From the sequence record NC_048674.1: DNA of 64,000 nucleotides; one strand, written 5' to 3'. The position numbers were made by a program, and so were the translations under genes. Below are positions 1 through 64,000 of this stretch, piece by piece. The first letter of the stretch is position 1. The number at the start of each line of letters is the position of its first letter. The notes below the pieces were generated by a model that had not been told where the DNA came from, did no database searches, and saw only the letters and a list, made by a program, of their open reading frames with translations.

Positions 1-1
1 T

Positions 2-865
2 CAATATGTTTGTGTTGAAAACTTCGTTAAAATGATGGCAGACAAGAAAGGCGTTAAGATTGAGGATGTTGAACCTATTAAATGGGTTGATATGCTTGAT
101 AAGTTCGCAAAGAATATGGTCGAGCCATATATCGATGAATGTTATCGCGAACTGAAAGATTACATGAACTATTTCGACCATAAATTGTTCATGGACCGTG
201 AAGTAATCGCAACTCGTGGGTTTTGGACCGCTAAGAAACGATATGCTCTATCTGTGTGGGATAACGAAGGTAAGAGAAAGCTAGACTCTCATGGTAATGT
301 AGTTCCAAAGCTCAAGATTATGGGTATCGAGACACGCCGTAGCAGTACACCACCTTTTGCGTCAGAATGCCTTGAAAAAGCGATTGACATCATTTTGACT
401 GAGAATGAAACAAATCTCCATGCTCACGTTGACAAGGTAAAGGGTGAATATCCAAAACAGGATTATCGTAAGATTGCACAAGTAAGTAGCGCAAATAATA
501 TTGAAAAGAACTCAGACGAATTTTTCAATCATAAATCTGGTTGTCCCGGTCACGTTAAAGCAGCTATTAACTACAACAAGATTTGTGATCAGTTGAAATC
601 AGTATCCTACGTTGACCCAATCCGTTCCGGTGAAAAAATTCAGTATGCGATGTTGAAGGTCCCGAATAAATATCATATCGAAACTATTGCTTGGCCTTCC
701 GGTGATAAGATCCCAGACGAATTCGGAATTAATCCGGAAAAAGATATTGATTTCGTTGGTATGTATTGTAAACACTTCCAAAAGCCGCTTGGTAATATCT
801 GCGATGCTATTGGGTGGAAACAAGAAAGCCCCGCGAATTTTTCTCTGGATGACTTGTTTGGTTGA
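2..865 (+). CDS. 43: Family B DNA polymerase (T4 gp43-like), C-terminal part; truncated by window edge
   Basis: Frame is open from base 2 (QYVCVENFVK, following the DTDS motif position). Contains KKRYAL, LKIMGIETRRSSTP and the C-terminal clamp-binding-type tail SLDDLFG. Confidence 0.97.
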   Translation, partial: QYVCVENFVKMMADKKGVKIEDVEPIKWVDMLDKFAKNMVEPYIDECYRELKDYMNYFDHKLFMDREVIATRGFWTAKKRYALSVWDNEGKRKLDSHGNVVPKLKIMGIETRRSSTPPFASECLEKAIDIILTENETNLHAHVDKVKGEYPKQDYRKIAQVSSANNIEKNSDEFFNHKSGCPGHVKAAINYNKICDQLKSVSYVDPIRSGEKIQYAMLKVPNKYHIETIAWPSGDKIPDEFGINPEKDIDFVGMYCKHFQKPLGNICDAIGWKQESPANFSLDDLFG

Positions 866-956
866 TTTGGAAAATTAAAGGCTATTATATCATGTGGTAT
901 AATAGCCTTATCAAAACGCAATAAAACATATATCAAAAATTATAGGAATATTTAAA

Positions 957-2066
957 ATGGCTAAAAAAGCAAAAACGGTTAATACTGGTGCCCTTCTGGA
1001 ACGTCTGTCTGGTACTTCCTCAAATAAAATGAGTTCTATGCTATCCGATAGCGTTTTCTTTAACGACAAGGATGTAATTCGGACTCGGGTCCCGATCATT
1101 AACCTGATGTTGAGTGGTCATCTTGATGGTGGTTTGAAGCCGGGTCTAACTTGTATTGCCGGACCGTCTAAACACTTTAAATCTAACCTGAGTTTGGTTC
1201 TGGTTTCTGCTTATCTTCGTAAGTATCCGGATGCAGTTTGTCTGTTCTTTGATAATGAATTCGGTTCTACTCCTGATTATTTTACTTCTCAAGGTGTAGA
1301 TATTGACCGGGTTGTACATTGTCCGTTTATTGACGTAGAAGAACTTAAATTCGATATCGTTAAGAAACTGGAAGCTGTCAAACGTGGTGATAAGGTTATT
1401 ATCTATATTGACTCTATCGGTAACGTTGCTTCTAAGAAAGAACTTGAAGATGCGAAGAATGAAAAGTCTGCACAGGATATGACCCGAGCAAAGCAGATCA
1501 AGAGTCTGTTCCGTATGGTTACCCCTTACCTGACTGTTAATGACATTCCGTGTATTGCTGTAAACCACACATACGAAACCCAAGAGATGTACAGCAAAAC
1601 TGTTATGAGTGGCGGCACCGGACCGATGTATTCCGCTGACACCGTTATCATTCTTGGTAAGCAACAGGACAAAGATGGCAAAGAGCTGTTGGGTTATAAC
1701 TTTGTGATGAATGCGGAAAAGAGTCGCACTATCAAAGAAAAATCCAAATTGGACTTGCAAGTTTCCTTCCAAGGTGGTATTAATACATACTCAGGTTTGC
1801 TAAAGATTGCACAAGAACTTGGTTTTGTTACCAAACCACAAAACGCACGTTATCAGCGCAATTATCTCGACCTCGAAACTGGTGAGATGTATCTGATCAC
1901 TGACGATGAAAAGAAATGGACAGAAGAGGATTCCAACTCTCTGGAATTCTGGAAACCTATGTTTTCTCACAAGCCTTTTATGGATGCTGTGTCTGATGCA
2001 TACAAACTGAAAGCAGTTGAAGTATCTCAGGAAGTGTTTGATGAAGTTGACCAGTTGTTCGGTTAA
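957..2066 (+). CDS. uvsX: RecA-like recombinase UvsX
   Basis: Walker A IAGPSKHFKS, DSIG, AVNHTY, MSGGTGPMYSAD; canonical position after gp43. Confidence 0.97.
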   Translation: MAKKAKTVNTGALLERLSGTSSNKMSSMLSDSVFFNDKDVIRTRVPIINLMLSGHLDGGLKPGLTCIAGPSKHFKSNLSLVLVSAYLRKYPDAVCLFFDNEFGSTPDYFTSQGVDIDRVVHCPFIDVEELKFDIVKKLEAVKRGDKVIIYIDSIGNVASKKELEDAKNEKSAQDMTRAKQIKSLFRMVTPYLTVNDIPCIAVNHTYETQEMYSKTVMSGGTGPMYSADTVIILGKQQDKDGKELLGYNFVMNAEKSRTIKEKSKLDLQVSFQGGINTYSGLLKIAQELGFVTKPQNARYQRNYLDLETGEMYLITDDEKKWTEEDSNSLEFWKPMFSHKPFMDAVSDAYKLKAVEVSQEVFDEVDQLFG

Positions 2067-2072
2067 TATTAT

Positions 2073-2093
2073 TGGGGCGAAAGCCCCACTTTA
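2073..2093 (+). terminator. Intrinsic terminator after uvsX
   Basis: TGGGGC-GAAA-GCCCCA hairpin followed by a short T run. Confidence 0.7.
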
Positions 2094-2107
2094 AAAAGGA
2101 TATATAA

Positions 2108-2440
2108 ATGTTAATTGTAACAGAAAAAACTACCGCCGACGAAGTTAGAAAAGAAATAAAATATACAAACCACGATTTCGACGTTGAGTCTAGTCATGTT
2201 TTGCGGTCTATAATCAATGAGCTTGTTGTTTGTGGTGGTGGAATAACACTAAACATGGATGATTACGTAAATATCATCCACAACCACGAAACGAATTTTA
2301 ATCCTTACCTATGTAATCACACTGTATCATATGTATATTCAAAAATAGTCGAGATATCTAATAATCGATTGCGATCTTTAGGATATACTGTTATTGAAAA
2401 TTTCGAGGGAAATTATACAATTAGTTCATATGAGAATTAA
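2108..2440 (+). CDS. Hypothetical protein
   Basis: 110-aa AT-rich ORF with AAGGA SD; no recognised motif. Confidence 0.6.
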   Translation: MLIVTEKTTADEVRKEIKYTNHDFDVESSHVLRSIINELVVCGGGITLNMDDYVNIIHNHETNFNPYLCNHTVSYVYSKIVEISNNRLRSLGYTVIENFEGNYTISSYEN

Positions 2441-2443
2441 TGA

Positions 2444-2875
2444 ATGAATTTAACAAAAGAAATAGTAGAATTGTTTATTAATCTTCGTAACGACTATGGT
2501 TTTTATTTGACTCACATCGGAGTTCAGGATACCCCAGTTTCGGCTGCTGTTCATGATTGTTATTTTCATTCCCAAGGGAGAAAAACCATTGTTATGGAAC
2601 CAATGAATGGAACTATATTCAATGAGATAAAATATCAATTAAAAGAATTGGGTAATATTTTTGGTGATGAATTCGTTTTGGCCTCAAATTCAAAATACAT
2701 AAAACTTGAAAACGAATCGTATTTCGTCTTAGTAAGAGATCCATTAGGACTAAAAGGGTTCTCCTATAGTCATCTTTTGGTATTAGATGGTTTCCAAAAT
2801 AAAAAGTATTTTGATGAAATAGTTTATCCTGTTGCAGCCTCTTGTAATGCCAAGGTTAGTATCATCCCTAAATAA
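2444..2875 (+). CDS. Hypothetical protein resembling a fragment of a terminase-type ATPase domain
   Basis: IKLENES...LKGFSYSHLLVLDG...VYPVAASCNAKVSII resembles terminase ATPase ENGS...IRG.s...lilDE...yP.iss...kiii. No Walker A is present. Confidence 0.35.
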   Translation: MNLTKEIVELFINLRNDYGFYLTHIGVQDTPVSAAVHDCYFHSQGRKTIVMEPMNGTIFNEIKYQLKELGNIFGDEFVLASNSKYIKLENESYFVLVRDPLGLKGFSYSHLLVLDGFQNKKYFDEIVYPVAASCNAKVSIIPK

Positions 2876-2916
2876 CAATGACCTAGGAAACTAGGTCTAT
2901 TTCTTACAGGTAATAT

Positions 2917-3207
2917 ATGGAAGAAATAAACGAAGATACCTATAAAGATGTAATCAATGACGCATTAAAGAATGTACAAACCGAATTGGTTATCCGGATT
3001 GATAGTGAGAATTTTCTTGTGTTTATCAACGATATACAGTATCATGATGGAAAGGTTGTATTAGATTGGAGTACTCCACATGAAGACATGAAGGAAGAAC
3101 TATATCCACATGTTAAAAATGCAGTACAAGCCATGTATAACCAAACCAATGTTGAGATTGAAAAATCTTTCTTTGGGCGTTTTCTTGATCTTTTCAAAAG
3201 GAAATAA
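2917..3207 (+). CDS. 40: Head vertex assembly chaperone gp40
   Basis: Size, position between uvsX and gp41, and motif DWSTP...ELYPHV..AVQA typical of gp40. Confidence 0.8.
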   Translation: MEEINEDTYKDVINDALKNVQTELVIRIDSENFLVFINDIQYHDGKVVLDWSTPHEDMKEELYPHVKNAVQAMYNQTNVEIEKSFFGRFLDLFKRK

Positions 3208-3208
3208 A

Positions 3209-3724
3209 ATGACAGAACAAACCTGCGACCGTAATGATTGTTATGATGTAACTGGATTTCCAGAGGATACCCTTGTTACCTTTTGTGCCCCCGACATTTA
3301 CGGGGACATGAGGGAACAAACATGGACTCTATATCAACTCCTAGAGATTCAACAGGGTAACCGGATCCTTCTAAAGGGACCGGAAACCGGTAAATACGCA
3401 ACGATCTTACGTATGGTCGATACGGAGTTCACAGAACCGGTCAACCCCAACGTATGGGAAATCCATATGTCTAACGGGAAATCTTGGTTGTGTGCAGAGA
3501 ACCATCAAGTTCTGAGTCTATATGACCGCAAGAGCCCCTATCAGGCGCTATATGCAGCTCAATATTGTACTCCTGATGGTGGTGTTGTGAACCGGGTAAA
3601 AAGGGTTCGTCAATACAAATATAAGGCTAGGTTCTGGATGCATATCATCACTGAGGACGATGTACCGTTCGTGCTGAATGATACCGGTATTCTTCATTTT
3701 TCCTCACAGAAAAAGGTTGTATAA
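3209..3724 (+). CDS. Stand-alone Hint (intein-like) fold protein, probably catalytically degenerate
   Basis: Block A-like GFPEDTLV, block B-like CAENHQVL, block F/G-like MHIITEDDVPFVLNDTGILHF. ATG 3209 is coupled to the gp40 stop. Confidence 0.55.
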   Translation: MTEQTCDRNDCYDVTGFPEDTLVTFCAPDIYGDMREQTWTLYQLLEIQQGNRILLKGPETGKYATILRMVDTEFTEPVNPNVWEIHMSNGKSWLCAENHQVLSLYDRKSPYQALYAAQYCTPDGGVVNRVKRVRQYKYKARFWMHIITEDDVPFVLNDTGILHFSSQKKVV

Positions 3725-3727
3725 ATA
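3720..3727 (+). promoter_or_regulatory. T4-type late promoter consensus TATAAATA
   Basis: Exact TATAAATA upstream of gp41. Confidence 0.5.
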
Positions 3728-3731
3728 ATTA

Positions 3732-3777
3732 AAAAGTCGCTTACGTTATGGGATAATCTTTAACGTAAGCGACTTTT
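3732..3777. repeat. 17-bp perfect inverted repeat (terminator-like) with TGG-GATAAT in the loop
   Basis: AAAAGTCGCTTACGTTA-N12-TAACGTAAGCGACTTTT, followed by a T-rich run. Confidence 0.8.
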
Positions 3778-3796
3778 CTTTTTACAGGTGTTTTTA

Positions 3797-5359
3797 ATGA
3801 GTATTTCACAAATTATTATCAATAACCTCGTTTTCAACGGCGAGTATTTTGGTAAGGTGTACCCTTTTCTTAAATCCGAATATTTCTCTAAGGGACCTTA
3901 TCGTATTGCATTTGACTTGATTGATACATATGCAAAAAAGCATAACAAAGCTCCATCGGTTGCGGCTCTGGATGTTATGCTGGAACGCAAACAGAATATG
4001 AGTCAAGTAGAGTATGACCAGACTAAAGTTTTGGTATCTCGAATTGAACAAATCCCAGAAGATAAAAACTGGTTGATTGAAGAGACAGAATCTTTCTGTA
4101 AAGAACGTGCTATCGATATTGCATTATCTGAGTGTATCCAGATCCGTGAAAACTTCGCCAAACCACTGGATGAGCAAGACCCGAAAATAAAAGATATCGG
4201 GGCAATGCAAGAGATCATGAAAAAGGCTATGTCTGTTGGCTTTACTTTTGACGTTGGTCATGATTATATGAACAGCGCAGAAGAACGTTGGGAAGCATAT
4301 AACCAAAAGACAAATAAGATCCCGTTCCTGAATCATATGCTGAACCGGATCACCAAGGGTGGGGTTGAACGTGGTACGCTTAACGTTATTCTAGCCGGTA
4401 CTGGTGTTGGTAAGTCTATCGGTCTGTGTCACCTTGCAACCGAGTATATGCAACTCGGGTTAAACGTGTTGTACGTCTCGTTTGAGATGTCGGAAGAAAC
4501 TGTAGGTAAGCGTATTGACGCAAACCTAATGGACCTGACTCTGGACGAGCTAGATAGTGGACTTATCCAAAAATCTGAGTTCATGAACCGGTTCAACAAA
4601 AAGGTTGCAGGTAAAAAGCTTGGTAAGCTTTATGTTAAGCAGTTCCCAACATCAGGGGCAAACGTAAACCACATCAGAAACCTGATGGATGAGCTTGAAA
4701 TGAAAAAGGGTTTCAAGCCAGATGTTATCATGGTAGACTACCTAGGTATCATGGCTTCGTCCCGTATGAAGTTCTCTGATAACTCTTACTCTTTCATCAA
4801 GGCAATTTCAGAAGAAGTTCGTGGACTTGCTATCGAGAAGAAAATTGTTGCTTGGTCTGGTGCACAAACCAACCGTGGGTCTTCTGGTTCCCTTGAGATT
4901 GACAAAGCTGATATTGCGGATTCTTATGCACTTCTTCATGGTTGCGACTTCGTATTGGCAATTTCAGAAGATGAGGATCTGGTGCAGATGGGACAACAGT
5001 TGTTCAAGCAACTTAAATCTCGTTATGGTGATATCAACACCCATAATAAATTCTGTATGGTTGTAGAAAAAGCTAAAATGCGTTGGTCGGATCTCGACGA
5101 CACAACACCATATACTGTTGTATTCGAAAGAAAGGATCTGGAAGAACGTTCTGATATTCAAGACGATGCAGTTATTGTTCGTCGTGGTGATGAAATTACT
5201 TCTGTTCCGGTTGAAGTTACTCCGGAAGTTGTTGATGAAATTGATACTACTCCGATGGGTAGTTCTATGTTCAAACGCCGTATGAGCAAAACCGAAGTTG
5301 ATTTTAACGACCTTCTGGCAGAACAAACACAAGAAGACGATGTACCTTGGGATAACTAA
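3797..5359 (+). CDS. 41: Replicative helicase gp41 (DnaB-like)
   Basis: Walker A LAGTGVGKS, VSFEMSE, VDYLGI, AQTNR, QLKSRYGD. ATG 3797 follows an AGGTG SD. Confidence 0.97.
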   Translation: MSISQIIINNLVFNGEYFGKVYPFLKSEYFSKGPYRIAFDLIDTYAKKHNKAPSVAALDVMLERKQNMSQVEYDQTKVLVSRIEQIPEDKNWLIEETESFCKERAIDIALSECIQIRENFAKPLDEQDPKIKDIGAMQEIMKKAMSVGFTFDVGHDYMNSAEERWEAYNQKTNKIPFLNHMLNRITKGGVERGTLNVILAGTGVGKSIGLCHLATEYMQLGLNVLYVSFEMSEETVGKRIDANLMDLTLDELDSGLIQKSEFMNRFNKKVAGKKLGKLYVKQFPTSGANVNHIRNLMDELEMKKGFKPDVIMVDYLGIMASSRMKFSDNSYSFIKAISEEVRGLAIEKKIVAWSGAQTNRGSSGSLEIDKADIADSYALLHGCDFVLAISEDEDLVQMGQQLFKQLKSRYGDINTHNKFCMVVEKAKMRWSDLDDTTPYTVVFERKDLEERSDIQDDAVIVRRGDEITSVPVEVTPEVVDEIDTTPMGSSMFKRRMSKTEVDFNDLLAEQTQEDDVPWDN

Positions 5360-5386
5360 ATAAAAGGATACCAAGGAGGATTTAAC

Positions 5387-5836
5387 GTGAGTATTAAAAC
5401 TATTATGGACGGGATTTATTCCGTCCGTATGCTAGACCTATTAAGAAAACCATTTCGTAATTGGGAAGCATACAAGCGCGGTATTATCGACGAAGCCGGT
5501 GAGTTTATTAAGAAGCCGGAAACCGTGAGAGAAAAAGCGGCGTATACATCATTTCACGCAGCAATTAGATCACTGAAAATAAACCTTCAAAAGTATGGGG
5601 GTGAGTCGGTATCTAAATCGTTGGCGGTGAAGGCTGGATATGACACTTTAACAGAATCATATGGTCAATCAGAATACACGATTGAAATGTTGTATGAAGA
5701 GATGATCGCTGGTGATTCCGGGGGTAATGTGACAAACATCGCAACCGGGGTAAAATCTGGTTCTGTTACAGATAAAGGTCCGACTGTCATGGGGAAGAAA
5801 AAAGATCGTCGTAAAATTGAAGTAAAAGCCCCGTAA
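5387..5836 (+). CDS. 61.1: T4 gp61.1-like conserved protein
   Basis: LLRKPF..WEAY..GIIDE.G...K.P.T..EKAAYT.FHA matches recalled gp61.1; lies between 41 and 61. Confidence 0.85.
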   Translation: MSIKTIMDGIYSVRMLDLLRKPFRNWEAYKRGIIDEAGEFIKKPETVREKAAYTSFHAAIRSLKINLQKYGGESVSKSLAVKAGYDTLTESYGQSEYTIEMLYEEMIAGDSGGNVTNIATGVKSGSVTDKGPTVMGKKKDRRKIEVKAP

Positions 5837-5848
5837 TTGGGGCTTTAT
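5825..5848 (+). terminator. Intrinsic terminator
   Basis: AAAGCCCC-GTAATT-GGGGCTTT. Confidence 0.7.
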
Positions 5849-5893
5849 TGTTTCTGGTGAGTGTGATATCATAGGTTGAAAGAGGATTTTTAT

Positions 5894-6949
5894 ATGAACA
5901 TAATTTATATCGAACGACAGTTTGCAACTAGACTTAGTTACCGGATGGAATTGTGCACAGATCATTCCCGTGGTGTTGAGGTAAAGTATAATTTCCGTTG
6001 TCCTATATGTGGTGATAGTAAAACTGACTACAGTAAAACCCGTGGGTGGTTATACGAATCAGAGGGTCATGTTCGGTTTGGTTGCTTTAACTGCAACGTT
6101 AATATGAAGCTATCCAACTACCTTTATGATAATGAACCTGAAATGTATAGAGAATTTGCAAAGGAAAAATTTGCAAACAAAGACGATAGTGAATGGTTCG
6201 AAACTAAAAAAACTGTAGAAAAACCAGTTGAACTAATCACAAAGAGTGTGATACCATATTCAACTTGTATAGAGGATCTCCCAGAGAATCATCCCGCCGT
6301 GAAATGGGTTGCGGCTCGTAAAATCCCAAAACATCAATACAAACTGTTCTTCTTTACTGCGGATTGGAAGAAGGTTGCTAATAGTGTTAAGCCAGAAACC
6401 TATCTGTATGATGATAAGAAAGAATATCGATTGGTTATCCCGATCTATAACAAAGATGGAACATATTCATCTTTGCAGGGTCGAGCATTAGATCCAAACG
6501 TTGATAAAAGTAGACGATATTTGACTATCAAGGCTGATGACAAAGCGTCTAAAGTATATGGTATGGAACGTGTGGATCCATCAAAGACAGTTTGGATGTT
6601 GGAAGGACCAATAGACAGCGTGTTTATACCTAATGCATGTGCTATCGTCGGTGGTGTTATGGCTCTTGAAGATGCACCATTCCCTGATAAACGGGTATGG
6701 GTACTTGATAAAGAGGGTCGATCCTTCGACACACTAAAACGGATCGAAAATCTGATCAAAGCCGGTGAAAAGGTTGTCATCTGGGATGAATGTCCGTGGT
6801 CTTCCAAGGATATCAACGATTTCATAAAAAATGATGGCGCTACCATTGATGAAGTGGTACAATATCTGAAAGACCACACATATAGTGGTTTGAGAGCTGA
6901 ACTTGCACTTAGCAAGTGGCGTAAATTTGGACATAAGAGGATTTCGTGA
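5894..6949 (+). CDS. 61: DNA primase gp61
   Basis: Zn finger RCPICGDS...CFNC, QGRAL, TOPRIM EGPIDS, KDIND. Confidence 0.96.
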   Translation: MNIIYIERQFATRLSYRMELCTDHSRGVEVKYNFRCPICGDSKTDYSKTRGWLYESEGHVRFGCFNCNVNMKLSNYLYDNEPEMYREFAKEKFANKDDSEWFETKKTVEKPVELITKSVIPYSTCIEDLPENHPAVKWVAARKIPKHQYKLFFFTADWKKVANSVKPETYLYDDKKEYRLVIPIYNKDGTYSSLQGRALDPNVDKSRRYLTIKADDKASKVYGMERVDPSKTVWMLEGPIDSVFIPNACAIVGGVMALEDAPFPDKRVWVLDKEGRSFDTLKRIENLIKAGEKVVIWDECPWSSKDINDFIKNDGATIDEVVQYLKDHTYSGLRAELALSKWRKFGHKRIS

Positions 6950-7311
6950 TGTATACTGAAAATGAACAAGATTATAAAATGACCATTTCTGAGGTTCTTT
7001 ACAACGTTTCTGTTGGAATTTTTCCTGAGTGGTGGTGTTTTGAAATTGGTCTCTGTAACCAATCGTGGCATTACTGTATTGACTTTGAGAAAATCACAAA
7101 TGAATATGCCACAGAAGATGGTATGTGTGATGTTTTCTCGTTGTTTTGGGTAGAGTGGGATCATTTTTCCGGTGATAGTAGCTATCCTGTAAAATCCCCT
7201 TATGGTGATAACGCCTATGGGATGTACAATGAAGCAGATAGTCACTATGATCTTGCTTATGGTGAGAGTCGGAAACAGCTTGCAGAATTTTTATCTAAAA
7301 AATTGAAATAA
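6946..7311 (+). CDS. Hypothetical protein (paralog of 36233..36607)
   Basis: W..FSGDSSYPV and YGESRKQLAEFL motifs shared with the 36233 ORF. Confidence 0.6.
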   Translation: MMYTENEQDYKMTISEVLYNVSVGIFPEWWCFEIGLCNQSWHYCIDFEKITNEYATEDGMCDVFSLFWVEWDHFSGDSSYPVKSPYGDNAYGMYNEADSHYDLAYGESRKQLAEFLSKKLK

Positions 7312-7323
7312 GAGAGAACAAAA

Positions 7324-7815
7324 ATGGAAATGAATTTTATTAGTGGTTTTGAATATGGGGTTTGTCCTGATTTTCAACGAGAAGGGGACGCAGCTATTGA
7401 CCTTCGTACCCCGGAAGCTATTATGTTGAAACCGGGTGAAGATATCATCGTTAACACTGGTATGCGGTTTGATATGAGTCAGATCGATACTGGTATTCCG
7501 GGTGTTGGTATTGCTGCAATGGTTCTCCCCCGTTCGGGTCTCGGGTTCAAATTCTATACCCGGTTGGCTAACACTGTTGGTCTTATCGATGGAAACTATC
7601 AGGGTGAGATCATGGTGAAGGTCCGGAATGAACATATTGTTAACGAAGACGACCCGATGAGCTTCAACAAGGTTTTGCATATTCCGAAGGGTGAGCGTTT
7701 CTGTCAGATGGTGTTTATCCCTGTATTCAACCAGATCAAGTTTAACCAAGTTGATGATTTCGATACACAAACTGTTCGTGGTTCTGCTGGGATTGGTTCT
7801 TCTGGGACAAAATAA
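7324..7815 (+). CDS. dut: Trimeric dUTPase
   Basis: Motifs AAIDL, PRSGLG, VGLIDGNYQGEI, QMV, RGSAGIGSSG. Confidence 0.96.
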   Translation: MEMNFISGFEYGVCPDFQREGDAAIDLRTPEAIMLKPGEDIIVNTGMRFDMSQIDTGIPGVGIAAMVLPRSGLGFKFYTRLANTVGLIDGNYQGEIMVKVRNEHIVNEDDPMSFNKVLHIPKGERFCQMVFIPVFNQIKFNQVDDFDTQTVRGSAGIGSSGTK

Positions 7816-8468
7816 TGGTTACCGATTATATTACTGACTTTGAGACTTTGAATACGGTAGAAAAAGCTACCTTAGTTGAATTTTCTGTGATACCATTCAA
7901 AATGGATATTGAAAATCCACCTACATTTCAAAGTCTGGTTGAATCCGGAAAGAAAATTAAATTCGATCTGAAACATCAAAAGGCTCTAGGACGTCGCGTG
8001 AGTGCGTCCACCGTGGAGTGGTGGAAATCTCAGGGAGAAGCAGCAAAATCTCTCTTGAAGCCATCCAGTGATGATAAGACCCTATATGATGGATATATGG
8101 ACATCAAAGATTGGTTTGTGGAAACCGGGGTCGAGTTTAAGAAGTCCCATATCTGGACTCGTGGGGAAATGGATATCATTTGGTTCCGTAGCTGGTATTG
8201 TGATGCTATGGATCTAGCAGACGACGATATTTCTGCTGCTATGCCTGTGATGTTCAACAACTTCCGTGAAGTGAGAACCGCAATTGAAGCAAACATGGAT
8301 CGCGATGTTACGTATTGCCCCCTTCCTAACGGGAGTCTTCCGGGTTTCGTAAAACATAACTCACTTCATGATTGCGCTCGTGACATTCTTATGTTAATCT
8401 ATTCAAAACGATATGCGTATGGTCTGGAAGATATTCCGACTGACGTAGACCCTAACTCAATGAGGTAA
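7815..8468 (+). CDS. dexA: Exonuclease A (DexA, DEDD family)
   Basis: DYITDFETL, HNSLHDCARDILM; T4-like position upstream of gene 39. Confidence 0.88.
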   Translation: MVTDYITDFETLNTVEKATLVEFSVIPFKMDIENPPTFQSLVESGKKIKFDLKHQKALGRRVSASTVEWWKSQGEAAKSLLKPSSDDKTLYDGYMDIKDWFVETGVEFKKSHIWTRGEMDIIWFRSWYCDAMDLADDDISAAMPVMFNNFREVRTAIEANMDRDVTYCPLPNGSLPGFVKHNSLHDCARDILMLIYSKRYAYGLEDIPTDVDPNSMR

Positions 8469-8473
8469 TTGAA

Positions 8474-8665
8474 ATGGCTATTAAATATCTGTCTATCGAA
8501 GAATTTGAATCCATCGTTAACCAAGAGGGTGTTGTAATGCGCTCGTCTTACGACCCGGAAGGGTATACCCAAGCGTATTATCTGGATGGTGAGCTGGTTG
8601 CGCAGATGGATTGCACCGATAACGTGACCGTTCGATTTGTCGAGGTGGATGATGGGAGCGAGTGA
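8474..8665 (+). CDS. Small acidic hypothetical protein
   Basis: ORF with SD between dexA and the topoisomerase. Confidence 0.5.
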   Translation: MAIKYLSIEEFESIVNQEGVVMRSSYDPEGYTQAYYLDGELVAQMDCTDNVTVRFVEVDDGSE

Positions 8666-8957
8666 TCTAAACCCATTTAACTACCCATGGGTTGATGTCA
8701 ATGTTGATTATCAAACAAGAATTAAACCGGGTGGTTTCTTAAACCCTTCTCAAGAAGAATATATTACGTTTGAGCGATTCATAGATCTAACTTCTGTGGA
8801 CGATATGGTTTCTGTAGTTCCGGACCTTTTTCATCCGTCAATGGAGCGCCATAGACACTACCTTAAGATCGGTTCAAATCGTATTCATTACATGGCTACG
8901 AAAATAAAATTCACAACCAGTAAAGATACGTTGTATTCTATAGAAAAAGGTTTGTAA
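8637..8957 (+). CDS. Hypothetical protein (start uncertain)
   Basis: ORF ends at a hairpin terminator (8956-8975). Confidence 0.5.
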   Translation: MSRWMMGASDLNPFNYPWVDVNVDYQTRIKPGGFLNPSQEEYITFERFIDLTSVDDMVSVVPDLFHPSMERHRHYLKIGSNRIHYMATKIKFTTSKDTLYSIEKGL

Positions 8958-8990
8958 GGGGATGAATCCCCTTTTATCATTGAGGTATAA

Positions 8991-10994
8991 ATGAAAGAAC
9001 AAGAAGGTAAAATCCTAAGTGATTACGAACATATTTTCCTCAATAGTGATATGTATGTTGGGTCGCTTTCGGAAGAAACCCATTTAGTGTTGGTTGATGG
9101 GAATTTTGTAGAAAAGCAATACATTCCGGGTTTGGTTAAAATTATCGATGAAATTATCGATAACTCAGTTGATGAAGCTATTCGTACCGATTTCAAATTT
9201 GCTAATAAAATTGATATTGTTGTTGATGACCAAACCAATCAGGTATCCATTTCTGATAATGGTCGTGGTATCCCGCAATATGACGTAAAGACCCCGGAAG
9301 GCGAAACCATCCCATATCCACAAGCTTGTTACACCCGAGCCCGTTCCGGTGGTAACTTCTCTGCTGATCGTAAGGGTATCGGTAAAAATGGTGTTGGTTC
9401 GGTATTGACCAACCTATACTCTACAATGTTCCGTGCGACAACTTGTGATGGGAAAAATACGGTCACAATCTATTGTACACAAAATGCAGAACACCAATCC
9501 TACACCAAGAAAAAAGGTGGCACTCAGGGTACAACTGTTGAATTTATCCCAGATCTACTTGACAAATTTAACATCTTTGGTGGTATGCCTCCTGACGTAG
9601 TTGATGTTATCCGTTCTCGGGTAGAAATACTTTCTATTTTGTTCCCACAAGTAAAATTCACATTCAATAAGAAAAAAGTAGATTCCAAGTTCAAGAAATT
9701 TGCTAGTGACTTTGGGAATCCTGTTATCTTTGAAAATGAGAATTGTTCGTTCTTTATCGGTACATCAGATGAATTCCGTCAACTGAGTTATGTTAACGGG
9801 GTTCACACTAAACAGGGTGGTAACCACGTTGAATATCTGATAAACAGTCTATGTGATGAATTGACCCCCATGATCAAGCGTAAGTTTAAGGTCGAGATTA
9901 ACAAAGCCCGTATCAAGGAAAACACTTTGCTGTTCCTTTCTCTTCGTGGCTTTGAGGGTGCCAAATTTGACGGACAAACTAAAGAACGGTTGAGTAATTC
10001 CAACGGTCAGATCAAGGATCACTGCGGAATCGATATCAAGTCCATAGCCAAAAAGATGATATCCAACGATTCTGTTATCATGCCAATTGTAGAGAGTGCA
10101 ATTGCAAAACGGGATGCGGTGGAAAAGGCACTAGCGACAAAAGCACAAAAGAAGGCTCTAACTGCCAACGTACCAAAACATATCCAAGCGAACAAATATG
10201 GAAAGAAAGGGTTTGAAACCACTCTGTTCTTGACCGAGGGTGATTCTGCAAGTGGCCCACTGGGTATAACTCGCGACCACGACACTCAGGGTGGATTCCC
10301 GTTGAAGGGTAAACTTCTATCTGTTCATAAATGCGAAAAGGTAAAGGTAATTGCCAACAAAGAGATTGCCAATATTATTTCAATTCTTGGTATGACTCTA
10401 GATGATACAAAAGAGCTACCATCAGGAGATTTCTTTGTAAATAAAGATGGTTTCATTGTTGCAGAAAATGATGAAATGTTGGTAAATGGTAAATGGGTTG
10501 AAACTCGTGGTATTGTAACCGGTAAGGATTGGGAACAAACTCTACAGCCTGATATGTTAAAATATCGTGGTCAAAAAGGGGTTCGACGTAACACCAAGGC
10601 AAATTATGATTATGTTGCTATCTTGGTAGATGCGGATCCAGATGGACGAGGACATATCAGTAACCTGATAATCTCGTTGTTCCATAAGTACTGGAAACAC
10701 TTTATTGATCAAGGTCGTTTGTTGGTATGCCGTACCCCGGAATTCATTAGTCGAAACGGGAAAGAAACCGTTTGGAGTTATGATACGGTAGAATTTCACT
10801 CCAAGACGTTCAAGGGTTCTGGGTGGAAGCATGAACACGTTAAGGGTCTGGGTCAGTTAGACCGAGCTGACTACAAGAAATGTATTCGAGATCCTTATAT
10901 GGAGGTTGTTCGGGTTGATGAACAAGCAGCAGATGCGTTAGAAATGTTCTTTGGAACCGAATCGGACCTTCGTAAGGTGTGGATGGATGATTAA
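8991..10994 (+). CDS. 39: Type II DNA topoisomerase large subunit, fused gp39+gp60
   Basis: GHKL motifs EIIDNSVDE, DNGRGIP, GKNGVGS; TOPRIM TEGDSA, PLKGK, DADPDG; KGLG. Single uninterrupted ORF. Confidence 0.97.
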   Translation: MKEQEGKILSDYEHIFLNSDMYVGSLSEETHLVLVDGNFVEKQYIPGLVKIIDEIIDNSVDEAIRTDFKFANKIDIVVDDQTNQVSISDNGRGIPQYDVKTPEGETIPYPQACYTRARSGGNFSADRKGIGKNGVGSVLTNLYSTMFRATTCDGKNTVTIYCTQNAEHQSYTKKKGGTQGTTVEFIPDLLDKFNIFGGMPPDVVDVIRSRVEILSILFPQVKFTFNKKKVDSKFKKFASDFGNPVIFENENCSFFIGTSDEFRQLSYVNGVHTKQGGNHVEYLINSLCDELTPMIKRKFKVEINKARIKENTLLFLSLRGFEGAKFDGQTKERLSNSNGQIKDHCGIDIKSIAKKMISNDSVIMPIVESAIAKRDAVEKALATKAQKKALTANVPKHIQANKYGKKGFETTLFLTEGDSASGPLGITRDHDTQGGFPLKGKLLSVHKCEKVKVIANKEIANIISILGMTLDDTKELPSGDFFVNKDGFIVAENDEMLVNGKWVETRGIVTGKDWEQTLQPDMLKYRGQKGVRRNTKANYDYVAILVDADPDGRGHISNLIISLFHKYWKHFIDQGRLLVCRTPEFISRNGKETVWSYDTVEFHSKTFKGSGWKHEHVKGLGQLDRADYKKCIRDPYMEVVRVDEQAADALEMFFGTESDLRKVWMDD

Positions 10995-10996
10995 CA

Positions 10997-11030
10997 AAAA
11001 GGGAACCGATGGGGTTCCCTTTTCTTTTTT
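10997..11030 (+). terminator. Intrinsic terminator
   Basis: AAAAGGGAACC-GATGG-GGTTCCCTTTT plus T run. Confidence 0.8.
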
Positions 11031-11064
11031 ATTGTGTATAATAGTGGAAAATAGAGGAATAATT

Positions 11065-11391
11065 ATGGCTAACCTAAATGATATCGCTCACTCAGTAAGA
11101 CCTACAATCTCAATTGGAGACAAATCCACCGTGTGGTTTATCCGTGAAAAGCTTGTAGGGTGGTTTGAAGAAAGTGTAGAATACTGGCTTGAATGGTGTA
11201 AAGAAGATGGTATAGAACCTATCGAAGAGGTTCTAAAAGAAAATATGAAGCTTCTCAACGCAATAAAAACATGTTCTACAATCACAAAGAAAACTGTTGA
11301 TTGGAAACTGGTTATGGGTTATGATGTTGACATTGATAAGCTTGCACTCGACTGGTTAGATCTATATCTTGACTATGAGGTTAAAAAATGA
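11065..11391 (+). CDS. Hypothetical protein
   Basis: ATG 11065 with GAGGA SD. Confidence 0.6.
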   Translation: MANLNDIAHSVRPTISIGDKSTVWFIREKLVGWFEESVEYWLEWCKEDGIEPIEEVLKENMKLLNAIKTCSTITKKTVDWKLVMGYDVDIDKLALDWLDLYLDYEVKK

Positions 11392-11660
11392 GTATGTACA
11401 AATTCCGAAGTGACTATGAAAAAGAAGAGTTCATTTCTGTTGGTGAGGTTTTTCACGAATTTGAAGAGGATGGTATTAACTCAAACAAGTTAATCGTTGA
11501 TTTTCTTAAAAAGACTGGTCGTGACGAATTTGAACTTGTGCCGTTTGTACCTGATGAAAAATACGTTATCGATTTAGAAGAAACTCCCGATGAACTGAAA
11601 GACTTGATCTATCATTTCAGCCAAGCTGACATCGAAAACTATCTTGTGGAGATTGAATAA
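11388..11660 (+). CDS. Small acidic protein, Y(K/R)F(K/R)S family
   Basis: MSMYKFRSDYEKEEFI; coupled ORF. Confidence 0.6.
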   Translation: MSMYKFRSDYEKEEFISVGEVFHEFEEDGINSNKLIVDFLKKTGRDEFELVPFVPDEKYVIDLEETPDELKDLIYHFSQADIENYLVEIE

Positions 11661-11947
11661 TGAACAAATACCGGTTTAAAAGTGAGAACCATAAACAGGA
11701 ATTTCTGAATTCTTCGTGGGATTTTGAAGATGAGATGGAATTCAACTACAACGAATCCATCTGTAAATTCTTGGATATGGAAGGTATTGACGAATTTTAT
11801 GTTGACGAAACAGAAGACCATCAGTATTGTATCCTAATCGAAGACGACGACGGGAATTTTGGAATCGCAGAAGTCATCCATATCGGTAAACCGCTTCTGT
11901 TCCACTTCTACCCAGAAGACGTACATCATTATCTCGAAGTAGTTTAA
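11660..11947 (+). CDS. Small acidic protein, Y(K/R)F(K/R)S family
   Basis: MNKYRFKSENHKQEFL; TAATG-coupled. Confidence 0.6.
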   Translation: MNKYRFKSENHKQEFLNSSWDFEDEMEFNYNESICKFLDMEGIDEFYVDETEDHQYCILIEDDDGNFGIAEVIHIGKPLLFHFYPEDVHHYLEVV

Positions 11948-11969
11948 AAGGTTAAATGAGAAATACATT

Positions 11970-14204
11970 ATGAAAATTGTTACAAATAAACAACCTGTAT
12001 TTGGGACTGTTATGGAAGAGTCCCGCGATTTTGGTATGAAGTTTGATGAAAAAGCTTATACCATTCTTAGTTCTGGGCTTTATAAATTCAAGATCCGAGC
12101 TTTCATTCGTGAATTGAGCTGTAACGCAATCGATGGTCACATTGCATTGGAAAAGATTGGTGGAACCCCACCGAAATATTTTGATGTAGAGCTTCCGTCT
12201 GATATTAATTTGCAATGGAGACTCCGCGATTATGGTATTGGTATGGACAAGGATGGTATTTTCAACTTGTTCACCACATATTTTGCATCAACCAAGGAAG
12301 ATTCTGACGATTTTATCGGTGCATTTGGTCTTGGTTCTAAAAGTCCGTTCTGCTACACAACAACATTCACTGTAACATCGTGGTGTAAGGGTCTCAAAAC
12401 CGTCTATAGCATCTTCATGAACAACGGTATACCAAAGTGTGTCCCCATCTTCGAAGAACCGTCAGACGAGCCCACAGGTATCGAAATCGTAATCCCTATC
12501 GATCAAGATGATATTACCGAAGTTCGGAATGAAGCTCGGGTGGTGTACCACACATTTGATAAAGATGGATTTTATCCAAACATCATCAATCAGAATTTCG
12601 AGTTGACTAACTACAAGTCATCTGGTTACTATGGTTCCATCATGGATAATGGCGTATATGCTGTTATGGGTGGTGTTTCTTACAAGATCCCAGCAAAGCT
12701 TTACGAAAATGAGGTTTGTTCGGTATTCTTTAATAATTCATATAACTTTATCGATTTTCCTGTTGGGTCTCTCAATCCTCTCCCGAACCGGGAAGAATTG
12801 AGTCTTGATAAACACACACTGAATACACTGAATTCTTATTTTAAATCCCAATCGGACCAAGTTATTGATGAAGTCAATAAAAAGGTTTCTGAACATGGAA
12901 AGGATGCACGAAGTAAAATTCATGCTATTTTGTCTATGGATTTTGGTGAGCATATCTTTAACAAAGTATCAAAGATTATTGACCATAACGGCAAGTCTCT
13001 TCAAGATTGGCGCTTCTTCTACGAAAGTATTACATCTTCGAAAGAATGGTCTTTGTTTAAAGATTTCTGTGTGGATCACAGTTATAAAAACAAAAATTTC
13101 GTTTATATCGATACATTTAGTAATGCGGTGCGAAATGTTTGGAATCTTGAACGTGCAAGATATTACGGGTCGTCTCGTAAAATCGAGTTTAATGACTATT
13201 TCATGCCGTCAGTAAAGAATAAGCGATATCCATTCCCAATCCTTCTGTCTAATATGGATGGTAAGTGGAAGGTACGGATCAAGCTTCTTATGAAGTATGG
13301 TATCATTCCTAATGAACGGGTTGTTGTTATGAGCGATTACCCTTATTCTCGCAAACCTTTCAAGAATGTAACTCGAAATCTCTTTATCCAGATTGCAAAG
13401 CGTTACCACAAAGACGATATCGATGTTTTTCATGTAGAGAAGTTGTATGATAAGCACGTTCAAGAAATTGAAGAGAAAGAAGCAGAAGAGAAGCGCCAAC
13501 GTCGTTTAGAAGCACAGCGGAATAGGGCTAAAACTCCACGTTACAAACCAGACAACTCGCATTATTATAATAAAGGGTATCGCAGTACTGGCAATTTCCT
13601 TGCCAAGGATGTACACGAGCTTAGTGGGCTGTATGGTCTTCGTTCTGGCGAATATATTGTTGTTGATGGTCATGAAGTTACAGATGGACTTCAAAGTTGG
13701 TTATCTGAGATGTTTGATACAACGTTGTATGCATTTCCGAAAACCCTTGAACGACGGGCTAACATGAATGAGAATTTGACTCTCATTACAAAGGAAATGA
13801 TCAAAGGTAAACTTGTTGAATATCTCAATAACAATTTAAAGGGTAATAAAATTGGTTGGAATATCAATAGGTCTGATAAGCCAAGGGTCGATATGGAAAT
13901 TACTCGGGAAATGAAGGACTATTTTGGTATCTCGGAATCCGGTGATTGGGATCATGATCTTGGTAATATTTATGTTCATGCTCAAGAATATTTGACTGAA
14001 CATGAATATCAAGTTTATACCGATGTTGTTGAAAACCATCGTCAGAGTATGTATGATGTATATCATAATTTTTATGACGAAATGAAAAAGCAATTCCCCA
14101 TGGAATGTGCGATTCTTAGGTTGAAGAAAAATTATAGTTGTGTAAAAAACGAAGAGTTCGAACTTGCAACTAAACTTATTATGGAAAACTACAAAGGGGT
14201 GTAA
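11970..14204 (+). CDS. rIIA: rIIA protein (GHKL ATPase-like N-terminus)
   Basis: AFIRELSCNAID, LRDYGIGM, STK..SDDFIGAFGLGSKSPF; directly after topoisomerase and before rIIB. Confidence 0.95.
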   Translation: MKIVTNKQPVFGTVMEESRDFGMKFDEKAYTILSSGLYKFKIRAFIRELSCNAIDGHIALEKIGGTPPKYFDVELPSDINLQWRLRDYGIGMDKDGIFNLFTTYFASTKEDSDDFIGAFGLGSKSPFCYTTTFTVTSWCKGLKTVYSIFMNNGIPKCVPIFEEPSDEPTGIEIVIPIDQDDITEVRNEARVVYHTFDKDGFYPNIINQNFELTNYKSSGYYGSIMDNGVYAVMGGVSYKIPAKLYENEVCSVFFNNSYNFIDFPVGSLNPLPNREELSLDKHTLNTLNSYFKSQSDQVIDEVNKKVSEHGKDARSKIHAILSMDFGEHIFNKVSKIIDHNGKSLQDWRFFYESITSSKEWSLFKDFCVDHSYKNKNFVYIDTFSNAVRNVWNLERARYYGSSRKIEFNDYFMPSVKNKRYPFPILLSNMDGKWKVRIKLLMKYGIIPNERVVVMSDYPYSRKPFKNVTRNLFIQIAKRYHKDDIDVFHVEKLYDKHVQEIEEKEAEEKRQRRLEAQRNRAKTPRYKPDNSHYYNKGYRSTGNFLAKDVHELSGLYGLRSGEYIVVDGHEVTDGLQSWLSEMFDTTLYAFPKTLERRANMNENLTLITKEMIKGKLVEYLNNNLKGNKIGWNINRSDKPRVDMEITREMKDYFGISESGDWDHDLGNIYVHAQEYLTEHEYQVYTDVVENHRQSMYDVYHNFYDEMKKQFPMECAILRLKKNYSCVKNEEFELATKLIMENYKGV

Positions 14205-14228
14205 GCCCCTTTTTAATGAGGAAATAAA

Positions 14229-15422
14229 ATGGAAACTATCCATATTGAAAAACTTGAAGCATTGATTCGTAGCGGTATTTACGATGTAACCGGTTATAAA
14301 ATAAAAGAACTTGACAACAACAGAACTTTTGCATATTACAACCTAGACGATCTCGATGTTGTAGAACTTGTTATGTATATCGAGGAAGAACTTGATATAG
14401 ATCTTGGCGATCTCGATGTACTTGAAGGATGGGAAGCCCTTACAATTAAAGAATTGATTAAATTGATGGTTGGGACTAATAAAATCGATTTGCAATTTGA
14501 TGTACATGATTATTCTGAAAATAAAGTCGAAGAAAGTCGTGATGATAAAATTATCCGACTTCATAATCTCGGAATCAGCCAAAACGAAATTTCCCGTCAA
14601 ACTGGTATCCCTCGTTCAACAGTAGGTGATGTAGTTCGTCGCTATAAGGGAATTCAGAAGAAGTCGGATAAAACAATCCATTTGAAGGAAATAATCGAAC
14701 CGGTTCATACCCCCGTGGTATCTTGGAATGCAAGTTATGACTTTATTAACTGCTTCATTGATGGAACCCCATACGTTGCAGACCGAGCCCACCCACGGTT
14801 TGAAGATGCGTTTCAACTCCTGATCCGCGACAATGATGTGGTCGGTGCGGTAAACCTGATTTCTATCAAAGAAGCAATCAAAACCTATTCTTCTGGTGAT
14901 ATTCGGATTGAAGGCGACACACTCTACTATCGTGATATTGTTCTTGATACATCGATGACCCGAAGAATCATTGATATGTGGGCGTCCGGGGAAGAGTTTG
15001 AGTATATGGTTACCTTCCTGAAAAACCTGTTACAGAATCCGCGCCGTGCGGCTGTATACGAGCTTTTTGACTTCCTGACTCATAGTGACATCAAAATCAC
15101 CAACGATGGTCATTTCCTAGCGTACAAGCGCGTTACCGAGGATTATAAGGATATCCGCACCCACACGTTTGATAATAGTATTGGTTCTAAGCCACGAGTC
15201 GAGCCATTTGAGGTAGATGACGACCGAAACAATACTTGTGCTGCGGGTCTTCATGCTGCTGCTCGTCACTACATCCCATACTATTCATCTTGTGAGAATG
15301 ACCGGGTTGTGATGGTTAAGATCAACCCAGCCCACGTCGTTGCTATCCCAACTGATTACGACAATGCGAAACTTCGTACTTGGACTTATGAAGTAATCTC
15401 AGACGTAACTCACGAGTTCTAA
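14229..15422 (+). CDS. rIIB: rIIB protein with extra N-terminal ACP-like domain
   Basis: HTH (GISQNEISRQTGIPRSTVGDV) and rIIB core (FLKNLLQNP, TNDGHFLAYKRV, C..GLH, VKINPAHVVAIPTDY). The first ~80 aa are ACP-like. Confidence 0.93.
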   Translation: METIHIEKLEALIRSGIYDVTGYKIKELDNNRTFAYYNLDDLDVVELVMYIEEELDIDLGDLDVLEGWEALTIKELIKLMVGTNKIDLQFDVHDYSENKVEESRDDKIIRLHNLGISQNEISRQTGIPRSTVGDVVRRYKGIQKKSDKTIHLKEIIEPVHTPVVSWNASYDFINCFIDGTPYVADRAHPRFEDAFQLLIRDNDVVGAVNLISIKEAIKTYSSGDIRIEGDTLYYRDIVLDTSMTRRIIDMWASGEEFEYMVTFLKNLLQNPRRAAVYELFDFLTHSDIKITNDGHFLAYKRVTEDYKDIRTHTFDNSIGSKPRVEPFEVDDDRNNTCAAGLHAAARHYIPYYSSCENDRVVMVKINPAHVVAIPTDYDNAKLRTWTYEVISDVTHEF

Positions 15423-15424
15423 AT

Positions 15425-15445
15425 AAGGGGAGAAATCCCCTTTTA
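15425..15445 (+). terminator. Intrinsic terminator
   Basis: AAGGGGA-GAAA-TCCCCTTTT. Confidence 0.75.
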
Positions 15446-15527
15446 ACATATGAGAAAATCAAAATCAAAACATGAGTACATTGTGATATATAATGTTTAT
15501 AACAAAACACATAAGGTACTTTAAATA

Positions 15528-16481
15528 ATGGCTATCAGTAATTACGAAACTGTCATCTCACAGATTGTCGAGATGAAAGAGAACAAGGGTATGGGTTCGC
15601 GAGCAATTGCGAAAGAACTTGGTATTTCTAAATCTTCCGTAAACTATTATTACGAGCGTTTCATGGAAGAGAACAATATTGTGGACGATATCAAAACCGG
15701 TCCCCGTGTTCTAGTTCTGGATATTGAAACCGCTCCGATTATGGCTCATGTATGGCGCTTGTTTAAGACCAACGTTGGTCTGAATATGATCGAGTCCGAT
15801 TGGTATATGCTTAGTTTTGCTGCTAAATGGTTTGACAGTGATGAAATCATTTATATGGACCAGCGAAATGCACCAAATATCGAAGATGATTCAGAAATGC
15901 TGAAAGTTCTATGGGAGCTTCTTGACGAAGCTGATATCGTTCTTCATCAGAATGGTCGTCGGTTTGATATTCCAAAAATTCGCAGTCGTATGATCGTTCA
16001 TGGTATGAAACCGTTCTCTACCGTGAAGCATATTGATACTCTTGAGATCGCAAAACGCACGTTTGGTTTTACTTCCAACAAGCTGGAATATATGACCGAT
16101 AAGCTATGCACAGAAACCAAGAAATCTAAACATACTCAATTCCCCGGTTTTGAATTGTGGAAAGAATGCTTGGCTGGTAATATCGAAGCTTGGAAAGAGA
16201 TGGAAGAATATAATATTGATGATATCGTATCTCTCCAAGAACTATATGTTAAATTGGCTCCATGGTCGGATCGTCTTCCGAACTTCTCTCTTTATACAGA
16301 TTCAGACAAATTCACTTGCGTATGTGGAAATCATGAGTTTGAAGATGCCGGGTTCGCGTATACCGAAGTTAGTAAGTTCAAACAATATAAATGCACCCAC
16401 TGTGGTAAACACTGGCGTGGTCGCAAGAACCAAATCACTAAGATTAAGTCAAAACTTCTGTTGACTAATGCTCGTGAATAA
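15528..16481 (+). CDS. HTH + RNase H-like/DEDD exonuclease + C-terminal Zn ribbon
   Basis: N-terminal SRAIAKELGISKSSV HTH; LVLDIET, HQNGRRFD, YNIDD; CVCG...CTHC. Confidence 0.85.
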   Translation: MAISNYETVISQIVEMKENKGMGSRAIAKELGISKSSVNYYYERFMEENNIVDDIKTGPRVLVLDIETAPIMAHVWRLFKTNVGLNMIESDWYMLSFAAKWFDSDEIIYMDQRNAPNIEDDSEMLKVLWELLDEADIVLHQNGRRFDIPKIRSRMIVHGMKPFSTVKHIDTLEIAKRTFGFTSNKLEYMTDKLCTETKKSKHTQFPGFELWKECLAGNIEAWKEMEEYNIDDIVSLQELYVKLAPWSDRLPNFSLYTDSDKFTCVCGNHEFEDAGFAYTEVSKFKQYKCTHCGKHWRGRKNQITKIKSKLLLTNARE

Positions 16482-16492
16482 TAGTAAACTAT

Positions 16493-16520
16493 AGGGAATC
16501 CTTCGGGGTTCCCTTTTTCG
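16493..16520 (+). terminator. Intrinsic terminator (UUCG loop)
   Basis: AGGGAATCC-TTCG-GGGTTCCCTTTTT. Confidence 0.85.
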
Positions 16521-16535
16521 TTATGAGGAAATAAA

Positions 16536-16829
16536 ATGGTTGATATGTTTGGTAATGAGCTTGTGGTCGGTGATTATATCGTCCACGGTATGGACAACGG
16601 TTCTACCCTGTTATTGGGTCGTGTGTTCAAGCTAGGTGAGAAGAAATGTTGGTTCTACTATGTTCATAAGCATGAACAGGGGTACTATGAAATGTGGTTG
16701 AACAACCGTCATAACCGAGACTATGACAGAGTTGTTAAGTATACTGGTGATATCCATCTGATCAATAAAGGGTTGGGTGGTATTCGTGATGAAAATGGTA
16801 AATTGGTTGATCGATTTTTAGAATTTTGA
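16536..16829 (+). CDS. Hypothetical protein
   Basis: DMFGNELVVGDYIV start common to small phage SH3-like proteins; good SD. Confidence 0.6.
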   Translation: MVDMFGNELVVGDYIVHGMDNGSTLLLGRVFKLGEKKCWFYYVHKHEQGYYEMWLNNRHNRDYDRVVKYTGDIHLINKGLGGIRDENGKLVDRFLEF

Positions 16830-16836
16830 GGTGTAT

Positions 16837-17121
16837 ATGTTTAAATATAAAGTGTGGTTTGCGTCGGAAGAACAAAAAGCTGAAATGATCAGGTATATAA
16901 ATGAAGATGAGTTGGGACCTTGTAAAGTAGTTGTACCATATCTTGAAGAAATTGATGTTGGGGTGAAATATGATTTTGAATCAAATAAAAAACTAGAAAC
17001 TTATTCTTATTCTGACGGGACGTTAAAAACCGTATTTAATGGGAAATATAACGATGGTATAAACCTCTTTATACCGGAAGATATTGACGATGGTCGGGTG
17101 TGTTGTGAGGCAATAGAATGA
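16837..17121 (+). CDS. Hypothetical protein
   Basis: GAGG SD; FKYKVWFASEEQK N-terminus. Confidence 0.55.
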   Translation: MFKYKVWFASEEQKAEMIRYINEDELGPCKVVVPYLEEIDVGVKYDFESNKKLETYSYSDGTLKTVFNGKYNDGINLFIPEDIDDGRVCCEAIE

Positions 17122-17414
17122 AAATTTTTCAAGAATACAAAAACGGCAAGCTAATTGAAACCAAAGGCCCATTTTCTGTAATCCGGTGTAGTCGTTATTA
17201 TCTGGTGGCGGTTATTAACGGGGAGAAGATAGAACTAGGTCAGTGCAATGATTATGAAAAAACTTATAAAAAAGGTATTGACCAATGGATCTCTAAGGTG
17301 TACTCTAGGTGTATTGATACAGAAGAGAGTTACCGTTGGCAGGCTGAGAACCTTATCAAGCAAGCTGACGGAGAACGAGAGATTATTGAATTAATCAAAT
17401 CACTGAGGGAATAA
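17118..17414 (+). CDS. Hypothetical protein
   Basis: ATGA-coupled ORF. Confidence 0.55.
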   Translation: MKIFQEYKNGKLIETKGPFSVIRCSRYYLVAVINGEKIELGQCNDYEKTYKKGIDQWISKVYSRCIDTEESYRWQAENLIKQADGEREIIELIKSLRE

Positions 17415-17416
17415 TT

Positions 17417-17530
17417 ATGGAAATCATCGATATCATTTATCAACCAGTATGTTTTTGCCCTGAATGTGGCGGTGCCCTTGATGGTGGTATCGACGATGTG
17501 TGCGAATACTGCACAACAGAAGAGGAATAA
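17417..17530 (+). CDS. 37-aa zinc-ribbon microprotein (not in ORF track)
   Basis: Manual translation MEIIDIIYQPVCFCPECGGALDGGIDDVCEYCTTEEE; GAGGG SD. Confidence 0.6.
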   Translation: MEIIDIIYQPVCFCPECGGALDGGIDDVCEYCTTEEE

Positions 17531-17535
17531 CAATT

Positions 17536-17793
17536 ATGGATATGATCGAATACTACGACTCTTTGGGTTGGAAACCTTTTCGTGAGTATATGTGTGATGT
17601 CATCTATATGGAATATGATGCACAACTGGTGATTCGCACAAAAGATCTTGGAGAACCACCACATTATAAAGATGTCTTCCTTGTTACCTTAAACTGGGAA
17701 CAGGGACACGGCAACAACTGGTATTTTGAAACAGAAGATGGTTTGATTTTCAAGCCAGACGAAGTAAAAGAATTTTTGTTCGATTATAGTTGA
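17536..17793 (+). CDS. Hypothetical protein
   Basis: Internal ATG of the track ORF 17500; GAGGA SD. Confidence 0.55.
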   Translation: MDMIEYYDSLGWKPFREYMCDVIYMEYDAQLVIRTKDLGEPPHYKDVFLVTLNWEQGHGNNWYFETEDGLIFKPDEVKEFLFDYS

Positions 17794-17817
17794 CTCCCAT
17801 AGCCGTTAGATTATAAT
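17790..17817 (+). promoter_or_regulatory. Sigma70-like early promoter
   Basis: TTGACT-16-TATAAT. Confidence 0.7.
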
Positions 17818-17847
17818 CATGGTTATCAACTGTTCTGAGGTAGTACA

Positions 17848-18414
17848 ATGAAAGTTTCATATGAATGCGATTACACCAGCTTTGAACATTGCAAAGGCGT
17901 TGACATTGTTGTTAAACATTTCACAAAATTTGCGGTTGTTGCATCTAAAATAATCGACGATTCAAATATGGAACTTCTTGTTACTCAATATGAAGGGAAC
18001 CAATACGAATTCTCTTTGTCCTGTGGAAAGAAACTCAGTATGATCCGAGTTGTTAACCTACGTACTGGTCATTATGAGCACGACACATTTTCCCTTGGGG
18101 AAGAATTCCAAGGGAGAGGACTTGTTAAACATATGTTCCGTTGTACTATCGACATATGCGAGGCACTTGGTATAACAAAAGTCGTTACGTCTGCGATTCT
18201 TGATGGTCGGATCGTATGGTTAAAACGTGGATTTGTTCCTTTCTGTTGCGAAACCTATTTCAATCGACTTGAAAAGATGGGTGTTTGTGTTCCTGTGTGC
18301 GAACGGAATGAATATTGGTTCAATCAAGAAAATCTGAAAAAATACGAAAAAGAGGTTGCAGAAATCTCTTGGCATGGTTATGCTATGGTTGAAACTTTAA
18401 AACAATATGTATGA
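17848..18414 (+). CDS. GNAT-family acetyltransferase-like protein
   Basis: Acetyl-CoA motif A LGEEFQGRGL, followed by GITKV and W.KRGF. Confidence 0.65.
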   Translation: MKVSYECDYTSFEHCKGVDIVVKHFTKFAVVASKIIDDSNMELLVTQYEGNQYEFSLSCGKKLSMIRVVNLRTGHYEHDTFSLGEEFQGRGLVKHMFRCTIDICEALGITKVVTSAILDGRIVWLKRGFVPFCCETYFNRLEKMGVCVPVCERNEYWFNQENLKKYEKEVAEISWHGYAMVETLKQYV

Positions 18415-18425
18415 AGGAAAATATA

Positions 18426-18596
18426 ATGAAAGTAACTGAAATTGGTGTTAAATTGTGTGGTGTTTATGTGGTATGCCCGCATTGCAATAAGGAACTGGAT
18501 GGTTGGTATGTAGACCCACGAGGACAAACTACAACTTGTGACTTCTGTGATAAAGAGTTTGAAATTCACTCTGATGCAGATCTGGAATTACTATGA
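18426..18596 (+). CDS. Small zinc-ribbon protein
   Basis: CPHC...CDFC. Confidence 0.6.
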   Translation: MKVTEIGVKLCGVYVVCPHCNKELDGWYVDPRGQTTTCDFCDKEFEIHSDADLELL

Positions 18597-18847
18597 GTCG
18601 AGTAAAAATTATTGCAAAATTGAAGAAGATCGAAGAACTTCGCAGTCAAATAGAAGAAATTCGGTCTAAATGCCAACATAACGCGGTTATCCTGAAACTA
18701 GGTTCCAATACCGGAAACTGGGATGGATTTGATTTATATTGGTACGATATCGAGTGTGAAGATTGCTTGAAGACTTGGAGAGAAGACCAAGAAGGTAGTA
18801 ATTACAGTATTTACAATGACCCTCGTGTTGTTAAGGTGATCCGATGA
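18593..18847 (+). CDS. Hypothetical protein with CxH/CxxC
   Basis: KCQH...CEDCLKTW. Confidence 0.55.
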   Translation: MSRVKIIAKLKKIEELRSQIEEIRSKCQHNAVILKLGSNTGNWDGFDLYWYDIECEDCLKTWREDQEGSNYSIYNDPRVVKVIR

Positions 18848-19123
18848 ACCACCGTCTATCCAAATCTCAAAATAGAAATGTGGTTAGTGCTTTCGTCATG
18901 AGTGGTTGTGCGAACAAACAAACTCTTGCTGATTTCATCATATCTCTTGCTAGATCACAAATGTACATGGATTTCACCCATTACAAATATTTTATTGATG
19001 ATTCTATCATCTTTGCAACCGATTCCATGAGCCAATTGGTTACCGGGGTTGGATATGATGAGTTAAAAGAAGAGGTCAGCAAAAAGATTTTTGACCACTC
19101 TAGCGTTTTTGGAAATAAAACTG

Positions 19124-19152
19124 TTGACCCAGTATAAATTTTGATGTAATAT
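19124..19152 (+). promoter_or_regulatory. Sigma70-like early promoter
   Basis: TTGACC-17-TAATAT. Confidence 0.65.
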
Positions 19153-19182
19153 ACTCATATCAACTAACGAGAGGAAATATAG

Positions 19183-19959
19183 ATGTCTTTGATTAAGAGC
19201 CAAGCCCGAGTGATTGTTGAGAAACGGATTGCGGAAGTTGTGGAAATTGCAAAGACACTCTATCCAGAGATGGCTGGTTTTAAGTATACGTTTAAAGAAT
19301 GTACAGGGCGTTGTGCAGGTATCGCTAGTTACACCAATAAAGGATGGAGCGATACAGAGTACACTATCAAGATTAACATCAATTTGATGGTACAAGGGAT
19401 GAAGGAATGGAATCATATTTTCAACAACACGATCCCTCACGAAATTGCACACCTTGTTGATTATGTTACTCGCGGTAAAAGTAACCATGACCGTGTGTGG
19501 GAACGGATTGCTAAATCTCTTGGCTGTGATGGTGTATCCCGTCATAGTCTCCCGGTTGCCGGTCGTGGACGTGTTGTTTACATGGTTCCGGGGTATGGTA
19601 AAGTAACTGTTACAAATAGCACCCATATGGTCATTCAAGGTAAAAATTACGACAAGCCGTTTACTTGTGGTGGTGGGGCCTTTGAGATTAAGAAGGAACA
19701 TCTTCTTTCTGGAACTGTAATGGACTCAATCCCTGACGGATACGGCCATTATCTGGAAGGTGAGACAATCATCGCGAAAAAAGAATCAAAGGTAATGGCT
19801 CCATCTGGAATTATGATGCGAGCACCTACAAAGAAGGCCATCAAAATCTGGGAAAGTGGTTCTAATCGTTGGGGCTCTTTCAATCGTGATTATGGTAAAG
19901 GTCGTCTCGAAACAGTTGAAAACCAGTATAAACTGTGTAGAATGTGGTTTGGAAAATAA
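19183..19959 (+). CDS. SprT-like zinc metalloprotease domain protein
   Basis: GRCAG...IPHEIAH...NHDRVW..IA..LG. Confidence 0.85.
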   Translation: MSLIKSQARVIVEKRIAEVVEIAKTLYPEMAGFKYTFKECTGRCAGIASYTNKGWSDTEYTIKININLMVQGMKEWNHIFNNTIPHEIAHLVDYVTRGKSNHDRVWERIAKSLGCDGVSRHSLPVAGRGRVVYMVPGYGKVTVTNSTHMVIQGKNYDKPFTCGGGAFEIKKEHLLSGTVMDSIPDGYGHYLEGETIIAKKESKVMAPSGIMMRAPTKKAIKIWESGSNRWGSFNRDYGKGRLETVENQYKLCRMWFGK

Positions 19960-20228
19960 GAGGAAATATCTGATGAAAAATGTAAGTTGGAACGAAGCAG
20001 GGCGTTGTGCGGATCGGTTGATGTTGGCATGTAAGCCTCATCTCCAAGGAAAAATCAGTTCTCCGCTGAAAGATATCTACGGAAACAACCTTCCGGGGCT
20101 ATTGAAAGATGTAGTTTATTACAGTTCAGTTTATGGGACACCAGTGTGTTGTGCTATGGACTACGTTGTTGTAATTGATGCATGTAAGATCCTCGATGAG
20201 AAAGGTTTTTTGGAATTGGAGGTTGGAA

Positions 20229-20564
20229 ATGTATGACGCAAAAGATTTACTGACAGAAATTACCATTCGGAACAAGCATAGTACAGATGAGATTGTTGAG
20301 GAAATACTGAATGCTGTAATTCGGGATATGCTCAATCGTCGTTCTCTGATTGGAACCATTAAATATTCGGTGGTGTGTGATTTTATTTCTGCCAGAATTC
20401 CAAAAACAGTTGAATTTGATAAAAACCTTGTATTGGTTGAAATTATCAATCAAGCGAACCTTCGTGGTTTTGATTGTGAATTTGATAACCACAAGGAGTT
20501 GTTTAATTTTGGTGTGAGTGTCGAATCCATCAAAGAATTCACAAAAAACCAAAAGAACAATTGA
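20229..20564 (+). CDS. Hypothetical protein
   Basis: GGAGG SD; coupled to the upstream ORF 19973..20236. Confidence 0.5.
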   Translation: MYDAKDLLTEITIRNKHSTDEIVEEILNAVIRDMLNRRSLIGTIKYSVVCDFISARIPKTVEFDKNLVLVEIINQANLRGFDCEFDNHKELFNFGVSVESIKEFTKNQKNN

Positions 20565-20600
20565 CTTCAATTTCGGGGTATGAGATTATACCCCTATCAA
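20561..20600 (+). promoter_or_regulatory. Early promoter overlapping an inverted repeat
   Basis: TTGACT-17-GATTAT; GGGGTAT/ATACCCC IR spans the -10. Confidence 0.65.
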
Positions 20601-20619
20601 AACAAAAGAGAGAAATAAT

Positions 20620-21135
20620 ATGAGCTTTACCACTTCTGATTTTTGCAAAGCCTACGGTTGGAACGAACAAGAAGTTACCATGAAACTCTCTGGTGATTTT
20701 CTTCACAAACCTACAGGTACGATCCTTGGTAATTTGTTTGATCTCAAAATCGACGTAGAAAACCGACTGAAAAAATTCGAACGTCAGGCCAAAAAAGCAC
20801 AGCGAGAAGCAGAACTAAATGACCTTGTTCCTGCGGCCATCGACATTCTTCAAAACTCTCTCTCGGAGGCGAAGGTATGGAAAAACAAAACCATGCCGAA
20901 CGTCATCCTCAACGAAATCCATTTCTATATTGTCCTTGGTAAGAGTCTGGATTCTGACGTTATCGTTCGCTTCCATCACCCAGACATGACCGGTGAACAG
21001 GTAGCACGTTACACCGGAATGAAGGTCAAATATGAAACAGGCCGTGAGAATAACTGCATCATCTCAGGTCTGAACATTGAGAAGGCTGCAAGCGTAATCG
21101 AAAAGGTTGCTATGATGACAGGTGACGCAGAATGA
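20620..21135 (+). CDS. alc: Alc-like inhibitor of host transcription
   Basis: LKID...DLVPAA...NKTMPNVILNEIHFYIV...HP...IISGL aligns by eye with recalled T4 Alc (LKKD...DMLPDA...NQTQPNVHINNCKCYII...NP...LINGL); similar length. Confidence 0.7.
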   Translation: MSFTTSDFCKAYGWNEQEVTMKLSGDFLHKPTGTILGNLFDLKIDVENRLKKFERQAKKAQREAELNDLVPAAIDILQNSLSEAKVWKNKTMPNVILNEIHFYIVLGKSLDSDVIVRFHHPDMTGEQVARYTGMKVKYETGRENNCIISGLNIEKAASVIEKVAMMTGDAE

Positions 21136-21509
21136 CTAAAACTAAAAATTTCTCTTTGCATGGCGACCCTTGTAAATTTTATGTGTATAGTTACAAATTA
21201 TGTTCTTATACAAAATGGATTATTGGTCAATCAAATCTATACAATTTTATTACAAATAAGAATAAAAATAGTGAGTTTGATAAAGAATGTGAAAAGATGT
21301 TCGAACGTAGTGAGACGGCGTAGCCGCCTGTTCGCTTCGCTCACTATANNTANTTATAGANNTTCTATATAANTANTNATNGANANTTNANACTAAAAAG
21401 ATTTGACTTCTAAATTCATGTGTGGCTAAATAATACTTTGGGCTTTGCTTGTTTTTAGATGAGTGTTAGAAAGTCCACAATTCACCCCTTCCACTAAAAA
21501 GGATCGAAG

Positions 21510-22037
21510 ATGAAAAGTGGTAGTATATTAGTAGGGATCCTCCTACTTCTAACGTCGATATCGGCAAATGCTGTTATGTATGAAAACCGTGAACTAACGG
21601 ATAATCAGATTTATACAATTCAGCGAGCTTATGAGCTGGGAGAGTCTTCCGGTTATGGGCTTACACTGGCTGCAATCGCTCTTACCGAGAGTCGTGCAGG
21701 TAAATTTTTAATCAACAATCGTACTGGTGATTATGGTGTGTTCCAGAACAACCTGAAATATACAGTTAAACGAGTTGAACAGCTAACTGGCGCTAAGATG
21801 GGTTGGAGACAACAGCGAAAGCTAAGGTACGAACTCATTAACAGTATGGAGAGTTCCGCAAACTATGCGCTTATGGAGCTTGAGTACTGGAAGAAAATCC
21901 GAAATGGCGACTGGAAAATGGTTGTTAAAAGCTATAACGCTGGATACAACCCAAACAGTGCTGATGGGATTGAGTATTACGAACGGATCGCAAAAAACAT
22001 CAAGTTTTTACGATCTTGTGGTTGCTATCGTCAGTGA
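21510..22037 (+). CDS. SLT-type lytic transglycosylase with signal peptide (T4 vs.1-like)
   Basis: Hydrophobic N-terminus, catalytic AIALTES, GVFQ, SYNAG. Confidence 0.82.
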   Translation: MKSGSILVGILLLLTSISANAVMYENRELTDNQIYTIQRAYELGESSGYGLTLAAIALTESRAGKFLINNRTGDYGVFQNNLKYTVKRVEQLTGAKMGWRQQRKLRYELINSMESSANYALMELEYWKKIRNGDWKMVVKSYNAGYNPNSADGIEYYERIAKNIKFLRSCGCYRQ

Positions 22038-22049
22038 TATGAGTATAAT

Positions 22050-22085
22050 AGGTCTTGTCCTTCGGGATGAGACCTTTTTCTTTTT
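22050..22085 (+). terminator. Intrinsic terminator (UUCG loop)
   Basis: AGGTCTTGTCC-TTCG-GGATGAGACCTTTTT. Confidence 0.8.
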
Positions 22086-22099
22086 GGAGACTAGAAAAC

Positions 22100-22207
22100 A
22101 TGAGCGAACTAATTACTATATCAGTACTTACTATTGGTGGTCTTGTGTGGTATGGTTCCTGTGTTCTGGCTGCAAAAGTTCTGTCTGGTGATTTTGATAA
22201 GGAATAA
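22100..22207 (+). CDS. 35-aa single-pass membrane microprotein (not in ORF track)
   Basis: MSELITISVLTIGGLVWYGSCVLAAKVLSGDFDKE; GGAG SD. Confidence 0.5.
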   Translation: MSELITISVLTIGGLVWYGSCVLAAKVLSGDFDKE

Positions 22208-22211
22208 TGAT

Positions 22212-22550
22212 ATGGTTCGTCGTGAAATGAAAATTCAGAATGTATATGTATGCCGTTTGATTCGTTCTATTCAGATGGGTATCGCCGTTAGTGGGTCTTC
22301 ATATATCGACAAATTCCTTTATGAGTTATACGGCCATAAGGACTGGGATGGATTGGATGTATCATGGACTCAATACTTTGTATCCAAGATGGACGAAGTG
22401 GTTAGTGAACTTCAGCGTGGTACTAAGGTATGTTGGGAAGATTCAGATCTGTTCGCCTTAATCGCTAAGAAAGATCCTATGTTTTGGGATTCTATTGGTG
22501 TCCCGATGAAAACATGTGAAGATATTCGTTATCAGACTATAGGAGAGTAA
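22212..22550 (+). CDS. Hypothetical protein
   Basis: Internal ATG of the track ORF. Confidence 0.5.
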   Translation: MVRREMKIQNVYVCRLIRSIQMGIAVSGSSYIDKFLYELYGHKDWDGLDVSWTQYFVSKMDEVVSELQRGTKVCWEDSDLFALIAKKDPMFWDSIGVPMKTCEDIRYQTIGE

Positions 22551-22553
22551 ATC

Positions 22554-22814
22554 ATGGCTAAGTGGTATGATGATAGTGGGATCCGTAAAGTTCGCTATGT
22601 AGTTGTTAACGAGTATGCCATTGGGTACATCTACGAAGAAGATCAGAATACAGTAGGTATTCTCCGAGGATCTCTTCTCCGGGGTTATCCTTCTCTGTCC
22701 GAAGAACCAATCTCTACTTTCGGAAAAGAAATCCGGGATGCTACCCTTGAAGATTTTGAAATCTATCGTGTGATGGTGCCAAAATTTGTTGTTGACCAAA
22801 TTAATGTAATGTGA
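22554..22814 (+). CDS. Hypothetical protein
   Basis: GGAG SD. Confidence 0.55.
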   Translation: MAKWYDDSGIRKVRYVVVNEYAIGYIYEEDQNTVGILRGSLLRGYPSLSEEPISTFGKEIRDATLEDFEIYRVMVPKFVVDQINVM

Positions 22815-23103
22815 TTTAATAAATTTAAATCAAAAAGGAGATAATTATGATATTTAAAATTGGTCAGTCTTATAAAATCGTTTCTATGTTTGGTGTTGCT
22901 GTTGAGCACATGGATTGTCTTAACGACGTCATTGTCTGTACAGACTTCGACGAAGACTCTGGAGTTGCTTGGTTCGATGGACTGATGTGGACAAACTTCG
23001 GGGACCGTGGGAATTATATTCTTGCGATGAGTGATGAGGGTATCGAAAACTTCGGAACTGATTATGGAAGTTTCCTCTCCAACGTTCTGGAAGAGGTGAA
23101 GTA

Positions 23104-23361
23104 ATGGCTGTTGGGTTTGGTGGTTGCGATAACCATTTGGAAACTATTGAATCCACAATCAACAATGGAATTGACTTTGCTCGTTCTCAATTTCACAAAG
23201 GGATGTCGTCCGAATTTTGTGAAGAATGTGGAGATAGGATCCCGGAAGGGAGAAGGAAAATAATGGTTGTTCATTTTTGTGTTAAATGTCAAAGTGACCT
23301 AGACAAAAAGATGAAACCATTATATAATCGTCGTGGAAGTAAAGATTCTCAACTTAGATAG
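23104..23361 (+). CDS. TraR/DksA C4-type zinc finger protein
   Basis: CEECGDRIPEGRR...CVKCQ; N-terminal acidic residues. Confidence 0.88.
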   Translation: MAVGFGGCDNHLETIESTINNGIDFARSQFHKGMSSEFCEECGDRIPEGRRKIMVVHFCVKCQSDLDKKMKPLYNRRGSKDSQLR

Positions 23362-23371
23362 GAGAAACGAT

Positions 23372-23674
23372 ATGTTTTACGCACTTCGTAAGAAAGGGAC
23401 TAAAGGAATTTTCGTTGGTATCCATACCGTAGGTTCACAGGGTGATTTTCAAAATGGTGTTCAAGCATGTTTCTCTCTGGAGTGTTACATACCGTTTATT
23501 ACAAACCGTGTAGGGTATCTGGAACGTGTTCTTTCTGGTGAACATGATGTACCTTGGTACAACTCAGAACCACAAAATCCAGAACTTGAAGAATACTATA
23601 AAACAGGTAAAGGGTATGAAGCCCTTCAAGAGTACGAAATTGTTGAACTTGGTGTAATTGATGAAATTTGTTGA
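23372..23674 (+). CDS. Hypothetical protein (paralog of 60948..61211)
   Basis: MFYALRKKGT...EYEIVEL vs MFALAHKET...EYEIVVL. Confidence 0.55.
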   Translation: MFYALRKKGTKGIFVGIHTVGSQGDFQNGVQACFSLECYIPFITNRVGYLERVLSGEHDVPWYNSEPQNPELEEYYKTGKGYEALQEYEIVELGVIDEIC

Positions 23675-23920
23675 TCTCGTTTTGCCTTTGTGAGATAATG
23701 TTTTTGTTGAAACAAAGGGGGATTTCATGAAACCTTTCAAAAACCAAGAGACCGAAAACTTCTGTCAGAAAGTTGCAGAAGTGTATCAATCTGATACAAT
23801 CGAAGCTAATATTATGTTTGAGAATTACATTTCTGAACATGGTAAAAATATGATGCGATGGGAAATGATCGCCATGAAAGATCGTATCAATTTCATCATT
23901 AAACACTATTAAGGAAAAAT

Positions 23921-24835
23921 ATGAACGCATATATCACTATCGGTGCTAGTTCGAGTGGAAAAAGTACTTGGGCTGAAATGATGGTCAAAAAGTCACAAGG
24001 TAAGATGGTTAATATCAACCGTGACGATACTCGTCGTAGTCTGTTCCAGATCAAGAGCTGGAAGGGTTATAACTTCGGGAAAGACCGTGAGGCTCTGGTT
24101 ACTGATGTTAACTGGCGCAAGGTTCTTGCTGCACACGAGGCCGGAAAACAAGTTGTTATCTCTGATACAAACCTGAATGAAAAGTTTCGTAAGGTTATGA
24201 TCGGTCAACTTAAGGAACTGGGGTATAATGTGACGCTGGTTTGGTTTCCTGTTCCGATGGAAGAACTGAAACGCCGTAATTCCACTCGTGGTGGTTGGTC
24301 TGTAAATGATTCCGTTCTGGATCGTATGGTTACCCAGTTTGATGACCAATTCCATCGTTATGAGGTTTATGGTGGAATTGTTGTTGATTATGAACCAAAG
24401 GTAACATATACTCCTGATGAATCTCTTCCGATGGCAGTTATCTTTGATGTTGATGGTACTATAGCAGAAAAGAATGACCGAGATCCGTTTGATTGGGCTC
24501 GTGTCAAGGAAGATACTCCACGCCACACTGTTATCCAATATGCACAACTTCTGAAATACCGTGGTTATGTTATCATCGTTGCTTCTGGTCGTGATGGTGT
24601 ATGTATGAAGGATACTTATGACTGGTGTGTTAAGCATGGTATGCCTATCGACGTTCATATCCAACGTAAACCGGGGGATCAACGTTCGGATAAAGTCATC
24701 AAAGAAGAACTTTTCTGGGAGCATATCGCACCATACTATAACGTAACCCATTGCGTTGATGACCGAGATCAAGTTGTTAAAATGTGGCGCGACCTTGGTA
24801 TCGAATGTTTTCAGGTTCAACCCGGAGACTTTTAG
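23921..24835 (+). CDS. pseT: Polynucleotide 5'-kinase/3'-phosphatase
   Basis: GASSSGKSTW, INRDD.R, SDTNLN; HAD phosphatase FDVDGT, SGR, DDRDQVV.MWR. Confidence 0.96.
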   Translation: MNAYITIGASSSGKSTWAEMMVKKSQGKMVNINRDDTRRSLFQIKSWKGYNFGKDREALVTDVNWRKVLAAHEAGKQVVISDTNLNEKFRKVMIGQLKELGYNVTLVWFPVPMEELKRRNSTRGGWSVNDSVLDRMVTQFDDQFHRYEVYGGIVVDYEPKVTYTPDESLPMAVIFDVDGTIAEKNDRDPFDWARVKEDTPRHTVIQYAQLLKYRGYVIIVASGRDGVCMKDTYDWCVKHGMPIDVHIQRKPGDQRSDKVIKEELFWEHIAPYYNVTHCVDDRDQVVKMWRDLGIECFQVQPGDF

Positions 24836-25035
24836 TATGAACTGGTTTACAAAAAAGAGAAAATCTAAAGGGGAACGCCTGAAAGCTCAGGCTACCCACA
24901 CTGATGATTTTGGTGCATTATACAAGTATGTAAACGGTCGTCTATTTCATTTTAGACGACATCCCTGCTGGGATGACATTTGTGTTTGGGGAATTATTAA
25001 CCTCCCCGAAAACCACAAGATCTATAAGAGGTAAT

Positions 25036-25587
25036 ATGGTAAAATATCTTCTTTTATGTCTTTTAATCTCTACTCCTTTACATTCAGAGGTTTTAGATAC
25101 TCAGAGGGTATGGAGAGAACACATCATAAATGATGCTGCTTCGTTGAAAGAACGTCATTTGGTTGGTTCATTCCAACATCCAGATTACGAAGATGATATC
25201 GACCTTCCGTATATGCTTCATATAGGCTCTATACAGGCCCATAGGGCATTTTATCTTAATCTGACAACCATGAAGACAGACATACACCCGAAAGCTCCTA
25301 TAACCGTTTCTATTGGCGATAACGAAGCAACTTATAGTTCTCAGAACTCAAGTTTTAAAGGGGTTGCTTCCACAATAAGAAATTCGGACTCTTCCATTGC
25401 GTTGAAGCTTTTTTCTTACGATGAACTGTATGGATGTACAGGATCTTATAGAATGCTATGGGAATCGGATTATATTTCTGTACGGTATGTTACGCCTGCA
25501 CTAGAACATAGGTCATTAACGTTAGATCTGAAAGGTCTCATTGAGACTATGGAGTATGTCTATGGGATCCCAGAAACGTGTAAATAA
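25036..25587 (+). CDS. Hypothetical exported protein
   Basis: MVKYLLLCLLISTPLHS signal-peptide-like N-terminus; GAGG SD. Confidence 0.55.
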   Translation: MVKYLLLCLLISTPLHSEVLDTQRVWREHIINDAASLKERHLVGSFQHPDYEDDIDLPYMLHIGSIQAHRAFYLNLTTMKTDIHPKAPITVSIGDNEATYSSQNSSFKGVASTIRNSDSSIALKLFSYDELYGCTGSYRMLWESDYISVRYVTPALEHRSLTLDLKGLIETMEYVYGIPETCK

Positions 25588-26156
25588 TTAAATGGTGGTC
25601 AATGATGTGATATGATCACCAGTGAAATAGGAGATTAATCATGTTTGCATTGACATTTTCTGACGAATCAGGAAAAACACATTTAATTTTTCAAAATGAA
25701 CAGGCTCTGCTCTTTAAGTCAAAAAAAGAAGCAGAGGATTACGAGAGAGATATATTTGTTCCTTATTTGGAAACTTCCATCGAGAAAGGGGTGTTGGTTA
25801 AGAAACGCCCAATTCTTGGTGATGTTTATAAACCATTATCTCAAGAAGAAATCCGAAAGATGTATCAGATTGGAAGTACCATTCGTGTGCTTGAAGTCAA
25901 AGATCTAAAATATAAGAAGTGAGAATTTTGATATGAGTTTTGAAAACGATGTTAAAGAACTAATTCGACGGTTTGATAATTCAGTTCCTCCCCCTTTTCG
26001 AGTTGGGGTTATGAAGAAATCAGACACGGTTTTTGAGATTGCAGTTGTCGATCCTTTCGGTCAGCCTATCCAAATCTTTACCGTTTATGAGTATAAAGAT
26101 AAGGTTTATTATTGTCATGGACAACAATATAAATCACCAGAAAAGGATATCAACTA

Positions 26157-26681
26157 ATGAAGATTAAAACTCTGGTTACCATGGCATTGGCTGTGAGTAA
26201 TGAAAGTAAATGCCCTAGCCATAAGGTTGGAACCGTTATCGTTAAAGATGGTCGGGTTATTTCTACCGGGTATAATGGTACTCGTGCTGGTGGTATTAAT
26301 CCTGATGAACATGCTATTAATATGAAATGGGCTGGGTTCCAACGTGGAATGGTGCGCCTTTATCCAGAACACGAAGAGGAATATAGTAACTGGGCTAATA
26401 TCCATGTTGTTCATAGTGAGATGAACGCCCTTCTATATGCAGCCAGAGCTGGTCAGTCGGTTGATGGTGCTACTCTGGTAACATCCCTTAGCCCTTGTTC
26501 AAATTGTGCAAAACACATGGCGGCTGCTGGGATCAAGAAAGTAATTTATCATACCCGTTATAGTAAATCTCCCGATGGTTGGGAAAAGGTACTTGAGGAT
26601 CAGGGTATAGAAGTGGTCCATTGTGGAGATGTAATTGATTTTAACAATTATGCGGTTCGCGTAGACCGTATTAAAAAGTGA
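26157..26681 (+). CDS. cd: dCMP deaminase
   Basis: KVGTVIV, TGYNG, HSEMNA, PCSNC. Confidence 0.96.
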   Translation: MKIKTLVTMALAVSNESKCPSHKVGTVIVKDGRVISTGYNGTRAGGINPDEHAINMKWAGFQRGMVRLYPEHEEEYSNWANIHVVHSEMNALLYAARAGQSVDGATLVTSLSPCSNCAKHMAAAGIKKVIYHTRYSKSPDGWEKVLEDQGIEVVHCGDVIDFNNYAVRVDRIKK

Positions 26682-26692
26682 GAGATGATAAA

Positions 26693-27097
26693 ATGAGTGA
26701 TTCTATTATGCGACAGGCTCTAGTTGAACAAGAACCCCGTAGTTATGAAAACCTAACTGATGAACAGAAAGTTTTCTTCAAATCTGTTGTTGAGGAAGTT
26801 CTTCATTCGGGGGTCGTTGATTTGGTTTTTGAGAAGGTTGATGGTACTATCCGTAGTGGTAACGCAACTTTGGATACTGAGGTAATTGTAGAAGCTATTG
26901 GTCAACCTACCGAAGGTAGTTCCGAATCCAAACCTCGTAAAGTAAATCCAGATGTTGTTCGCTTCTTTGATGTGGACAAGGGTGCATTTCGGACATTTAA
27001 ACTTAGCAATTTGATTCAAGTTGGATTTACCACTGTTGGTGATATTCATCATATGGTCGATGCTATGAGTTTGGGTGTGGTTGATATTGATGTTTAA
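26693..27097 (+). CDS. 31.1: T4 gp31.1-like (SH3/WYL-like) protein
   Basis: VFEKVDGTIR...FFDVDKGAFRTFKLSNLI matches recalled gp31.1; position between cd and 31. Confidence 0.75.
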   Translation: MSDSIMRQALVEQEPRSYENLTDEQKVFFKSVVEEVLHSGVVDLVFEKVDGTIRSGNATLDTEVIVEAIGQPTEGSSESKPRKVNPDVVRFFDVDKGAFRTFKLSNLIQVGFTTVGDIHHMVDAMSLGVVDIDV

Positions 27098-27386
27098 AAT
27101 TGAAGTTCAACCAAGTCGAGAACTGTGTTATCATGATTTCGTTGATATGTTTGAAGGAGAGGTGCTAAGTGTACCCACCCTTCATAAAATGAACTTAGTT
27201 ATTAGTGAAATAGAACACAGAAATATTTGTAGGACGGGTCATTCATATACAAAAGATTATATGGTTATCGATCAAGACCTATTTTTGATGAAACGGTATT
27301 TTAATGAAATCTCATACAAATTATTAAATGGATACCAATAACATGCTATACTCGTTGTATATAAACCAATAAAAAGAGAAAACGAA

Positions 27387-27764
27387 ATGCAACAAAAAAT
27401 CGACCAAAGTAAACTTGGATTTAAAGCTATGGGTGATCATCTCATCCTGCGATGTGAAGCCGCTCGGGCGGGGGAAGAAGAAAAATCGTCTGCTGGTATT
27501 GTTCTTGCTACGGCAACCCAAAACAAGCAAGGTGGTATTCCTACCCATGGTGTCATCGTCTCTGTTGGTGGTAATTGCCCTAAAGACTTCAATGAAATGA
27601 TTGGTGCCGAGGTTGCCCTACCAACTACCGGTAATTTCGCTAAATTCTGGGATCCTCGTGTAATTCGAAAAGAATTGAAAGAAGATAGCGGAAAAGATAT
27701 CATCTATGTTACCTGTCATCATCTGGCTGTGCGTGGTGTTTACACTCACACNGATAAAGAATAA
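27387..27764 (+). CDS. 31: GroES-like co-chaperonin gp31
   Basis: KAMGDHLIL, EEEKSSAGIVL mobile loop, GVIVSVG. Confidence 0.88.
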   Translation: MQQKIDQSKLGFKAMGDHLILRCEAARAGEEEKSSAGIVLATATQNKQGGIPTHGVIVSVGGNCPKDFNEMIGAEVALPTTGNFAKFWDPRVIRKELKEDSGKDIIYVTCHHLAVRGVYTHXDKE

Positions 27765-27878
27765 TGGAAACTTNTTGCATCTTTCAATGGATTAAAGAAA
27801 ATCCAGAAGAATACCAAAAGATCTTGACAGAAGAAATTGATAAAGAAATCATCGAAAATTTAAAAAAGGAAATACAAA

Positions 27879-28094
27879 ATGGCAAAGCAAAAGAAAGCAG
27901 TACAAAAAGTTGAAGAGAAGAAACTGACCGGTCGTCAGGGTTATAAGCGCAAATCAAACGGTCGTGTTGACCAGTTCGGTGATGCACTCCGGGCTCGTGT
28001 TCGTCGGGCTATGAAAGCAGAAGCGTTTGCTTCCAAGTCCCTTTCCCACGGCACTCGCGATGAAGCTACCCAAGCTTCAACATTCAAGTTTTAA
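27879..28094 (+). CDS. 30.9: Basic protein gp30.9-like
   Basis: MAKQKKAV...GYKRKSNGRVDQ...RARVR matches recalled T4 30.9. Confidence 0.8.
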   Translation: MAKQKKAVQKVEEKKLTGRQGYKRKSNGRVDQFGDALRARVRRAMKAEAFASKSLSHGTRDEATQASTFKF

Positions 28095-28097
28095 AAG

Positions 28098-28120
28098 AAA
28101 GCCCCTGATTGGGGCTTTTT
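28098..28120 (+). terminator. Intrinsic terminator
   Basis: AAAGCCCC-TGATT-GGGGCTTTTT. Confidence 0.8.
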
Positions 28121-28675
28121 GCTATTGACATCATAAAAAATCCAAGTAAAATAGGCCATGACAACTGAGGGGATTATTTTGTATGTCTGAAAATAAAAGG
28201 TTTACTGTAGTTAGAGTTTTGTGGAACAGATACAATGAACCGGTTGGTGTTATAGACTTAGGTCTACAACCAATGACAGAAAAAGAATCTTATACTTTTA
28301 GAAGTAAAATGATGGATCCATCAAATTACAAAGTAATCAAAATTATTACCTAGGAGAACGTTATGAAGGTTGTTGTTACCCGCGAACAGTTTATCAAAGC
28401 CCATCTGAATTATGTGAATAGTAAAGAAAGGGATGAACTTGATAAACTTCTTGGTTTCCCTGTGAGTATTTCTACTGCAAATCAACTTTTCTTGGACATC
28501 AATACCTTGTTTGTTTTTGATATCAAACATGTAGAAATAGACTTTGTTGATTTCGCTTACTTGGCCCCTTTCTGGCCCAAGAAAAAGAATTGAAAAACCT
28601 GTTGCAATCCGTGTTTGGTTTTGAGATACTAATCCCGTAGACAGAAAAGACATTCGAAACATTGGGAGATTTATT

Positions 28676-28903
28676 ATGACTACTATGACTGTTCAATTCG
28701 TATTTGGTACTCGTTCTGCTGCTCGTTCTGTGTCCTTCGGTAAAATGACCGACAACGGTAAAGATTCCACTAATCGTTGGGGTCGGTCCGTCACTGTTAA
28801 TGTAGAAAAGAAAACTCCGATGACCCTCACCCGTACTGGTCGTCGTGGTCCTTCCACCCAGACCACCGTGGTTGTTAAGAAAATGAAAACCATGGTTCGC
28901 TAA
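28676..28903 (+). CDS. Small very basic Thr-rich protein
   Basis: GGGAG SD; highly-expressed-type codons (CGT, GGT, ACT/ACC). Confidence 0.6.
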   Translation: MTTMTVQFVFGTRSAARSVSFGKMTDNGKDSTNRWGRSVTVNVEKKTPMTLTRTGRRGPSTQTTVVVKKMKTMVR

Positions 28904-29287
28904 GGATAAATTTATGGATATTATCAACGCAGCGGTATTTTGCTCGATTTTCTTTGTTATTGTATTTTTAATAGTGTGTTGTTTTGAAGTATACCGTGGA
29001 AGAAAGCTTGAAAATCTCCCATCTCATTATAAGCAAGCTTTAAGTGAAGCTGGGTATGTCTTGTATTGTGATTACAAAAACGGGATTTTTGAGTTTAACA
29101 AATGGGGGATCCGGAAACATTCAGATCAGAAACCAATTATTCTAATGACTGCTGACGACCTTTATCCAAAGTTGAAAAATTGCTTTACGTACACAACAAA
29201 CAAGATTTATGTTGATCTCAACAAGATCGATATATTGTATAAATCCTGTAATACACTAAAACCAAAACCATTGAAGGAGTGGTAAAA

Positions 29288-30280
29288 ATGGAAAAATATC
29301 TTGTTGGCGGTGCAGTTCGAGACCAGATTATGGGGAAACCGGTCAAAGACCGTGATTGGGTTGTTGTAGGTTCCACAAAAGAAGAAATGGAAGGTCTTGG
29401 TTATAAGTGTGTTGGTTCCCATTTCCCAGTATACCTTGACGATGATGGTGAAGAGATTGCATTGGCTCGTACAGAGGTATCGACTGGTATTGGGTACAAC
29501 GATTTTCAGGTTGATTTCAACCCAGATGTAACTATCGAAGAAGACCTATACCGTCGAGATTTCACAATGAACGCTATCGCGTATGACCCCATAAACTCTG
29601 TTTATATCGATCCTTATCATGGCATCCAAGATATTGGTAAGAAACAGATTCGTATGGTAAACCCATATGCGTTTCGTGATGACCCTCTTCGTGTTTTCCG
29701 TGCAATTCGTTTTGCTGGACGCTACGGATTCAAGATGGAACCAGAAACGGAAAAAGCAGTAACCGATATGATTGTTGGTGGTGCTTTGGATATGGTATCT
29801 AAAGAGAGGGTATTCGTTGAGTTTATGAAGTGTATGGAAGATATGAGCCATGTTGATGTTTTCATGGGTATACTTCGGGAACTCGATGTGGTAGAATTCT
29901 TTGGGTTCGATCGGGAATTTGTTAAGAACCTCAATAAAGATGGGAAGATCTATACAGACAGCACTATTGCAGACCTTTGCTATTACTGCGAAGATTTTGA
30001 TAGTTATTTGAAGGTACATGAGAAACTGCATCTTACTTCATATCAACGGATGGAAGCGGAGATGTATTACTTTTCTGGGTCTCGGTTCGAAGTTCTCGAT
30101 TATGCAGGTGCAACTCACGACACACCGAAGCTTCACTATGCATTGATGCACCAACCGATTCGTCAAGAACACATCGATTTGTGGCGATCTGTAAGTGCTA
30201 AGGACTTCCCAGAACTCCAAGGAAAAGAACTTGGTAAAGCAATAAAACAGCGTCGTAAGGAATTGATTGATGAAGTATAA
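29288..30280 (+). CDS. cca: tRNA nucleotidyltransferase (CCA-adding enzyme, class II)
   Basis: LVGGAVRD, DRDWVV, EDLYRRDFTMNAIA, DDPLRVFRAIRFA, ERV..E. Confidence 0.95.
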   Translation: MEKYLVGGAVRDQIMGKPVKDRDWVVVGSTKEEMEGLGYKCVGSHFPVYLDDDGEEIALARTEVSTGIGYNDFQVDFNPDVTIEEDLYRRDFTMNAIAYDPINSVYIDPYHGIQDIGKKQIRMVNPYAFRDDPLRVFRAIRFAGRYGFKMEPETEKAVTDMIVGGALDMVSKERVFVEFMKCMEDMSHVDVFMGILRELDVVEFFGFDREFVKNLNKDGKIYTDSTIADLCYYCEDFDSYLKVHEKLHLTSYQRMEAEMYYFSGSRFEVLDYAGATHDTPKLHYALMHQPIRQEHIDLWRSVSAKDFPELQGKELGKAIKQRRKELIDEV

Positions 30281-30743
30281 AATCATTTTTCTGGTGTTTG
30301 GTATCATGGTGTTTGTAAATTCTGTTTATACAGAGTATACTGATAAGAAATTCAACGAGAATATGTTTGAATACGTTGAAGGTAATTTGGATCGAACTCA
30401 TAATCGACCCGGATATAATATGAAAATAGTAGTTGATTATCAGACTCCCGATTGATATAATTGTTTTGAACTTACGAGAGAGATAAAACATGATTCAGAT
30501 TCGATATCAAGCTAGCAACTACTCCCCTGAATTGGTAACTGGTCGATACGTCCGTGAAGATTTTGATGGTGGTTATCTTGTTGTTGAAGCAGCAACAAAC
30601 TTCGTCAAAGGCCCATTTTATGGTAAGGCGGGTCATGGACCAACCCTTCGTGAATATATCACTGATGGGTCAGAAATACCTCAACACGTAAAAGATGAAG
30701 CAAAGAAATTGGTTTTTCGTATGACTTTTTGGGAAATTTAAAA

Positions 30744-31250
30744 ATGAGTAAACATGATGTAAAAATGACTGCAATTGCTTATGGTCTGGTTTCTGATGCA
30801 TTTGCAACAGTATTTGACCGGGGTGGACGTCCTTACTTCGAACATTGTATGGAAGTATGTCGAAAGCTTGGTCCTAAAGCAGACGATAAGCTGAAACAAG
30901 TTGCGATTCTCCATGATTATCTTGAGGATGTACAGAATGCAACTGCTGATGACCTTCTTGAAATGGGTTTTAACCCAGAAGTAGTAAAATCGGTGGTTCT
31001 TCTGACCAAAAAACATGGTAACGATTATAAAGACCCTGTGGTTTATGAATCTTACCTTCAAGGTATCGAATCAAACCGGATGGCGTGCCTTGTAAAGATG
31101 TGTGACTTCCGTCATAATAGTGACCTACGTCGCCTCAAGGGAGTAACCGAAAAAGATATGAAACGTTCCTTCAAATATCAGGAGGGGTTCTATCGTCTTT
31201 CTGCCGTGGCTAACCAAAATGGTTGGTCTTCTGAACAAAAGGGAATGTAA
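30744..31250 (+). CDS. HD-domain hydrolase, small alarmone hydrolase/Mesh1-like
   Basis: GRPYFEH, AILHDYLED, VKMCDFRHN: RelA/SpoT HD signature without a synthetase domain. Confidence 0.82.
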   Translation: MSKHDVKMTAIAYGLVSDAFATVFDRGGRPYFEHCMEVCRKLGPKADDKLKQVAILHDYLEDVQNATADDLLEMGFNPEVVKSVVLLTKKHGNDYKDPVVYESYLQGIESNRMACLVKMCDFRHNSDLRRLKGVTEKDMKRSFKYQEGFYRLSAVANQNGWSSEQKGM

Positions 31251-31251
31251 A

Positions 31252-31644
31252 ATGGGTAAAATTTTTGAAGTGATTTTTGGTGAAGTAGGAACCGGTAAAA
31301 CTTCCCGTCTTCTGGCAAAAGCTGCGGAACAAGTTGCGATCAGTCCTGTAATTGTATTGATTGATGAGCTTGATGAACAACAAGCGTTTGAGCGTCTTTA
31401 TGACTTTGTTTCGCCAGACACAGAGACGTTTGAATTGGTTGTTTCTTCTGTCCAATCCGGTTCCAATTTCAATGGCCCTCGTGGTCTAAAAGAACAATTA
31501 GAAAATGCGTTGGTGACCGTACCTGATGCAACCCATGTTTTTATTGATGTATGTGGGTATATTCCGTCACAGGTAATTGATATCATCGGAGAACGTGAAT
31601 TGGTTGTAACAAAACAGTTGATTCGTGGTGCATCAAGTCTATAA
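31252..31644 (+). CDS. Short P-loop protein
   Basis: FGEVGTGKTSRLL; HVFID. Confidence 0.55.
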   Translation: MGKIFEVIFGEVGTGKTSRLLAKAAEQVAISPVIVLIDELDEQQAFERLYDFVSPDTETFELVVSSVQSGSNFNGPRGLKEQLENALVTVPDATHVFIDVCGYIPSQVIDIIGERELVVTKQLIRGASSL

Positions 31645-31654
31645 GAGGTGATTT

Positions 31655-32095
31655 ATGACCGGTTACGTTTTATCCATGATTGGACTGTTGGTAATTCTGA
31701 TCGGTCTAGTTCATTGGAATAATGCAATGGGTAAGAAATTTCGTGGTATTTTTATTGATGATATTCGAAATCCGTCTGATGTAGGTTGGGTTCATTATGA
31801 CCCAGATATTCAGTGGACTATTGTTCGGACTTATTCAGACTTTAAGGATGAGATCCGGACTAACGGTATCCCGAAATATATTAGCTTTGACCACGACCTA
31901 GCTGATTATGACGAGGATGGTATTGAATATACAGGGTTGTCATGTGCAAAATATCTTGTTGATATTGCACAATACGACAACAAAGAACTTCCTGAATATA
32001 TCTATTACCATACACAAAACCCAATTGGTAAAGATAACATAAAGGGTTATATTGAAAGTTATCAAGCGTTTGTGAGACGAGAACATGAAGACTAA
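31655..32095 (+). CDS. Cyclic-phosphate-processing receiver (cREC-type) domain protein with hydrophobic N-terminus
   Basis: IFIDDIR.P, ISFDHDL, TGLSCAKYL, HTQNPIG..NI. Confidence 0.75.
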   Translation: MTGYVLSMIGLLVILIGLVHWNNAMGKKFRGIFIDDIRNPSDVGWVHYDPDIQWTIVRTYSDFKDEIRTNGIPKYISFDHDLADYDEDGIEYTGLSCAKYLVDIAQYDNKELPEYIYYHTQNPIGKDNIKGYIESYQAFVRREHED

Positions 32096-32840
32096 AGTAA
32101 TTTGTGGATTTCCCGGTGTGGGGAAATCTACGGCAGTAAAAGACAATAAGTTTCCTCAATATAAAATTGTGGATCTTGACAACTCTAAATTTAAAACTAA
32201 TTGGCCTAAAGAATATCTAAAAGAGATTCAGTCTCATGTAGAAAGTGGGGCCTTTGATTTTATAATGGTGTCTACACATTCAGAAGTTGTGAAATTTGTT
32301 GTTGATATGGGGTATGACGTTGAGCTTGTATATCCAGAAAAGCCAGTTTATGAAAACAACCAATGGTATCAGGATAACCAACGTTCTAAGATCAAAGAAA
32401 TGTTTTTGACCCGGTATCAAGAACGAGAGGATTCCCCAGAATTTATTGAATTTATCTCGGATAATTTCTGGACATTTGTGGATGATCTGTCTGGTGTAGT
32501 TGGAGAAAATGTAACCCATCATCGAGTAAACACATGCCTCAACAGTGTCTCATTCTTTATTTGGAGTATTTTGGGCGGCGACGGTGGGTCGGAACGTTCT
32601 GTTATCTCTCATTGGGACTCATGGCAAGATGATGGTAGTTCGATTGGATTCTATGACTGTGTGCTGAAACCAGAATTTTTCGGGGACGAACTATACCAAA
32701 CTATCCTTTGTGGTGTGCAGGATTCTCGTTTCTACGTGAATATAGACAGTGAAAATAGCATTCTTTCTGTGACCAACAACACAACAGAAAAAACTTTCGA
32801 ATTTAACTTTAAAATTGTATTGACAAAGAGAGAATTTTGA
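32085..32840 (+). CDS. P-loop NTPase/kinase-like protein
   Basis: ICGFPGVGKST, DLD.S.F, VSTH.EV, VYP. Confidence 0.7.
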   Translation: MKTKVICGFPGVGKSTAVKDNKFPQYKIVDLDNSKFKTNWPKEYLKEIQSHVESGAFDFIMVSTHSEVVKFVVDMGYDVELVYPEKPVYENNQWYQDNQRSKIKEMFLTRYQEREDSPEFIEFISDNFWTFVDDLSGVVGENVTHHRVNTCLNSVSFFIWSILGGDGGSERSVISHWDSWQDDGSSIGFYDCVLKPEFFGDELYQTILCGVQDSRFYVNIDSENSILSVTNNTTEKTFEFNFKIVLTKREF

Positions 32841-33207
32841 TGATTTCTAAAATTAAAGATATGTTTTATAGTGACCCACTTCCACCATCTATCCCAACCA
32901 CGGATGCGATGATCCAGCAGCTAGAAGATCTAAAAGAACAAGCTGAAAAACGAGCTGAAACTGATACCAATGCTATTGGGTATACGATGGTACAGATGGA
33001 TGACCTCACTAATGCATACATGAAAGACCTGAAAGATCTTGAAGCTTCTTATGAAGCACAGAAACAACTTTTGGCTAATGAACATCAACATACCATTGGT
33101 GAGTTGGAGACTGTTGTGTCTAAGTTGAAGTCGTCTAAGGTAAAATCAACTTCTATTGCTCTTACCCTTCGCACACAACTTGATATTCTCAAAGGTTGTT
33201 AAAGTTG

Positions 33208-33245
33208 TTGACAGAGTATCCCCTGATGTGGGATACTCTTTTTGT
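33208..33245 (+). promoter_or_regulatory. Early promoter overlapping an inverted repeat
   Basis: TTGACA-18-GATACT; perfect IR AGAGTATCCC/GGGATACTCT. Confidence 0.7.
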
Positions 33246-34417
33246 CGAAACAAACCGAGGAATAGTTATGAAAATATCACTGGAAATGCTGATTGCTAAG
33301 TATGGTAAAAAAGCTCGCTTGTATGATGTTCTCATGGCAGAATTCAAAATGAACAATATTAAATGTGTAGGTAAAGTATGAAAAGAACAATTAACGCAAT
33401 TAACGACGTAGCATCAATTCTTGGATTCCGTCCAGCCAACGGTACAGATACTGGCGCTCGTGGGTTCTCTGTTCTGGATGGATTCGGGCGGGTACAATTT
33501 GTGTCATTCAAAGTAATGTGTAATTTGGTTGCTAGTTTTGCGGATATTCAAAAAACACCAAAAACCATCAAATTACCATTTTATGATATTACCGTCAACA
33601 GTGAAGGGTCTGTGTTGGTTCGATTCAATGATGGTATGACACTATTTTATGATAAAGAAATTGTAGACCGGGTTATTCAAACATCAAAAAGTGTATCCCC
33701 AAACCTATATCACAAACTTCAATACGCAAAGAAAAAGAATCGTCATCATGGTTCTTATATTCAATGGAGCCATTTTTGGGGTGGGGTTGTCTTGGTAAGT
33801 TCTTCCTAAAATAAGGTATAAATTATGGATTATTCAGCAAAAAGTCTTAAAGAAGCTATTTTGAACACGGAAGACGTTAGTGGTATTGACGTTACCCCAG
33901 TTATTCGAAAAGTTTATGAATTTATGGCAAAAACCAAAAGTTTAGCTTATCGTTATATGGGTGATGAACTTATGTCTCTTGCCGCACAAGAACAGAAAAG
34001 CTTTTCTCGTGTGTCAGATAAATTTATTTCTGAACTCCGAAATTTGGGGTATACTGTTTCGGTAGAACAACAACGTGGGTTTAACTGTCCACCAATCTAT
34101 ATCATTAAGGCATAATATGATCATGTTCAAAGATATAAAAACAAAACATTTCCACGAATTGAAATTTGAAGTTGTGATTTCTCCAAAGGATTTCTGTATT
34201 GATGTAGAGATCTGGAAAGACCATTTCTATGAAAGTTTTGTTGATTTTTGTGATCAATATGTTGATGATTTTAATACCTCCATCGTTCCGGATGATGATA
34301 ATGTTCTGGAATTTGTGATAACTTCTGACACAGTTGGTGGTATTATCGATGCGTATAAGTATGTTGAAAGTTACCTTTCGGAATGTGCATATACAATTAA
34401 TACTATGGGGTAATTAG

Positions 34418-35386
34418 ATGAGTGAATTGATTTTTGAGTGCGTGTTTGGATCTAAGTTGTATGGAACAGACACCCCGGAAAGTGATACTGATTATAAGGG
34501 TGTATTCCTCCCAGAACCACGACAGATCATCATGGGAACAAAAGAGGTTTATCACAGGGATACCGGAGCCAAAGGATCTGCGAACACGGCGGACGACATC
34601 GATAGAGAGTATTTTTCTCTGAAAAAGTTCATTCAAATGGCTTCCAAGGGGGAAACTGCGGCTATTGATATGCTTCACGCACCTATCGATAAAGTGATAA
34701 CAAACTCCGAGATCTTCCAACATTTGAGAAACAACCGGTCTGATTTTTACACAACCAAGATGAAAGCTTATCTTGGATATGTTCGTAAACAGGCAAGTAA
34801 GTATGGGGTTAAAGGGTCTCGTCTCCAAGAGCTTAATTCTGTGTTGTCTTTCATCGAGAATCGTCCTGTAAGCTTGTATGGGGATGACCGATTGGGTGGA
34901 CTTGTATCTGGTATGCCCCAGAGTGAAAACTTGATTATTGGTAAGTTTGTAGACCCCAGCCATCAGACCGTCTATTATTACGAGGTACTTGGTCGCAAAT
35001 ATCTGTTTGGGATCCGTTACTCTGAGTTTGTAGAACAGATTATGAAGATCAAATCTGAATATGGGGCTCGGGCTGAAAAGGCTTCGTCTGGTATCGATTG
35101 GAAGGCGATGAGTCACGCAATTCGTGGTGCAGAACAACTTCTTGAAATTTACACAACTGGTGATCTTCAATTCCCCTTGAAAAATGCGGAATACATCAAG
35201 CTTGTAAAACAAGGTAAGTTGGATTTTTCAAAGGAAGTTCAACCGTACCTTGAGGATGTTATGGACCGAGCGGAGGCAGCGGCGGTAATCGCATCCAAAA
35301 ACGGTATGCCCGATGAAGTAGACCACGATTATTGGAACAATTTCATTTATGAATATTATGTAAACGAGGTAATTGAACGTGGATAA
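34418..35386 (+). CDS. nrdC.11: Nucleotidyltransferase, T4 NrdC.11/RlaP-like
   Basis: FGSKLYGTDTPESDTDYKGVF; DWKAMSHAIR; LKLVKQG. Confidence 0.88.
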   Translation: MSELIFECVFGSKLYGTDTPESDTDYKGVFLPEPRQIIMGTKEVYHRDTGAKGSANTADDIDREYFSLKKFIQMASKGETAAIDMLHAPIDKVITNSEIFQHLRNNRSDFYTTKMKAYLGYVRKQASKYGVKGSRLQELNSVLSFIENRPVSLYGDDRLGGLVSGMPQSENLIIGKFVDPSHQTVYYYEVLGRKYLFGIRYSEFVEQIMKIKSEYGARAEKASSGIDWKAMSHAIRGAEQLLEIYTTGDLQFPLKNAEYIKLVKQGKLDFSKEVQPYLEDVMDRAEAAAVIASKNGMPDEVDHDYWNNFIYEYYVNEVIERG

Positions 35387-35879
35387 AAGTGGTAGCTTTA
35401 GGGTAAACGATATGGTTTTTAAGAGACCAGTTCATGTTGTAGTTGATATGGACAAAGTTGAATCAATTGGTGACATGAAAGAACTATTGATGATTGTTCT
35501 TGGTTCTATGTGCGGTGGTAGTGGTATGGAAACAAAGTTAAACCTATATCTACCGGAAGAACTTGTAGACACCAAACCATTTTTAAAGAGGGTTTCGTAA
35601 TGCTTAGTGCTTATGTAACAATGATTTATGTTTTTGCTTTTATCAATACAATTACGTCAGTTCGTAGTGTCCTGATCTTGGACGGGAAACTTGAGCCAAA
35701 ATTTGGATTCGATTTTGACCTTATCGAACGGTATGAACCGATCCGGAAAAAGAAGGTTGGTCTTGGTTTTAACCCAAAACCCTTTCGTTGGTGCGCTATC
35801 CCAGTTACAGTACTAATCGATTCTGTTATTTGGCCCGCTACTATTCTTGGTTGGATTGTCAAAATCTTCAAAAAATAAG

Positions 35880-35908
35880 TTGACTATAGTTCTGGGAGAT
35901 GGGATACT
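35880..35908 (+). promoter_or_regulatory. Early promoter
   Basis: TTGACT-17-GATACT. Confidence 0.7.
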
Positions 35909-36232
35909 CTAGTTGAACTTGAGAAGGAGATGAATTATGTGGTTGATTAATATGTTTTACAAGATGTTTCGTTTTGTATTCACCAATATGATTCCTTTCC
36001 TTCTGTACTTCGCGTTTTGGGCTCTGAACGTACACACCATGATCTATATTCCGGGGGCTCCGAATGAGGTATACCTTCGGTTTGTGGCTGCGGTTTTGTT
36101 CCCATTTGGTGTAGTATGGGGTATGGTTGACGCTGTTATGTTGTTGATTTAATTGATAAACCCTAAATACTACTGACAGTATTAACTGTTGTGTGAGAAC
36201 CAAATGGTTCCTCTCTCGATAAGAGGGTAAAA

Positions 36233-36607
36233 ATGAAAACAATAAAGCAGTCTATTATTGAGTCACTTGAAACCGCACTTGAAAATGATTTTACAAATTA
36301 TAGACAAACTGCGGGTCTTTGTTCAAATATCTATTACGACCTCAAGAAAAAGCAAAATCACATAATGCCAGATAAAACAAAATCTTTTGTTGGGACGATA
36401 TACGCGATCCTTCAAGAGACTTTTGTTACTTGGCCTCATTATTCTGGAATGCTGGGTTATCCTATTCCTTCTGGGTGTGGGATTAAACCTGACGTATTCT
36501 ATAAGATGATGAGAAAAGACGCTGGTATGTATGATGGTGTTTATGGGGATTATAGGTATGACCTCGCTGAGTGGATCATATCTGAATTGAAGAAAGATAT
36601 AGGTTGA
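36233..36607 (+). CDS. Hypothetical protein (paralog of 6946..7311)
   Basis: WPHYSGMLGYPI; YGDYRYDLAEWI. Confidence 0.6.
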   Translation: MKTIKQSIIESLETALENDFTNYRQTAGLCSNIYYDLKKKQNHIMPDKTKSFVGTIYAILQETFVTWPHYSGMLGYPIPSGCGIKPDVFYKMMRKDAGMYDGVYGDYRYDLAEWIISELKKDIG

Positions 36608-36643
36608 CATGTTCACGGTATAGGGAGATAATCCTTATACCGT
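36604..36643 (+). promoter_or_regulatory. Early promoter overlapping an inverted repeat
   Basis: TTGACA-17-GATAAT; CGGTATA.GG/CC.TATACCG IR. Confidence 0.7.
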
Positions 36644-36664
36644 TTTATTTTTTGGAGAATCTAA

Positions 36665-36856
36665 ATGTTTGAAGTTGATTTTGATTTTGATGGTATGGAG
36701 ATTTTGGTTGAACGTCGCAAGGCCGTTTCTAAGATGAAACCAATCTGCTCAGAATGTGGTTCCGAACAGATTCAGAACACTAACTGGTACAATCAGATTT
36801 GTGATATGCGGTGTCGTCGGTGTAAACATAAATTTGTCATTGACAGTGGAATTTAG
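36665..36856 (+). CDS. Small zinc-ribbon protein
   Basis: CSECGSEQ...CRRCKHKF. Confidence 0.6.
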   Translation: MFEVDFDFDGMEILVERRKAVSKMKPICSECGSEQIQNTNWYNQICDMRCRRCKHKFVIDSGI

Positions 36857-37093
36857 ATCTGAGAAGATATCTATATTGAAACAGTTGAGGTGATTGATAT
36901 GGAAACTTTGTTTGCTTTGGTTCTTACATCTTGTGTAATTGATATGAACAATAACCCCGTGTGTGAGACTTTCCAAGTTGAATTGTCAACCACCAAAGAG
37001 ATCTGCGAAGAAAGGAAATTGGAAAATATGTCTTTTCTTTTTGAAGAAGACCGTTTAGACTGTGAACTTGTAAAATACGAAAAGGAATAAATT

Positions 37094-37762
37094 ATGAACT
37101 CATTTGTAAAATATGTACATCAGTATCTTCGTGGTGAGGTTGATGTATATAAAAACCCATATAACGATAACCGCAAACCGCTTAAAGGACGTCAGGCTGC
37201 GACATATACAGCTCGTATCCTAAACAAAAAATTCCTCCATAATCTAATGAGGGAATATGGCCCACGAACTTCGTTTGATGTCTATGGTCATATTAATTAT
37301 TCTTGCAATTATGACCACTCATCAAATTCCGTTGTTATTAAAGTAGGTAATACCAAAAAGGATAGGACTGGTGTAGCTAGTCATATCCATCACCTACTTA
37401 CTACCGTTGCGCAAGTTACAAATGGTCTGGTTGTTGGTAGTCTGGTAGTTCATACATCTGGGGATTGGCATCGCCACCAGATTCGAAAAGATATGGAATC
37501 TTATGTTGATTTTGAAATTCACCTCGACATCGATCAATTGTTTGGTGCAATAGAGCCATCTCAAGATATGAAAGAACCACATATATCTGTTTCTACACCA
37601 TCAATTGAAGATGCATTCAAAGTTTTGAATGATGAATACAATCGTCTGAGTGGTGAATTGTCAAGTATCTCCAAAGAGATCGACGTCCTCACTACGAAAG
37701 AAAAAGTCTTAAAAGAAAAACTGATGGAATTCAAATCTAAGTACACCAATTTTGGGGAATGA
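37094..37762 (+). CDS. Hypothetical protein with C-terminal coiled coil
   Basis: AAGGA SD; heptad-like C-terminus. Confidence 0.55.
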   Translation: MNSFVKYVHQYLRGEVDVYKNPYNDNRKPLKGRQAATYTARILNKKFLHNLMREYGPRTSFDVYGHINYSCNYDHSSNSVVIKVGNTKKDRTGVASHIHHLLTTVAQVTNGLVVGSLVVHTSGDWHRHQIRKDMESYVDFEIHLDIDQLFGAIEPSQDMKEPHISVSTPSIEDAFKVLNDEYNRLSGELSSISKEIDVLTTKEKVLKEKLMEFKSKYTNFGE

Positions 37763-38595
37763 TAATGAAGATTACTACTTACGCAAAGAAAGTTTTTAAA
37801 AACGAGATCGACGTGTTTGGTAACAAACTTGGTTTTGGAAAATATAGCGGTCTCCGATACCAGTATGGGATGAACAAGTTCATCAATACCCTCCAACGTA
37901 TGGTTCAGATGAACGAGTATTATGAACCAACCTGTCTTAAGGGATTTGATAAACATGTATCAATCAATATCAAGGATCTGGAATCTAATGACTTTTCTCC
38001 TGCTCGATGGGTCATTACATTTCATCAGAAACCGGATAGTGGCGAGAAAATGATTGAACAAATCTGTCGGATGGGTCGCTCTATTGAAAGTATGACCAAA
38101 CAAGAAAATTTCGATATCGGAACAGTTGTTACCGGCGGAAAACTTCAATCCGTATCGTTCGTTTTCTACAAGTGAGGTGTTGTATGAAATTCATTATTAG
38201 GGTAAAATATAGAACTGGTGATAGTTTTAATACATACGACGATGAACGAATTCTGGCACCTGTTTGGTTTGACAACGATGATGCTATGAAGGCACTTGTT
38301 GAGATTTACGAGTTCAATGAGTTCTATAACGCATACAACAACGAACGTTGGACACCAGCAAAACAGGAAATGGTTAAGGATCTGGCTTCTCGTCGTCCAT
38401 GGGCCAAGGATGTAGAAGATCCTTTCGATTTCTTCTCATCCATGAATATTCATCACTCTGATGGTAGGATCAAAATTGATATGGATTTCGTAACGGGATA
38501 TTTCGAACACTTTGAAAGTGCAGAAATTGAGGTTAAGATTGACAAGACCACAGATTATGGATACAGTGGTGGTTATGATGATCTGGTAAAGAAGT

Positions 38596-39045
38596 ATGGC
38601 AATCATTGACATCTATTCCGGGAGCCGGGATTGGATTGAACGTGAGTTGTCAAACTTCACAGAACACCCATTTACATTCGACGGTGTGTATTATCGGACG
38701 ATTGAGGCTTTCCTACAAAGCCTCAAATATGAAAACCCCCCAGACATAAACAATTTGAGGGGTCATGAAGTTTATAAGGTTTGTCATTCTAATAGGGGGT
38801 GGCAGAAAGACCTTACTATGTGGTATAAAGGAAAGCCTGTAAACCGTCTCAGTGAAGCGTATAGCAATCTTTTGTATAACGCATACCTTTCAATGGCCGA
38901 ACAGAACAAATCATTCCTAGAGGCTCTGGTACACTCAAAACCGCATATATTGGCCCATACTATGGGTTGTAAGGATCCACACATCACAATTCTGACGGAA
39001 AAAGAGTTTTGTGACATTTTGAACGAGATTAGAGAACAACTTTGA
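38596..39045 (+). CDS. 30.3: NADAR-family ADP-ribosylhydrolase (T4 gp30.3-like)
   Basis: LSNF..HPFTFDGV....IEAFLQSLK; AY....QNKSF..AL; TILTE.EF..IL matches recalled gp30.3. Confidence 0.85.
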   Translation: MAIIDIYSGSRDWIERELSNFTEHPFTFDGVYYRTIEAFLQSLKYENPPDINNLRGHEVYKVCHSNRGWQKDLTMWYKGKPVNRLSEAYSNLLYNAYLSMAEQNKSFLEALVHSKPHILAHTMGCKDPHITILTEKEFCDILNEIREQL

Positions 39046-39440
39046 CCCCACATTCTGTTTTGTTCCGTTACCTTGACGGACTCCCCGTATCCGACGACGA
39101 AGTTAAAATTCTTGTTGACTATGCGAAAGAAAAATTTAATAATAAACCGTGTATTTTGTATAGGTGGTCGTCTAAGAATCCACACGATGATCACACGATG
39201 AATAGCTTTTCTTCTTGTGCTAAAACGGCTCGGTCTGTTGGGTCATACTTCCAGAAGACAGACGATGGACACACATATGAAGTAGAAGCAGTTCCAATCC
39301 TTTCAATCGATAACATCAGGTTCATGATCCACAAGTTCTGTGATTATGAACCGTACAGAAAGATTCTACTTAGGATCTTGAAACGGGAAGGGGAATATCT
39401 CGTCCTAAACTCCGACATAATTTCAATGAGGATTATCTAA
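39042..39440 (+). CDS. Putative minimal ADP-ribosyltransferase (R-S-E clade)
   Basis: ILYRW, NSFSS and REGEYLV appear in the canonical order. TTG start overlaps the NADAR stop; stop overlaps the Prs-like ATG. Confidence 0.5.
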   Translation: MTPHSVLFRYLDGLPVSDDEVKILVDYAKEKFNNKPCILYRWSSKNPHDDHTMNSFSSCAKTARSVGSYFQKTDDGHTYEVEAVPILSIDNIRFMIHKFCDYEPYRKILLRILKREGEYLVLNSDIISMRII

Positions 39441-40237
39441 TGTATAAATTATTTGTTACTTATAAAGACTTCAATATCAATCATGCAATTGTAGATTTTA
39501 AACAGTTTGCTGGTGGGGAATGGAACGTCAAACTTCCAAAAGATGTTATTGAATATGGGGCTTATGAGGCAGATACTGTTCGTGTTGATGCAAGTATCCA
39601 CGATGGCGATATCATGAAACTGGCGATCCTTACGGATGCACTTCACCGATTCTTCGGGACTGGTGTGCGATACGTTTTGGACCTATCCTATCTCCCTTAT
39701 GCTCGACAAGACCGAGTTATGGCAGTAGGTGAAAGCCTGTCTTTGCGTGTCTTTTGTGATTTTATTAACTCAATGAAATATGATTTGGTTTGTCTCACCG
39801 ATCCACATTCCGATGTAGCAACCGCATTGATCAATAACGTATTTGTTAACAAACAGTGTTGTTGGGGTTCTCAAGGGATTTCCCGTCGTAATTATGATGC
39901 TATTGTATCCCCAGATGCAGGTGCTCTGAAAAAGATTTATCCTCAAGCTCAAAGTGCGGGACTACCTGTAATTGAAGCCATGAAGACTCGTGACATCAAC
40001 ACTGGTGAAGTTAGCGAACCTCGTTTCAATGCTGACGTCAAAGGTAAGCGGTTGTTGATCGTAGACGATATTTGTGATGGTGGTCGTTCTTTCCTAAATC
40101 TTGGTAAAGTATTGAAAGAGTCTGGTGCGGTTCGAGTGGACCTGTTTGTTACCCATGGAATTTTTTCTTACAACGCCAAAGAAAACCTTGCACAGTACAT
40201 CGACAACGTATATACTCGTTTCGACTGGACAAAATAA
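39440..40237 (+). CDS. Ribose-phosphate pyrophosphokinase-like protein, probably Adps (ADPR-PP synthetase) of NARP1
   Basis: FAGGE, YLPYARQDRV, DPHS, SPDAGA.K, IVDDICDGGRSF, VTHG. Confidence 0.88.
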   Translation: MYKLFVTYKDFNINHAIVDFKQFAGGEWNVKLPKDVIEYGAYEADTVRVDASIHDGDIMKLAILTDALHRFFGTGVRYVLDLSYLPYARQDRVMAVGESLSLRVFCDFINSMKYDLVCLTDPHSDVATALINNVFVNKQCCWGSQGISRRNYDAIVSPDAGALKKIYPQAQSAGLPVIEAMKTRDINTGEVSEPRFNADVKGKRLLIVDDICDGGRSFLNLGKVLKESGAVRVDLFVTHGIFSYNAKENLAQYIDNVYTRFDWTK

Positions 40238-41577
40238 GGAACTAAACATGATGAGTATCGAAACTATGACCCAAATCATTAACTCCCGTATCGATGAACT
40301 TCTGGCTAACCAATCTGTTCAGGAAATGTTGATGCGAGAAAAGGCGAATGGGATGAACGAAGAAGGGATCAAGAATCTTGTTCATAATCTGGCTATCGGT
40401 ACTCTCTGTTTTGGAGAAAAGAAATGATTAATTCAATTACATATGTATTGAAGAAAGAAGACTGTCACGAATCATATCAACCTATCACTATCAAGATCAT
40501 TGGTGAAATTCCAATGGACGAAGTGAAAAAGGTACACCGGATTCGGATGTTTGACCGATATCATGACTGGTTCCGTTCGGAAGAAAATGATATCGAAATC
40601 ATTGATACTGGTCGTGATACTATCGGTGATTATAAATTCATCGAGTATGACCTTAAAGATGATAAAGTTTTGACAGTAGTTTTCTCTAAACTGGTAAACC
40701 ATGATCATATGGATGAATTTATTGGACGTATCATTCATAAACAACGTCTTGGTAGTTGTCGAGCAAAACGGGCTGGGTTTATTTGTGGTGAACGAAAGTT
40801 TGGGAAAAGTGAATCTCTTCGCATTGACTGTAATGGGAACAATTTTTGATGAATAAATGGCAAACACCCGGACGGGTTATGACAAAAATAATCGACCTTA
40901 CGCTCGAAAATATTGGATATAATATATCCGATTTGGTGGTACATTCTTACAAAGATGAAGGTGATTGCATTCTTGTAAACTTAGAGTTTAAGGAAGGTGG
41001 TGATCTGGTTGTTCAACGAACAAGGTTGGTGTTATGAGAATTTATTTTATTGGCAACATTCCTTATGTAGTGGAAAAAAGTGACTTTTCTGATTGTACCG
41101 ACCACCGCCACAGGTTCACTATGTCTAGCAATTATGTAGTAGACCATATCAAAGGTGTTTTTGTTTTCATCAAAAATCGCTATTCGTCAGAAAAAATCGT
41201 TTTGTTTTCCTTCGATAGTGTGGTAGAGTATATTCAACAGTTCGAAGAAGAACATGTTAGTAAATTCACCAGAATGGTAGGATTTGAAGATATTCCAAAA
41301 ATCATCAATGAACACCGCAAAAAATTTGCTTTTAAACCTAACGTGGTATCAATATACTACAAATCAGATAGACATCGGGTCGAATTTATGAGAGACCACC
41401 GAAATATTGGTTGGCTTACTGCAATTGATAATTTTGTGATGGATGGTCAGGTTTGTAAAATTTGTGATGATGGCTCTGTAAATTTTGTTGATGTTAAAAC
41501 AGAAACAACGTATTCTATGAGAAAAGATACGTTAGAAAAATACTTTACCCAAATTATGTAATAAGGAAAATGAGAAA

Positions 41578-43104
41578 ATGAAATATCCGCATATGTCCGT
41601 AGACTTCTACAAATGGGGTCACATCGATCAATACATCAACGGTACTGAACTTGTAATCTCCAACCTAACCCCTCGTTCTGACCGTCTGGCTAACACCATT
41701 CACGGCAACGGTAAGATGGTATTCTTCGGTCTGCAATACACCCTGCAATACATGGTGGAGCAATGGGATCAGAACTTCTTTAGCAAGTCTAAAGAGAAAG
41801 TAGTTAAGCGGTTCTCTCGTCGTGTCAAGAACTCCATCGGTAAAGACCACGGCGATACCATGATTAAAGCTCTTGGTGACCTTCATGACCTTGGTTATCT
41901 GCCAATTGAAGTGCGAGCAATCGAAGAGGGTAACTGGATTAACATGGGTATCCCTGCTTTCGTAGTGAGTAACACCAAGAAAGAGTTCTTCTGGCTGGTT
42001 AACTACCTCGAAACCTTCCTGAGTGCGATGGTATGGCCTATGAGCAACTCCGCTATGGTATCTGCTCAATACCGCAAGACCTCCAATAAGTGGGCTCCGA
42101 TGACTGGTGCAGACGACTTTTGGACTCTGATTGCTAACCACTGTTTCGCCGCTCGGGGTCATCGTGGTATCGAAGATGCTACCATCTCTGGTATGGGTCA
42201 ACTTCTGTTCAGTGCTGGTACTGACACCGGTTGGGCTATCGATTACATCGAAGACTATTACGGTGCTAATAGCGACGAGGAACTGATTGGTTGTTCTGTT
42301 AACGCCTTCGAACATGCTACCGCAACCCAACGTATCGCTTACTTCCGTGGTCTTGGTTTTGAACATGCAGAACGTGAAAGCCTCCGCCGTCTGTTCACAG
42401 AAACTTATCCGACCGGGATCCTGAGTTACGTTGCGGATAGTGAAGATTATTATCGTCTGTTGTCGGTTGACCTTCTGGCACTGAAAGACGAAATCGAAGC
42501 CCGTCAACCGGATTCAAACGGTCTGTGTAAGTTTGTAGTTCGCCCAGACAGTTCCCCCAAGACTCCTTACGAGGTGATCATGGGTGACCCGGAAGCAGAA
42601 GATGAGAACGAACGTAAAGGGTCTCTGCAAATCCTGTGGGATATTTTTGGTGGTACTGTGAACGAGAAGGGTTTCCGTGTTCTGAATCCGAAAGTTGGTA
42701 TCATCTACGGTGAAGCGATTGACGGTGAACTGCAAGAAAAGATCTATGCTGGTATGGCTGCTGCTGGCTGGTGTGTTTCCAACGTACTGATGGGTACTGG
42801 TAGTTGGGGTTTCCTCAAGAATGCTTCTCGCGATAGCTTCTCTATTGCAATCAAGGGTACTCACTCCATCGTTGATGGAATTGATATCTCCATGCAGAAG
42901 AACCCGAAAACTGCGTTGAACAGTAAGAAGTCCGCTCGGGGTCGTCTGCGGGTTGAGAAGGTTGATGGTGATTATGTTCTTTTCGAGAACCAAACCGCTG
43001 ATGAGTTCAACCAAGGCGAATTGAAACTTGCTTTCCGTGACGGTAAGATTGTTAACTTCCAAATCTGGAAAGACATCCAAGCTCGTGCGCTGGCTGGTCT
43101 GTAA
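41578..43104 (+). CDS. Nicotinamide phosphoribosyltransferase-like protein, probably Namat of NARP1
   Basis: DFYKWGH, SNLTPRS, FFGLQY, VNAFEHA, SYVADS, VVRPDS, IIYGE, K.PKT...KKSARG. Confidence 0.93.
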   Translation: MKYPHMSVDFYKWGHIDQYINGTELVISNLTPRSDRLANTIHGNGKMVFFGLQYTLQYMVEQWDQNFFSKSKEKVVKRFSRRVKNSIGKDHGDTMIKALGDLHDLGYLPIEVRAIEEGNWINMGIPAFVVSNTKKEFFWLVNYLETFLSAMVWPMSNSAMVSAQYRKTSNKWAPMTGADDFWTLIANHCFAARGHRGIEDATISGMGQLLFSAGTDTGWAIDYIEDYYGANSDEELIGCSVNAFEHATATQRIAYFRGLGFEHAERESLRRLFTETYPTGILSYVADSEDYYRLLSVDLLALKDEIEARQPDSNGLCKFVVRPDSSPKTPYEVIMGDPEAEDENERKGSLQILWDIFGGTVNEKGFRVLNPKVGIIYGEAIDGELQEKIYAGMAAAGWCVSNVLMGTGSWGFLKNASRDSFSIAIKGTHSIVDGIDISMQKNPKTALNSKKSARGRLRVEKVDGDYVLFENQTADEFNQGELKLAFRDGKIVNFQIWKDIQARALAGL

Positions 43105-43163
43105 AAATAGAAAGGGGTTGCGTATTGCAACCCCAACACAACTAAACTAAAAAGGTTAATACA

Positions 43164-43451
43164 ATGGCTAAGATGAATAAAGAACAAACTGCAAAATTTA
43201 ATTCACTGTTTGAAGATACCCTGAATTGGGGCGATGGTAGTACTTGTACTGGGTTGTTTGATTGTCTGGGTGGTCCAAACCTCGGTTATCTGGCGACTGA
43301 GATAGACGGGGACGATTTGCAGATTTTTGAATTTACTGGTTCTTACTGGGAATTCTTGGGTTCTATGCCTATTAACTCAAAGACAAAAGCGAAGTTCAAA
43401 AAGATTGTTCTCCATCTGATGGATAAAGATTTCGATACTCTGGAATTTTAA
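43164..43451 (+). CDS. Hypothetical protein
   Basis: AAGG SD; ends at a hairpin. Confidence 0.55.
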   Translation: MAKMNKEQTAKFNSLFEDTLNWGDGSTCTGLFDCLGGPNLGYLATEIDGDDLQIFEFTGSYWEFLGSMPINSKTKAKFKKIVLHLMDKDFDTLEF

Positions 43452-43454
43452 ATG

Positions 43455-43493
43455 AAAAAGGGGTTGACTTGGGTCAGCCCTTTTTGTTATTAT
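43455..43493 (+). promoter_or_regulatory. Terminator hairpin overlapping an early promoter
   Basis: AAAAAGGGGTTGAC-TTGG-GTCAGCCCTTTTT containing TTGACT, then TATTAT at 18 bp. Confidence 0.7.
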
Positions 43494-43524
43494 ACACCCA
43501 CATAATGTTGTAGGGGATTTTTAA

Positions 43525-44505
43525 ATGCTTGGTACTGTATGTATGACTGGTATTTTCGATAAGTCTAAATCAACTTTTACCGCTCATAAAGATACAAAAA
43601 TGGGTACGGTTACCAGAAAAAGTATGATGCAGATATGTGGGATTGACGACCCGTCACTCCTTACATTGGATGTGGTATCTAAAAATTCTATTAAACTAAA
43701 GGCAAAGCTGATGCCTAAAGTTAAACAAAATCTAAATGCTTTGTACAACCAACTGGTTTTTGTGTCTGGTATGCCAACTGAATGTCATGCTCTGCGGATT
43801 AGTTCAGATCTACTTCCGTTGTTTGACCACCCAGTGTTAGGGTCTCTTTACGATGTGGATATGTTATCCGCTGTGGACATGTTGCTAAATCGTTGCAAAA
43901 AAGTAATAGATTCAAACGGTATCGTGATATCTACTCACCCGGACCAGTTTGTTATCATCAATTCTGTCGGTGAAGATACCAGAAATCAATCTTTTGCTAC
44001 CCTCATGTATCACAAATATTTTATGGAACGGTTGACTACATCAGATAAATCTTGTATTAATATTCATCTTGAAGGCAACTTAGATCATCTCCCAGAACTT
44101 GATAATGGTCAATATTCGGATCTTATTCCTTGGCTCTCATTTGAGAATAGCGATAAAAACGGTAAGATCTTCACGGGGGACACTCAAAATACGTTGCTTA
44201 TTTGTGAAAAATATGGTATAAAAATGTTGTATGACTGTCATCACCATCTTGTTATGACCGGTGAATTTTTGGATGTTGATTCATCTACGTTTGAACGAAT
44301 CCTTTCCACTTGGAGAAACCAAAAACCGTTTTTCCACGTTTCACAAAGCCGTGAAGTAGACAAAGTATCCCGCGCACATAGCGATTATATTGATGATCCT
44401 ATGGTCATCCAACAAGCTAAAATCCTGTCTGGTTTGGGTTGTCTAGAAGTTGAAGCGAAAGCAAAAACATCTGCTGTACTGGATTTATTTTCAAAAATTG
44501 GTTGA
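43525..44505 (+). CDS. uvsE: UV-damage endonuclease (UVDE/UvsE family)
   Basis: RISSDLLP, STHPDQF..INS, NIH, EN.DK, YDCHHH, HVSQS, AHSDYI, EVEAKAK. Confidence 0.9.
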   Translation: MLGTVCMTGIFDKSKSTFTAHKDTKMGTVTRKSMMQICGIDDPSLLTLDVVSKNSIKLKAKLMPKVKQNLNALYNQLVFVSGMPTECHALRISSDLLPLFDHPVLGSLYDVDMLSAVDMLLNRCKKVIDSNGIVISTHPDQFVIINSVGEDTRNQSFATLMYHKYFMERLTTSDKSCINIHLEGNLDHLPELDNGQYSDLIPWLSFENSDKNGKIFTGDTQNTLLICEKYGIKMLYDCHHHLVMTGEFLDVDSSTFERILSTWRNQKPFFHVSQSREVDKVSRAHSDYIDDPMVIQQAKILSGLGCLEVEAKAKTSAVLDLFSKIG

Positions 44506-44651
44506 TTTCACGTCCCAACTTTTGTAATATAGCCCATGAAGAAACAAGAAGGAGGCTGTCATGTTAATCAAAAACTCAAATGAATGACGGTTCTTATGGT
44601 GTAAAAGAAAAAGTTTCTGTTGGTATTCGCAAATCTTATGAGGATTAAGAT

Positions 44652-44874
44652 CATGATGTATAAGTTCAAATCAGAAGAAGCTATGAACCAATTTGTTTCT
44701 GAAATGCCGTGTACAGATCAACACAACCTACTGCTTGCTGGTATTGTTGGTCTAGACCCTTTCCGTGTTCATGACGAACCAGCATATAAAGATTTGGGTG
44801 GATTTTGGGTTAGTAAAGGTGGACAAGATTTCTTCATCACCGACTATGAAAAACAATTCTTGGTGAGGGTATAA
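44652..44874 (+). CDS. Small protein, Y(K/R)F(K/R)S family
   Basis: MMYKFKSEEAMNQF. Confidence 0.55.
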
Positions 44875-45743
44875 TTATGATTGAAGTAGGTAAAAAGTAT
44901 CGGATCACAACACCGGTTAGTGAGAGACATATCGTTGGTATTGGTGACGTTATCGAAGTGTATCACGTTGGTTGGCTTGGTGTAAAAGCATTTGGTATAA
45001 GTAAAGACCAAGATGGAGACATATACGACGGTTTCCTTTTGTTTGATGTTCCGGGTGGATATTCTAAAGATGAATATTTCAAACTTGTAGAAGAATGCTT
45101 GGAGGAAGTAGAATGAAAAAGTTAGGCCATCAATCAGATAGAGAAAAGATTTTGAATCGTACCTTTAAAATGTATGTTCGGAAAGGTCGATATACCAAGG
45201 AAGATTTCCATTCTTTCTGTCATTTTGCAAAAGGGAAATCTGAATACACTCTTCTTAACCTTCTGGGGGTTTAAAATGGAACTGAATTATATTTATGCAG
45301 ATAAACTTATCTTGACTAACGTTCGATACGACTATGATTATACATCATATCCATGGAGAGCCTTCCAATCCGATGGTTATTCTTTGTTGGTGTATAAGAA
45401 AGGTGATATTGTTTACTCCATGGAAATCGTTGATAAAGACGTTTATCGGGATAGTATGTATTTTGGGTTTAAATGTGATAACTACTGCTCGAACAATCCA
45501 AGTATTTATCTATTTGACGTAACTAAAATGGATATGAGTATTCAACCATGAGAAATATGACAAAGCAAGAGATCCGAGAGAATTTGATTCGTTGTGTGGG
45601 TGTCGATAATAAGAAACATCGATGCTTACCATGGGAGGATAATTGTCTTTGTGGTATCCGGGTTAAGATCAAAAATCCTAATGAAAAACAAGAAAGTAAG
45701 TACGAATTTTCTTGTTATGAATGTACTTATTAAGAGGTAAAAG

Positions 45744-46289
45744 ATGATTAGTTTAGTTTTTGCGGTTGGTGAACAAGGGCAATTCGGGCATTGTGGTACT
45801 ATGCCTTGGCCCCATATCCGAGAAGATATGCAGAAATTCAAAGACGTAACTTCCAAAAAAGTTCTGATTATGGGTCGTGGGACGTTTGAATCTCTTCCAA
45901 GTAAACTTAAAGACCGTATGCATATTGTGTTATCATCTAATCCTGATTCAGTCACTAAGAGTGGTGAGGGTCCGGATGTTATCTCCGATGATATGGGGTT
46001 GATCAATCAGATGATTGAAGATAACCCAGAAACTGATTTTTGTGTGATTGGTGGCCCGAGTATGCTTTATCATTTCATGTCTTCTGGAATGGTTGATGAA
46101 GCCCATGTAACCGTTATATCCTGCGCTACAATGCCATCTAAACAATTCTGTGACGTAAACCTCGATATGGGTTTGGTCAAGGAAATCTCAAGCACTATGT
46201 GTATCATGGATAGTCAGGTACTTACCACTAAAGAGGGGCTGAGTGTTGTATATACTCATTTCAAAAAATTCAAAAAGGAAAGTAAATGA
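45744..46289 (+). CDS. frd: Dihydrofolate reductase
   Basis: MPWP...EDM..FK, IMGRGTFESLP..L..R..IVLS, VIGG. Confidence 0.95.
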   Translation: MISLVFAVGEQGQFGHCGTMPWPHIREDMQKFKDVTSKKVLIMGRGTFESLPSKLKDRMHIVLSSNPDSVTKSGEGPDVISDDMGLINQMIEDNPETDFCVIGGPSMLYHFMSSGMVDEAHVTVISCATMPSKQFCDVNLDMGLVKEISSTMCIMDSQVLTTKEGLSVVYTHFKKFKKESK

Positions 46290-46589
46290 ATATCAATGAA
46301 CTAATTGAAAAAGAAAATCCTACTGTTGAAGAATCCATTTTTGTGCAGAATTTTATGATCGACGCAATGGTTAAACAGTTGGAACACCAGCGAGAAACAA
46401 TCAAGACACACGAAGCCACAATTCAAAGTCTGGTTGAATTCAATTCTGAATATAGGGATGCAATTACCCAGATTCAAATTGCCTATCAAGATCTGTGTCG
46501 TCAGTTTGATGTAGTTAAGCAAGCGTCTGTTGACCTTGGTGGTGGTTATCAGTCTTCCGATTCGGGGATTGTATTCAGGTAATTGAATT

Positions 46590-47240
46590 ATGTTAGATAT
46601 AGAAACTATAAAGCTTATAAGATCAATTATAAATTTTGGTAAATCGTCTTTGGATACTTTAACTGAAATAGTAAAGAATGAAGAAGCCGATTTGGATAAT
46701 AAAATCGAAACTATATCCGTTAAACTCTCAAAAATACCGTTAGATGACGATGATTTTTCTAGGTATCAGGTAATTGTTAAATCTAATGGTATGTTCGGTT
46801 CTGTCAATGTTGGTATTAGAATTAATGGACGAGGTGGTGATGAATACAAAAAACATGATGGGTGGATAACAGATATAGAATCTTTCAGTCAAGGTATATG
46901 GAATCCTATAAAGGTAGACCCTAGCGGTTATCCAGTAAAAATAGTTAAAATACTAGGCCCACATTATAAATACGAAACCACCGAAGGGAGGTATTTTAAA
47001 ACGGACCTAGATGATAATGGAAAACATATAGAAAATAGCTGTGTCGTTGTTAATGACGGTCAAAAAATAGTAGACAATGCTAATGTCGCTAGGAGACCAT
47101 TATATTTTCATCTAGACGGAAGAAAAGAACAGTTTGAAAATTTCACAATGGAAATATCAATAAAAACCCCAATACCATTTAAAGAAAAAATGGTTAGGAA
47201 AGTTTATAGTTTCCAGAAAAACGACTGGATAAAAGAATAA
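46590..47240 (+). CDS. Hypothetical AT-rich protein inserted between frd and td
   Basis: 216-aa ORF rich in ATA/AGA codons. Confidence 0.6.
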   Translation: MLDIETIKLIRSIINFGKSSLDTLTEIVKNEEADLDNKIETISVKLSKIPLDDDDFSRYQVIVKSNGMFGSVNVGIRINGRGGDEYKKHDGWITDIESFSQGIWNPIKVDPSGYPVKIVKILGPHYKYETTEGRYFKTDLDDNGKHIENSCVVVNDGQKIVDNANVARRPLYFHLDGRKEQFENFTMEISIKTPIPFKEKMVRKVYSFQKNDWIKE

Positions 47241-47267
47241 CTTCTTTTTCATTATTAATGAGGTTTT

Positions 47268-48122
47268 ATGAAATACGAAAGTGAATATTTCGACCTAGTT
47301 AAACGAGTATACAACTCTGGTCACGACATCTTTAACTCCCGTACTGGATATGTTTGTCGAACTATCCCAACTCATGTTATGGTTTATGACCGTTGTCCGA
47401 TGATTTCTCATAAACATGTTTTCTTCAAGATGTTTATCGCTGAGTTTGTTGGTTATCTGAGAGGATATACAAGCGCAAAGCAATTTCGTGATCTCGGAAC
47501 TCGTACATGGGATGCCAACGCAAATGAGACCAAAGCATGGTTAGCCAATCCAAACCGACTGGGTGAGGATGATATGGGTAATGTCTATGGTGCAATCGCC
47601 CGTGACTTTGGTAACATGGGTGGGGAATACGACCTACTCTGGGATGTGTATGAAGATCTAAAAGCTGGTATTGATAATCGCGGTGAGATCATTACCTTTT
47701 GGGATCCTTCTCGGTTCGAAGAAGGTTGTTTGCGTCCTTGTATGATGATGCACCAGTTCCAGCTTATCGGTGATACCCTTCATCTCACGTCGTATCAACG
47801 TAGCACTGACATCCTTCTAGGTGGCCCCGCCAATATGCTCCAAGCATGGTTTTTCCTAGAACTGATGGCTAAGATTACTGGTCATAAGGTTGGGAAGGTT
47901 ACCCATGTTATGAACAACGTTCACATTTACGAAAATCAATTTGCTGCATGTGAAGAGTTTTTGAAACGAGAACCACACCCACTCAACAACCCTGTGTTGG
48001 TGTTTGACGATAAATGTGTTGATCTGAACTATGTACTTGATGAAAAGAACAAAGTTTACGATATTGTAACAATTGATGGTTATCTTCATAACGGAAAACT
48101 AGATATTCCGTTTGCTGCTTAA
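47268..48122 (+). CDS. td: Thymidylate synthase (ThyA)
   Basis: LRPC, HQF, YQRSTD..LG.P.N, VHIYENQ. No intron. Confidence 0.96.
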   Translation: MKYESEYFDLVKRVYNSGHDIFNSRTGYVCRTIPTHVMVYDRCPMISHKHVFFKMFIAEFVGYLRGYTSAKQFRDLGTRTWDANANETKAWLANPNRLGEDDMGNVYGAIARDFGNMGGEYDLLWDVYEDLKAGIDNRGEIITFWDPSRFEEGCLRPCMMMHQFQLIGDTLHLTSYQRSTDILLGGPANMLQAWFFLELMAKITGHKVGKVTHVMNNVHIYENQFAACEEFLKREPHPLNNPVLVFDDKCVDLNYVLDEKNKVYDIVTIDGYLHNGKLDIPFAA

Positions 48123-48128
48123 AAATCT

Positions 48129-48168
48129 AGCCGAAAGTGTTGACACGCTTTCGGCTTTTCTGTATCTT
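48129..48168 (+). promoter_or_regulatory. Terminator hairpin with -35 TTGACA in its loop
   Basis: AGCCGAAAG-TGTTGACACG-CTTTCGGCT then TTT; TTGACA-17-TATCTT. Confidence 0.75.
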
Positions 48169-48530
48169 ATGTGTATAGAAAAACAAGGAGCCATATCATG
48201 AAAATTAATGTAAACACGGTCACCCTAATAGTTTCACTCAATAAGAAGAATGGTGATGTTGAGAACTGGATCTTCCCAACCCACTATGATAAGTCTTCGA
48301 TCTATTCTTCCATTTCATACATGGAAAACAAATACGATAAACCCGTTGAGGTTTATCATTTCCAGAATTGCTATCCTGATGGGTTGATGAGTTCGTGGGA
48401 TGGATGTACACCAGAACAAAAAACCGGTTGGATAAAGGGTAATCTTAAAAATATGGTGTATAGCACCAAAAAAGGATTTACTAAGTACGGTAAATCTATT
48501 ATTGTTGAACCAGTTTACGACGAGGAATAA

Positions 48531-49194
48531 AATGTACACACAACTCCATAAAGATACTGCGGACTATTTTGGTTATCCGATCTGTCTATCTCTTGCTATG
48601 GCTGGTATCAAAAGTATGATGAACCATGAATCGTCTTACGTTCGAGCGATAGAATCAAAACTAAAATCAGTAAACCGCGCTCCAATTTTCAGTCTATGGG
48701 ATTATGATTTTATCATCACACAAACAGATTCTGGGAAGCGAATTCTCAATATTTTAAACAAAAATATTACACCCGCATATATCGGGGTAATTGACCTCGG
48801 ACATTGTTGGAAAGTTAACCTAAGCGAGTTGGTTGAAGTAGCATCCGACCTTTACAAGACATTGGTTGATGTGGAATTCGACCATAAGAAATATTTTATT
48901 AAATCCTTCGTACCAGATGCACATTTTGAGATGACTGAGTTCTTTTTAGCAACCAAAGTCTGGTCTTTGAAATTGGGTTCAGAAAATACCTTTTACGCGA
49001 ATTTCTACTTTTGTCATAACATTAGGATGAGTATTTCCACTGAATTTTATAATCCACCTTTAATCACAGATTGGTTTACTGGTACTGTTGGGAGTAAAGA
49101 AATGACACGATGGACTGATTGGTATAAATTCGAATCTTTGGAAACCAAGTTAAAGCGCCATTCAGCGATCCTTGCCGAGCAGGTTCTTGTATGA
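48531..49194 (+). CDS. Hypothetical protein
   Basis: GAGGA SD; ~220 aa. Confidence 0.6.
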
Positions 49195-49664
49195 GATATG
49201 TTTTCTTAGATGTAGATGGGCCTTTGAATAACTACGAAACTTCGGAGGTTACCCACACAAACCAAACGTCGTCATATGTCTCGTCAGAAGCGGTATGGGA
49301 GGTTGTTGATGGAATCATATACCTTATATGCCCATGGATGTTAAACAACCTGTACGACGTTCTGAGAGCTTATGACGACGTTAAACTAATAGGGATCTCT
49401 TCTTGGTTTCGGGGTGGTGATGTCTGTTGTGTTGGTTCTACCGTTTTCACTGAAATCACTGGTCTTAAACTGGATGGGGTGATTGATTATACAGGTGGTG
49501 GTGAATATCGGTTTACTTGTGCAGAAGAGTATGCTAAAGTTAGGGGTGTTGAGAAATACGTTATTATTGATGACCTTCGATATGATCATAGTCATTTGGT
49601 GAAGATCCATAGAGAGGGGTTGTCTTCTGAAAAAGCCAAAGAGGCTATAAGGATGCTAAAATGA
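49191..49664 (+). CDS. HAD-superfamily phosphatase (RNA-repair-associated HAD type)
   Basis: YVFLDVDGPLN, ISSW, YVIIDD. Confidence 0.78.
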   Translation: MRYVFLDVDGPLNNYETSEVTHTNQTSSYVSSEAVWEVVDGIIYLICPWMLNNLYDVLRAYDDVKLIGISSWFRGGDVCCVGSTVFTEITGLKLDGVIDYTGGGEYRFTCAEEYAKVRGVEKYVIIDDLRYDHSHLVKIHREGLSSEKAKEAIRMLK

Positions 49665-50322
49665 AATTTTCAAGAGAGTCTGGTGAATATAGTGTGGAAT
49701 CAAGGGATATACTCCCTATTATTGATGAGCACGTTCGAACCAGAATGGAAAAGCACAAATCGGAATTGAACGCCATTGAGGACAATGAAAAATTTGTCAT
49801 CGAGTTATCAAAACTATTTTATATCTATAAACCAACCGATCAGGTTATAGATGAAATTAGCGATGAAGTATTAAAATTATACCCGAATGTTAACGTTGAT
49901 GATTTGTATTATTGGATTTATGAACAATATACTTTGGAATTGGTAAATTTTAATATTTCCACTCGGTTGTTTCGTCGCTCTGATATTAGGAATAAAAAGA
50001 AAAATGATTTATCATGATACTGAAAAATGTTGTATGAATGAAAATGGAATGATTATTGCTAAAATCATGGAGGAACGTATAGTTTCTGCTTTGTCTATTT
50101 TCGACAACCTACCTAAGAACGAAATAGAGGAACCGTTGCAGGCGGCTTTTTATGATTTAACACGTAGTGGTTACATTCAGGAAATTTATCATTCTGAATT
50201 TTGTAAATTACAAGATGTCGAGATTCCTCTGACCCAATCAATTCGCCATGAGATCCATTTAATCTATACCTCATGTCTCAATTATCAGATCGTGAAATAT
50301 AAGATGTGTAGAAGTTTTAAGG

Positions 50323-50697
50323 GTGAATGATATGCTTCCGGGGTTTAAGAAGATATCGAAGTTGTATCTAGACGATCAGGGTTTGTTATCAAGGGATATG
50401 CTAGTCCCAACTTATTACCAAAATGTGGTATACGCATTTGTAAGAGGATCTAAAATTCTCTACATTGGTAAAGCAAATGATCTATGGAAGAGATTCGATA
50501 CGTATAGGAATTGTGTAAATTGGAGAAACGCCAGACAATCTAATGTCGACAAGAACAAAAAGATGGTAGAAACTATCAACAAGGGGAATTTATGGTTGTA
50601 TGTTTTCCGTTCTTCTAGTATGATGTTGGATATAGACGAACAACGACTAATCAGGGAATATCGTCCTGTTTGGAACGTACATTTTAACGGAGATTGA
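50323..50697 (+). CDS. denA: GIY-YIG endonuclease, T4 endonuclease II-like
   Basis: VVYAF...LYIGKA.DL.KR...YR; E..LI..Y.P.WN..; short, no DNA-binding tail; lies between td and rnlA. Confidence 0.8.
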   Translation: MNDMLPGFKKISKLYLDDQGLLSRDMLVPTYYQNVVYAFVRGSKILYIGKANDLWKRFDTYRNCVNWRNARQSNVDKNKKMVETINKGNLWLYVFRSSSMMLDIDEQRLIREYRPVWNVHFNGD

Positions 50698-51276
50698 TAT
50701 GAAGATTATCGATATTAATATCTGGGATGACTTCGAAGGTTACGAAGACAAAGCCGGTGGTAAGACCTTTGCATACATCGAATCCGGATTAGAAGATAAG
50801 GATAAACAAGAATATGTACTTCATAGTGTAGCCTCTATGCTGGCTACAGTACAAACAGAAGTTAAGTACAATTCTTATTATCCCGAAAGTGAGTACGGGT
50901 ACAGTCGTTGGGAACTCGTTCTATATGGAGTTAACGAAGAAAAGATTTGTGCCATTTGCGATTATTTTGGTCAACTAAACCATGTTATCCATCTTGACGA
51001 CAAGCCGTTTTCTGTTGAAGTATATTCGGAGAGTTAAAATGAACAAAAATATTAAAATTGGTACTTTAGTAAAACTGGATCCGAAAAGCCGTTGGGCATA
51101 CGATGGTAATGGTGGAGTGTCAAATCCAGTTGGGGTGGTCGGTGTTGTTATTCCGGTTCCGGAATACCAATTATCTGGGTTTTGGCCCGACCCAGTTGGT
51201 TGGACTTGGGTTAAGTGGCCCAATAACATCGATAATTGCTATCCAGATGAAGAGGATTGTTTGATCGAGGTAGAAG

Positions 51277-51514
51277 AATGAAACACGATGCGATTTTAAA
51301 AAACTCGTCTCCATATCCGTTCAACGAAAACAAAGCACTTGGTTATGTTTTTTGTGATACCAAAAATCGTTTTAATGATGGTGAGCAAATAGTTACCTCT
51401 TTTATCATTGAATATATTCGGGATTACAACGATGTAACAACCCATATTGTAACCAAGTCAGGAACAGTTTATAAACTGGTGTATGGCGATATGCAGGATA
51501 ATAGTGACGTATGA
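51277..51514 (+). CDS. Hypothetical protein (paralog of 52469..52690)
   Basis: D.KNRFNDGEQIVTS...TKSGTVYKL. Confidence 0.6.
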
Positions 51515-51589
51515 AATATATATTGGTCGTAACCATTTTTCTGGTTATTCTATTTGCTGGGTGTTGGGGACAAGCACCAATGTCTATAC

Positions 51590-51910
51590 ATGAACACGAC
51601 CGCGATGAATAGATGTCGTTCTGTAAACCTGAATAAAGAACCTTGTGACGTCGTTGTTATGCGTCCTTCTAAGTGGGGGAATCCTTTCCCCTTACGCAGA
51701 GAAGAAGATCGAGAGATTATTTTAGAGAAATATAAAAACTGGTTGACAGAACAGATCCGAACAGGTAATCTTACTCGTGAAGATTTCAAAGAACTTGAAG
51801 GTAAGCGTTTAGGGTGTTGTTGTAAACCTAAACTGTGCCACGCCGATATTCTGGCTTACGTAGTTAACAAGTTATTTGAGCCATCACTAGACAAACTATT
51901 TGGTATATGA
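51590..51910 (+). CDS. DUF4326-like protein
   Basis: RPSKWGNPF, R....KY..W, L.GKRLGCCCKP..CHADIL. Confidence 0.82.
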   Translation: MNTTAMNRCRSVNLNKEPCDVVVMRPSKWGNPFPLRREEDREIILEKYKNWLTEQIRTGNLTREDFKELEGKRLGCCCKPKLCHADILAYVVNKLFEPSLDKLFGI

Positions 51911-52468
51911 GGAATATGTTATGACAAAAGATTTTTTTGTTGATATGGACGTCCAGTTTATGTACCCTACTAACCATTTTCCGGAAGGGGGTTTACCGTT
52001 AGGGAAAGTTATCGACTATATCCCTTCTCTTGGTAGCCATATGGGTAAGTCTGATATCATGGGTATGATTCTCAAGAAAGCTCGCGAACGTGGTGATATT
52101 AAATTCATTATCGGGATTCCTGAAATTACAGAAGAAGACAAGAAACGTCGGATTGAACTTATGCGTAAACAGACGGAGAATTTGGTATGATTACTTTCCA
52201 TCGTGAACGAATTATAAAGGATCGGTTTAAAGTCACACCAGAAGAATTCATCAAATACCTAATGGAAGTGCGTTGTTATGAAGGAAAATATCATTTTTAC
52301 GTAAATAATGGTATTAATAAAGGTATGCTTTCGTGGGCTTGTGAATACCCATGGAAAGATACAAATTACGACCTTTGTGATTTTGATCCGTATAACCCAA
52401 CTTCGTCATTTCAAAAAGAGATCCGTTCTGACATTATCAAGTTTCTAAAATCATTTGAGGAATAAGAG

Positions 52469-52690
52469 ATGAAACACCACGCAACACTTTCTAAAGTCCG
52501 TCCAGTACCCGGAAATCGTCTTTCTGGTCTTATCTATGACGATTGTCTAACCCGGTTTGAAAATGGAGACAGTATTGTAACTTCACCAATCACAGAAAAG
52601 ATTGAAGTTGATGGGGAAGTTCGTTATGTAAAAACAGAAACCGGAACTGTGTATCTGATTGGTTCTTGGGTTCATGCATTGGATCTGTAA
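52469..52690 (+). CDS. Hypothetical protein (paralog of 51277..51514)
   Basis: DD..TRFENGDSIVTS...TETGTVYLI. Confidence 0.6.
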   Translation: MKHHATLSKVRPVPGNRLSGLIYDDCLTRFENGDSIVTSPITEKIEVDGEVRYVKTETGTVYLIGSWVHALDL

Positions 52691-53508
52691 GTATGAAGTA
52701 TGAAATTAAATTAGAATATGTTTTGGAAAACACCGAACTTGAGTGGATCCAACGTACTATTCAAAGTGATACCCCAACCGCAGATGAAAAATATATCCTG
52801 TTGAAGTTGGTTGCTGCTTTGAAGTCTCCATTGGTGGATACTATATTGGTTGACATCGTAGAACTACAAATTATTGAAAGGTATATCCTAAATGCAAATT
52901 GTAATTGACCTTAAAAATGCAAAATTGACAAATCCAGACGATCTTGAAAACATTATGACATATGAACAATTTGCTTTGTATACATGGATTTATTACCCAT
53001 GGTTCAATAAGAAAACAAATCAGGTTATTCTCACAAAAGAAGAATATAACCTGATCCATGAATGGATTTGATATGAATAGAATTAATGTAGAATTAGAAG
53101 CTCGTGGTGTTGAAATTTCTGGTGGATATGGAAACAACCCATATATTTTCTTGACATTAGATCAGGTAGACCCAGAACCAGTAATGGATTCAATTACCAT
53201 ATCCGAATTTATTAGCCACTTTGGTGACTCGGACGTATTAAGTTACTTCACTATCCAAGATATCCTAGCCCATTTCGGAGAATCCGAATTGTTGGCGGCT
53301 ATGGATGCCCAAACTATTATGGACGCTCTATGAAAGTCGACTTAACAAATTTAGACGTAAAACACTTAGAAACTATCACTCTTATTATCGCACGATCTGC
53401 CGATATCATGACTCGTTTGACTCAAGCTAAAAAGGTTGGGTGTGCCACATTCGAATTGTCCGAAACTGAACTGAAAGATCTTAACACTATCAATTTGGGG
53501 ATTACAGA

Positions 53509-54558
53509 ATGAAAGAACTTTATAACAACCTGTTGAAGCTAACAGAAGAACATGGAGATTGTTTCTTCTTTCGTGACCATTGGTCTTCCATTGGGAACCA
53601 TTTTCGGGTATTCTCCTATCACATCGCAGGATTAACCCAATGGATGCTCCCAGACGCTCTAGAGTGTCGTGGTATCATGTTCGAGCTGATTAACGGTGAA
53701 CCGTACCGGATCGCATCTCGACCCATGGAGAAGTTTTTCAACTTGGCAGAACGCCAAGCATGGAACCTAACAAATTCCGGGGTCGTTGGACTCGATAAAC
53801 TGGAATTGGATTATTCTAATATCGACCGATATGAAGATAAAGCAGATGGTAGTTTGGTGAGTTCTTATCACTTCATCGACCCAGAAGACGACAACCGTAT
53901 TAATTACATGTTGAAAAGCAAGACCTCAATTAATAGCGATCAGGCAAATGACGCGAATCGTTGGTTGGTGAACCATACAGACCTTTTGGACTTCATTATC
54001 GATTGTGAAGAAGCTGGTTATACCGTGAATCTGGAATGGTGTTCTCCAAAGAACCAGATTGTTATTATGTATCCAGAAGAAAGCCTCAAGATCCTGAACG
54101 TCCGCCATCGTGATACTGGGGAATATTACTCAAACAACAAGTTGATTCGGTCTCCTGTTTTCCGTAAGTATGCGGTAGACCAGTTCATGTTTGAAGAAGG
54201 TACAGATGTTAATACCGCAATTTCAAACATGTACAACGAAACCGGGATCGAAGGTTACATTCTGGTTATGCGAGATGGTAGTCGCGTTAAGATCAAGACC
54301 ACATCATATGTAGCTCGCCATAAGCTGAAAGACTCTATTACCAACAACAAGGATTTGGTAATTGCAGTTGCTCAAGGTGTGTCAGATGACCTACGTCAAC
54401 TGTTTTTGGATGATTCGTTATCTCTAACAAAAATCCAAGAATTCGAAGATCATGTGGTTAGTGTTGCTGGTTCAACTTATACCAAGATCCGAGAGGCCCA
54501 TAAGGCTTGTGCTGGAATGGAACGACGCGAATACGCAATCTCTATGCAGAACACATTC
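53509..54558 (+). CDS. rnlA: RNA ligase 1; 3' end lost in an N gap
   Basis: ALECRGIMF, RPMEKFFNL, motif I EDKADGSL, NLEW, EGYI, KIKT..Y...H. Confidence 0.93.
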
Positions 54559-54573
54559 NNNNNNNNNNNNNNN

Positions 54574-55440
54574 CATAGAGTCAGAAAAGTGGCGCATCAA
54601 TCTAGATGATATCGAATATTGGGATGACCTTGATGGATGGTGTGTTGTAGATCTCAATAATGAATTTTATTCTNNATTGGAAATTCAATGGGTGGTTCCT
54701 GAATGAAAAATATTGAAAACGAAATTGTAAAATGGTTGTTCTTTGCAGAAGCCAATGGTAAGATTAGTTNNACATCGTGATGAAGATGTTCCAAGCACCC
54801 GATCTGGAAGTGATGCCAGAAATTATGGCAGTCATTATCAAATATCCGGAAGAATTTGTCCCAACTAAATGGAAATGATCCATTGACAGTATAACCAAAA
54901 CCCTATATCATCTCCGGTATAGGGTTTTTTACTTAGGAGACTATTATGAAACTAACTAACATCATGCCCGGTGAGGGGTACTGTATTGCAGTGTGGTCTA
55001 ATGGAGAAGGTCANNNNNNNACCTTGATGGATGGTGTGTTGTAGATCTCAATAATGAATTTTATTCTAAATTGGAAATTCAATGGGTGGTTCCTGAATGA
55101 AAAATATCGAAAATGAGNNNNNNAAACAAGACCGTATGTTCTTTAACATCGTGATGAAGATGTTCCAAGCGCCCGATCTGGAAGTGATGCCAGAAATTAT
55201 GACAGTCATTATCAAGTATCCAGAAGAATTTGTCCCAACTAAATGGAAATAATCCATTGACAGTATAACCAAAACCCTATATCATCTCTGGTATAGGGTT
55301 TTTACTTAGGAGACTATTATGAAACTAACTAATATCATGCCCGGTGAGGGGTACTGTATTGCAGTGTGGTCTGGTGGAGAAGGTCGNCATAGAGTCAGAA
55401 AAGTGGCGCATCAATCTAGATGATATCGAATATTGGGATG
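54574..55440. repeat. Two permuted near-identical copies of a ~400-bp segment (gene end, promoter, small ORFs) separated by N gaps
   Basis: e.g. 54772-55013 vs 55147-55386 and 54625-54715 vs 55021-55113; differences are mostly synonymous SNPs. Confidence 0.85.
54883..54929 (+). promoter_or_regulatory. Early promoter overlapping an inverted repeat (second copy at ~55257)
   Basis: TTGACA-17-TATCAT; AAAACCCTATA/TATAGGGTTTT IR. Confidence 0.7.
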
Positions 55441-55952
55441 NNNNNNNNNNNNNNNNNNNNNNNNNNNNNNNNNNNNNNNNNNNNNNNNNNAGAGGCGTTG
55501 ATGGTTTTGAAATCTCGTATTGAGGGTATGAAATGATGGATCCAATCTTAGAAGTTCGTATGTGGTGGTCAATCGGTATTGTTTGTGTTGGGTTTCTTCT
55601 TCCGTTGCTTNGCCAATGGTAAGATTAGTTGGATGATGAACAATGTTTTGAAAATCGACGAATATACTAGGATCTATTTCGACAAAGAAGAAAAAATTAT
55701 ATCTTTGATCGACTATAGTGAAAGTACTAGGATCTTTGATAATGTATTCAATAATGTGNTCCTGTAAAATCTTATGGGATATGTACAACAATCACAACCG
55801 TCCGATTGACCTAAAGAACCAAGANNNNNNNNATAAAGATGTGACTTGGTATCAAGCGGCTGGATATGTTCTGTGGATCGCGTTATGGGTGTCGTTCGGA
55901 AAAGAACTGNAGAGGCGTTGATGGTTTTGAAATCTCGTATTGAGGGTATGAA

Positions 55953-56351
55953 ATGATCACTTTCGAAGAACAGAAGTCAAGGATTTCTGATATGGTTGGA
56001 CTCTGTGAAAACACAGTACAATTAATCACCATTTTAGAAAACACTTGTAACATCTTGAAGAAAAATCTTTCTGGTGTTAAAGTTGTATATGTTTCTGGTG
56101 GTGGTTGGGCGTCAAGTTATGTCAAAATGGTCGGAGAAAAACAATTCCAACTACCCGACGAATTTTACGTGAAGAACGATGACGGTCAGAAATTTAAAGT
56201 AACAACCGAAGTTACCACATTTGGTGGTGGGCATGGGGAAGGACCTGTTTACGCAGCTAGAAATACAGAGATCCGTAGCGTTAATGGAAACAACTGGGAT
56301 TTCCGAGACAGAGAACTTACTATTATTACAAAAGAGGAAGCACTTTCATGA
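55953..56351 (+). CDS. Hypothetical protein
   Basis: Intact 132-aa ORF within the duplicated zone. Confidence 0.55.
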   Translation: MITFEEQKSRISDMVGLCENTVQLITILENTCNILKKNLSGVKVVYVSGGGWASSYVKMVGEKQFQLPDEFYVKNDDGQKFKVTTEVTTFGGGHGEGPVYAARNTEIRSVNGNNWDFRDRELTIITKEEALS

Positions 56352-56653
56352 TGGATCCAATCTTAGAAGTTCGTATGTGGTGGGCAATTGGTATTGTTTG
56401 TATTGGGTTTCTTCTTCCATTGTTANNNNNNNNNNNNNNNNNNNNNNNNNNNNNNNNNNNNNNNNATCCCAGAAAAATACGATGTGAAGACCGAAAGGGT
56501 TTATCAATGTGAATGGGTGGATAAAACAGTGCCGAAATACCCAAAAATTGATTGACNNNNNNNNNNNNNNNNNNNNNNNNNNNNNNNNNNNNNNNNTATA
56601 AATGAAAATCCTGTACCCTATGTGGTACAGGATTTGTTTTGTGGGAAGATAGT

Positions 56654-57172
56654 ATGATTTCAGAAACGTTGAAAAAGAAGATTATTTCTTATTATAATGA
56701 GCGTGTTAAGTTTGCTCGTGAATATTACAAAGACCATAAACTACTTAGGTTCAACGTCGTAAATTCATACTCTTTGCGATTTACAAACCACAAAAGCTAT
56801 GTTGGACAATGCAACGGAAAAGATCGTACAATAGACTTGTCATTGTATTACCTCCGTTATATGACTTGGGACGGTATCGCTGACGTTATTAATCATGAAT
56901 TGGCTCATTGGATTGACGACAGAGATGTTCATGGAGCGTATTGGAAAGCCGCTGCCGTTGTAATGGGTGCCAACCCAACCAGACTGGTTCAACATGACCA
57001 TATGAGTCGCCCATGGCTTATTATGTTCGGTGATGAAATTGTTGGGACATCAGAAGAAGATATCAAAGATATCGGTGGTAGGTACATAAGGCGACGCAAG
57101 AAAGAGACATTGGGAAACTTGACATGTGTCCCAAATCCAGATTCGATTGACAATAGTATATACGGAGAATGA
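56654..57172 (+). CDS. SprT-like zinc metalloprotease domain protein (second copy)
   Basis: GQCN....IDLS, INHELAH, HGAYWKA.A..MG. Confidence 0.85.
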   Translation: MISETLKKKIISYYNERVKFAREYYKDHKLLRFNVVNSYSLRFTNHKSYVGQCNGKDRTIDLSLYYLRYMTWDGIADVINHELAHWIDDRDVHGAYWKAAAVVMGANPTRLVQHDHMSRPWLIMFGDEIVGTSEEDIKDIGGRYIRRRKKETLGNLTCVPNPDSIDNSIYGE

Positions 57173-58261
57173 TATGAAAAACATTGGTTGGAAATACTAT
57201 GTAGTTTCTGAAAATATGGGCGATGTGTTTGATTTCGAAGAAAAAANTCGGAATCGCTGCCTTATCTTTGGATAACTCGATTAAGGTAGACACATCATTG
57301 GTANTATAAATGAAAATCCTGTACCCTATGTGGTACAGGATTTGTTTTGTGAGAGGTGGTATGAAAAACATTGGTTGGAAATATTATGTGGTTTCTGAAA
57401 ATATGGGCGATGTGTTTGATTTCGAAGAAAAATNTTGGTAACTCTATATCATGGTGAAATCATCGACCCGGTTCTTCATTTACCCCGCATATGGGTTCGT
57501 GGTGACGAATGTTGGCGCAACCCGAAGGCAACCNATAAAGATGTGACTTGGTATCAAGCGGCTGGATATGTTCTGTGGATCACGTTATTGGTGTCGTTCG
57601 GAAAAGAACTTNAAATTACTGAAAAAGTTTGGATACATCAGTTGACTTAAAATTTAAATCGTGAGAATATATCTGTNATAGATATGAAAGAATATATGTT
57701 TAAAGTTGTTTATGTTGGTCAAGACGATCAAGTGTACGACGAAACCCGTGAGTATCGTGCTGTAGACAAGTATGCAGCCGAAAAAGGGATCGGTCAGTAT
57801 CTTCTTGATAACAAACATATCAAGTTTGTATCAGACCTGAAAATTTTCGAAGAGGTATAGTGATATGCAAGGTAAATTTTGGGGTTGGATTTCCAATCTT
57901 TTAAATTCAGAAAAACAACCTCAATATTGGGATGTTGACAATCCTTCTACACCAACACCCCTCCAAGAAAAAGTAGATAAGATTGTTGAGATCATTGATA
58001 GTTGTGATGACCTTAGCCGTAAACACACAGACCGAACCGCATCATCTTTTGTTATAGGTGATGGTGTTAAGTTGGTATGGGGTATTTGCATCTCAATTTC
58101 AATAATGTATGATGACGATGGTAAAATTCATGATATTTTCAATGAAAAAGAGAAAGAACGTATTTTAACATCTCTGAGAAATTTGTCCTCTCGCGTAGAG
58201 GAAAAGAAGAGAAAAGAAGAGTTTAAAAACTTTCTTGAAACGGAACTAAAGTAAGGATATT

Positions 58262-58489
58262 ATGATGAAATTTGATATGACTTTTTCAGAAGCACTTGTA
58301 TATGTTCTTGAAGGTAAGGGTTGGGTAGTCGGTGAACATTTCCAAAAGGGGGTTGTTATGTCCCGTGGTGGTATGGGTTCTTTGATGGTAAAAGACTTCA
58401 AAAGTAACACAGAAACCCCAATGATTGTATCAGTTCGTAGTCTTCAACAGAAATATCGAGCTGTATTTACACAACCAGAGGTGATGTGA
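58262..58489 (+). CDS. Small hypothetical protein
   Basis: MTFSEALVYVLEGKGW N-terminus; AAGGA SD. Confidence 0.55.
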   Translation: MMKFDMTFSEALVYVLEGKGWVVGEHFQKGVVMSRGGMGSLMVKDFKSNTETPMIVSVRSLQQKYRAVFTQPEVM

Positions 58490-60035
58490 TATGCNTTGGT
58501 AACTCTATATCATGGTGAAATCATCGACCCGGTTCTTCATTTGCCCCGCGTATGGGTTCGTGGTGATGAATGCTGGCGGAACCCGAAGGCAGGTNNAAAT
58601 TACTGAAAAAGTTTGGATACATCAGTTGACTTAAAATTTAAATTGTGAGAATATATCTACNATAGATATGAAAGAATATATGTTTAAAGTTGTTTATGTT
58701 GGTCAAGATGATCAAGTGTACGACGAAACCCGTGAGTATCGTGCCGTAGACAAGTATGCCGCCGAAAAAGGGGTCGGTCAGTATCTCCTTGATAACAAAC
58801 ACATCAAGTTTGTATCGGACCTGAAAATTTTCGAAGAGGTGATGTGATATGTNTTTGGTTGTTCAAAAAACATGTACCGAATATCAGACCATTAGCGAAA
58901 AAGATTATCGAAGTAATAGACAACGACCCGTATACATGGAATTTGTCAAGAAAAAACGATGTTGATGGTTTAATCTTTACTTTTGAAATCGAAGAACCAA
59001 ACCTACCAAGACGATTCAAGCCTCATGAAATAAAATTGGTTTATCATCAAGGTAACGTTTTAATTCATGAGATGAATGAACGTGGTATTTTACATAAAGA
59101 CCAATTCAACCGGGACGAGAAAAAAGAATTGATATCCCGATTGGAAGAGATCAAACGTAAATCAGAAATTCGTCAATATAACATTATANNNNNNNNNNNN
59201 NNNNNNNNNNNNNNNNNNATGGAAATGAAAAGCTCCGAAATCCACAAAAAGATCACCGAGAAGCGAGAAGCTTTGATTCAAAACGCACTGAATTTCGTTT
59301 ATGAATATCTTCTCAAAAAGACAAATGACTATAACGTGACGGTTAGTATTCCTAACGACATCATCCCAACTGAAATTCGCCCCGCGCTTATTGAACGGTT
59401 GGTTAAAGATGGATATGGGGTATCTTGGTCTAAATCCAATGATATGTATAGTAGTTACACACGACTTGTTGTTGTCATTAATGAATAATTTTAATCAAGG
59501 AAACAAAAATGTTTGATAAAATCAAAGAAGAAATGGACAAAATTGAAGCAGCCCACGCAGGCGGTGAGATGACTGCAAAACAAGCCGTGAGTACAGTTAT
59601 TAAACTGTCANNNNNNNNNNNNNNNNNNNNNNNNNNNNNNNNNNGTTGTATCATTTTCAGTGGGTGATTACGGTAGTGGTCGGACTTACTACCCGTTCGG
59701 TCATGAGTATTGGGATCTCGAACAAGCCGAAGATTACNNNNAAACAAAAGGAAAAATAAAATGTCTCGTAGTAATGAACTGGTAGAAAAAGCAAAACAAC
59801 TGGCTGTACTCCTGNAAAGAAGTACGCGATCTTGCTGGTCAGCACGATTATGGTGTAGAACTGGACACAGACTCTGACGAGATCGTGTTTAACGACTGGT
59901 NTGAGTAGTTCTTGTTACGGTGAAGGTGGTGAAGGTTTTACCGTGTCCGTTGATGCTGAACCTAGCTACTGGGAAGAAAGTAGTTGCTAATTTGAAATGG
60001 GGTCGATTGACCCCATAAATTTTGAGGGTAATATT

Positions 60036-60944
60036 ATGATTTTGATTGGTTCTCGTGCTATGTTGGAATGCTTCTACGCCGATTGTATGGCCCCAACTAA
60101 AGATATGGATTATGATTTCATCNCAACAGAANNAGAGTGGAGTGAATACCAAGCTCGTATGCAAGGNCGCNCTGTAGCCGTACAGAATCCAAATGTACGA
60201 GCCTTTGTTGTTGAACGNGGGGATTGTCGTAGTTGCTANCATGAAGCTTATATCATTCAACCGGGTTCGTCTGANGAGATGATTGCGGACTATATGAATA
60301 ACGANCATGGTAAGATCAAGGTAGCTANTCCCGGTCTACTTCTTGCGATNAAGATGNCTCATCGGTTCAAAAAGAATACACGGAATTTTATCAAAACCAT
60401 GAAATCCATTCATGAACTTCGTGACTTTGGTGTGGTGATGAATGAAAAAGAATTCGAGATCTTCAAGAAACGTGAAAAAGAATCCTTGACTTANGGACAC
60501 CCNAAGCTTAATGTAGGGAAGAAAGATTTCTTNACCGATGANTTTTACACTATGGATCATGACACAGTTCACCAAGCNNTTGCTGTTGGNGAACGACCNG
60601 CTTACTTGTCATACATGGTTGANGGNGAAGAAGTGATGACNTCAAAANCGAANTTTGAACAGTGTGATATGCGNCTTAAACTTCTTGGTGTATACGAAGA
60701 AGCTTGNGTTNTGGCACTAGAACGGTGTATAGTACCATTTCCGGGTAAGGTTCATCCNGCCAAAGCTTTTATGATGGCATTGGAAAAGGTTTGNACTTCN
60801 ATNACNTCTGGGTGGTTCCGTGAGTTCTCTTGGGAACACTATACACTTGTGATGGACATTTATAATGAACAAACAAAGACCAGTAAAAACTACGTTCAAC
60901 TTTTCTTGAAAAATCAACATTTGATTAAACCGTTTGAGGGTTAA
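60036..60944 (+). CDS. Putative pol-beta-fold nucleotidyltransferase-like protein
   Basis: LIGSRAM...KDMDYD (GS + DxD); many masked codons. Confidence 0.5.
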   Translation: MILIGSRAMLECFYADCMAPTKDMDYDFIXTEXEWSEYQARMQXRXVAVQNPNVRAFVVEXGDCRSCXHEAYIIQPGSSXEMIADYMNNXHGKIKVAXPGLLLAXKMXHRFKKNTRNFIKTMKSIHELRDFGVVMNEKEFEIFKKREKESLTXGHXKLNVGKKDFXTDXFYTMDHDTVHQXXAVXERXAYLSYMVXXEEVMXSKXXFEQCDMXLKLLGVYEEAXVXALERCIVPFPGKVHXAKAFMMALEKVXTXXXSGWFREFSWEHYTLVMDIYNEQTKTSKNYVQLFLKNQHLIKPFEG

Positions 60945-61706
60945 AATATGTTTGCACTTGCACATAAAGAAACTGGGAANTTTGTNGGNTGGGANGTGTT
61001 CNCCAGCNANATNGATGGNGNAACAGACTANTGTCTAACAGAACCNGAATTCTCTAACAACGTCTGGTGTNTATTNNCTTATATGGATGTCAAGCGTATT
61101 CTNGANNGNGGNGAAATTNAAAGAGGGNTCAATACATTTTATTCAGATCCNGACGTTGATTTCTCTCTGGATGAATATGAAATTGTGGTTCTAACNGGGG
61201 TAAAAGTATAATGGAATTTATCNTCAACGACGGGTTNTATGTNGCTTTATGTGCTCTTGTTTCAATNGGNGCTCATANGTGGAATCGGAATTGGGCTCTT
61301 TGGATGGTTGGTTCGATCTTTTTTAGTCCAGTCATTTCAGGAATTTTACTGATGCTCGCGGGTAAAAAGGAATGAAATTCGATGTAAAAATTGGCCCTAG
61401 TGTATTCATGGTTCAATCCGATGAATCACCAGATGACCTATTTGAAATGCGAGGTGGAGTAAAAACCAGAGANGGGTTTATTCTNGGGNAATACAGGTAC
61501 ATCAAACCTTGGGTCGTTCATTGCCAAGATTGGGAGAATATGTTTAATATGTTCTCTTTCAACGAGGAACCGATAAAACGAAGCATAGTCATATCTAACG
61601 GAGAAAAGATCTGGTATGCAGAAGGTTGTTTCGTTAGTGAATATGTGTACACAACTAAGAGTCTTTTTATACTCATAGATTGGATTGGATAAATTTTAAA
61701 AAGTGG

Positions 61707-61750
61707 TTGACTTGGTATCTCAGGGATGGGATACTCTTCTTGTCGAAACA
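61707..61750 (+). promoter_or_regulatory. Early promoter
   Basis: TTGACT-17-GATACT; downstream TGTCGAAACAA is shared with the promoter at 33208. Confidence 0.7.
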
Positions 61751-61977
61751 ACGGAGATAACCATGGATACTAAAACGACTTATGAACAGTGGGTTGAGCA
61801 GAACCAAGAGTACCTGATTCGTTACATCAAAGAGAACATATCTTTGTGGGTTGGTGTAGAACAGAGAGATAATTGTAGTAGTATCTCTACCAAAGTAAGT
61901 GTTGAGTTATNTGATAGAAGCGAANACGANCCACTNANTTCNGATAGCGCCGATGATTATTTCAATAAGGATTAATT

Positions 61978-62664
61978 ATGAATAGCAAAAAGATTTTTAA
62001 TTCCAAGTTTCAAAATCGCGGACAGTTCGCTCAACATGTATCAAATGACGAAATCAAGAACGAACCTATGTTCTTCAACTGCGATTTGGCTTTTGCCATA
62101 AATCATGGTGGTCCTATAACTAGGAGTTTCATCGCCAAATTACCGGAAGAATGGCAATATGGGGATGTTGTGTTTGACTCTCGTGTACACATGCTTATGC
62201 CCGGNTGGTATCCCGCAATCCCCGGTTATCATCATGATGATGTTCCGCGCCCGGACATCCCTGTAGGTCAACATTTCATCACCGCAGGTCAACCAGACTA
62301 TGACAACCCTCGTTATATGTCTGAACATATTCTTGGTTTGGTTAACGGTGATATCTGCCCTACTCATTTTGCAGTAGGAGAAGCCGAGTTTAGCCAAGTT
62401 CCAGATGGCGAACTCATTTACCGCCAATGGCACAAAGAAGTTTTGGAAAAGATTGACAATGGGGAACTGGTGTTGCATACTGCACCCGACCGGACATTGT
62501 TGCAGTTTGATTGGCAAACGTGGCANACCGGTTCGAAAACAGTTGGTAACGGTTGGCGCTGGTTTGGTCGGGTCTCCCGTAATACAGACAGGGTAAAGAA
62601 GATCAGTAATGAAATTCGTCGAAACGCCCAAGTTTATCTTGAGTTCCCGATGGAAGGCTGGTAA
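61978..62664 (+). CDS. Putative 2OG-Fe(II) dioxygenase-fold protein
   Basis: PGYHHDDVPR (HxD); distal W[H/Q]TG (codon caN); R.F.R in the terminal strand. Confidence 0.5.
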   Translation: MNSKKIFNSKFQNRGQFAQHVSNDEIKNEPMFFNCDLAFAINHGGPITRSFIAKLPEEWQYGDVVFDSRVHMLMPXWYPAIPGYHHDDVPRPDIPVGQHFITAGQPDYDNPRYMSEHILGLVNGDICPTHFAVGEAEFSQVPDGELIYRQWHKEVLEKIDNGELVLHTAPDRTLLQFDWQTWXTGSKTVGNGWRWFGRVSRNTDRVKKISNEIRRNAQVYLEFPMEGW

Positions 62665-62672
62665 AAATATAG

Positions 62673-62701
62673 TTGACACAGAAAACAAAACAATTTAATA
62701 T
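62673..62701 (+). promoter_or_regulatory. Early promoter
   Basis: TTGACA-17-TAATAT. Confidence 0.7.
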
Positions 62702-62725
62702 CTAATCTCAATAAACAAAAAGGAA

Positions 62726-63325
62726 ATGAAAATGAAAACTCTGAAACAAATCTGGGCATTTATCACTGCTAAAATCCTGACCTTCACCACCAAAAACGTT
62801 ACTGTTGAAGATCAGTATACTGGGGCAGCAGAACGGATTATCAACGAGATCACCCGTCTCCGTACTGCACACGTCAAGTCTATCAAAGAAGAAAAACGGC
62901 TCCGTAGTCTGGCAGAAGAGAAAACCAATCTCGCAGTTAAGAAAGAAAACGAGATTCGTGGTCTTCTCAAGAAAGGGGTGAATGTAGAAAGTCACGGTAA
63001 ACTGGGTATTNTGTATCGTCGGACTTCCGANGCNCTTACCAAGAANGCAGANGAGTTTGTTGGGATGCGGTCTGAGATNGAGGTTGCTACCGTNCGCCTT
63101 AATGACCAACTCAATGACCTTCAAGTAAAACTGGAATTNATTCGTGAAACTAAGGCTGCNAACGAGCTGGGTGTTGCTTCGGCNGAAGANGTGGTAGAAG
63201 CCGCNGCACTGGTTGATATCGATGTNAGTGAAGTTCTTACCCGAGTTAACACCTTTACCGGTGATAAGGTTACCCAAGTAAGTGATATTGAAGTACAAGA
63301 TTACATTGACTCCCTGAGCAAGTAA
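62726..63325 (+). CDS. e.6: T4 e.6-like coiled-coil protein (PspA/IM30-like)
   Basis: VEDQYT.AA, VKSIKEEKRLR, HGKLG..YRRT, VKLE.IRET, DVQ.YI.SL match recalled T4 e.6. Confidence 0.82.
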   Translation: MKMKTLKQIWAFITAKILTFTTKNVTVEDQYTGAAERIINEITRLRTAHVKSIKEEKRLRSLAEEKTNLAVKKENEIRGLLKKGVNVESHGKLGIXYRRTSXXLTKXAXEFVGMRSEXEVATXRLNDQLNDLQVKLEXIRETKAXNELGVASXEXVVEAXALVDIDXSEVLTRVNTFTGDKVTQVSDIEVQDYIDSLSK

Positions 63326-63335
63326 TAGTAAGATA

Positions 63336-63365
63336 AGGGGGTTGTCAAAAGACAATCCCCTTTTA
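63336..63365 (+). terminator. Intrinsic terminator
   Basis: AAGGGGGTTGTC-AAAA-GACAATCCCCTTTT. Confidence 0.8.
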
Positions 63366-63381
63366 AGTTTAAGGAAACATC

Positions 63382-64000
63382 ATGAAAATGTATGATATTA
63401 GTCTAAGCGAAATCGAACAGGAGCTTTCATCAATGTATAATGGTGTCGTACATACAGGAACAAAACCAAAAAACAATTCATATATCGGNATGAATGGAGA
63501 AGAAGAAGTAAAAGATACCAACAAAGTTTTTAGAAATANGAATGCGGAATATCTCCANAAAAAGGGNTTGACGGAAGTCGCCACAATCCTTGAAAAAACN
63601 GTAAAATCTCATACCCCATCTCACCATTATCACAGTGAATATCGCCAATATAAAAATACACGTACTCCGTTGGTAGCATATATTGAATATGAAGAAGAAG
63701 TAAAAAAGTTTGTTAATCTCCTTCAAAAATCCGGAAATTTAAAGCTTTTGGGAATTGTTAGGTTGTCTTGGGATGCACTTGGGATGAATGATTCCACTAA
63801 CGACTTTACAAATAACGACTTGTCTTCTGTACACTATGGTGACAGTAAGATGATGGTAAAAGTAAAATATAATGATTTGATTTTTTGGATCCGAACTNAA
63901 NATATTGAAACNGTCAANNGNTGTTATGATNNTTATAAAGGNGATACCACNCCAACGTCAGAGAAAAAATCGATTATGTCTGATGAAATCTCGTCATTCA
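63382..64000 (+). CDS. Hypothetical protein, truncated by window end
   Basis: Frame stays open from ATG 63382 (AAGGA SD) to the window edge on manual translation. Confidence 0.5.
   Translation, partial: MKMYDISLSEIEQELSSMYNGVVHTGTKPKNNSYIXMNGEEEVKDTNKVFRNXNAEYLXKKXLTEVATILEKXVKSHTPSHHYHSEYRQYKNTRTPLVAYIEYEEEVKKFVNLLQKSGNLKLLGIVRLSWDALGMNDSTNDFTNNDLSSVHYGDSKMMVKVKYNDLIFWIRTXXIEXVXXCYDXYKXDTXPTSEKKSIMSDEISSF

What the first reader, a model, noticed from the sequence alone, without database searches (positions are those of the whole stretch)
10400..10605. Unsplit topoisomerase contains both 'extra' segments found at the T4 gp39/gp60 split
Seen: a ~60-aa in-frame insertion between ILGMTLDD and YDYVAILVDADPDG. 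From memory, its first half (FFVNKDGFIVAENDEMLVNGKWVETRGI) resembles the T4 gp39 C-terminal tail (IIVNENDEVQINGKWITVGEL). Its second half (DMLKYRGQKGVRRNTK.NY) resembles the T4 gp60 N-terminus (DMKKYKLQNNVRRSIK..MNY). Established: in T4 the gene is split here by mobA, and gene 60 has the 50-nt bypass. Inference: this is either a pre-split ancestor in which an inserted domain provided a tolerated break point, or a re-fusion after endonuclease loss. The first half also loosely resembles the intein block B region.
Basis: partly seen in the sequence, partly recalled or inferred. Interest (0 to 1): 0.65.

Follow-up and report, generated by a model that had tools for sequence, protein, structure and literature searches.

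The report
Fused phage topoisomerase keeps T4 split-site domain

Summary
ORF 8991-10994 (+), 667 aa, is the fused gp39+60 topoisomerase II large subunit of an Aeromonas phage that is 100% identical to AS-sw/AS-zj. Residues 473-538 (nt 10407-10604) form a 66-aa in-frame insert in the TOPRIM loop, where sister phages have 5-6 residues.

This is already described. Manning & Atkins (bioRxiv 2022) report eight Aeromonas phages with exactly this fused CTE+NTE insert and call it MobA "hit and run". A 2024 Nat Commun paper solved the T4 domain.

New here:
- Every known member of this clade carries the insert.
- Synonymous sites are saturated, and omega for the insert is about 0.1-0.3.
- Fused forms occur in at least four to six other deep T4-like lineages.
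- Salmonella phage SEA1 is an endonuclease-less intermediate.

Re-fusion versus pre-split ancestor remains unresolved. The intein resemblance is not supported.

The parts
8991..10994 (+). Single-chain DNA topoisomerase II large subunit gene (gp39+60 fused), 667 aa
   Evidence: ORF list and translation. Pfam HATPase_c and DNA_gyraseB hits. 100% identical to Aeromonas phage AS-sw/AS-zj 'DNA topoisomerase II large subunit'. The AlphaFold model (pLDDT 88.8) matches phage T6 topo II 8yon_C at E 8.8e-70.
10236..10250 (+). TOPRIM acidic motif EGDSA (aa 416-420), upstream of the insert
   Evidence: Motif position; invariant E416, G417, S419 and A420 in a 75-sequence alignment.
10407..10520 (+). CTE-like half of the insert (about aa 473-510), homologous to the C-terminal extension of split gp39
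   Evidence: BLASTP against the T4 gp39 tail gives E 5e-8. It aligns with the ORF1 tails of T4, 50AhydR13PP, Stupor and SEA1. Predicted strands 481-484, 489-491, 495-498 and 501-504, with pLDDT 86-91.
10521..10601 (+). NTE-like half of the insert (about aa 511-537), homologous to the unique N-terminal extension of gp60
   Evidence: BLASTP against T4 gp60 residues 1-33 gives E 4e-5. It aligns with the ORF2 heads of the split phages. Predicted strand 514-517 and helix 522-527, with pLDDT 84-85.
10602..10646 (+). Core TOPRIM strand and DxDxDG metal-binding motif (aa 538-552), equivalent to the 'homR' region. In T4 the 50-nt bypass follows this motif; no gap is present here.
   Evidence: Continuous reading frame through DADPDG into the next residues. 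Alignment with T4 gp60. D547, D549, D551 and G552 are invariant.

Best explanation
The gene encodes a working, single-chain topoisomerase II large subunit. Its TOPRIM domain carries a small, folded, beta-rich 'pendant' domain of 66 residues.

This domain is the same one that in T4 is assembled in trans from the C-terminal extension of gp39 (CTE) and the N-terminal extension of gp60 (NTE). Both extensions are delivered by the MobA homing-endonuclease/bypass cassette.

The most likely history (inferred) has three steps:
- An ancient MobA-type cassette invaded the topoisomerase gene of the common ancestor of the phage 65/CC2 group (Emmerichvirinae) and its metagenomic relatives.
- The endonuclease gene and the 50-nt bypass were later deleted.
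- The CTE stop and NTE start were lost in frame, which recreated one ORF ('hit and run').

Since then the insert has been inherited vertically and kept foldable by purifying selection. It hangs on the outside of the enzyme rather than taking part in catalysis. In the fused protein its original role, holding the two split halves together, is no longer needed.
For: Shown:
- Homology of both halves to the T4 CTE and NTE.
- Per PMC11461880, the T4 insertion is an external pendant without DNA contact, and an artificial gp39-gp60 fusion is active.
- Per Manning & Atkins, CTE and NTE belong to the mobile cassette, and inserted and empty alleles are 96-99% identical in six clades. In my core tree the split forms likewise sit at short tips next to insert-less alleles.
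- Salmonella phage SEA1 has lost mobA. Its CTE stop and NTE start lie 48 nt apart in the same frame, and the bypass is still present. This is the expected intermediate.
- Outgroup phage topoisomerases and the sister clade lack the insert, so it is a gain on the stem of this clade.
- All 20 phage records with at least 60% identity, and all 6 protein clusters with at least 68% identity, carry it.
- dS is saturated (>1.5). The dN of the insert is about 3x that of the rest, and omega is about 0.12-0.27.
- No MobA homologue was found in the nearest complete genome.
Against: - The direction of change is not demonstrated. The insert tree (69 columns) is unresolved.
- Fused forms sit on long, deep branches, including the most basal T4-like lineages. 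This also fits an old contiguous domain.
- No recently re-fused allele, that is, a fused form close to a split or empty allele, was seen.
- Two precise deletions (endonuclease and bypass) are required.
- The omega values rest on saturated dS and are rough.
- The structure of the window's insert is predicted, not solved.
Confidence: 0.6

Rival explanations
1. Pre-split ancestor. A contiguous insertion domain existed first in some T4-like topoisomerases. An HNH endonuclease gene then landed in its surface loop. The endonuclease plus the two flanking half-domains became the mobile MobA cassette through co-conversion. On this reading the window's gene descends from, or recombined with, a never-split allele.
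For: - The CTE and NTE together form one compact fold. That is easier to explain as a split pre-existing domain than as two tails invented by a mobile element.
- Fused forms occur in at least 4-6 independent deep lineages, including the three most basal ones in the rooted tree: P0126, P0130 and P0132/Vibrio phage EniLVp02.
- The join in the fused form loses nothing. The length from the conserved Trp to the DM motif is 18 residues, the same as 7+11 in the split Aeromonas and Acinetobacter forms.
- The insert in this clade is old and under purifying selection.
Against: - Outgroups and most lineages lack the insert.
- Split-form tails have short branches near the centre of a star tree and fused inserts have long ones. 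That pattern is what repeated derivation from cassette-like sequences followed by drift would give.
- The SEA1 intermediate shows that endonuclease loss happens.
- Cassette gain is directly documented.
Confidence: 0.3
2. The insertion domain is a decayed half of an intein (Hint fold), and its endonuclease became a free-standing gene. On this reading the CTE and NTE would be non-splicing relics of N- and C-intein pieces. This concerns the ultimate origin of the domain and could be combined with either history above.
For: - After the T4 topoisomerase, the Foldseek list for the insert model is dominated by inteins, but only at E 0.5-4.
- One metagenomic fused form (P0126) carries a true intein a few residues downstream, inside the DxDxDG motif, so inteins do target this region.
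Against: - No Pfam Hint or intein hit for any of seven inserts, even at E up to 10.
- hhalign against the Hint-fold ORF of this window finds nothing.
- No splicing residues flank the insert. The insert is about half the size of a mini-intein.
Confidence: 0.06
3. The resemblance is a chance or compositional similarity between an unrelated lineage-specific loop and the T4 tails.
For: The segments are short. tblastn of the insert against T4 genomes alone gives only E 0.7 in a 2.3-Gb database.
Against: - Both halves match in order at the same site, with E 5e-8 and 4e-5 pairwise.
- The profile gives E 2e-16 against the T4 chain.
- The motifs are conserved across 17 fused and split forms.
Confidence: 0.01

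Closest known systems
Aeromonas phage 'clade 7' fused Topo2L with CTE+NTE insert ('hit and run'), Manning & Atkins, bioRxiv 10.1101/2022.08.31.505936
   Same: [quoted passage not shown]
   Different: Nothing essential differs. The preprint left open whether the event is recent or the tails are functional. Here the insert is shown to predate the radiation of the clade and to be under purifying selection. Fused forms are also found in further lineages. The preprint's Table 1 is held only as an image, so I could not check that this exact phage is listed.
T4 topoisomerase II TOPRIM insertion domain (PDB 8YO3/8YO4; Nat Commun 2024, PMC11461880)
   Different: In T4 the domain is naturally assembled from two polypeptides, and the solved chain is a laboratory fusion. 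Here the fusion is natural. The linker between the halves differs in sequence and is three residues shorter (18 against 21 between the conserved Trp and the DM motif).
MobA homing-endonuclease/bypass cassette of T4 gene 39/60 and relatives (HY01, Aeromonas 50AhydR13PP, Acinetobacter Stupor)
   Same: The CTE and NTE coding segments are homologous and lie at the same insertion site.
   Different: The window has no HNH endonuclease ORF, no 50-nt coding gap, and no stop/start between the halves.
T2/T6-type unsplit gp39 (605 aa; PDB 8YON)
   Same: It is a single-chain large subunit with the same ATPase, transducer and TOPRIM architecture, about 40% identical.
   Different: T2/T6-type proteins have only a few residues where the window has the 66-aa domain.

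Membership tests
Type IIA topoisomerase ATPase/TOPRIM subunit (GyrB/ParE/phage gp39) | GHKL ATPase domain and GyrB transducer domain | tested here: met
   Pfam HATPase_c (36.3 bits, cutoff 26.4) and DNA_gyraseB (53 bits, cutoff 27).
Type IIA topoisomerase ATPase/TOPRIM subunit (GyrB/ParE/phage gp39) | TOPRIM acidic motifs (E-G-D-S-A and DxDxDG) intact and in one reading frame | tested here: met
   EGDSA at aa 416-420 and DADPDG at aa 547-552. These columns are invariant in 75 homologues.
Type IIA topoisomerase ATPase/TOPRIM subunit (GyrB/ParE/phage gp39) | Overall fold like a solved phage topo II large subunit | tested here: met
   The AlphaFold model matches 8yon_C (T6) at Foldseek E 8.8e-70.
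T4-type TOPRIM insertion domain (CTE+NTE) | Sequence homology to both the gp39 C-terminal extension and the gp60 N-terminal extension, at the same loop | tested here: met
   (E 2e-16).
T4-type TOPRIM insertion domain (CTE+NTE) | Same three-dimensional fold as the solved T4 insertion | tested here: met
MobA mobile cassette | HNH homing-endonuclease ORF between the CTE and NTE | tested here: not met
   The frame is continuous across the junction. No MobA homologue in the nearest genome at E up to 0.01.
MobA mobile cassette | 50-nt translational bypass after the DxDxDG motif | tested here: not met
   The ORF reads uninterrupted through DADPDG and onwards.
MobA mobile cassette | Closely related allele without the insert (recent insertion) | tested here: not met
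   All relatives with at least 68% identity carry the insert. The nearest insert-less proteins are about 54-56% identical.
Intein (Hint fold) | Hint sequence blocks and splicing residues (N-terminal Cys/Ser, C-terminal His-Asn plus a nucleophile) | tested here: not met
   No Pfam Hint or intein hit at E up to 10. The ends of the insert lack these residues. hhalign against a Hint ORF finds nothing.
Intein (Hint fold) | Structural similarity to Hint domains | tested here: inconclusive

The most novel reading that the evidence does not exclude
The fused form is not a scar but the original state. On this reading a contiguous pendant domain arose once in early T4-like topoisomerases and survives in several deep lineages: this Aeromonas clade, Vibrio phage EniLVp02, and metagenomic P0020, P0040, P0102, P0126 and P0130. 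The MobA cassette was then born when an HNH endonuclease gene landed in its loop. The CTE and NTE would be two halves of a pre-existing domain that now travel with the endonuclease and let it split an essential enzyme without killing it.
Probability: 0.3. Interest if true: 0.6.

Novelty: already known. Interest (0 to 1): 0.3.

Why it matters
The T4 gene 39/60 split, with its 50-nt ribosomal bypass, is a classic puzzle. The fused Aeromonas allele shows that the two tails delivered by the mobile cassette form one stable domain. That domain can persist for a long time inside an unsplit enzyme.

This bears on two questions. One is how homing endonucleases can interrupt essential genes without introns or inteins. 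The other is how such invasions are reversed.

The phenomenon itself is published, so the value here is confirmation plus some added facts: the age of the insert, the selection acting on it, further fused lineages, and the structural match to the solved T4 domain.

Tried and rejected
- **Insert phylogeny to decide direction.** With 16 rows and 69 columns, only the window's own clade is supported. Monophyly of the split forms is neither found nor rejected (p-AU 0.17). The result is uninformative.
- **Profile search of 1.84 billion representatives.** Three of the hits are Bacteroidota surface proteins with Cys-rich repeats that resemble the CTE core. I judge this convergent or chance similarity.
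- **MobA search.** The window's own assembly is not held. The nearest record, G001, has no MobA homologue. An empty result in one record is weak evidence.
- **DNA for P0126.** It could not be fetched, so its intein and insert were read from the protein only.

Full report
**What is there**

The window is from a T4-like Aeromonas phage. The topoisomerase gene is 100% identical at the DNA level to Aeromonas phages AS-sw and AS-zj, which are about 230 kb, and 94% identical to CC2. Relatives fetched from this group (phage 65, ZPAH1, Aswh_1, avDM6) are classified in Straboviridae, Emmerichvirinae.

ORF 8991-10994 (+) encodes 667 aa. It has GHKL ATPase and GyrB transducer Pfam domains. Both TOPRIM motifs are intact: EGDSA at aa 416-420 and DADPDG at aa 547-552.

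Between ILGMTLDD (aa 465-472) and the core strand that starts at Y539 lies a 66-residue segment, aa 473-538, nt 10407-10604.

**Check of the observation**

I took the true T4 sequences from NC_000866.

- Whole-protein BLASTP runs colinearly into the T4 gp39 tail, up to residue 507 of 516.
- The gp60 N-terminus, residues 12-46, aligns to window residues 521-552.
- With the conserved flanks removed, the insert alone still matches the gp39 tail (E 5e-8, 13/23 identical) and the unique part of gp60 (E 4e-5, 9/18).
- A MAFFT alignment of fused, split and insert-less proteins shows the window's segment as gp39 C-terminal extension (CTE) followed directly by gp60 N-terminal extension (NTE). T2-type, 44RR-type, Acinetobacter PhT2 and Vibrio CZ01 proteins have only a short linker there.
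- The sister clade of the window's group (phiAS5-like, P0011-P0019) has 5-6 residues in the aligned interval.
- A profile built only from seven fused inserts hits the T4 gp39-gp60 chain in the PDB at E 2e-16.

**What the insert is**

AlphaFold2 on a 75-sequence alignment gives mean pLDDT 88.8, with the insert at 84-91. It predicts four short strands from the CTE half (481-484, 489-491, 495-498, 501-504). From the NTE half it predicts a strand (514-517) and a helix (522-527). Folded alone, the insert keeps this pattern at pLDDT 77.6.

The paper behind these structures is PMC11461880. It describes a "unique TOPRIM insertion (~70 aa)" in T4, formed by the gp39 C-terminus and the gp60 N-terminus. 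The insertion hangs outside the TOPRIM domain like a pendant, does not touch DNA, and has little effect on activity. [quoted passage not shown] They used an artificial gp39-gp60 fusion, which was active and better behaved. The window's protein is the natural counterpart of that construct.

**What is already known**

Manning & Atkins (bioRxiv 10.1101/2022.08.31.505936) showed that the MobA element repeatedly inserts at this site in Topo2L. The element comprises:
- an HNH endonuclease;
- an in-frame CTE of about 44 aa;
- an NTE of about 45 aa that includes a region homologous to the deleted host sequence;
- the 50-nt bypass.

[quoted passage not shown] In these phages the endonuclease and bypass have been excised. 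They leave open whether this is recent or whether the sequences function in the fused protein. The finding is therefore already described. The scan also noted this same stretch twice.

**What I can add**

1. *Age.* All 20 phage records with at least 60% protein identity hold the full insert. So do all six 90%-identity clusters with at least 68% identity in a 5.8-billion-protein collection, including the metagenomic P0008, P0009 and P0010. No insert-less allele exists in the clade. The core tree makes these six a 100%-supported clade, and the insert tree agrees (99/97).

2. *Selection.* Across the clade, synonymous sites are saturated (dS >1.5). The dN of the insert is about three times that of the rest of the gene, for example 0.287 against 0.092 for the window versus phage 65. 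Omega is about 0.12-0.27. Insert identity is 35-69%, against 67-87% for the rest, among the diverged members (the near-identical pairs 65/avDM6 and ZPAH1/Aswh_1 aside). The insert is therefore old and constrained, though looser than the enzyme core. These omega values are rough because dS is saturated.

3. *More fused lineages.* Fused inserts occur outside this clade:
   - P0020, P0040 and P0102, on contigs that carry T4-like genes such as rIIB, Rnl2, DNA ligase and the topoisomerase medium-subunit gene;
   - P0126, P0130 and P0132;
   - Vibrio phage EniLVp02, which is identical to P0132.

   In the core tree they form at least four to six independent, long-branched lineages. Split forms sit at short tips beside nearly identical empty alleles.

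4. *An intermediate.* Salmonella phage SEA1 has no mobA. Its CTE stop and NTE start are 48 nt apart in the same frame, and the bypass is still present.

5. *No endonuclease nearby.* No MobA homologue is found in the nearest complete genome.

**Which history?**

Outgroup phage topoisomerases (Ackermannviridae, a Rhizobium phage, a Chryseobacterium phage) lack the insert. Most T4-like lineages lack it too. It is therefore a gain on the stem of the window's clade.

Three things favour re-fusion after cassette invasion: cassette gain is documented, the SEA1 intermediate exists, and split-form tails lie near the centre of a star-like insert tree.

The alternative is not excluded. In that reading a contiguous domain came first and was later split by an endonuclease gene. 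Four points speak for it:
- The two tails make one compact fold.
- Fused forms include the most basal branches of the rooted tree.
- No recent re-fusion was seen.
- The join in the fused form loses nothing relative to the split Aeromonas and Acinetobacter forms.

The insert tree has too few columns to decide. I put re-fusion at about 0.6 and a pre-split origin at about 0.3.

**Intein remark**

**Verdict**

The phenomenon is already in the literature. Interest is modest. The open point worth a proper study is the direction of evolution between fused and split forms.

Noticed in passing
P0126 (840-aa metagenomic protein, Logan SRR13425445; no DNA held): This Topo2L has a fused CTE+NTE insert and also a true intein inserted inside the DxDxDG motif. 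The sequence reads DAD, then Cys...His-Asn, then Cys-Asp-Gly. That is a few residues from where T4 has its 50-nt bypass, so this TOPRIM site is a hot spot for several kinds of selfish element.
   Followed up: partly
L023:2380-3130 (Salmonella phage SEA1, OQ927978): This is a split topoisomerase gene with the mobA endonuclease entirely gone. The ORF1 stop and ORF2 start are 48 nt apart in the same frame, with two stops between them. The bypass gap is still present after DADVDG. It is annotated as three separate topoisomerase CDSs.
   Followed up: partly
L024:1049-3109 (Vibrio phage EniLVp02, PP209424): A cultured Vibrio phage with a 686-aa fused Topo2L carrying a divergent CTE+NTE insert. It is identical to the metagenomic representative P0132 and branches deeply in the core tree.
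   Followed up: partly
P0125, P0127, P0131 (Bacteroidota-type surface proteins with CHU_C/Por secretion tails): The CTE core of the insert profile matches, 4-6 times per protein, a Cys-rich repeat of the form I-C-x-N-D-S-x-x-x-x-G-x-W. This is probably a convergent beta-hairpin motif and not homology.
   Followed up: no
window 10951-11391 (+): A 146-aa ORF, as listed from a TTG start, overlaps the last 44 nt of the topoisomerase gene. The real start is probably a later ATG. It was not examined.
   Followed up: no
window 3110-3724 (+): This is the stand-alone Hint-fold ORF noted by an earlier report of this scan. I used it only as a comparator. It shows no profile similarity to the topoisomerase insert.
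   Followed up: partly

What the first reader, a model, noticed from the sequence alone, without database searches (positions are those of the whole stretch)
38596..43104. Possible phage ADP-ribose write/erase/recycle module: NADAR, minimal ART-like ORF, Adps ... Namat
Seen: three stop/start-overlapping ORFs. They are gp30.3-like NADAR (38596-39045), a 132-aa ORF with ILYRW / NSFSS / REGEYLV in the R-S-E order of ADP-ribosyltransferases (39042-39440), and a Prs-like gene (39440-40237); a Nampt-like gene follows 1.3 kb later. Established: phage Prs-like plus Nampt-like pairs form NARP1 (Adps/Namat), which rebuilds NAD+ from ADP-ribose against Thoeris/DSR/SIR2-type defences; T4 gp30.3 is a NADAR that removes ADP-ribose. 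Inference: adding a writer, with the eraser releasing the ADPR that Adps consumes, would be a closed ADP-ribosylation cycle not part of the NARP1 description as I know it.
Basis: partly seen in the sequence, partly recalled or inferred. Interest (0 to 1): 0.85.

Follow-up and report, generated by a model that had tools for sequence, protein, structure and literature searches.

The report
Phage NAD gene cluster with candidate mini-ART
In an Aeromonas T4-like phage, a small unannotated gene that may encode an unusually small ADP-ribose-attaching enzyme sits between two already known anti-defence functions, an ADP-ribose remover and an NAD+-rebuilding pathway, but nothing found here shows that the three work as one closed cycle.

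Summary
The window is Aeromonas phage AS-zj (Ceceduovirus).

Two of the three functions are already known:
- **NADAR:** 38596-39045 is a gp30.3/AdfN-type NADAR with its catalytic residues intact.
- **NARP1:** 39440-40237 and 41578-43104 are the Adps/Namat pair. This phage's two genes are already listed in the NARP1 paper's supplementary tables.

The 132-aa ORF (39042-39440, phrog_18982) is a real gene under purifying selection (dN/dS 0.11).
- **For an ART:** its Y-R, S-x-S and E-x-E residues are invariant even in two ~30%-identical remote homologues, which carry canonical STS and EKE/EQE. A profile comparison with T4 ModA/ModB-type ARTs aligns all three motifs in register (P about 0.007; 2/300 and 0/300 shuffles).
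- **Unresolved:** Pfam and PDB sequence searches find nothing. The AlphaFold models are poor, so the fold test is inconclusive.

The closed write/erase/recycle cycle is not supported:
- The ORF is absent from the related phage Aswh_1, where NADAR directly abuts Adps.
- It is frameshifted in the phage 65 reference.
- Its remote homologues have no NADAR, Adps or Namat nearby.

Best reading: a co-transcribed cluster of independent NAD+/ADP-ribose conflict genes that includes a candidate minimal Mod-like ART.

The parts
38172..38609 (+). Upstream 145-aa ORF of unknown function (phrog_10176). Its end overlaps the NADAR start by 14 nt.
   Evidence: It is conserved at 43-45% identity in phages 65 and avDM6.
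38596..39045 (+). gp30.3/AdfN-type NADAR, a predicted ADP-ribosyl glycohydrolase acting on ADP-ribosylated guanine in DNA.
   Evidence: Pfam PF08010 at 6.7e-33. It is 39% identical to T4 gp30.3, with E36, K43 and the phage-type His123 invariant and the C-terminal helix present. The residues come from bioRxiv 10.1101/2024.07.11.602962 and PMC11125620.
39042..39440 (+). ORF132: a 132-aa protein of family phrog_18982 and a candidate minimal ModA/ModB-like R-S-ExE ADP-ribosyltransferase. It starts at a TTG that is translationally coupled to the NADAR stop.
   Evidence: dN/dS is 0.11 against phage CC2. Family alignment. hhalign against the Mod family: score 23.3, P=0.0069, 123 columns, with shuffle controls of 2/300 and 0/300. 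Fold prediction was inconclusive.
39159..39167 (+). Codons for Y40-R41-W42, the candidate catalytic Arg motif.
   Evidence: Y40 and R41 are invariant in all three lineages. R41 pairs with ModB R73, whose R73A mutant is inactive (PMC10468400).
39204..39212 (+). Codons for S55-F56-S57, the candidate S-x-S (STS-type) motif.
   Evidence: S55 and S57 are invariant. The remote homologues read STS. The motif pairs with the Mod family V-x-S-F-S...A motif.
39387..39395 (+). Codons for E116-G117-E118, the candidate ExE motif.
   Evidence: E116 and E118 are invariant, with EKE and EQE in the remote homologues. The motif pairs with ModB E171-x-E173.
39440..40237 (+). Adps, the ADP-ribose pyrophosphokinase that is the first enzyme of NARP1.
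   Evidence: Pfam and PHROG hits. The PP loop reads DDICDGGRSF, against DDMIDTGGT in canonical PRPS (PMC13586617). The gene is listed as MF448340_00121 in the NARP1 paper's Prs/Adps supplementary table, with a 'Yes' flag.
40248..41561 (+). Four small ORFs of unknown function between Adps and Namat: 40248-40427, 40424-40849, 40846-41037 and 41034-41561.
   Evidence: phrog_17159, 8320, 1873 and 24164. This segment varies between relatives.
41578..43104 (+). Namat, the nicotinamide ADP-ribose transferase that is the second enzyme of NARP1.
   Evidence: The best PDB match is SPbetaL1 Namat 9W5X/9W5W at 6.6e-96, against about 1e-37 for human Nampt (PMC12774641). The gene is listed as MF448340_00126, 'Adps-associated'. 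The SCH motif GSWGFLKNASRD only partly fits the Namat signature.

Best explanation
The region is a co-transcribed, partly translationally coupled stretch of early-type genes of Aeromonas phage AS-zj. Its genes all deal in NAD+ and ADP-ribose but act independently.

1. **NADAR (AdfN-type).** It removes ADP-ribose that DarT1-like host toxins put on guanines of phage DNA.
2. **ORF132.** It is most likely a very small, divergent relative of the T4 ModA/ModB R-S-ExE ADP-ribosyltransferases. It would use NAD+ to ADP-ribosylate host targets during takeover, with arginines of proteins the default expectation for an ExE enzyme.
3. **Adps and Namat.** They are the known NARP1 pathway, which rebuilds NAD+ from the ADP-ribose and nicotinamide left by host NADase defences.

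Shown here: the gene identities, the overlaps, the synteny, purifying selection on ORF132, motif invariance, and a weak but register-correct profile match.

Inferred: that ORF132 is catalytically active, what it targets, and that the genes act independently.
For: - **Identity of the window:** 100% identical to AS-zj.
- **NADAR:** PF08010 at 6.7e-33 with the catalytic E36/K43/His conserved.
- **NARP1:** both genes of this phage are in the NARP1 paper's tables. Namat matches SPbetaL1 Namat at 6.6e-96. The Adps PP loop is of the Adps type.
- **ORF132 is a real gene:** dN/dS 0.11. The trio keeps the same overlaps in CC2, avDM6 and two metagenomic relatives.
- **ORF132 motifs:** Y40-R41, S55/S57 and E116/E118 are invariant in P0006 and P0007, which are 29-30% identical by BLASTP, independently hit phrog_18982, and carry STS and EKE/EQE.
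- **hhalign against a 12-member Mod family:** score 23.3, P=0.0069, 123 collinear columns pairing R-R73, SxS-SxS, A-A and ExE-ExE.
- **Controls:** 2/300 and 0/300 column shuffles reach that score. Unrelated controls score 10.7 and 13.5.
- **Mod-HMM against P0004:** 10.1 bits, p=0.0003 by shuffling.
- **Signal grows with profile diversity:** P went from 0.16 to 0.007.
- **Short Mod members exist:** 148-181 aa.
- **No detectable ModA/ModB in this group:** Aeromonas is missing from the ten genera listed for the Mod tblastn, the smallest of which has 11 records, although the AS-zj group alone has about 20 records.
Against: - No Pfam hit for any family member even at E<=10.
- No ART among PDB sequence hits.
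- PHROGs keeps phrog_18982 as a family of unknown function.
- hhalign probability is only 5.5%. With the narrower Mod alignment the match was not significant.
- P0007 alone does not align in register.
- The AlphaFold2 models are poor (pLDDT 54 and 61, with the core at residues 40-81 below 50). Foldseek finds no ART or anything else.
- The ExE region is predicted to lie at a helix end rather than on a strand.
- The R-to-S spacing is 14 residues, against 26 in the Mod family, and only 14 residues follow ExE.
- Several nested comparisons were tried, so P about 0.007 is somewhat optimistic.
- Independence of the genes is argued from distribution, not from experiment.
Confidence: 0.5

Rival explanations
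1. ORF132 is not an ADP-ribosyltransferase. It is a small early protein of another kind, for example a binder or inhibitor of a host or defence protein. The conserved R, S-x-S and E-x-E residues would then serve folding or binding, and the resemblance to ModA/ModB would be fortuitous.
For: - No hit to any ART model in Pfam or among PDB sequences.
- Foldseek finds nothing.
- AF2 puts E116 at the end of a confidently predicted helix.
- The profile match is weak (probability 5.5%) and was not significant with the first Mod alignment.
- At 132 aa the protein is shorter than every catalytically complete Mod-family member aligned here (167-221 aa).
- It evolves faster than its neighbours: 61% identity against 70-82%.
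Against: - Five of the eight polar invariant residues across three lineages form the R / S-x-S / E-x-E series in the canonical order. In the remote members they become more canonical, not less.
- The flanking features also match the Mod family: P-x-x-L-Y-R, S-F-S-x5-A and L-x-L-x-x-E-x-E followed by hydrophobic residues.
- Shuffle controls give 2/300 and 0/300.
- The Mod family itself finds no ART in the PDB by sequence, so negative sequence searches carry little weight.
Confidence: 0.3
2. NADAR and ORF132 form a toxin-antitoxin-like writer/eraser pair, like DarT1-NADAR or YbiA-YarT. ORF132 would ADP-ribosylate guanines in nucleic acid, and the upstream, translationally coupled NADAR would keep the damage off the phage's own DNA.
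For: - The gene order, NADAR first and then a small ART candidate with a 4-nt overlap, is the same as in the myxobacterial YbiA-YarT pair, where YarT is a 114-aa ART (PMC11125620).
- The junction is conserved in every Emmerichvirinae-type member examined that carries the ORF.
- The NADAR of phages that carry ORF132 is 82-87% identical to the window's, against 58% in Aswh_1, which lacks it. Prs and Nampt are equally distant in all three.
- Some R-S-E ARTs (the pierisin/ScARP group) do target guanine, and NADARs reverse the ScARP product (PMC11125620).
Against: - Aswh_1 keeps the NADAR without ORF132.
- T4 and its relatives have AdfN without any ORF132 homologue.
- The remote homologues P0006 and P0007 have no NADAR in the DNA available.
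- The best profile match is to the Mod family. Its characterised member ModB is arginine-specific (PMC10468400).
- AdfN already has a sufficient and demonstrated role against DarTG1.
Confidence: 0.12
3. One reading: a closed cycle in which ORF132 writes ADP-ribose, the NADAR erases it, and the released ADP-ribose is the feedstock that Adps and Namat turn back into NAD+.
For: All four activities are plausible from the sequences. Three of the genes are translationally coupled and all lie in one terminator-free stretch. Iyer et al. already noted NADAR genes next to NAD+ salvage genes in phages (PMC9503650).
Against: - Co-occurrence fails outside one clade, and even inside it.
- In the NARP1 paper, Namat lies in the immediate vicinity of 97% of Adps-clade genes, and the pathway is reported in 859 phage genomes. 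Prs-like homologues occur in 1,439 phage records, whereas the ORF132 family has only six sequence clusters in 5.8 billion proteins.
- NARP1's demonstrated substrate is the bulk ADP-ribose made by host NADases. ADP-ribose released from adducts would be minor by comparison (inference).
- The NADAR linkage specificity (guanine) and the expected ExE-ART linkage (arginine) do not match.
Confidence: 0.06

Closest known systems
T4 ModA/ModB (Mod family of R-S-ExE ADP-ribosyltransferases, Pfam PF26816)
   Same: Both are early genes of T4-like phages. The motifs P-x-x-L-Y-R, h-x-S-F-S-x5-A and L-x-L-x-x-E-x-E-h-h occur in the same order, with a helical segment between the S motif and ExE. The profile alignment is collinear over 123 columns.
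   Different: ORF132 has 132 aa, against about 200. The R-to-S spacing is 14 residues, against 26. W or F follows the Arg where Mod has Gly. Only 14 residues follow ExE. There is no Pfam hit, the similarity is only P about 0.007, and the genomic position differs (between NADAR and Adps rather than next to srd).
YbiA-YarT and DarT1-NADAR toxin-antitoxin pairs (PMC11125620; PMC11543638)
   Same: A NADAR gene lies immediately upstream of a very small ART (YarT has 114 aa).
   Different: YarT belongs to the H-Y-E/HYD1 clade, not the R-S-E clade. Those pairs are bacterial, whereas this is a lytic phage. The pairing here is not kept in Aswh_1 or in the remote homologues, and toxicity and rescue are untested.
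T4 gp30.3 = AdfN (bioRxiv 10.1101/2024.07.11.602962)
   Same: Same Pfam family, 39% identity, catalytic E36/K43/His conserved, full-length C-terminal helix.
   Different: The host and genomic neighbours differ. Activity against Aeromonas DarT-like systems has not been tested.
NARP1 of phages Bas63 and SPbetaL1 (bioRxiv 10.1101/2024.02.11.579819; PMC12774641; PMC13586617)
   Same: An Adps-clade Prs-like gene plus a Namat-clade gene. This phage is listed in the paper's own tables.
   Different: The two genes are 1.3 kb apart with four small ORFs between them, not adjacent. The Namat SCH motif has Lys instead of an aromatic at adenine-stacking position 7, plus one extra residue.

Membership tests
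R-S-ExE ADP-ribosyltransferases, Mod (ModA/ModB) family | Catalytic Arg in an aromatic-Arg motif (ModB R73) | tested here: met
   Y40-R41 is invariant in all seven family sequences and pairs with ModB R73 in hhalign. The R73A mutant is inactive (PMC10468400). The next residue is W or F rather than the Mod-family Gly.
R-S-ExE ADP-ribosyltransferases, Mod (ModA/ModB) family | S-x-S/T motif followed by a conserved Ala | tested here: met
   S55 and S57 are invariant, with STS in P0006 and P0007, and pair with Mod S99-F-S/T...A107.
R-S-ExE ADP-ribosyltransferases, Mod (ModA/ModB) family | E-x-E motif followed by hydrophobic residues | tested here: met
   E116 and E118 are invariant (EGE, EKE, EQE) and pair with Mod E171-x-E173.
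R-S-ExE ADP-ribosyltransferases, Mod (ModA/ModB) family | Statistically significant sequence similarity to the family model | tested here: inconclusive
   No Pfam hit at E<=10. hhalign gives P=0.0069 and probability 5.5%, with shuffles at 2/300 and 0/300. HMMER shuffle p-values are 0.0003 to 0.19 per member. The narrower profile was not significant.
R-S-ExE ADP-ribosyltransferases, Mod (ModA/ModB) family | ART fold (split beta-sheet core around an NAD+ cleft) | tested here: inconclusive
   Two AlphaFold2 runs gave pLDDT 53.9 and 61.2, with the core at residues 40-81 below 50. Foldseek against the PDB and BFVD finds only the protein itself.
R-S-ExE ADP-ribosyltransferases, Mod (ModA/ModB) family | NAD+-dependent ADP-ribosyl transfer | not testable with these tools
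   This needs biochemistry.
NADAR superfamily, phage gp30.3/AdfN subfamily | Match to PF08010 above the gathering score | tested here: met
   113.9 bits against a cut-off of 36, E=6.7e-33, covering the full profile.
NADAR superfamily, phage gp30.3/AdfN subfamily | Catalytic E36 and K43, the phage-type His of the last strand, and an intact C-terminal helix | tested here: met
   E36, K43 and H123 (T4 numbering) are invariant, and the alignment runs to the C-terminus. The residues come from bioRxiv 10.1101/2024.07.11.602962 and PMC11125620.
NADAR superfamily, phage gp30.3/AdfN subfamily | Guanine-ADP-ribose glycohydrolase activity and counter-defence against DarTG1 | not testable with these tools
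   Shown for T4 AdfN only, in the literature.
NARP1 (Adps + Namat) | Prs-like protein of the Adps clade with the remodelled PP loop | tested here: met
   The PP loop DDICDGGRSF maps to D212-D213-I214-C215-D216...S220-F221 and K185 of the reference Adps, against DDMIDTGGT in PRPS. The gene is listed with a 'Yes' flag in the paper's Prs/Adps table.
NARP1 (Adps + Namat) | Namat-clade gene in the vicinity of adps | tested here: met
   It lies 1,340 bp downstream on the same strand. It matches SPbetaL1 Namat at 6.6e-96, against 1e-37 for human Nampt. It is listed as 'Adps-associated'.
NARP1 (Adps + Namat) | Namat SCH signature G-S-X-phi-X-phi-X-phi-T-R-D with aromatic X at positions 3 and 7 | tested here: inconclusive
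   The window reads GSWGFLKNASRD. Position 3 is W and position 5 is F, but position 7 is K, and there is one extra residue before RD.
NARP1 (Adps + Namat) | ADPR to ADPR-PP to NAD+ chemistry and counter-defence | not testable with these tools
   Shown for the Bas63, SPbetaL1 and Fado homologues only, in the literature.
NADAR-ART toxin-antitoxin pairs (DarT1-NADAR, YbiA-YarT) | Conserved genetic linkage of the ART with its NADAR | tested here: not met
   The two are linked, with a 4-nt overlap, in every Aeromonas-type phage or contig examined that carries the ORF. But the NADAR occurs alone in Aswh_1, and P0006 and P0007 have no NADAR nearby.
NADAR-ART toxin-antitoxin pairs (DarT1-NADAR, YbiA-YarT) | Toxicity of the ART and rescue by the cognate NADAR | not testable with these tools
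   This needs expression tests in a laboratory strain.

The most novel reading that the evidence does not exclude
ORF132 would be the smallest known R-S-ExE ADP-ribosyltransferase and would work with the upstream NADAR as a phage-borne writer/eraser pair. The ART would ADP-ribosylate guanines in host nucleic acid (or another N-glycosidic target) to shut the host down. The NADAR would keep the phage's own DNA clean, and NARP1 next door would replace the NAD+ spent. This would be a self/non-self discrimination module built from a toxin-antitoxin logic inside a lytic phage.
Probability: 0.08. Interest if true: 0.8.

Novelty: new variant of a known kind. Interest (0 to 1): 0.45.

Why it matters
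If ORF132 is active, it would define a new, very small branch of the ModA/ModB-type ARTs: 132 aa, with only six sequence clusters in 5.8 billion proteins. That would set a lower size limit for the R-S-ExE fold. It would also give T4-like Aeromonas phages, which have no detectable ModA/ModB, a host-modifying enzyme.

Its position between an anti-DarT eraser and NARP1 also marks this stretch as an NAD+/ADP-ribose conflict island. The neighbouring unknown ORFs there are worth screening for counter-defence activity.

The NADAR and NARP1 parts add nothing new.

Tried and rejected
1. **Sequence searches.** ORF132 and its family profile were searched against Pfam, PDB sequences and PHROGs. Nothing turned up beyond phrog_18982. 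The PDB hits were protein-A tag artefacts.
2. **Structure prediction.** Two AlphaFold2 runs (5- and 7-sequence alignments) were both too poor to use. Foldseek against the PDB and BFVD returned nothing usable.
3. **Searching for more family members.** The exhaustive HMM search, the word-index search, IMG/VR and the metagenome scan added only P0006 and P0007. They also gave one spurious tape-measure hit (L012) and one 32-residue fragment (L013).
4. **First comparisons with ARTs.** Single ModB, single ModA, Alt and the 7-member Mod alignment were not significant: P 0.05-0.36, 25/200 and 34/150 shuffles, HMMER p 0.01-0.34. Only the 12-member alignment gave P about 0.007.
5. **NMNAT candidate.** The annotated 'nucleotidyltransferase' at 34418-35386 was checked as a possible NMNAT, which would have pointed to NARP2. 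It is an RlaP RNA-repair enzyme.
6. **Promoter and terminator scan.** It found nothing above the shuffle expectation inside the cluster.
7. **Iyer et al. 2022 supplements.** None are held as text, so I could not check whether they list this ORF as an ART.

Full report
**What the window is.** Bases 38100-43200 are 100% identical to Aeromonas phage AS-zj (NC_048673; Straboviridae, Emmerichvirinae, Ceceduovirus). About 20 related Aeromonas phage records share the region. All genes in the area lie on the + strand. No terminator-like site above chance lies between about 36650 and 43110, so one long transcription unit is plausible. That rests only on a consensus scan.

**Observation check.** The four ORFs are at the stated coordinates.
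- The 132-aa ORF starts at a TTG that overlaps the NADAR TGA stop (cTTGA).
- Its TAA stop overlaps the ATG of the Prs-like gene (TAATG).
- The NADAR start lies inside the end of the upstream ORF 38172-38609.
- The TTG start and both overlaps recur in CC2, avDM6 and two metagenomic relatives.
- The motifs ILYRW, NSFSS and REGEYLV are residues 38-42, 54-58 and 115-121.

The motif order in a single sequence is weak evidence. It appears in 1.4-5.4% of composition-matched shuffles. The loose form occurs in 8 of 73 long + strand ORFs of the window.

**The NADAR.** ORF 38596-39045 matches Pfam PF08010 (Phage_30_3) at 6.7e-33 over the whole profile. It is 39% identical to T4 gp30.3. T4 gp30.3 has been renamed AdfN. 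[quoted passage not shown] E36, K43 and the histidine that marks phage NADARs (PMC11125620) are invariant in the window protein. The C-terminal helix that RB69 lacks is present. This is an ordinary member of a known family.

**NARP1.**
- *Domains.* The Prs-like ORF carries the same Pfam domains that first flagged NARP1 (PF14572), and the Nampt-like ORF carries PF04095 and PF18127.
- *Adps PP loop.* It reads DDICDGGRSF. This maps onto D212-D213-I214-C215-D216...S220-F221 and K185 of the structurally characterised Adps. A canonical PRPS reads DDMIDTGGT.
- *Namat.* The Nampt-like protein matches the SPbetaL1 Namat structures 9W5X/9W5W at 6.6e-96, against about 1e-37 for human Nampt.
- *Already catalogued.* The supplementary tables of the NARP1 paper list AS-zj genes MF448340_00121 (Prs/Adps table, flag 'Yes') and MF448340_00126 (Namat, 'Adps-associated').

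Two deviations are worth recording. The genes are 1,340 bp apart with four small ORFs between them. The Namat SCH motif (GSWGFLKNASRD) has Lys rather than an aromatic at adenine-stacking position 7.

**ORF132 is a real gene in a very small family.**
- dN/dS against CC2 is 0.11, comparable with its neighbours at 0.04 and 0.12.
- It belongs to phrog_18982 (unknown function) and has no Pfam hit.
- tblastn finds it only in 19 Aeromonas phage records.
- A word-index search of 5.8 billion proteins and an exhaustive HMM search of 1.84 billion representatives add only four close relatives and two remote ones: P0006 (197 aa) and P0007 (147 aa). Both remote ones independently match phrog_18982 (1.7e-6 and 1e-5).
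- IMG/VR and metagenome scans add nothing usable.

**Is ORF132 an ART? Evidence for.**
- In the seven-sequence alignment, 23 columns are invariant. Among the polar ones are Y40-R41, S55, S57, E116 and E118. The remote members read YRW/YRF, STS, and EKE/EQE, which is closer to the textbook R-S-ExE pattern than the Aeromonas copies are.
- I built a Mod-family alignment from T4 ModA and ModB and their relatives. Its conserved blocks are P-x-x-L-Y-R-G, V-x-S-F-S-x5-A-x-x-F and N-L-x-L-V-x-D-E-x-E-x-M-I-P. They resemble the ORF132 blocks beyond the catalytic letters.
- With seven Mod sequences, hhalign gave a collinear alignment that was not significant (P=0.16; 25/200 shuffles).
- With twelve more diverse sequences, the score rose to 23.3 (P=0.0069) over 123 columns. 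The alignment pairs R41 with ModB R73, SxS with SxS, and ExE with ExE.
- Column shuffles reached that score in 2 of 300 runs (Mod side) and 0 of 300 runs (ORF132 side). Unrelated controls scored 10.7 and 13.5.
- A Mod HMM scores P0004 at 10.1 bits (0 of 3000 shuffles reached it). The other members get p = 0.02-0.19, and their local alignments mostly fall on the S motif or the ExE motif in register.
- ModB R73 is experimentally required, and ModB makes arginine N-glycosides (PMC10468400).

**Is ORF132 an ART? Evidence against or missing.**
- The hhalign probability is only 5.5%.
- P0007 alone does not align in register.
- Several nested comparisons were tried.
- The spacing is unusual: 14 residues from R to S, and only 14 residues after ExE.
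- The fold test failed. pLDDT was 53.9 and 61.2, with the putative beta core below 50, and Foldseek found no match.
- Negative sequence searches count for little here. The Mod family itself finds no ART in the PDB by sequence.

I put the ART reading at roughly 55-65%.

**Is there a closed cycle? The linkage data say no.**
- In Aeromonas phage Aswh_1 (Ishigurovirus), the NADAR is followed 17 bp later by the Prs-like gene, and no ORF132 homologue exists in the locus.
- In the phage 65 reference, one extra base just after the Arg codon frameshifts the gene. Phages 65.2 and avDM6 are intact.
- P0007 sits in a 132-kb phage contig next to a phosphoesterase. P0006 sits in a 4.5-kb contig. Neither has a NADAR, Prs-like or Nampt-like neighbour in the DNA available.
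- Prs-like homologues occur in 1,439 phage records, and NARP1 was reported in 859 phage genomes. AdfN is widespread in T-even phages. All of these lack ORF132.
- The demonstrated NADAR substrate is guanine-linked ADP-ribose, whereas ModB, an R-S-ExE enzyme, makes arginine-linked products.
- By inference, adduct-derived ADP-ribose would be a minor source next to the bulk ADP-ribose made by host NADases.

One observation leaves room for a tighter NADAR-ORF132 relation. The NADAR of phages that carry ORF132 is 82-87% identical to the window's, against 58% in Aswh_1. Prs and Nampt are equally distant in all three.

**Comparison with what is known.**
- NADAR genes next to NAD+ salvage genes, and NADAR genes expressed with ARTs in T4-like phages, were already noted by Iyer et al. 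(PMC9503650).
- In T4 itself, alt lies 2.8 kb from 30.3.
- A NADAR directly upstream of a very small ART is the architecture of the YbiA-YarT toxin-antitoxin pair. There YarT is a 114-aa H-Y-E enzyme (PMC11125620).

So the two flanking functions are already known. The only new element is ORF132 as a candidate minimal Mod-like ART, in a new position.

**Verdict.** Novelty: a new variant of a known kind, if ORF132 is active. Interest: moderate, 0.45.

Noticed in passing
L002 about 6586-6590 (Aeromonas phage 65, NC_015251): The phage 65 reference has one extra G right after the Arg codon of the YRW motif, compared with avDM6. This frameshifts its ORF132 homologue, which is annotated as a 106-aa protein from an internal start. 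Phage 65.2 and avDM6 are intact. It could be a sequencing error or a real inactivation.
   Followed up: partly
P0008 (177-aa protein from the representative search): This protein has three tandem repeats of about 55 aa that resemble ORF132 residues about 33-80 (FHRWPTSSPMPFDRELNSESNT...). It matched the family profile only at E=5e-4. Its origin and meaning are unknown.
   Followed up: no
L003 8304-9275; L006 7013-7975; L022 7020-8003. The corresponding window position is about 41034-41561.: Several relatives carry a gene of about 325 aa on the minus strand just upstream of Namat. In L022 it has CapR/DUF723 domains (homing-endonuclease-like). avDM6 annotates it as a putative endonuclease, and Aswh_1 as hypothetical. 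The window instead has a 175-aa + strand ORF (phrog_24164). The Adps-Namat spacer is a variable insertion site.
   Followed up: partly
window 41578-43104, residues 408-419: The Namat selectivity-clamp helix reads GSWGFLKNASRD. It has Lys instead of the adenine-stacking aromatic at position 7 of the published Namat signature, plus one extra residue. Substrate preference (ADPR-PP against PRPP) might differ from SPbetaL1 Namat.
   Followed up: partly
window 38596-39045 compared with L002, L003 and L006: The NADAR is 82-87% identical in phages 65 and avDM6, which carry ORF132, but only 58% identical in Aswh_1, which lacks it. Prs (70-72%) and Nampt (77-78%) are equally distant in all three. This suggests mosaic exchange of the NADAR-ORF132 segment.
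   Followed up: partly
window 34418-35386, 29288-30280 and 23921-24835: An RNA-repair-type gene set lies upstream: an RlaP-family nucleotidyltransferase (8.1e-17), a PolyA_pol/CCA-adding-type enzyme, and an annotated polynucleotide kinase.
   Followed up: partly
window 43525-44505: A UvdE-type UV-damage endonuclease gene (PF03851, 3.8e-31) lies 420 bp downstream of Namat, after one small ORF. The position is conserved in relatives.
   Followed up: no
L017 398-844 (Erwinia phage IT22) and L019 296-904 (phage CC31): Some annotated ModA proteins are truncated. The IT22 modA is 148 aa and ends before the ExE motif. The CC31 ModA ends 13 residues after ExE. Natural Mod-family variants lacking C-terminal strands therefore exist.
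   Followed up: no
L004 7365-7874: The remote ORF132 homologue P0007 lies 127 bp downstream of a calcineurin-like phosphoesterase (Metallophos_2, phrog_547). Whether this enzyme acts on ADP-ribose derivatives was not examined.
   Followed up: no
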